Notes: a model not told the origin generated them from the letters alone. A stretch of 31,537 nucleotides of DNA from Microgenomates group bacterium (GCA_049700235.1 JBNAVS010000001.1:1-31537), one strand, 5' to 3'; counted from the first letter of the stretch, positions 1 to 31,537 are shown. Numbers and translations are program-made.

Positions 1-84
1 GGTAAAATAAGTCGTTTACCCGAAAGGGAAGAAATTGATATTGATGTTAATGAAGATTTAATTGTCGAATTTTACTCTAAGTAA
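1..84 (+). CDS. rpsD: 30S ribosomal protein S4, C-terminal fragment (cut by window edge)
   Basis: Frame 1 reads GKISRLPEREEIDIDVNEDLIVEFYSK*, matching the S4 C-terminus (LIVEFYSK); sits directly upstream of rpoA. Confidence 0.92.
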   Translation, partial: GKISRLPEREEIDIDVNEDLIVEFYSK

Positions 85-97
85 TAAAAGGAGGTAT

Positions 98-1021
98 ATG
101 TTGGAGGTAAATTTTCAAATCAAAAAAATTAAGCAAGCAAAAAATTTTGCCCAATTTAGTTTAGAGCCTTTACCTCAAGGTTATGGTCATACTTTGGGAA
201 ATGCCTTGCGCCGGGTGCTTTTAACTTCTTTACCAGGGACAGCTATTACCCAGGTGAAAATTTCTGGGGTGAGACATAGGTTCTCGACGGTGGCGGGAAT
301 GAAAGAGGATGTGATGGAGCTTCTTTTAAATCTCAAACAGATAAGAATTAAATACGAAGGAGAAAAACCAGTTAAGTTGGAGCTTGAGAAAACTGGGCCG
401 GGTCAAGTTAAAGCTGGTGATGTCCAAACGCCAGCAGGGGTGGAAATTGTTAATAAAGATTTAATTTTAGCCAATCTTGCCGATAAAAAAAGTAAATTAA
501 AAATGGAGTTGATTGCCCAGCGGGGTTTTGGTTATCTTCCTCTTGAAGAAAGAAAGAGTGAAAAAATAGGAGTAATTCTTCTGGATGCAATCTTTAGTCC
601 CGTAATAAGAGTTAATTATAAGGTAGAAGCAACTCGGGTTGGCAGACAAACCGATTTAGATAGGTTGATTTTGGAAATTACTACTGATGGAACAATGGAT
701 CCCCAACAGGCATTAAAAGAAGCAGCAAAAATTTTAATCTCTTTTTTGAGCCGAGTGGTAAAGCCAGTAAAGATGGTGGTTGAAGAGAAAAGAAAGCCAA
801 TCTCTTCTCCCCAAGATTTTAGATTAACAGTCGAAGAGCTTGAATTACCAACAAGAATTGCCAATGCTTTGCGTCGGGGGGGATACGAGACGGTGGGTGA
901 TTTGACAAGAGCAAATAAGGCTGATTTGGCTTCGGTAAAAAATTTAGGAGAGAAATCTTTAAAGATTATTCGCTCAGTTTTGGAGAAAAGGGGAATTGTT
1001 CCTTCGTGGGGAGAGAAATGA
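98..1021 (+). CDS. rpoA: RNA polymerase subunit alpha
   Basis: Motifs LEPLPQGYGHTLGNALRRVLL, DAIFSPV..VNYKVEATRVG and alpha-CTD NLGEKSL. ATG at 98 follows AGGAGG and is preferred over the ORF-track start at 62. Confidence 0.98.
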   Translation: MLEVNFQIKKIKQAKNFAQFSLEPLPQGYGHTLGNALRRVLLTSLPGTAITQVKISGVRHRFSTVAGMKEDVMELLLNLKQIRIKYEGEKPVKLELEKTGPGQVKAGDVQTPAGVEIVNKDLILANLADKKSKLKMELIAQRGFGYLPLEERKSEKIGVILLDAIFSPVIRVNYKVEATRVGRQTDLDRLILEITTDGTMDPQQALKEAAKILISFLSRVVKPVKMVVEEKRKPISSPQDFRLTVEELELPTRIANALRRGGYETVGDLTRANKADLASVKNLGEKSLKIIRSVLEKRGIVPSWGEK

Positions 1022-1413
1022 GGCATCGAGTTTCCGGAAAAAAACTTTCTTTAGATCGGAGTAAACGAAAGGCGCTGTTTAAAAGTTTAATCAATTCTTT
1101 GGTTATCCACGGTCAGATAAAGACAACTGAAGCTAAGGCAAAAGCAGTCCGCCGTCTGGTAGATAAGTTGATTACTAAAGGAAAACAGCAAACTCTTCAC
1201 GCCCGGAGATTGATTGCCGCCTTTTTACAGAATAAAAATGCTGTTAATAAAATTGTGGACGAGCTTGCCCCTTTATTTAAAAACAGACCTGGGGGGTTTA
1301 CCCGGATTGTCCGTTTGAAAGAACGCCAGGGTGATAATGCCCCTATGGTGAGATTAGAATTAGTGGAAAAGCCGGAGAAAAAGAATGAGAACAAAGTCAA
1401 CAAAAAAAAGTGA
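1018..1413 (+). CDS. rplQ: 50S ribosomal protein L17
   Basis: MRHRVSGKKLS...IKTTEAKAK...RPGGFTRIVRL..RQGDNAPM; ATGA overlap with the rpoA stop. Confidence 0.97.
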   Translation: MRHRVSGKKLSLDRSKRKALFKSLINSLVIHGQIKTTEAKAKAVRRLVDKLITKGKQQTLHARRLIAAFLQNKNAVNKIVDELAPLFKNRPGGFTRIVRLKERQGDNAPMVRLELVEKPEKKNENKVNKKK

Positions 1414-1813
1414 GATAAAACGAACTTGGCATTTGGTTGATGCCAAAGATAAGATCTTAGGACGTTTAGCAACGCAAGTTGCTAATTTACTTATGGGAAA
1501 AAATAAACCTTATTTTGTCCCTCATTTGGATTGTGGAGATTATGTGGTGGTGATCAATGCCTCTCAAGTTAAAGTATCTGGAAAAAAAGCAAAAGAAAAG
1601 AAGTATTATCGTCATTCTGGTTATCCTGGGGGTTTTAAAGAAATAACCTTTAGCCAACAAATGGCAAAAGACCCAAGAAAAATAATTTGGCATGCCGTTG
1701 CTGGGATGTTGCCAAAAAATAAATTGCGCGATAAGAGATTGACGAGATTAAAGATATTTGTTGATGAAAATCATCCGTATCAAGATAAATTAAAAATGAA
1801 AAATGAAAAATGA
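1385..1813 (+). CDS. rplM: 50S ribosomal protein L13
   Basis: WHLVDAKDKILGRLA...PHLDCGDYVVVINA...YRHSGYPGG...GMLPKN. The last codons (KMKNEK) come from an AAAAATG tandem array. Confidence 0.98.
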   Translation: MRTKSTKKSEIKRTWHLVDAKDKILGRLATQVANLLMGKNKPYFVPHLDCGDYVVVINASQVKVSGKKAKEKKYYRHSGYPGGFKEITFSQQMAKDPRKIIWHAVAGMLPKNKLRDKRLTRLKIFVDENHPYQDKLKMKNEK

Positions 1814-1819
1814 AAAACG
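1792..1819 (+). repeat. Heptamer array (AAAAATG)x3 + AAAAACG at the rplM/rpsI junction
   Basis: Read directly from the sequence; supplies the rplM stop and extra ATGs. Confidence 0.9.
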
Positions 1820-1829
1820 ACAATTAAAA

Positions 1830-2234
1830 ATGGTAAAATCGCAAAAATATATTTCTGCTGTTGGGAGAAGAAAGACGGCGGTGGCGCGCGTAAGACTTTT
1901 TAAAGGCAAAGGGGAGATTTTAGTAAATGGCAAACCTATTGCTGAGTATTTTCCGGGAGAAGTGGCAAAAGTTGCCTATCTTAAGCCATTTTCGGTTACT
2001 AATACTATTGGAAAATATTATGCAACGATAAAAGTTGAAGGTTCGGGGAAGAGTGGCCAGTTAGGAGCGGTTGTTCTTGGGTTGGCTCGGGCTTTGGATA
2101 AAGAAAATCGTGAACTTTATCATTCTCCTTTAAAAAAAGCCCATCTTTTAACCCGCGATGCCCGGGCTAAAGAACGCCGCAAGCCTGGCCAAATGGACAA
2201 AGCGAGGAAGAAAAAACAAAGCCCAAAAAGGTAA
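1830..2234 (+). CDS. rpsI: 30S ribosomal protein S9
   Basis: AVGRRKTAVARVRL...GSGKSGQLGA...LLTRDARAKERRKPG...QSPKR. Start at 1830 is preferred; the in-frame ATG at 1803 lies within the heptamer array. Confidence 0.97.
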   Translation: MVKSQKYISAVGRRKTAVARVRLFKGKGEILVNGKPIAEYFPGEVAKVAYLKPFSVTNTIGKYYATIKVEGSGKSGQLGAVVLGLARALDKENRELYHSPLKKAHLLTRDARAKERRKPGQMDKARKKKQSPKR

Positions 2235-2283
2235 AAACTACTTCGAGATTTACGAAAAAGTTAGAACCGAATTCCGCAAAGGT

Positions 2284-2385
2284 TAGCCCCGCCTACGCTT
2301 TCAGCTTCGGCCGGCAAGTCGGCCGCTTCGCAACCTCGCTTCCGTTATTTTTTGCGCGCGCGATTTTGGCTTGCTTCGCAAGCAA
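2284..2385. repeat. GC-rich palindromic cluster (REP-like element and possible terminator) between convergent genes
   Basis: Contains CCCGCCTACGCTTTCAGCTTCGGCCGGCAAG, the stem CGGCCG-GCAAGT-CGGCCG, and the hairpin GCTTGC-TTC-GCAAGC just before the convergent stop at 2386. Confidence 0.5.
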
Positions 2386-2727
2386 TTAAATATTTACTTT
2401 TGCAAGTATTTTCTTCCCGAATACGTAACCAATTACGCCTTGAATTAGGTTAAAAACAAGATTGCTTAAACTAAAGCCCATTAGTTCGCTTCCCTTGTCC
2501 GTTCCGAGAAAATTAGCAACTTCAGTATTCCCAATTCTTAAATCGACTAAGTTGAGTAATGGTGTTATCAATAAACTTTGCACAAGTAAAAGTACGACAA
2601 CAATGATAATCGCCTTAAGAGCGTCGTATTGATCCTTAGCTTTTCTGCTGAGAACTAAAGCAAAAGTACCAAAAATTGCCGATTCAACAATCAAGTAACA
2701 AACTAATCCAATTATTGCTCCTATCAT
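2386..2727 (-). CDS. Hypothetical small membrane protein (about 3 TM segments)
   Basis: 113-aa hydrophobic ORF with AGGAGG upstream of the ATG and its own sigma70-like promoter. Confidence 0.8.
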   Translation of the reverse strand: MIGAIIGLVCYLIVESAIFGTFALVLSRKAKDQYDALKAIIIVVVLLLVQSLLITPLLNLVDLRIGNTEVANFLGTDKGSELMGFSLSNLVFNLIQGVIGYVFGKKILAKVNI

Positions 2728-2778
2728 TTTTTAACGCCTCCTTTCATTAAATTAACAAGTAATCAAACTCTTTGAACA

Positions 2779-2807
2779 ATTATACATAAAAGCCATTGTT
2801 TTTACAA
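2779..2807 (-). promoter_or_regulatory. Sigma70-like promoter of the 2386-2727 gene
   Basis: TTGTAA-17 nt-TATAAT with TG before the -10 on the minus strand. Confidence 0.7.
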
Positions 2808-2811
2808 ATAT

Positions 2812-2948
2812 GTATAAGTTACATACATTTGGGACAAATTGGTTTTTTCAATTAAGACTAAAAAGTCTTGTTGGGACTCCTACCTTGCCGTGTGCTAAAA
2901 TACTCATTGAGACTTACCAGAATCCCAAATGTTTCGTAACTTATTCAG
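2812..2948. repeat. Hairpin-forming repeat element, copy E1
   Basis: Arms ATAAGTTAC-AT-ACATTTGGG (2814-2833) and CCCAAATGT-TTC-GTAACTTAT (2924-2944). The first 45 nt are identical to 4479-4523. Confidence 0.9.
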
Positions 2949-3061
2949 GGCTATGTCCAGGCTTCGCATAATAACTTAAAGTCACAAAAATGCACATATT
3001 GCTTGGGGGCTGAAGACGCTCTATAATTGTTAAACGAGCCCTAACTTTTTTTGATGATATT

Positions 3062-3172
3062 ATGGAAGAAGAAAGGATCAAAATCCTTGACAAAAACTTT
3101 TCTTGGGAAAAGGCGAAGAAAAAGATTTTTGAGGAAGTTAAAAAATATCAATTGGCGACAATAAGAATGTAG
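3062..3172 (+). other. 36-codon ORF, possible gene remnant or spurious
   Basis: MEEERIKILDKNFSWEKAKKKIFEEVKKYQLATIRM*; protein-like composition, but no recognisable family and no SD. Confidence 0.25.
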
Positions 3173-3187
3173 ATTTACTCTCCCTGG

Positions 3188-3204
3188 CCTGAGCTTGCCG
3201 AAGG
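3188..3204. repeat. Short REP-like mini-element
   Basis: CCTGAGCTTGCCGAAGG resembles a short palindromic intergenic repeat (CCTGAGCTTGTCGAAGG type) recalled from other genomes; single copy in this window. Confidence 0.35.
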
Positions 3205-3234
3205 TAAAAACTTAAAAGTCGAGAGCATGAGGTT

Positions 3235-3649
3235 AAAAGCGGACAATTCCTCTTTCGAAAGAAAGTAGAAAGCCCACCTTCCGTAAAGGCAATTCTCGCT
3301 TTTGTTGGTAAACTACTACTCATCAACCAACAAATGCTTTGGTCACAACGAAAATCTTCCATTTCTGGAAGGAAGATTTATTAAAAAGCGAGCTAGTGTA
3401 AGTTTTCCAGTTGGCAATTGGGCCAGGTGTGGACCCCACTTATCCGCCAATGGCGATGCTATTGGTTTTCCCCAACTTCCACGAAAATAACCTTTCACTT
3501 TTTTTGTTTAAAGGTTACTTCAAAAAAGTCAAAAACATCAGCTCGACCCAAAAGCGGAGGAACCTCTTCTATTAGCGCCCAGGCAACAAGTATCGAAGAG
3601 TTTCCTCTTTGGGGACTTTAGCTAAAGAGACCTCTATAAGGGCCGGTCT
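3235..3649 (+). ncRNA. Candidate large structured non-coding RNA of unknown class
   Basis: About ten stems in 415 nt, including perfect 8-9 bp stems (3302-3309/3326-3333, 3352-3360/3371-3379, 3488-3495/3510-3517), a 12-of-13 bp stem extended by 6 bp (3547-3613) and a GAAA tetraloop on CTTTC/GAAAG (3252-3265). No convincing ORF. Strand inferred from GNRA loops and G-U pairs. Confidence 0.5.
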
Positions 3650-3733
3650 TAAGTTTTAAAAAATATTCATAATTAGGAGAGAGCTTTACTTTTTTCATTC
3701 TAAGAATATTTAGAACACAACAAAGCGTAGCCT

Positions 3734-4435
3734 TCAAGCCTGTCTACTCACTTCTGCTGGTTTTTCTTCTTTTGGTGGAGCTTTAGCTTCTGCTTTTTCC
3801 TCTTCTGGCACCTCTTCAGTCGGGGCTTCTTCTGTTGGAGGCGGAGCAACTTCCTCTTTTGCTGGAGGCTCGATTTTAACTAAAATCTGTCCTGGAGAAG
3901 TTAAAATTTTAACTCCCGCCGGTGGTTTCAAATCTCCTACCGTTATCGCCTGGTCGACTTCTTTTAACCCGGAAATATCAACCGTAAATTGACCAGGTAA
4001 ATCAGTAGGTAAGGCCTCAACTTCGACCTCGGTTAGAGGCTGAATCAAAACCCCAATTTTTTGCTCGACTGCCGGGGAGCGACCAACAATCTCTACCGGA
4101 ATGTTGGCGGTGATTTTCTCTTCCAAACTCACTTGGTGGAAGTCAACATGTAAAGGTTGATCAGAAACAGGATCAAACTGGACATTGTGAATTAAGGTTG
4201 GTCGAATTTTATTCTCGCCATCTACTTTTAACTCAACAATTCCCGTCTCCCCTACTTTCTGATAAACCGGCAAAAAATTTTTCAAAGGAACCTGAACGGC
4301 TAAAGACTTAACTTTATTTCCATAAATGTTCGCCGGCAAAATTCCCTTGCTCCGTAATTTTTTGACCTTTCGGCCAAAAACTTGCCTTTTTTCTACTTTA
4401 AGGCTGATTTTTTCTTTTTTGGTTTTCTTCGCCAT
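3734..4435 (-). CDS. rplY: 50S ribosomal protein L25 / Ctc (long form)
   Basis: GRKVKKLRSKGILPANIYG...LIHNVQFDPVSDQPLHVDF...EVEVEALPTDLP, with an acidic low-complexity tail. Confidence 0.96.
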   Translation of the reverse strand: MAKKTKKEKISLKVEKRQVFGRKVKKLRSKGILPANIYGNKVKSLAVQVPLKNFLPVYQKVGETGIVELKVDGENKIRPTLIHNVQFDPVSDQPLHVDFHQVSLEEKITANIPVEIVGRSPAVEQKIGVLIQPLTEVEVEALPTDLPGQFTVDISGLKEVDQAITVGDLKPPAGVKILTSPGQILVKIEPPAKEEVAPPPTEEAPTEEVPEEEKAEAKAPPKEEKPAEVSRQA

Positions 4436-4444
4436 AATGAAAAC

Positions 4445-4473
4445 ATTTTAAGTCCAAAATCCCAAATTGTCAA
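4445..4473 (-). promoter_or_regulatory. rplY promoter, leaderless or near-leaderless
   Basis: TTGACA-17 nt-TAAAAT, then only 9 nt to the ATG and no SD. Confidence 0.8.
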
Positions 4474-4478
4474 CAGTA

Positions 4479-4568
4479 GTATAAGTTACATACATTTGGG
4501 ACAAATTGGTTTTTTCAATTAAGTAATCCATTGGGCTTTTTAAACCCAATGTTTCGTAACTTATTCAG
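4479..4568. repeat. Hairpin-forming repeat element, copy E2
   Basis: Same 45-nt left part and same TGTTTCGTAACTTATTCAG right end as E1, with a shorter, different centre. Lies 5 nt past the stop of the 4574-7021 gene. Confidence 0.9.
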
Positions 4569-4573
4569 TCAAC

Positions 4574-7021
4574 CTACTCGCCGACAAAATACATCTCAAA
4601 AGGTAAATCAGAAGAAAAATTGGGATTAAAAAGATAGGAGTTATCTTGAAAAGTTGCCGGCGGCCAAGCAGGAATAATGACTGTTCCTGGCGGAGGAGAA
4701 ATTTTTAAGCTAAATTTCTCTTGCTTTGTCCCCGATTGCTTTTGAACAAGATACAAATATTGAGTTTTGCGTCCTCTGGGGATTTTTTCCGGAAGTAACC
4801 AAGAAATCTCTACTTTCCTTTCCTCGCCAACAGGAATATTTATTAAAAATCCAAAAGAAGTTTTACCGGCAGTTTCTTTAATATCGATTTTTTCTTTTCC
4901 CACCTCCTCTTTACCAATTAAAATTCTTTCCAACTCGCTACCCTTAGGAACCAAAATCCGTAAATAATTTTTGTAATCACCGGCAGGAAAATGAGCTGAG
5001 GGACTGGTGTTTCGATAAAAAATCTTTAAAACTTTTTCAATTCGGCCATCTTCGCCTATCTGGATTTCCTGATTTATCTCTCTTTCAACAAAATAATTTG
5101 CCTTATTCACCCCAACATTTGCCTCAATAATTGCAAGATAATCAGCCAAACATTCGGAGTCTGAAATTTGGCATTTGACATTTCTCACTGCTCCATCCCA
5201 ACCCAAATCAAAAATCTTCTCCATCGCCGAAGAATCGTTTAGATAAACAAGAATGTCTTTTGATTTTAAAGACTCATAAAGGGCTTTGGCGATTTCCCCT
5301 TGGGTCTTTCCTTTAGCATTTTTTATTTTTTCAAACAAGATTCTGGCAGTCGCTCCTAAAAAATCTTGCTTTTGGGTTGAACCAGGAAAAAAACCGATTT
5401 CCGAATAGTACTGGGCTCTTTCAAAAAAATTATTGGCGTTAATTTTTTCCTTATAATCAGGAAGTTCAATTTCGCCAACCGCCCTAAGCAATCTTTGGGC
5501 AACAAAAAGATTAATTCCCACTACCCCATCAACTACCCGACCAGTTTCTTTTTCTAAAAACCATTGGGCCTTTACTGCCGAGGTAGGAAAATCCGGGTCC
5601 CAGTTTGAGTCGCGCAAATACCAATTTGCCTCACCCAAATATTTTTTTAATTCCAACGGCGGCTCAACATGACCTTTAAGCTGACCGTCGGCCCAATAGA
5701 CATCCTGAACTTCAAAATCCACTAATTTCCCTTGGTTAAAAGTCAATATAGCAAAAGAACCGATGAAACCCCCGGTCGGCCGGAGTTCATTATTGTTTTG
5801 TAAAAGAACCAAATAAGTCCGTTTTTGGTCTTGACCAATCAACCAAGGCAATATCTCAATCACCTTCTTTGCTTGAATTATTAGGTTTTTTATCTTAGGA
5901 ATTTTTTGATTTAATTCATTCAACTGGTCTTTAAACCAAAAAAAATTAGCAGTTTGATTAATTAAACTGGGATTTTTCAGCTCTCCTTCAATTAAAGAAA
6001 GATAGAAATAAGACTGGTCCAACCCGATTTTAATTTCGGAAATTAATTTTTGGACATCGCCACCGGTATTTTGAAAAATATAACCAGATAAGGCAGCGGC
6101 ACTATCTGCTGCCAAACTCGCCTGGGCCAACCCCCGGGCTAATTCTCCTCCCAAACGAAAGGGCTTCCCCATTTTTTCTGCTTTCCTAAAAAATATTTCT
6201 GCCTTTTTTGCTCCAACAGCAGCTTTTTTAAAATCCCCTGATAGGAAAAACTTTTGGGCTTGTTTAAAATATCTTATCCCCAAAAATCCATTTAATCCTC
6301 CCCAAAAAAAGGGCGTCAAAATAATAAATAAAAAAATAATAGGGAGAAAAATTAAAAGCTTAAAATTACGCCTTTTTGCGGTAATTGAATATTTTTTAGT
6401 TTGGGAAGTTTTTGAGATCTGCTGAATCCCCTTTTCAAAACTAACTTGGGGCTTCCATTTTAATTTTTCTTCCCCTTCAGAAGTCAAATAAAAAATCTTT
6501 CCCGCTGTTCCTGGAGCAAACATTGCCTTGATTATTCCGAAAATAGCATCGGTGATGAACAAGGATTTTGGTTCAGGAATCTTTCCAACAGGCATTCTTG
6601 GCCCATAAACATCAACAAGATTAACTATCCTGACATCACCTTTTAAAAAATTTTCCTTAAAAATTTCCGGCCGAAAATTCCCAGAGGAAACAATTAAAAA
6701 CCTAGCCCTGGTTTTAGACGCTAATTGCCAAAGGTTTTGGCTGACAGCTTCCAAACCAACTAAATCAAATATATAGGATAATCCTTCGCCCTTTAATTCC
6801 GCAGGTAGAGGTTTTGTTAAATCATATTCAAGAAAAGTAAAATTCGGGTTTCCTAAACATTTTTTAAGATTTTCTTTATTGCCTTTTGATAAATTATCAA
6901 CGCAAATAACCCGACAATCCTGGAGTAAAAGAGCCTCGCACAAAAAGGAGCCAATAAAACCAGCTCCACCAGCAACTAGAGCAATTGGTTTTGTCGTCGT
7001 AATTTTTTGGGCAGTAATCAC
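4574..7021 (-). CDS. Degenerate NAD-dependent epimerase (SDR) domain fused via a TM helix to a DUF4012-like extracellular domain
   Basis: N-terminal ALVAGGAGFIGSFLCEALL...VICVDNLSKG and DVYGPRM; TM segment LLIFLPIIFLFIILTPFFW; DUF4012-type YLVLLQNNNELRPTGGFIGSFA, LRDSNWDPDFP and NVGVNKANYFV. Confidence 0.85.
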   Translation of the reverse strand: MITAQKITTTKPIALVAGGAGFIGSFLCEALLLQDCRVICVDNLSKGNKENLKKCLGNPNFTFLEYDLTKPLPAELKGEGLSYIFDLVGLEAVSQNLWQLASKTRARFLIVSSGNFRPEIFKENFLKGDVRIVNLVDVYGPRMPVGKIPEPKSLFITDAIFGIIKAMFAPGTAGKIFYLTSEGEEKLKWKPQVSFEKGIQQISKTSQTKKYSITAKRRNFKLLIFLPIIFLFIILTPFFWGGLNGFLGIRYFKQAQKFFLSGDFKKAAVGAKKAEIFFRKAEKMGKPFRLGGELARGLAQASLAADSAAALSGYIFQNTGGDVQKLISEIKIGLDQSYFYLSLIEGELKNPSLINQTANFFWFKDQLNELNQKIPKIKNLIIQAKKVIEILPWLIGQDQKRTYLVLLQNNNELRPTGGFIGSFAILTFNQGKLVDFEVQDVYWADGQLKGHVEPPLELKKYLGEANWYLRDSNWDPDFPTSAVKAQWFLEKETGRVVDGVVGINLFVAQRLLRAVGEIELPDYKEKINANNFFERAQYYSEIGFFPGSTQKQDFLGATARILFEKIKNAKGKTQGEIAKALYESLKSKDILVYLNDSSAMEKIFDLGWDGAVRNVKCQISDSECLADYLAIIEANVGVNKANYFVEREINQEIQIGEDGRIEKVLKIFYRNTSPSAHFPAGDYKNYLRILVPKGSELERILIGKEEVGKEKIDIKETAGKTSFGFLINIPVGEERKVEISWLLPEKIPRGRKTQYLYLVQKQSGTKQEKFSLKISPPPGTVIIPAWPPATFQDNSYLFNPNFSSDLPFEMYFVGE

Positions 7022-7068
7022 AAACCTATCTTAATTTAAAGGCGCTATTTTTTCAAGGAAAAATTTTT

Positions 7069-7521
7069 TTAATTAGACCTAAATCGAAAAATTATGGGGT
7101 CATTTTGGGCGCCTTGGGCGAGGACAGTCCGGACAAGAAAATCAGCTTTTCGATTTTTCTCCCGGGGAATAAAATTATAAAAAACATTTCCACCGATTTC
7201 CTGTTCTAACTTTCTCACCTCAACAATTAAACTTCTTAAACTTTTGTTCTTTACTTTAAACAACCCATTCAGTTGATTGACTACCAATTTTGAATCGAGA
7301 AAGAAGTTAACCGAGTTAACCGAGTTAATCAAGTTATTTCTCAGCCATTTCAGCGCCTCTATTACCGCCCTGTATTCGGCAACATTGTTAGTTGTTTGCC
7401 CGATAAATTTCCCTTGTTCGACCAAAATTTTCCCCCGACTGGTTTTTACGATAAACGCCACCGCCGCCGGTCCGGGATTGCCCTTTGCTCCCCCATCAGT
7501 AAAAATATACAGGACATTCAT
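7069..7521 (-). CDS. rnhA: Ribonuclease HI
   Basis: IFTDGGAKGNPGPAA, TTNNVAEYRA, DSKLVVNQL and REKNRKAD carry the D-E-D-D acidic residues; SD (AAGGAG) upstream. Contains a 9-nt tandem array (LINSVNSVN). Confidence 0.93.
   Translation of the reverse strand: MNVLYIFTDGGAKGNPGPAAVAFIVKTSRGKILVEQGKFIGQTTNNVAEYRAVIEALKWLRNNLINSVNSVNFFLDSKLVVNQLNGLFKVKNKSLRSLIVEVRKLEQEIGGNVFYNFIPREKNRKADFLVRTVLAQGAQNDPIIFRFRSN
7305..7337. repeat. 9-mer array (AGTTAACCG)x2 plus degenerate units, inside rnhA
   Basis: Read directly from the sequence. Confidence 0.8.
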
Positions 7522-8081
7522 TAAACTCCTTCCTTTATCTCCTCAAAAACATCCTTCAAATCCAGTTTATCTATCCAAAAATTAAGGTAGTTCTTGTCGA
7601 GTTTTTTTTGCTGGATTTCCCAAACTCCTTTGCAATCAGAAAAATGTCTTTCACTTGGGAGTCTTTGACACCACAAAAGTTTTGTTAAAATTAGGTCCTC
7701 GGCAGAAATAAGAAAAACTTTTTGTTTCTCTATAAAAATTTCTTTCCTCCTTCGAAGTTTGCTGATTTCAAAATCACTTCGGCTACTAACCCAAAAGTCA
7801 ATCTTAACCCCACTTTCTGGGTGGTAAATATTGAACTGGGAAGAATTTTCAATCGCTTCTTTGATTTGATTTTTATCAAAAATATATTTTTTGCCAAGTT
7901 TTTTAACCACTCCTAAAATTTTTTCCAGATCTTTTGTTTCCACCTCTATTACAAAATCAATATCATGAGTCCCTCGAGGATAACCATAATAAGCAACCGC
8001 CAAACTTCCCGTAAGAAGATAGGGAATCTTTGCTTGATTAAGAAGATGGGCAATCTTCAAAAGGATGTCTTTTTGTCCCAT
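7521..8081 (-). CDS. Nucleotidyltransferase-fold protein, MenT1/AbiEii-like putative toxin
   Basis: LLTGSLAVAYYGYPRGTHDIDFVI (GS...DxD NTase motif), KIDF, and EDLILTKL...HFSD, the same layout as MenT1-type toxins. Confidence 0.75.
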   Translation of the reverse strand: MGQKDILLKIAHLLNQAKIPYLLTGSLAVAYYGYPRGTHDIDFVIEVETKDLEKILGVVKKLGKKYIFDKNQIKEAIENSSQFNIYHPESGVKIDFWVSSRSDFEISKLRRRKEIFIEKQKVFLISAEDLILTKLLWCQRLPSERHFSDCKGVWEIQQKKLDKNYLNFWIDKLDLKDVFEEIKEGV

Positions 8082-8092
8082 TTTAATAATTA

Positions 8093-8275
8093 TTAATAAT
8101 TAATTGATGGCAGTCTTTTTTGTAATTCTTTTTGAATAAGTCTTGGGGTAGCTTTTTTTCTTAAATTTTCTTTGATATTCTCAATTGCCAACTCACGAAG
8201 AAAGTCGGAAATCCAACAAGCCTGGCTAAGCTTTTTACCTCCTTTTATCTTTTTAAAAATCTGTTGGTCATCCAT
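8093..8275 (-). CDS. Small helical protein, putative MenA1-like antitoxin
   Basis: 60-aa helical ORF immediately upstream of the NTase gene on the same strand, with an extended -10 7 nt before its ATG. Confidence 0.6.
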   Translation of the reverse strand: MDDQQIFKKIKGGKKLSQACWISDFLRELAIENIKENLRKKATPRLIQKELQKRLPSINY

Positions 8276-8282
8276 TTAAGTA

Positions 8283-8292
8283 ATGATATCAT
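8283..8292. promoter_or_regulatory. Palindromic bidirectional extended -10 element
   Basis: ATGATATCAT reads TG-A-TATCAT on both strands, each exactly 7 nt from a divergent ATG (8275 and 8300). Confidence 0.7.
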
Positions 8293-8299
8293 AAAATCG

Positions 8300-8608
8300 A
8301 TGATTTTTAGAAAAATCCGTAATTTGGTTGCCAAAATTCCTAAAGGAAAAGTAACAACTTACGGAGAAATTGCCAAGGCCTTAGGGATTAAAGATGCTAG
8401 AGTTGTTGGCTGGGCAATTTATGGCAACACTGACCCAAAAATTCCCTGCCATCGGGTAGTAATGAGAGATGGCTTTTTAGCAAAAAATTATTCGTTGGGG
8501 GGAGCAAAAATCCAAAAAGAAAAATTAAAAAAAGAGGGGGTGAAATTTATTGGCAAGTTTCAGGTAGATTTAAAATCTCACTTTTGGAAACCAAAGATGT
8601 TAAAATAG
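8300..8608 (+). CDS. O6-alkylguanine-DNA alkyltransferase (single-domain MGMT family)
   Basis: IPKGKVTTYGEIAKALG...ARVVGWA...IPCHRVV with the catalytic Cys retained; ATG at 8300 preferred over 8264. Confidence 0.9.
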   Translation: MIFRKIRNLVAKIPKGKVTTYGEIAKALGIKDARVVGWAIYGNTDPKIPCHRVVMRDGFLAKNYSLGGAKIQKEKLKKEGVKFIGKFQVDLKSHFWKPKMLK

Positions 8609-8612
8609 ACTC

Positions 8613-8711
8613 ATGCAAGAAGATATCCTCCCTTCAGTTGGGAAATTCTTAAAAACGGCAAGACTGGTAAAGATCAACTATCGGCAAATTGATGATTTTT
8701 GCCGCTTTTTG
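8613..8711 (+). pseudogene. Possible 5' gene remnant (queuosine-salvage-like N-terminus, tentative)
   Basis: MQEDILPSVGKFLKTARLVKINYRQIDDFC looks protein-like, then runs antisense into the Nudix gene. Family resemblance is from memory only. Confidence 0.25.
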
Positions 8712-9197
8712 CTAAATTATCCCCAGCTGCTTAAACAACTCATACCAAACTGGTTCAATCCCAGGAGATTTTTGCCAATCTTCCTCGGAGATCTTACCGT
8801 CAAGATATCTCTTGGTCCGCTCGGCTAAATTTTTAATCTCTTCTTTTAAATACCAACCAGTTTGCTTTGTCTCCTCCAAACTTCTTTTTACTTCGCCTTC
8901 AGCCTCTACTTGATAGATTTTCCAATAATGCCAGGTTCCGCCGGGCCGGCGGCAAGGATTTTCTCTTCTCCCTTCAAACACCAATTTCAGGCGGGTTGGT
9001 TTTAATCCAACTTCCTCTTCTAATTCCCTTTTTGCGGCTGACTCATAATCATCACCGTCACAATGCCCGGCTGGGGGAGCGAAACCAAAAGGAAACTTTT
9101 TTCTTTCAATTAAAAGAAGCCTATCCCCTTGCCAAACCAACATCCCTACCGAGGTATGATTGCATCCTTTTGGAGAAAGGATTCTAGCTTTCTTCAC
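8712..9197 (-). CDS. Nudix hydrolase
   Basis: Nudix box GHCDGDDYESAAKRELEEEVGL; GTG start. Confidence 0.9.
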   Translation of the reverse strand: MKKARILSPKGCNHTSVGMLVWQGDRLLLIERKKFPFGFAPPAGHCDGDDYESAAKRELEEEVGLKPTRLKLVFEGRRENPCRRPGGTWHYWKIYQVEAEGEVKRSLEETKQTGWYLKEEIKNLAERTKRYLDGKISEEDWQKSPGIEPVWYELFKQLGII

Positions 9198-9330
9198 TTT
9201 AGTTTTTTAATCAAATCTTTCGGGGTTTTAACAATCTCGTCAAATAAAACATTTCGGCAGGGTCCGCCGCGGCAAATTCTCGAATTTCTTTTTTAAACCG
9301 GCGGGAGCCGCAAATAACAACGGTTTTCAT
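9194..9330 (-). pseudogene. Internally deleted gene (N- and C-termini joined out of frame)
   Basis: ATG at 9330 gives MKTVVICGSRRFKKEIREFA. Another frame gives PCRNVLFDEIVKTPKDLIKKLK*, whose TGA overlaps the Nudix GTG (GTGA), as expected for an operon gene that lost its middle. Confidence 0.6.
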
Positions 9331-9335
9331 CTTTT

Positions 9336-9683
9336 TTAAATCTCCTTTGCCCCTTTGAGAAAAAACCGATACCAATTTTGATAATCAGAAGGGCTGGCGA
9401 AATGAATTTCAAAAGGGGAAGCAAAACCAATTTTTTCCCAGATTTTGGCTAAAGTTTTTCCTCGGGGAAAGCCCTTTTTGATCTTTGGAGAAACAATCAA
9501 AACATCAATATCCCGGGGGACCTCATCTTTCTTTAAAACCGAACCAAAAACAAAAACCCGACTTTTTCCGAGGAGTTTTTCCGCTTCTTTTTTTATCTTT
9601 CTGGCATATCTTAAATAGTTCTTAAAATATTTCTCTTTCTCCCAAGCCTCCTCAATTAAAATATCAATTAGGGTTTTACTCAT
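9336..9683 (-). CDS. Minimal nucleotidyltransferase (MNT), partner of the upstream HEPN gene
   Basis: VFVFGSVLK...RDIDVLIV motif; 4-nt overlap with the HEPN gene. Confidence 0.88.
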   Translation of the reverse strand: MSKTLIDILIEEAWEKEKYFKNYLRYARKIKKEAEKLLGKSRVFVFGSVLKKDEVPRDIDVLIVSPKIKKGFPRGKTLAKIWEKIGFASPFEIHFASPSDYQNWYRFFLKGAKEI

Positions 9684-10057
9684 AATTTATTTAAAAGTTC
9701 CTCTAATTTCTTAACAAATTCTTTTAGTTCCTCAACTTGCTTTCTACTAAATTCCGCCGGCAGATAACGCGAGCTAATATAAGCCTGCTCTAAGTCGGCA
9801 ATCAGATGAACATTTTTTTCTCCAAACTTTTCGATTTCCTTCTCCCTTCCCCAAGCCTTTCCAACTGCTCTCAAAAGTTCTTTTAGAGAATGGGTTGGAG
9901 GGAAATGTCTCAATTTTTTAAAAAGAGCATGTTTTAACATCAGTTGAGAAGCTTGCTCCAAATCAAAGGCAACTAAATGATATTTCTCGTTGGAGAAATG
10001 ATATTCCGCTGTTTCCAGAAATTCTTGGGCCCTTTTAAGTAAAAAGTCAATCTTCAT
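9680..10057 (-). CDS. HEPN domain protein
   Basis: YHLVAFDLEQASQLMLKHAL, PPTHSLKELL and YISSRY; promoter TTGATT-17-TATAAT lies 8 nt before the ATG. Confidence 0.88.
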   Translation of the reverse strand: MKIDFLLKRAQEFLETAEYHFSNEKYHLVAFDLEQASQLMLKHALFKKLRHFPPTHSLKELLRAVGKAWGREKEIEKFGEKNVHLIADLEQAYISSRYLPAEFSRKQVEELKEFVKKLEELLNKL

Positions 10058-10084
10058 TAGTTAAAATTATATCTAACTTTCGCC

Positions 10085-10208
10085 GAAGAATCAAAGCGAA
10101 CTTCCCAATGGTAATTATTAGCCGGGGTTTAACTAAAGCAATTTCTCTTTTTTTGAAGGCGCTTGACTAATAACCATAATTTTCGCCTTGGAAGTTCCTC
10201 GATTGCCT
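10085..10208 (-). pseudogene. Uracil-DNA glycosylase-like remnant, internally deleted
   Basis: GNRGTSKAKIMVISQAPS (resembles the UDG motif-A region) is joined at an A7 run, in another frame, to REIALVKPRLIITIGKFAL (resembles the family-4 UDG segment IxLIxPxxIxTLGxFA). Confidence 0.5.
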
Positions 10209-10211
10209 CCT

Positions 10212-10313
10212 TTATCTTTTTCCTGCCCGATAAAGAAGAAAAATCGCTATCCCAAAAAGAATCCAGGGAAGCCAGAAATTATAAGTAATAAAATCCACAA
10301 TTTTTTCCGTCAT
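10212..10313 (-). CDS. 33-aa single-TM peptide
   Basis: MTEKIVDFITYNFWLPWILFGIAIFLLYRAGKR*; ATGA overlap with the upstream stop. Preferred over the 70-aa ORF-track call. Confidence 0.6.
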   Translation of the reverse strand: MTEKIVDFITYNFWLPWILFGIAIFLLYRAGKR

Positions 10314-10444
10314 CTTTTCCTTTCTTTTCTTCGCCATTTGGGAGTATTCAGATAGGCAATTATTACCACAAAAAGCAACAATACCCCTAAACCTAAATAC
10401 CATAAATTGATAACAAACAACCAACTTTTCTCGTCTAAAAACAT
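10310..10444 (-). CDS. 44-aa single-TM peptide with basic tail (not in the ORF track)
   Basis: MFLDEKSWLFVINLWYLGLGVLLLFVVIIAYLNTPKWRRKERKR*; AGGAGGT SD and TAATG overlap with the upstream stop. Confidence 0.7.
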   Translation of the reverse strand: MFLDEKSWLFVINLWYLGLGVLLLFVVIIAYLNTPKWRRKERKR

Positions 10445-10649
10445 TATTTAACCTCCTTTCCTAAGTATAAACCAGTATAAATAAAAATCAACGCAGTCAC
10501 CCACTAATAAAAAATCCTATCCTTGTCATAGGTTGAGTAGGAACAGCAAAAGTGAATCCCAAGCCTGCCAAAAAAGCTCCTTTAGCTACATCAAAACAGA
10601 AATCAACCAACTTTTCTATCTGAAATTTTGTTAAAGAAAATTTCTCCAT
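10444..10649 (-). pseudogene. Frameshifted two-TM small membrane gene (DUF6722-like, tentative)
   Basis: MEKFSLTKFQIEKLVDFCFDVAKGAFLAGLGFTFAVPTQPMTRIGFFISG*. One extra G in the GGG run would continue as VTALIFIYTGLYLGKEVK*, ending exactly at the TAATG junction. Confidence 0.6.
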
Positions 10650-10686
10650 TGAATTTGTTTTAAAAGACAAATAAACTTATGTCAAA

Positions 10687-11850
10687 ATGTTTAAATTTAA
10701 CCTTGTTTATCAAGACAAAAAAACGGCGGCCAGGGTGGGAAAAATTCAAACCAATCATGGGGTGATTGAAACCCCGGCTTTTGTTGCTGTTGGCACAGCC
10801 GCCTCGGTTAAAAGCTTAACCCCGGAAGAAATCTCCCAAACCGGAACACAAACTTTTTTCGTTAACACTTTTCACCTCCATTTGCGACCTGGAGAAAAGA
10901 TTATTAAAAAATTAGGCGGTATCCACAAATTTATGAACTGGAAAGGACCAATAATGAGTGATTCTGGGGGATTTCAGGTTTTCAGCTTAAACAGAGAGGG
11001 GGAAAATCAGTTGGTAAAAATCAACAACAGTGGGGTTGAGTTTCGTTCTCCCTGGGACGGAAGCAAACATTTTTTCACCCCGGAAAAATCAATTGCTATT
11101 CAAAAAGATTTGGGGGCAGATATTATTTTTGTTTTAGATGACTGCACCCCTTATCCGGTAAGCCACGGGCAAGCAAAAATCTCTTTGGCCCGTACCCATC
11201 GTTGGGCTGAAGAATCGCTTAGAGCCTACAAAAAACTAAAAAGTTCTCAGGCTTTATATGGCATTGTCCAAGGTTCGGTTTTTGAGGATTTGCGAAAAAA
11301 ATCGGCGAAATTTATCTCCTCCTTTCCTTTTGCCGGAATTGCTATCGGTGGAGTCTCTGTTGGCGAAAGCAAAAAAGAAATGAGGAAAGTTTTGGATTGG
11401 GTGGTGCCATTGCTGCCAAAAGGAAAACCCCGCCATCTTTTAGGCGTTGGTGAGATTGACGATATTTTTACTTTGGTTAAAACCGGAGTGGATACTTTTG
11501 ATTGCGTCATGCCAACCCGTTTGGGGAGGATGGGGCACATTCTTACGAAAGTTAAAAGTCAAAAGTTAAAAGTTAAAAGTTTTACCTATGATATTACGAA
11601 AACGAAATTTGCGGCTGATAAAAAACCATTGGATCCCGATTGTCATTGTTATGTTTGTCAAAATTTTACTCGAGCCTATGTCAATCACCTTTTTCGTACT
11701 CGGGAGCTTTTAGCTTACCGGCTGGCGACTTTCCACAATCTTTGTTTTATCAACCAACTGATGAGAGAAATCAGAAAGGCAATTAAAGAAAATCGGCTGG
11801 TAAAGCTGGAAAAAGAATGGCTAAAAACTGGGAACAATGTTGTTCATTAG
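10687..11850 (+). CDS. tgt: Queuine tRNA-ribosyltransferase
   Basis: ETPAFVAVGT, MSDSGGFQVFSL, GIVQG, PRHLLGVG, DTFDCVMPTRLGR and the Zn site CHCYVC...HN. Promoter TTGAAT-17-TAAACT lies 9 nt before the ATG. Confidence 0.96.
   Translation: MFKFNLVYQDKKTAARVGKIQTNHGVIETPAFVAVGTAASVKSLTPEEISQTGTQTFFVNTFHLHLRPGEKIIKKLGGIHKFMNWKGPIMSDSGGFQVFSLNREGENQLVKINNSGVEFRSPWDGSKHFFTPEKSIAIQKDLGADIIFVLDDCTPYPVSHGQAKISLARTHRWAEESLRAYKKLKSSQALYGIVQGSVFEDLRKKSAKFISSFPFAGIAIGGVSVGESKKEMRKVLDWVVPLLPKGKPRHLLGVGEIDDIFTLVKTGVDTFDCVMPTRLGRMGHILTKVKSQKLKVKSFTYDITKTKFAADKKPLDPDCHCYVCQNFTRAYVNHLFRTRELLAYRLATFHNLCFINQLMREIRKAIKENRLVKLEKEWLKTGNNVVH
11547..11581 (+). repeat. Heptamer array (AAAAGTY)x5 inside tgt
   Basis: GAAAGTT AAAAGTC AAAAGTT AAAAGTT AAAAGTT; encodes KVKSQKLKVKS. 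Confidence 0.9.
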
Positions 11851-11991
11851 TTTCCAACAAAGCTCAAAAGTAAATTCAAATCTCTGGATAGTGGCATCCC
11901 GATTAATAATTGTTGGCGGAAGGGCAACCGCCTCTTTTAAGCGAAGATATGCTTTTTGTAAGTCCTGATATTGAGACTCAAGTTTGGTCAT
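11821..11991 (-). pseudogene. Truncated HI0074-family HEPN (nucleotidyltransferase substrate-binding) gene
   Basis: MTKLESQYQDLQKAYLRLKEA...RDATIQRFEFTFELCWKLM then stops after 56 aa inside the tgt 3' end; directly downstream of an MNT gene. Confidence 0.8.
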
Positions 11992-11992
11992 T

Positions 11993-12277
11993 TTAATTTA
12001 AGGGAATTATCTTTTGTTTCGCAACTTTTTTAAATTTTTCGGAAAGATGAGTAAAATTAACCACCTCAACTAAATACGGTAGGTCTGATTCTTCAAAAGC
12101 CTCTTCAAGCTCTAATAGAGGAAGTGGTTCTTCTCCCTCCACTCCAATATCTATATCACTAAACTTTCTTGCCTTTCCCTCAGCCCAGGAGCCGAAAATA
12201 AAAACTTTATGCTTCTGGGGATCAAGATAGCGAAAAACAATTTCCCTAATCTGCTTAATTGTCCTCGGATCAAGCAT
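11993..12277 (-). CDS. Minimal nucleotidyltransferase (MNT) antitoxin-type protein
   Basis: KVFIFGSWAEGKARKFSDIDIGV...LPYLVEVVNF; ATG at 12277 with TATAAT 6 nt upstream. Confidence 0.9.
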   Translation of the reverse strand: MLDPRTIKQIREIVFRYLDPQKHKVFIFGSWAEGKARKFSDIDIGVEGEEPLPLLELEEAFEESDLPYLVEVVNFTHLSEKFKKVAKQKIIPLN

Positions 12278-12293
12278 AGGATAATTATAACAT

Positions 12294-12317
12294 ATTTGTC
12301 CCAGATGTAACTTATAC
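12294..12317. repeat. Partial inverted copy (E3) of the E1/E2 element end
   Basis: ATTTGTCCCA-GAT-GTAACTTATAC compared with ATTTGTCCCA-AATGTAT-GTAACTTATAC in the E1/E2 reverse complement; 6 nt upstream of TTGACA at 12324. Confidence 0.7.
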
Positions 12318-12358
12318 AAGGGCTTGACAAAAAAAACTAAGATGATAAGATTAATTTG

Positions 12359-13102
12359 ATGACAAAACTTAATGATTTTTTAAAAATATTCTTAAGTCTG
12401 GGCTTAATTGTAATTATTTTTATTTTAGCCTTTTTCTTTTTTCCCTTCTCAAAAATCAATTGGGGGAAAATAGAATTTTTACCGGCAAAAACAATTACAG
12501 TTACCGGCGAAGCCCAAACTAAAGAAAAAAATCAAATTGCCACTTTTACCGCCGGGGTTTATGCTGTTAACGATAATAAAGACCAAGCAATTACTGAGGT
12601 CAATCAGAAAGTAAACAAAATAATTGAAGAGATTAAAAACTTTGGCATTAAGGCCGAAGATATCAAAACTTCAAACTTAAGTATTTACCAGCAGGAGGAA
12701 ACTTATTACGAAGAAGGCAGACAGAAAACCAGGCCGGGACAATGGCGAGTAAGCAATAATATTGATATTACTTTACGGAAGGTTGATCGCGCCTCAGATT
12801 TGGCTAATCTTTTGGGAAAAAGCGGAGCAAACAATGTCTATGGTCCAAATTTTTCCCTGGAAGATGTTAAAGAAACAGAAACAGCCCTTCTTAAAGAGGC
12901 AATAGAAAATGCCAGAAAAAAGGCAGAGGAAATCGCTAAAAACTCTGGAGTAAAAATAAAAAGAGTCATAAGCATCAGTGAAGGAAGCTCACAGACCTAT
13001 TATCCCCTAACGTTTGAGGCAAGAGGGGGTGGAGGCGCTCCGATTGAACCGGGGACTTCAACTGTTGGCAAAACAGTCGTGGTTGTTTTTGAAATTGAGT
13101 AA
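12359..13102 (+). CDS. SIMPL domain (DUF541) protein
   Basis: N-terminal TM, then TITVTGEAQ, DIKTSNLSIY, LGKSGANNVYGPNFSL and IEPGTSTVGKTVVVVFEI. Promoter TTGACA..TG-A-TAAGAT lies 7 nt before ATG 12359. Confidence 0.9.
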   Translation: MTKLNDFLKIFLSLGLIVIIFILAFFFFPFSKINWGKIEFLPAKTITVTGEAQTKEKNQIATFTAGVYAVNDNKDQAITEVNQKVNKIIEEIKNFGIKAEDIKTSNLSIYQQEETYYEEGRQKTRPGQWRVSNNIDITLRKVDRASDLANLLGKSGANNVYGPNFSLEDVKETETALLKEAIENARKKAEEIAKNSGVKIKRVISISEGSSQTYYPLTFEARGGGGAPIEPGTSTVGKTVVVVFEIE

Positions 13103-13324
13103 ATGCCAGAGATAGGAAAAATAATTATTACCTTAGGGGTTATTTTAATTTTTGTTGGGGTTGTAATTTTGCTTTTAGGCAAACTTCCTTTTGTGGGCAA
13201 ACTTCCGGGAGATATTTATCTTAAAGGCAAAAATTTTTCTTTCTACGCCCCCTTAGGAACAATGCTTTTACTAAGCCTCCTTCTTTCTTTGATTTTTACG
13301 ATTGTTTCCAATCTCCGCCGCTAA
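13103..13324 (+). CDS. DUF2905 family small membrane protein
   Basis: GKLPFVGKLPGDIYLKGKNFSFYAPLGTMLLLSLLLS. Confidence 0.88.
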   Translation: MPEIGKIIITLGVILIFVGVVILLLGKLPFVGKLPGDIYLKGKNFSFYAPLGTMLLLSLLLSLIFTIVSNLRR

Positions 13325-14191
13325 TTTTTCTTTCAAAAAATCCAAAAGTTCCTCCCTTATTTCTTTTTTCTCTAAAGCAAATTCGATATTGGTTTTCACC
13401 CAGGATAAGGGGTCACCAGTTGTTAGCCAAGTTCCTTTTATTGGTTGGGCAACAACCACCTCTTTTTTTGCTAATGTATTTAAGGCATCAGCTAACCAAA
13501 GCTCTCCTCCTTTCCCCAATTTTTGCTTTTTCAAAACTTCAATTACTTTCCAAGTCAAAACAAATCTTCCAAACTGAGCCATATTTGAAGGAGCTTTGTC
13601 TGCTGGTAGTTTTTCCAAAATCGCCGCCGCCTGCCAAGGAAGCTTACTTTTCTTTTTGTATTTAATGCTAGCGTATTTATGGATTTCTCCCCAAGGAACT
13701 TTCTGAACTCCTAATACTGCTGCCGGTTTGAATTTTTCCCAGATATCAATTAGTTGTTTTGTTGCCGGAATTTTGCTTTTAACCACATCGTCGCCAAAAA
13801 GATAGACAAAAGCTTCGTTTTTAGAAAGAAGAGGAGCGGCAACTAAAAGAGGAGTGCCATTGCCATAAGGATAATCTTTTGTTTGCCGCAAATAAACAAA
13901 ATTTGCCAACCGGGGAATTTGGCGAACCATTTTTAGATATTCTGTTTTGCCATTTATCTCCAGCATATTTTCCAAAGCGGGCGAGGAATCAAAATGGTCT
14001 TCCAAAATGTGCTGGCCGGCACGGGTGACAATAATAATTTCTTTAATTCCGGAGGCAACCAGCTCTTCAACCAAATACTGAATAATTGGTTTATCCAGCA
14101 AGGGAAGCATCTCTTTTGGCTGGACTTTTGTTGCCGGCAAAAATCTTGTCCCATAACCGGCAGCAGCAATAATTGCCTTGGTAATCTTCAT
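13271..14191 (-). CDS. galU: UTP--glucose-1-phosphate uridylyltransferase
   Basis: KAIIAAAGYGTRFLPATKVQPKEMLPLLDKPIIQY, FGDD, GGELWLADAL and TTGDP. Confidence 0.88.
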   Translation of the reverse strand: MKITKAIIAAAGYGTRFLPATKVQPKEMLPLLDKPIIQYLVEELVASGIKEIIIVTRAGQHILEDHFDSSPALENMLEINGKTEYLKMVRQIPRLANFVYLRQTKDYPYGNGTPLLVAAPLLSKNEAFVYLFGDDVVKSKIPATKQLIDIWEKFKPAAVLGVQKVPWGEIHKYASIKYKKKSKLPWQAAAILEKLPADKAPSNMAQFGRFVLTWKVIEVLKKQKLGKGGELWLADALNTLAKKEVVVAQPIKGTWLTTGDPLSWVKTNIEFALEKKEIREELLDFLKEKLAAEIGNNRKNQRKKEA

Positions 14192-14234
14192 TGGTTTAAT
14201 TATTTTACCAAAAACTTCACCTAAAAGCAGCCCC

Positions 14235-14279
14235 TTAAACTTTTTATACTTTTAAACTTCTTAAACTTTTTAAACTTTC
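14235..14279. repeat. Degenerate 9-mer array (TAAACTTYT-like), intergenic upstream of galU
   Basis: Read directly from the sequence; about 5 units. Confidence 0.75.
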
Positions 14280-14285
14280 TGTTTT

Positions 14286-14546
14286 CTATTCTAACTGAAT
14301 TATCTGGTATCCAAACTTTTTAACCACCTCTTTATTCCAAAATGGCAAGTTTTTGGTTTTCAAAACATAAGCAACCTTTTTCTTAATCTTCCTTCCGGTA
14401 TACTTTTGCGTTTTTGGATCCCACTCTTTCAGCAGCAACCAGTCTCCAGGTTTAATTTCGAAATCCGCCAACCGCAATTCAAATTTCTTCTTCCCGCTTA
14501 AAATTTCCTCAAAATATTTCGGCCAAACTTTCTTTTCCACTATCAT
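14286..14546 (-). CDS. ASCH/PUA-like DUF3850 family protein
   Basis: KKVWPKYFEEILSGKKKFELRLADFEIKPGDWLLLKEWDP...YTGR. Confidence 0.88.
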   Translation of the reverse strand: MIVEKKVWPKYFEEILSGKKKFELRLADFEIKPGDWLLLKEWDPKTQKYTGRKIKKKVAYVLKTKNLPFWNKEVVKKFGYQIIQLE

Positions 14547-15772
14547 AAATCTATTTTGGCTCTTTTAACCCCCCAAGACAATCCTAGGACAATCGCAAAT
14601 AAAAGCTGGGTTTGCTGGAGGGTAAGCCAATAGTGGTCAAAAAGCCCTAGCGCCAGAATGGCGCTGAGGGCAGTGAATAGGGAATAGTGATCAGTGATTA
14701 GTCTTTTATAAGTCAAAAACAAAAACCAGAGAAAAATCAGCAAGCCGATCAGCCCAGTCTCTGCTGCAATCAAAAGATAAATATTGTGAACTGGCTGGAG
14801 TAAGAAAGTTGGTCCTTGCCAAAATTCCGGTAAACGAACCACAAAATTATTTAAACCAAAACCAATCAAAGGCGATTCTTTAATTAATTGGAGAGCAATT
14901 TCTCCTAATTTAATTCGTTGGATAAAAGCTTCTTCGGGAAAATTTGAAAACCTAATTAAATAAAGAAATGGCAACAAGAAAAAAAACAACAAAAGGATTT
15001 GCTTTTGCCATAACCGCAATTTTTTTTGGAAAAACCAAAACCAAAAAACTAAAAAGCCAACTATCCACGCAGAACGGGAAAAAGAGAAAACCAAAACAAA
15101 AGTAAAAAGTAAAAAGTAAAAAGTAAAAAGTAATTTATTCTTTTTATAAACAAAAGGGGCAGAAAGAATAAAAGCAACCAAAACAAATCCCGCCAAAACA
15201 TTGGGGTGAGGAAAAGTAGCGTAGGGACGCATTAAAAGACGGCCGAAAAAATCAATTTTGGCAATTCCCGGAGTTGCGACGTTAAAGGTCCGCTCACCGA
15301 GCCAGTAAAATACTCCGTTTAAGGAGGCTTGCTTAAGAAATTGGGTAATAGCAATTAGAGAGGAATAAACCACCGCCCAGGGTAACACGTAACACGTAAC
15401 GCGTAACACGTAACTGTTTTTGGCAACATAAAAACCTAAAAGGGCAAATTCGATAATTTTAATAAATTTATAAATCGCCACCCCTTGATTTTGGGCAAAA
15501 AAACAATTAAGTAACAAAAAAACAAAAAAAGCTAAAACCCACCAATGTCTTCGTAATTCGTAATTCGTAATTCGTAATTCATTAATTTGAAATTTTTCAA
15601 CCAGCCAGAATAACAAAATCCCAAACACCAAAATATCTGTTAAATAAATCGTTGGCGAAAGATAATCAACCCTCAACCCCATTACATAACTCCAACTTGG
15701 CCAAAAATGCCTGCCCAATTGCACCGGCAAAAGCAAAACTAAAAGTAAAAAAATTTTTTGATGAAGCTTCAT
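14543..15772 (-). CDS. O-antigen ligase (WaaL/Wzy_C) family membrane protein carrying four heptamer arrays
   Basis: Polytopic; RPYATFPHPNVLAGF, FSFSRSAW, PLIGFGLNNF, QPVHNIYLLIAAETGLIG and FDHYW. Confidence 0.88.
   Translation of the reverse strand: MKLHQKIFLLLVLLLPVQLGRHFWPSWSYVMGLRVDYLSPTIYLTDILVFGILLFWLVEKFQINELRITNYELRRHWWVLAFFVFLLLNCFFAQNQGVAIYKFIKIIEFALLGFYVAKNSYVLRVTCYVLPWAVVYSSLIAITQFLKQASLNGVFYWLGERTFNVATPGIAKIDFFGRLLMRPYATFPHPNVLAGFVLVAFILSAPFVYKKNKLLFTFYFLLFTFVLVFSFSRSAWIVGFLVFWFWFFQKKLRLWQKQILLLFFFLLPFLYLIRFSNFPEEAFIQRIKLGEIALQLIKESPLIGFGLNNFVVRLPEFWQGPTFLLQPVHNIYLLIAAETGLIGLLIFLWFLFLTYKRLITDHYSLFTALSAILALGLFDHYWLTLQQTQLLFAIVLGLSWGVKRAKIDL
14672..14699. repeat. Degenerate heptamer array in the ligase gene
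   Basis: AGTGAAT AGGGAAT AGTGATC AGTGATT. Confidence 0.75.
15097..15131. repeat. Heptamer array CAAAAGT + (AAAAAGT)x4 in the ligase gene
   Basis: Four perfect units at 15104-15131. Confidence 0.92.
15382..15416. repeat. Heptamer array (GTAACAC)-like x5 in the ligase gene
   Basis: GTAACAC GTAACAC GTAACGC GTAACAC GTAACTG. Confidence 0.92.
15550..15577. repeat. Heptamer array (TTCGTAA)x4 in the ligase gene
   Basis: Four perfect units. Confidence 0.93.
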
Positions 15773-16248
15773 GCCCTGGGTTTGACAACTACCCTTCTTT
15801 CTTTTCCTTCCCCCCGGGATTCGGTTTCCACCTCCGGATCATCGGAAAGCGCCAAATGAATTATTCTCCGCTCAGCGCCAGACATTGGGGGAAGTTCCTG
15901 TTCTTGATGGGAGAATTTCACCTTTTGGGCAACAGAAAAAGCCATTCTTTTTAAAGTCTCTTCCCGGCGCTGGCGGTAATCACCAACATCAACAACAATC
16001 TTTGTCCACTCACCTATTCGCCGGTAAGCAATCAAGGATAAAATCAACTGCAAAGCAAATAAAGTTTGGCCATGGTAACCGATGAGGATTCCCGGATTAT
16101 CAGTTTGTAAATTGATATAAAATGTTTCCTCTTTTTCTTCGATGGAAAAAGTTGCTCCAACCTCCAAATGTTCCAAAAGTTCTTTTAAAATTCCCTCTAT
16201 AATTGAACTTTTGACTTTTAACTTTTGACTTTTAACTTGTTTCTCCAT
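15769..16248 (-). CDS. jag: Jag/EloR (KhpB) RNA-binding protein, KH plus R3H, lacking Jag_N
   Basis: GILIGYHGQTLFALQ, VVDVGDYRQRREETL and LPPMSGAERRIIHLAL; downstream of yidC. Confidence 0.92.
   Translation of the reverse strand: MEKQVKSQKLKVKSSIIEGILKELLEHLEVGATFSIEEKEETFYINLQTDNPGILIGYHGQTLFALQLILSLIAYRRIGEWTKIVVDVGDYRQRREETLKRMAFSVAQKVKFSHQEQELPPMSGAERRIIHLALSDDPEVETESRGEGKERRVVVKPRA
16206..16240. repeat. Heptamer array (TRACTTT)-like in the yidC/jag overlap
   Basis: The minus strand carries the same AAAAGTY unit as the tgt array. Confidence 0.88.
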
Positions 16249-17018
16249 GGTTCTAGCCCCCCTAACCCACTAACAAAATATTGTTGAACAGCAGTAAAAA
16301 CAGAAAAAACCAACCAATACAAAACCAAGCCTGAAGGAAAAGAATAACCAATCAAAATTGTCATTAAAGGAAATAAATAAAGCATTTGGGTTTGCATCGC
16401 CGCCGCCACATCATCTTGAGCGGCCGGGGTTTCTTTTGCCTGCTGCCGGGAAACTGCTACCGCTGGTTGCATCATTTTTGAGGAAAGAAACTGGACTAAG
16501 GCGGCGAGCAAAAGAAAAAAACCAGGTAAGGGAAAAGCAACCCCTGGAAGATGGAAAACATCAGGCTTAGCTAAGTCCAGATAAAAAAAACGGGAATTAA
16601 TTACTGTTTCTGCTGGCAACTGCAAAACCGGATATAAAACCTCATTTAATTTTTCTATCACATTGCCATCCGGTTGCAAAACTTTTATAAAGGCCTGATA
16701 CAAAGCAATCAAAATTATAAGTTGAATAATTTGGGGCAGGCAGCCGGCGGCAGGATTAACTTTATGTTTTTTGTAAATTTCCAATTGGGCTTGGGCAAAT
16801 TTTTGCCTATCTTTGCCATATTTCTTTTTTAATTTTTCCAACTGAGGAGCAAGCTCCTTCATTTTGCTGGCAACTTTTAAAGAAGGTAAGGTTAAGGGAA
16901 TTGTTAAAAGGCGAATCAAAATCGTTAGGACAATAATCGCCACCCCAAAATTGTCAAAAATTTTGTAGAAAAAAATCAAGCCGTTAACTAATGGTTGATA
17001 AAGTAGGGTATAAAACAT
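16218..17018 (-). CDS. yidC: Membrane protein insertase YidC
   Basis: FGVAIIVLTILIRLLTIPL, VNPAAGCLPQIIQL and SFPSGLVLYW. Confidence 0.95.
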   Translation of the reverse strand: MFYTLLYQPLVNGLIFFYKIFDNFGVAIIVLTILIRLLTIPLTLPSLKVASKMKELAPQLEKLKKKYGKDRQKFAQAQLEIYKKHKVNPAAGCLPQIIQLIILIALYQAFIKVLQPDGNVIEKLNEVLYPVLQLPAETVINSRFFYLDLAKPDVFHLPGVAFPLPGFFLLLAALVQFLSSKMMQPAVAVSRQQAKETPAAQDDVAAAMQTQMLYLFPLMTILIGYSFPSGLVLYWLVFSVFTAVQQYFVSGLGGLEPWRNKLKVKS

Positions 17019-17019
17019 T

Positions 17020-17259
17020 TTACCTTAGTGGGTCTTTTCCTCCCTTGCTCCAAGGATTACACCGGAGGATTCTTTTTAATCCCATCCATCCTCCTCGGAT
17101 TATACCATACTTTGAAATTGCCTGATAGGTATATTGGGAACAAGTTGGGGTAAAGCGACAGGCAGCGTCAGACAAAAACAAAAATTTTAAAATTGCCGAG
17201 CGGTAAAACCAAGATCGCTGATAAAGTTTAATTAAATAAAGTGCCAATTTTTTCATCAT
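17020..17259 (-). CDS. yidD: Membrane protein insertion efficiency factor YidD
   Basis: [10 protein letters not shown]...[15 protein letters not shown]. Confidence 0.95.
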
Positions 17260-17301
17260 TTACTTGCCTCCAAATGCTATTGCTTCTATATCGCTATATT
17301 G

Positions 17302-17652
17302 CTAAATAATTTTCGCTTTTTGAAAAACCTTTTCCACTTCATTTTTGATCTCGCCAAATCCTTTGCCAACAATCGCTTTTTTTGCTAAAAAAACACCTTC
17401 TACGCCTCCTCGAATCTGCGGCAAAAAAACCCTCACCGCTTCAGCCAAAAGCCTTTTTGCCCGATTTCTTTTAGTTGCCCGCGGGTGGATTTTTTTGGAA
17501 ATTATAAAGGCAAATTTTGGTCGTTGATCGTTGCTCGTTAGTCTTCGGGCAACAACAAGTAGACTGAACGATTCTCCTTGGAAAAGCTTTCCGTTTTTGC
17601 GGACTCGCTCAAACTCGGTCTTTAAAGGAAGTCGGTTTTGTTTTGGAAGCAC
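17302..17652 (-). CDS. rnpA: Ribonuclease P protein component
   Basis: LPKQNRL, FAFIISKK and ATKRNRAKR (RNR motif); lies between rpmH and yidD. Confidence 0.93.
   Translation of the reverse strand: MLPKQNRLPLKTEFERVRKNGKLFQGESFSLLVVARRLTSNDQRPKFAFIISKKIHPRATKRNRAKRLLAEAVRVFLPQIRGGVEGVFLAKKAIVGKGFGEIKNEVEKVFQKAKII
17519..17546. repeat. Degenerate heptamer array in rnpA
   Basis: GGTCGTT GATCGTT GCTCGTT AGTCTTC; encodes RRLTSNDQRP. Confidence 0.7.
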
Positions 17653-17654
17653 GG

Positions 17655-17792
17655 CTAGACAGACAATCTTTTTCTACCTTTTAATCTTCTTCTTTTAATC
17701 ACTTTTCTCCCATCAGCCTTCCTCACTCTCGCCCGAAATCCGTGCTTTCTTTTTCTTTTTAATTTTTTTGGTTGCCAGGTTCTTTTTGGCAT
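17655..17792 (-). CDS. rpmH: 50S ribosomal protein L34 (not in the ORF track)
   Basis: [45 protein letters not shown]; promoter TTGACG-17-TAAAAT lies 6 nt before the ATG. Confidence 0.97.
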
Positions 17793-17835
17793 ATTTTGAT
17801 TTTAACAAAGCAGTTCATATTCGTCAAATATCTTC

Positions 17836-17864
17836 TTGACAAATTGTGGATAAGTTGGTAAGCT
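17836..17864 (+). promoter_or_regulatory. dnaA promoter with an embedded DnaA box
   Basis: TTGACA (17836-41), 17 nt, TAAGCT (17859-64). The spacer holds TGTGGATAA (17845-53), the reverse complement of TTATCCACA. Confidence 0.8.
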
Positions 17865-17892
17865 AAATTTGCCTGCTCCAAAATTTCTTCCT

Positions 17893-19266
17893 ATGGATAA
17901 AGAAAAAATTTGGCAAACTGTTTTGGAAAATCTAAAAATTAGCCTTTCTCCCGCCAATTTCAATACTTGGTTCCCCCAAACTTTTATTGTGAATATCAAG
18001 CCAGTTGAGAAAAACAGACAAATTATAGAAATTGGCTGCCCAAATCCTTTTGTGAGACAAACCGTGGAAGACCGCTATTATGGTCTAATAAAGGAGGCTT
18101 TGGATCAGGCAACCGAAAAAAAGAATGATTTGGTTTTTGTGGTAAAGCAGAATCCACAACAGGCGACAGGCAACAGGCAACAGAAAAAGGAGCCTTTATT
18201 TGAAAAGCCCGAGGAAAATCCCCAGGTCGTCGAGGCAATTAATCAGGCTGGTTTACGGCCTGATTTTAATTTTGAAAATTTTGCTGTCTCCTCAACCAAC
18301 CAAATGGCTTATGCCGCCGCTCAAGCAGTAGTAAAATCGCCGGGAAAGGCCTACAACCCCTTGTTTTTGTACGGAGGAGTAGGGGTAGGAAAAACCCACT
18401 TAATTCAGGCAATTGGAAATGCAATCTTGGTTAAAAATCCGAAAACGAAATTAGTTTATTGTACCGGTGAGGAATTTACCAACGAAATCGTTGAGGCGAT
18501 TAGAAAAAAGACCACCGAAGAGTTCAAAAAAAAGTACCGGACGGTTAAAATCCTCCTTGTTGATGACATTCAGTTTATTGCCGGTCGGGAAAAGGTCCAG
18601 GAGGAATTCTTCCACACCTTTAATGCTTTGTGGCGGGTTGGTGGGCAAATCGTTTTAACCTCAGACCGACCTCCTTCAGAAATTAGAAAATTAGAAGATC
18701 GTCTGCGCTCAAGATTTGAGGGAGGGCTAATTGTTGATATCCAACCGCCAGATTTTGAGTTAAGAACAGCGATTTTGCTAATTAAAGCTCAACAACGAGG
18801 GATTAATCTTTCTATCCAATTGGCAAAGCTTATCGCCGGCAACATTACCTCAACCCGAGGTTTGGAAGGTTTTTTAGCAAAAATAATTAACGAAATCCAG
18901 GTAAAAAAAGTTTCCCTCAGCGAAGAGCTGGTCACTGCCCTTTTAGGAAAATTAGGAACAAACGACTTTCCTTCACGCTTCATTAAACCAAAAGAAGTTA
19001 TCTCGGCAGTTGCCTCCTATTTCAATCTCAAGGTCTCTGATTTGTTGGGAGAAAGAAGACTAAAAGAATTTGTTTTACCCCGGCAAATTTTAATGTATTT
19101 TTTGCGCACCGATTTAAAACTCTCCTTAGTAGAGGTTGGCCGGCTTTTGGGAGGAAGAGACCATTCAACAATAATTTACGGTGTGGAAAAGATCACCAAA
19201 CTCCTTCCTTCCTCTGAGGATTTGCGTGTTGATATGGCAGGGATAAGGAAAAGGCTTTATGGATAA
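17893..19266 (+). CDS. dnaA: Chromosomal replication initiator DnaA
   Basis: YNPLFLYGGVGVGKTHL (Walker A), LLVDDIQF, RLRSRFEGG and GGRDHSTIIYG; ATG at 17893 preferred over the TTG at 17869. Confidence 0.98.
   Translation: MDKEKIWQTVLENLKISLSPANFNTWFPQTFIVNIKPVEKNRQIIEIGCPNPFVRQTVEDRYYGLIKEALDQATEKKNDLVFVVKQNPQQATGNRQQKKEPLFEKPEENPQVVEAINQAGLRPDFNFENFAVSSTNQMAYAAAQAVVKSPGKAYNPLFLYGGVGVGKTHLIQAIGNAILVKNPKTKLVYCTGEEFTNEIVEAIRKKTTEEFKKKYRTVKILLVDDIQFIAGREKVQEEFFHTFNALWRVGGQIVLTSDRPPSEIRKLEDRLRSRFEGGLIVDIQPPDFELRTAILLIKAQQRGINLSIQLAKLIAGNITSTRGLEGFLAKIINEIQVKKVSLSEELVTALLGKLGTNDFPSRFIKPKEVISAVASYFNLKVSDLLGERRLKEFVLPRQILMYFLRTDLKLSLVEVGRLLGGRDHSTIIYGVEKITKLLPSSEDLRVDMAGIRKRLYG
18157..18184 (+). 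repeat. Heptamer array (CAACAGG)-like x4 in the DnaA linker
   Basis: CAACAGG CGACAGG CAACAGG CAACAGA. Confidence 0.88.
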
Positions 19267-19400
19267 CTTACCAAAGATATCCACTTATCAACATTGGAAA
19301 GGGAAATGTTAACAAGTTTTTAAACAAAAATAAAATCCGAAAATTAAAATTAAATTTAAAACTTACTAACTTATTCACAGAACTACTACAATTACTAATT
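19258..19400 (+). other. Predicted oriC (DnaA boxes, AT-rich tract, DnaA-trios)
   Basis: Box-like 9-mers at 19258-66 (reverse TTATCCATA), 19285-93 (TTATCAACA) and 19371-79 (TTATTCACA); AT-rich 19316-19370; CTA CTA CAA TTA CTA at 19383-97 just after the last box. Confidence 0.82.
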
Positions 19401-19432
19401 TAAAAGTGAGAAGTGAGACGAAAAAATGCATG

Positions 19433-19461
19433 TTGCATATTAGCTTGTTACATGTTACGAT
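19433..19461 (+). promoter_or_regulatory. dnaN promoter, leaderless type
   Basis: TTGCAT-17 nt-TACGAT with TG extension, 7 nt before the ATG. Confidence 0.6.
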
Positions 19462-19468
19462 ATGAATA

Positions 19469-20596
19469 ATGAAACTTTCAGTCTTGCAAGAAAACTTAGC
19501 TAAAGGCCTTTCGACTGTTAGCCGTTCGGTTGCTTCTAAAGCCCAACTTCCGGTTTTGGGTAACATTTTATTGGCTACGGAAAAAAGAAGACTAAAGCTT
19601 TCAGCAACAAATTTAGAAACGGGGATAAATTATTGGCTTGGAGCAAAAATTGAAAAGGAAGGAGCAATTTGTGTTCCGGCGAAAATCCTAAGCGAATTTG
19701 TCTCTTTCTTGCCGCCAGAAAAGATAGAGTTAGAAGTTAAAGATAATAGTCTTAATTTGTCTTGCAGTTCTCACTCGGCAAGCTTTGTTGGTTTACCGGC
19801 CTCAGAGTTTCCCCCAGTTCCAACTTTAGAAGATAAGCAAACTTTTTCTTTTCTCGGAGAAGGACTACTCTCCTCTATTTCTCAGGTTGTTTTTGCTGCT
19901 GCCCAAGATGAAGGAAGGCCAGTTTTAACTGGAGTTCTTTTCCAAATGATTCAAGACAATTTAGTTTTAGTAGCTACCGATGGCTATCGGTTGTCTTTTA
20001 AAAAAATGGGAAAAATAAAAGAAGTTGAGGAGGTTAAGGAGTTTAAAAAGGGTCTGATTATTCCCGCCAGGACTTTGGCTGAGGTAGGAAAAATTTTAAG
20101 TGAGCAAAAACAGGAAGAGCAAATAGGTTTAGCAATTACTCCCTCTTCAAATCAAATCATTTTTTCTACCCCTTTTTGCGAAGTTGTTTCCCGCTTAATT
20201 GAAGGCAGCTTTCCTGAGTTTGAAAAGATCATTCCTGAAAAATGGACAACAAAAATTGTTTTGGGGAAAGAAGAGTTTTTGCGGGCAGTGCGGATGGCTT
20301 CGATTTTCGCCCGGGAGTCGGCAAACATTATAAAATTTAAAATTGAAAATTTAAAATTGAAAATTTCTTCCAATGCTCCCCAGGTTGGAGAGAATCTAGT
20401 GGAGTTGGAAGTCAAACAAGAAGGTGATGACAACAATATTGCTTTTAACTCCCGTTATTTGCTAGACTTTTTAAATTCTGTAGATACTGAACAGATTTCT
20501 TTTGAAATGACTACCCCTTTGAATCCTGGCGTTTTTCGCCCGGTTGGTGATTCTTCTTATCTTCACATTATTATGCCGGTTAGGGTCCAGGAGTAA
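19469..20596 (+). CDS. dnaN: DNA polymerase III beta sliding clamp
   Basis: LPVLGNILL, LSATNLE, RPVLTGVL, VATDGYRLS, SRLIEGSFPEFEKIIP, IAFNSRYLLD and HIIMPVR. Confidence 0.98.
   Translation: MKLSVLQENLAKGLSTVSRSVASKAQLPVLGNILLATEKRRLKLSATNLETGINYWLGAKIEKEGAICVPAKILSEFVSFLPPEKIELEVKDNSLNLSCSSHSASFVGLPASEFPPVPTLEDKQTFSFLGEGLLSSISQVVFAAAQDEGRPVLTGVLFQMIQDNLVLVATDGYRLSFKKMGKIKEVEEVKEFKKGLIIPARTLAEVGKILSEQKQEEQIGLAITPSSNQIIFSTPFCEVVSRLIEGSFPEFEKIIPEKWTTKIVLGKEEFLRAVRMASIFARESANIIKFKIENLKLKISSNAPQVGENLVELEVKQEGDDNNIAFNSRYLLDFLNSVDTEQISFEMTTPLNPGVFRPVGDSSYLHIIMPVRVQE
20331..20365 (+). repeat. Heptamer array (KAAAATT)x5 in dnaN
   Basis: TAAAATT TAAAATT GAAAATT TAAAATT GAAAATT. Confidence 0.85.
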
Positions 20597-20599
20597 AAG

Positions 20600-21292
20600 C
20601 TAGGGGATAAAAACCCAATTTATTTTTTCTTCAGAGAGATTAACTCCAATATTTTCAAGTTCTTTAAAGGCAGCATTTTTTATTTGAGAAACTTGTTCTT
20701 CTTGGGACAATTTAGAGGTGGCATCTGTAATTAATCTTACCCTGATAGCTTGGTCTTCAAAGTCATAAACAATAACATACTTATTATTAACTATGGGAAG
20801 CTTTTTCAACCAGGGTTTTTTTTGATACAGAAGAGTAATTGCTTCGTTAAAGCTTATATCGCCGATTGCCTGAAGTTTAGCCTGTTCTTCTGATGTTAAC
20901 TCCTCAGGTGTCGATTCAGAATCAAAGGACCAAGAAAAAAAGTCTTTATTATCATAGAGAAGCTTTATTTGGTAGGAGGTTTGGGAAAGAAATGGTTGAG
21001 TGGGAGTAATTATTAAAACGCTTGAGTTGCCCCAGTTTGTTTTAAAAGAAAAGGGGGGAGTTGTTTGAATTGAAAACAGCCTTTGATTTTTAAGAGGGAC
21101 TTTTTTATTAAAGACTATTTTAATAGGAGTAAAAGACTTAACCGAAGTTTCTTTGTTTGCGGGAGAAACAGATTTTATCTTCGGAGGTTTAGGCAGGGCA
21201 AATACTATTATTCCTAAAATAGTAGCCAAAAATGCCAATATTCCTATAATTAAAATGGTTAAGTTTGGTTTTTTAAAATTTTTAAAAAGCAT
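20600..21292 (-). CDS. Membrane-anchored Ig-like (Big_5/SbsA-type) domain protein
   Basis: N-terminal TM, then PKIKSVSPAN..V...PIKIVFNKKV...LIITPTQP...YQIKL. Confidence 0.72.
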   Translation of the reverse strand: MLFKNFKKPNLTILIIGILAFLATILGIIVFALPKPPKIKSVSPANKETSVKSFTPIKIVFNKKVPLKNQRLFSIQTTPPFSFKTNWGNSSVLIITPTQPFLSQTSYQIKLLYDNKDFFSWSFDSESTPEELTSEEQAKLQAIGDISFNEAITLLYQKKPWLKKLPIVNNKYVIVYDFEDQAIRVRLITDATSKLSQEEQVSQIKNAAFKELENIGVNLSEEKINWVFIP

Positions 21293-21322
21293 ATTTTTCT
21301 TAATTATTTTATCACATGTGAA

Positions 21323-29285: not shown

Positions 29286-30409
29286 CGAAATCAGAAATAT
29301 TTGGGGAGCAGGAAGCGTTTTCCGAAAGATGGACGCGTCAGCATGGCTTACCTGATGTAATTCCGGCGGATCCAGCAAGGGAAATTTACCGGGATTTTTC
29401 TCCGGCTGAAGTCCTCAGCGATATTGCTGCAATAGGCCTTAGTGACCAACACGTATGGTATAGAGCTTCCGTGGCAATTGAAGCGGGAGATAAGAATTTC
29501 AGAAGGGCAGCTCGTACCGGACTTCTTGGGTTATTAGTTCTGGACCACAGGATGAGAGCTGGTAGAATTGATTCAGTGGCGAATATGTTGAATACTGAGT
29601 TTGGAGTGACTCCCCAGGGTATAGCCCAGTGGCTTATAGTTGATCAAGAGACGCGACGCTGTTTAGCACTCTTATTTAGGCTTCAAGGGTATGAAGTAGC
29701 TGATGAAGAGGGGATTCATGACGAAATTTCCGGATTAGATGCCGAAGGAAAACTACCCTCGGTAGGCCTTCGGTTTTCTGAATATTTAAGATTAAGACCG
29801 GATCAAATAAGAACTTATTTAAAAGCGGTGCAAGAGGCGGTGGGAACAGACTGGGGGGTAGTTAGGGTAGCTTATACAATTTTCCGCTGTTTGGGATTTC
29901 CTCATGAGAACGGAAAATTTGCTGAGGAGCTAATTGGAAAATATGTATATGATGGCAAAAAAGGAGATTTAGATCCTAGGGAAGTTGCCCCGTTTATTGA
30001 AAAATTTGAGGATCCTGTTTCTGGAAAAAGCTTAGCTGAAGTTTTACAGACCGAAGGAATAATTGGATTAGCAAGGGCATTAAATCGACTCCCAGCAGAA
30101 AAAATTGCTCGAGAATGGGCAGATATGCAGCTACTCTTGGATATGATGGACAAAATTAGTGATATTCGTGAGGGAAAAGGGGGAGCAGGAACTTTAAAGG
30201 TCTCTCAAAGATTAGACGCCATAAAAGAACTAGAAGAGTTTAAGATTGCTCTAGCAAAAAGAAAACTGAGGCCCCCAACCATTAAGAGGCTTGTAGATCC
30301 CAGAAGGATCAAATATGTTAGAGGGATGGTTGAGCGAGACAAAGGAGGTTGGAGAGATTTTTTTGCAGATCTGGGTCTAGTTCCCTCTCAGCCAAAGGAA
30401 AAACAATAG
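29270..30409 (+). CDS. Hypothetical protein (379 aa, probably mostly helical, no recognised motif)
   Basis: Long uninterrupted ORF whose start is preceded by the repeated promoter. Confidence 0.8.
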   Translation: MSVEVAKSEIFGEQEAFSERWTRQHGLPDVIPADPAREIYRDFSPAEVLSDIAAIGLSDQHVWYRASVAIEAGDKNFRRAARTGLLGLLVLDHRMRAGRIDSVANMLNTEFGVTPQGIAQWLIVDQETRRCLALLFRLQGYEVADEEGIHDEISGLDAEGKLPSVGLRFSEYLRLRPDQIRTYLKAVQEAVGTDWGVVRVAYTIFRCLGFPHENGKFAEELIGKYVYDGKKGDLDPREVAPFIEKFEDPVSGKSLAEVLQTEGIIGLARALNRLPAEKIAREWADMQLLLDMMDKISDIREGKGGAGTLKVSQRLDAIKELEEFKIALAKRKLRPPTIKRLVDPRRIKYVRGMVERDKGGWRDFFADLGLVPSQPKEKQ

Positions 30410-30421
30410 TTTTCTTTATAT

Positions 30422-31537
30422 CTACGGGAGTCCCACTATTTTTCTTAAAATTTGTCCAGCAGACCCCGCCACTAACTGTATATACCACTTTTGACCTTTG
30501 GCAGCTTCTTCAATTGCTCCCGCTGCTCCAGCTGCAGGTACTCTTACTGGAGTAAGAGCTTCCCCAATCGCCGCGCCGTAGGGGAAGGTTTTGACTTGGA
30601 GGGCTTCTTTGACCATATCAGGAACTTTAGAAATCGTTAATAGCATACCAAAAGCAATGAGAGCAAGTAAAGCTCCTCCGGTTGAATGAATAACCGGTGG
30701 GCTCCACATTTGCCCTGTTCTTGCCGCACCTGCAAGCTGGTCGACCAACAGCCAGCTAAGGAGCAGAAAAAGGGCAGTAGCAGGGAAAACAGCGATATTA
30801 GCAAGAAGGTTTCTTAACCAACTCCCAAATACCATTTGGGCCCCCGGCAAAACACCAAGCATAATTTGGATAGGCCCAAAAATTACAGAAAGGATGATGC
30901 TTATGTAACATTTTACTAAGGAGATAAACAATTTAACCATGACATACAAAGCGATAATTGCCAATAAAAGTTCAAGTAGAATGGCAGGCCCCGCAATGCC
31001 GCCGGCAACTCCAGCACCAGCCCCTAAAGGTCCTGCTACCAAAAAACCAATAATTACTCCTAAAATTGCCCATATTAATGCTCCTCCAACCAAAGTACCA
31101 AGATTACCGGCAAAAGTTTCCCATACTGCCTTATTGGTTCCTCCAAATATTAAACCCCATCCTTGTCCAAAACTAAGCCCCATATATTTTTGTTGCTCGG
31201 AAGCAATCTTGGTCATGTTATCCCAACCAGCAACTGGAGCAACTACCAGAACCCCCAGGGCGATTAAGATATTAATCAAATCAATCAACAACCCGGCGAT
31301 GGCGTAGGAGAAGGTCACTAAAATGAGGGCGACGACGACGCGGGGGATGGCGTTTTGGATGGAGATGACGGTTTGGGGGTTGAGTTTAACCCTAAACATA
31401 ATGGCAAAACCAATGACGACAAAAACAATCGTAAAAAATAGATAAGCAATGTTGCGAAAAACTTTCCATAAAGACAGAATTGGCCGGAGGCCTTGAAAAC
31501 CTACTCCTGCCTGGGCATAAGCTGGTTTAACAATCCC
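30422..31537 (-). CDS. Polytopic membrane protein, VirB6/TrbL-like (5' end beyond window)
   Basis: The frame is open to the window edge (..LWKVFRNIAYLFF..IGFAIMFRVKLNPQ..). Many TMs, IIFGPIQIMLG-type segment and WLRNLLANIAVFP; same strand as the prgI-virB4 genes. Confidence 0.65.
   Translation of the reverse strand, partial: GIVKPAYAQAGVGFQGLRPILSLWKVFRNIAYLFFTIVFVVIGFAIMFRVKLNPQTVISIQNAIPRVVVALILVTFSYAIAGLLIDLINILIALGVLVVAPVAGWDNMTKIASEQQKYMGLSFGQGWGLIFGGTNKAVWETFAGNLGTLVGGALIWAILGVIIGFLVAGPLGAGAGVAGGIAGPAILLELLLAIIALYVMVKLFISLVKCYISIILSVIFGPIQIMLGVLPGAQMVFGSWLRNLLANIAVFPATALFLLLSWLLVDQLAGAARTGQMWSPPVIHSTGGALLALIAFGMLLTISKVPDMVKEALQVKTFPYGAAIGEALTPVRVPAAGAAGAIEEAAKGQKWYIQLVAGSAGQILRKIVGLP

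Follow-up and report, generated by a model that had tools for sequence, protein, structure and literature searches.

Hairpin repeats flanking rplY in a Microgenomates group bacterium are very probably decayed remnants of an IS481-like insertion sequence

Two hairpin-forming repeats, here termed E1 and E2, bracket the gene rplY and a noncoding block in the genome of a Microgenomates group bacterium, which raises the question of what these repeats are and whether they could move the segment between them. A sequence-only reading of the window (the whole stretch of 31,537 nucleotides that was analyzed) had offered three options, namely a noncanonical single-strand recombination site resembling integron attC, a MITE, or a family of bidirectional terminators, and had suggested that the 1.5-kb segment between the repeats might be an excisable cassette. 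We compared the elements with the rest of their genome, with related genomes, and with public genome and metagenome sequences. Below, G000 designates the genome of the window (an assembly of 593 kb in 97 contigs, 83% complete), whereas C-numbers refer to contigs, G-numbers to genomes, and L-numbers to loci.

E1 and E2 share fixed ends and a common fold

The architecture that the sequence-only reading had described was reproduced in all its parts. E1 and E2 have fixed ends and differing centers, with a left end of 45 nt that is 100% identical and a right end of 24 nt that is 96% identical, and a 20-nt motif from the left end has two matches in the window compared with 0.02 expected by chance. 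As single strands, both elements fold into an outer stem of 9-10 bp and an inner stem of 7-10 bp that are separated by a small asymmetric loop, and their hairpins fold better than shuffled sequences, with z scores between -2.5 and -3.7. The inner right arm of E2 contains one A fewer (CCCAATG versus CCCAAATG), and 5 nt lie between E2 and the stop codon that ends a gene encoding 815 amino acids (4574-4576, minus strand).

Both ends match an IS481-like insertion sequence

An exact scan of public genomes with the right-end pattern of the elements returned 16 loci, most of them in MAGs of Patescibacteria. The conservation among these loci extended through ...TATTCA and was followed by immediate divergence, often at 50-140 nt from a contig end; such sharp divergence close to contig ends is characteristic of a multicopy insertion sequence at its terminus. 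A complete element of 1138 bp was delimited at L026 in a Saccharibacteria MAG (positions 4007-5144), which starts with TGAATAAGTTACGAAACATTTTGGAAAATTC, has GAATTTTCCAAAATGTATGTGACCTATACA at its other end, and contains a transposase ORF terminating in ...FSKMYVTYTYH. Because L026 carries both types of end, the right end of E1 and E2 corresponds to its IRL and the left end to its IRR. Full-length elements with both ends were also found at L053 (1125 bp) and L055 (1107 bp, with an intact ORF of 352 amino acids). We delimited about 20 elements of 1079-1138 bp, which have TG...CA (TG...ACA) ends and imperfect terminal inverted repeats (TIRs) of 25-30 bp, and a protein search detected homologues of the transposase in 47 of 301 genomes of the class. 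Insertion sequences of this family are common in Patescibacteria.

The homology is not confined to the tips. At L034, a metagenome contig, an IRR of 30 nt identical to the IRR of E1 and E2 adjoins a decayed transposase gene. This was the only homologous match in a metagenome scan with a 19-mer of the left end; the other five of the six matches diverged at once and were discarded as chance hits. In the parent family, the IRR itself encodes the C terminus of the transposase (...MYVTYT), and the center of E2, read on the minus strand, still encodes KSPMDYLIEKTNLSQMYVTYT, which equals the transposase C terminus. The interiors of E1, E2, and a third copy at C20:2535-2646 align to the 3'-terminal ~110 nt of two transposase genes, those of L026 and L034. 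Likewise, a six-frame search with the L026 transposase matched 4478-4558 on the minus strand to residues 236-262 (27 amino acids, 48% identity, E = 0.014).

These alignments delimit the following parts, all on the minus strand, which is the sense of the insertion sequence:

2812-2948, minus strand: E1, 137 nt, very probable internally deleted relic of an IS481-like insertion sequence
About 2924-2947, minus strand: IRL of E1, TGAATAAGTTACGAAACATTTGGG
About 2837-2923, minus strand: interior of E1, decayed 3' end of the transposase gene
About 2811-2836, minus strand: IRR of E1, canonical terminus ...TTATACA-3'
4479-4568, minus strand: E2, 90 nt, shorter relic, very probably of the same insertion sequence as E1
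About 4545-4567, minus strand: IRL of E2
About 4478-4503, minus strand: IRR of E2, tip base mutated (...TATACT compared with ...TATACA)

The same assignment explains the fold. The hairpins arise because the two terminal inverted repeats, IRL and IRR, pair with each other, and the asymmetric loop (AT versus TTC) results from a 1-nt indel between them: in the end alignment, every IRL is one base longer (ACGAAACA) than its own IRR (AC-ATACA), and this holds for all full-length members of the family.

The transposase contains an HTH and the Pfam domains rve and rve_3. Its best NCBIfam model is IS481 (NF033577; E = 1.9e-43 to 4.3e-48), with IS3 in second place; as the scores of 149-164 bits lie below the curated cutoff of 224 bits, we describe the family only as "IS481-like." In six loci (L026, L050, L051, L052, L065, and L034), the transposase ORF has no stop codon inside the element and runs through the IRR, usually terminating at the TGA within a flanking TTGACA -35 hexamer.

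Taken together, the homology of ends and interiors leads us to conclude with high confidence that E1 and E2 are nonautonomous, internally deleted, MITE-like relics of a DDE insertion sequence of the IS481-like family, which is ~1.1 kb long with TG...CA ends. Read in the sense of the insertion sequence, each relic comprises an IRL, a truncated and decayed 3' end of the transposase gene, and an IRR.

The genome holds further relics with different breakpoints

The sequence-only reading had allowed for the case that only these two copies exist, and the genome search turned up more. Our census of the 593-kb assembly counts two two-ended copies and four fragments, each with different breakpoints. 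Besides E1 and E2, they are as follows:

C20:2535-2646: relic matching nt 1-112 of E1, 87% identity over 112 nt
Window 12294-12318, plus strand: solo IRR (left-end) fragment, ATTTGTCCCAGATGTAACTTATACA, followed by AGGGC-TTGACA-16-TAAGAT
C20:940-995: 56-bp direct fusion of IRL and IRR, of another end subtype (IRR type ...GGMSKK...), with a right-end-like motif at 940-964
C15:4007-4150: relic of this other end subtype (...GGMSKK... IRR) that keeps ~30 transposase codons, with a right-end-like motif at 4007-4031, followed by TTGAAT-17-TAAAAT

Two end subtypes are thus present among the relics of G000. The right-end-like motif on C15 continues in frame into FYNTKRAHESLGFKSPLDYL, the hallmark motif at the C terminus of rve-type transposases. 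A 470-amino acid ORF at C20:1132-2544 (plus strand) was considered as the cargo or transposase of a 1.7-kb element and was rejected, as it has no Pfam domain and the relics flanking it are of different end subtypes.

The last 45 nt of E1 and E2 are identical, and further in the two elements diverge. As their deletion end points differ, E1 and E2 are independent decay products and not members of an amplified MITE family; in agreement with this, no amplified family of near-identical copies was found in the 593-kb assembly. Of the three options offered at the outset, a MITE-like nature therefore holds in the weak sense of deletion derivatives that were not amplified, whereas the recombination site and the terminator fail on evidence given below.

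We found no rve or IS481 transposase in G000, an 83%-complete assembly of 97 contigs in which an active copy may have escaped assembly. Given this lack of a transposase in the assembly and the mutated tip of the E2 IRR, E1 and E2 most likely are functionally neutral today and appear to be immobile. They would have decayed in situ.

Another repeated family in G000 has weak rve_3-like fragments (C14:1506-1583, C75:2646-2735, C11:2723-2770, and the end of C75 with the start of C69). One of its copies passes the end of a contig onto another contig and so probably marks an assembly break.

rplY is a resident gene and E2 is an insertion

The genes neighboring the elements (2386-2727, 3734-4435, and 4574-7021) are all located on the minus strand. 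Two of them frame E2:

3734-4435, minus strand: rplY (L25/Ctc, 233 amino acids; Pfam Ribosomal_L25p and TL5_C), by synteny a resident gene and not cargo
4574-7021, minus strand: gene of 815 amino acids with DUF4012 and epimerase domains, the immediate upstream neighbor of rplY in 8 of the 9 relatives compared

An invariant gene order around the elements had been named by the sequence-only reading as an argument against a mobile segment, and the DUF4012-rplY order is indeed kept in 8 of 9 relatives. The spacer between the two genes is about 48 nt in the relatives (47 nt in G009) compared with 138 nt here, which equals 48 nt plus the 90 nt of E2. The orthologous site in G009 reads stop-G-TTGACAATTT...TATGAT and holds no element, and no copy of E1 was found in a search of 40 relatives. 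From the conserved synteny and the spacer arithmetic, we conclude that rplY is resident and that E2 is an insertion.

The sequence GTTGAC flanks E2, abutting its IRL and recurring 4 nt beyond its IRR. A clean 5-bp target duplication was found at neither element, and E1 lacks any flanking repeat. It is the behavior of the family, not duplications of their own, that suggests that E1 and E2 were inserted by transposition.

The block between E1 and rplY contains gene debris

The block that separates E1 from rplY (2949-3733) had been regarded as a candidate structured RNA. Our searches instead identified remnants of protein-coding genes:

3035-3173, plus strand: 5'-truncated remnant of a gene for an AbiEii-type toxin, which keeps its final 47 codons (3035-3166) and the stop codon; in tblastn, these are 72% identical to the G009 protein over its residues 169-215 (E = 2e-15)
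3430-3374 and 3228-3178, minus strand: two collinear fragments of a decayed paralogue of a PT-linker membrane protein (58% over 19 amino acids and 76% over 17 amino acids)

The G009 reference protein of 216 amino acids is assigned to Pfam AbiEii (E = 3.5e-18), and G000 holds an apparently intact DUF6922-AbiEii pair elsewhere (C5:14300-15231). The E values of the membrane-protein fragments, about 1e-5 each, refer to a search against the block alone; in G009, paralogues of this PT-linker membrane protein come after rplY. The rest of the block gave no match in the searches made. No Rfam family reached its gathering threshold in the window, with only noise at E ≤ 5 in 2700-4700, and a search for tRNA and tmRNA genes found none. 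RNase P RNA was discarded as an identity for the block, as rnpB sits at C6:15109-15413. The locus thus holds no recognized structured RNA, and its block contains identifiable gene debris. E1 adjoins the point at which the AbiE locus breaks off, an arrangement consistent with a deletion associated with an insertion sequence.

The relics and their parent family lie at the edge of promoters

The two best predicted promoters of the region adjoin the IRR tips of E1 and E2, and the solo IRR fragment is placed in a similar way:

4445-4473, minus strand: predicted promoter of rplY, TTGACA-17-TAAAAT, 11/12 matches; its -35 hexamer begins 4-5 nt past the IRR tip of E2
2779-2807, minus strand: predicted promoter of the 113-amino acid gene at 2386-2727, TTGTAA-17-TATAAT, 10/12 matches; its -35 hexamer begins 3-4 nt past the IRR tip of E1
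12324-12351, plus strand: predicted promoter of the gene at 12356-13102, TTGACA-16-TAAGAT, 5 nt past the solo IRR fragment

In all four copies of the genome itself, the ...ACA tip is followed after 3-5 nt by TTGACA or TTGTAA and then, after 16-17 nt, by a -10 box. We extended this comparison to 38 right-end flanks drawn from many genomes. Within 30 nt, the best -35/-10 pair was located at an offset of 5 in 24 flanks and at offsets of 4-6 in 29, and a strict promoter was present at the right end in 19 of the 38, compared with 1.3% at random positions. The spacers are unrelated, even between two G104 copies with identical IS ends.

Perfect target duplications of 5 bp, equal to the 5-nt linker between the tip and the -35 hexamer, were found at L055 (CCCAG), L064 (GGTTT), and L103 (AAATA), compared with 0.02 expected by chance; those at L099 and L061 are partial, and most copies of the family have none. 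As the duplication equals the linker, the promoter must lie outside the element. Empty sites were identified in G024 and G104, which keep the promoter (TTGACT-17/18-TATAAT) and a downstream hairpin without the full-length insertion sequence that is present in the congeneric G083. The offsets, the 5-bp duplications, and the empty sites therefore indicate that the family integrates next to -35 hexamers that already exist, 5 bp upstream of them. Such integration leaves the promoter intact, which is why the relics adjoin the promoters of rplY and of the 113-amino acid gene.

At the conserved promoter of these congeneric genomes, a short hairpin with a T-run (GCTCGCAAATATGGCGAGCTTTTTT) lies ~10 nt downstream in three of them (L053 2330-2356, G024 C1 near 150352, and G104 C1 near 301206). 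It may represent a small RNA or a leader/attenuator.

On balance, we lean toward the view that E1 and E2 are the fossils of an IS481-like clade that homes to promoters. In such a clade, the transposase would actively choose the upstream boundary of sigma-70 promoters as its target and make its cut 5 bp ahead of the -35 hexamer. This transposase could read TTGACA-like DNA directly, given that a T[TCG]GAC motif occurs in the inner part of its own repeats; alternatively, it might dock on RNA polymerase that is bound to the promoter. Our literature searches found no description of an insertion sequence of this kind that targets the edge of the -35 hexamer. If promoter homing is true, it would represent a "safe-haven" integration strategy in ultra-small genomes, comparable with that of Ty3, which targets Pol III promoters. 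Landing 5 bp upstream of the -35 hexamer spares both the upstream gene and the promoter, and would explain how mobile DNA persists where intergenic space is scarce. The relics would furthermore mark promoters in organisms in which none has been mapped.

Alternative explanations

Among the alternatives to neutral relics, the one that retains some plausibility, although we consider it unlikely, is that E1 and E2 have been co-opted, either with the hairpin acting as a terminator, an RNA-stability element, or an insulating element, or with the AT-rich IRR acting as an UP-like element. Each copy is preceded by the stop codon of the upstream gene and followed by a promoter, the hairpins are more stable than their shuffled counterparts, and MITEs such as the Correia elements are known to affect transcripts. 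However, no U-tract follows the stem, and a scan for terminators was negative for both strands of E1 and E2, which also speaks against the terminator option. The centers and lengths vary between copies, and rplY promoters function in relatives, which lack the elements. Moreover, the target choice of the family alone accounts for the position of the relics.

The direct orientation of the two relics means that the outermost ends of the pair are one IRL (4567) and one IRR (2811). In principle, E2 and E1 could therefore delimit a composite transposon, and a transposase provided in trans would then mobilize rplY together with the block. We regard this as very unlikely, because rplY occupies its ancestral place and the assembly contains no transposase. 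In addition, the one sequencing run that contains the region showed no joint or circle signal, which is weak evidence, as this run consists of contigs only.

Less credible still, and close to refuted, is the attC-like reading, in which E1 and E2 serve as sites of single-strand recombination and delimit an excisable cassette of 1.5 kb. The succession of outer stem, bulge, and inner stem does superficially resemble attC, and E2 begins 5 nt past a stop codon. In contrast to the RYYYAAC and GTTRRRY cores of attC, however, the corresponding cores of the elements are ATAAGTTAC and GTAACTTAT. Their repeats match the ends of an insertion sequence by homology, the bulge results from the indel that distinguishes IRL from IRR in this family, and the interiors are debris of a transposase gene. 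With regard to a nearby recombinase, neither an integron integrase nor an HUH gene linked to the elements was found in the 83%-complete genome; the only two tyrosine recombinases of G000 are Xer-like and encoded on other contigs, and the integron-integrase model scored 124 bits, far below its cutoff of 265. The proposed cassette is likewise at odds with a strong predicted promoter of rplY's own and with a gene order that 8 of 9 relatives share. Junctions between E1 and E2, suggested as a further check, were searched for in one hot-spring metagenome, and no joint or circle was observed in its contigs, the only data used, at a word share of 0.13. These contigs contain short exact pieces of the region, with a higher word depth over E1 and E2 and loose ends leading into other contexts, a signal too weak to speak for mobility or expression.

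Finally, we give practically no credence to E1 and E2 being REP/REPIN-like hairpins mobilized by the HUH proteins of the genome (Y1_Tnp, IS200/RAYT-like ORFs of ~230 amino acids at G000 C44:1724-1960 and C46:2284-2505), as neither C44 nor C46 carries an E-type motif and both the ends and the interiors of the elements are homologous to a DDE insertion sequence and its transposase gene.

Comparison with known systems

With E1 and E2 read as relics of an IS481-like insertion sequence, the outcome for this locus is a deflationary one: it consists of transposon relics and the debris of pseudogenes, within a CPR genome that is shrinking, with no new recombination system and no mobile rplY cassette.

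Compared with integron attC sites, E1 and E2 are alike in their imperfect inverted repeats, their unpaired bulge, and their position just past a stop codon. They differ in having neither R and L cores nor an associated IntI or cassette array, in flanking a gene with its own promoter, and in their homology to IS ends.

The resemblance to MITEs and other IS deletion derivatives, such as the Correia elements (CREE) of Neisseria, is closer. Like these, E1 and E2 are small, noncoding, intergenic, bounded by the TIRs of a parent insertion sequence, and able to form a long hairpin; both of their ends have homologues in an autonomous insertion sequence, namely its IRL and IRR, and no transposase gene remains between them. 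In contrast to MITEs, their family shows no amplification, the breakpoints all differ, and clean duplications are absent at E1 and E2.

The parent element has several traits in common with the IS481 family, including IS481 and IS1002 of Bordetella: it is ~1.1 kb long, encodes a single rve DDE transposase that has an HTH at its N terminus, is bounded by TG(T)...ACA and imperfect TIRs, and produces target duplications of short length. In the IS481 family, these duplications range from 2 to 15 bp and are mostly 6 bp (PMC10045372), whereas that of the parent element is 5 bp. Its right end furthermore lies mostly 5 bp upstream of a -35 hexamer, and its transposase ORF usually has no stop codon within the element and ends at the TGA of TTGACA. 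E1 and E2 are thus ordinary relics of a known kind, and their sole unusual aspect is the promoter-edge targeting of the parent family.
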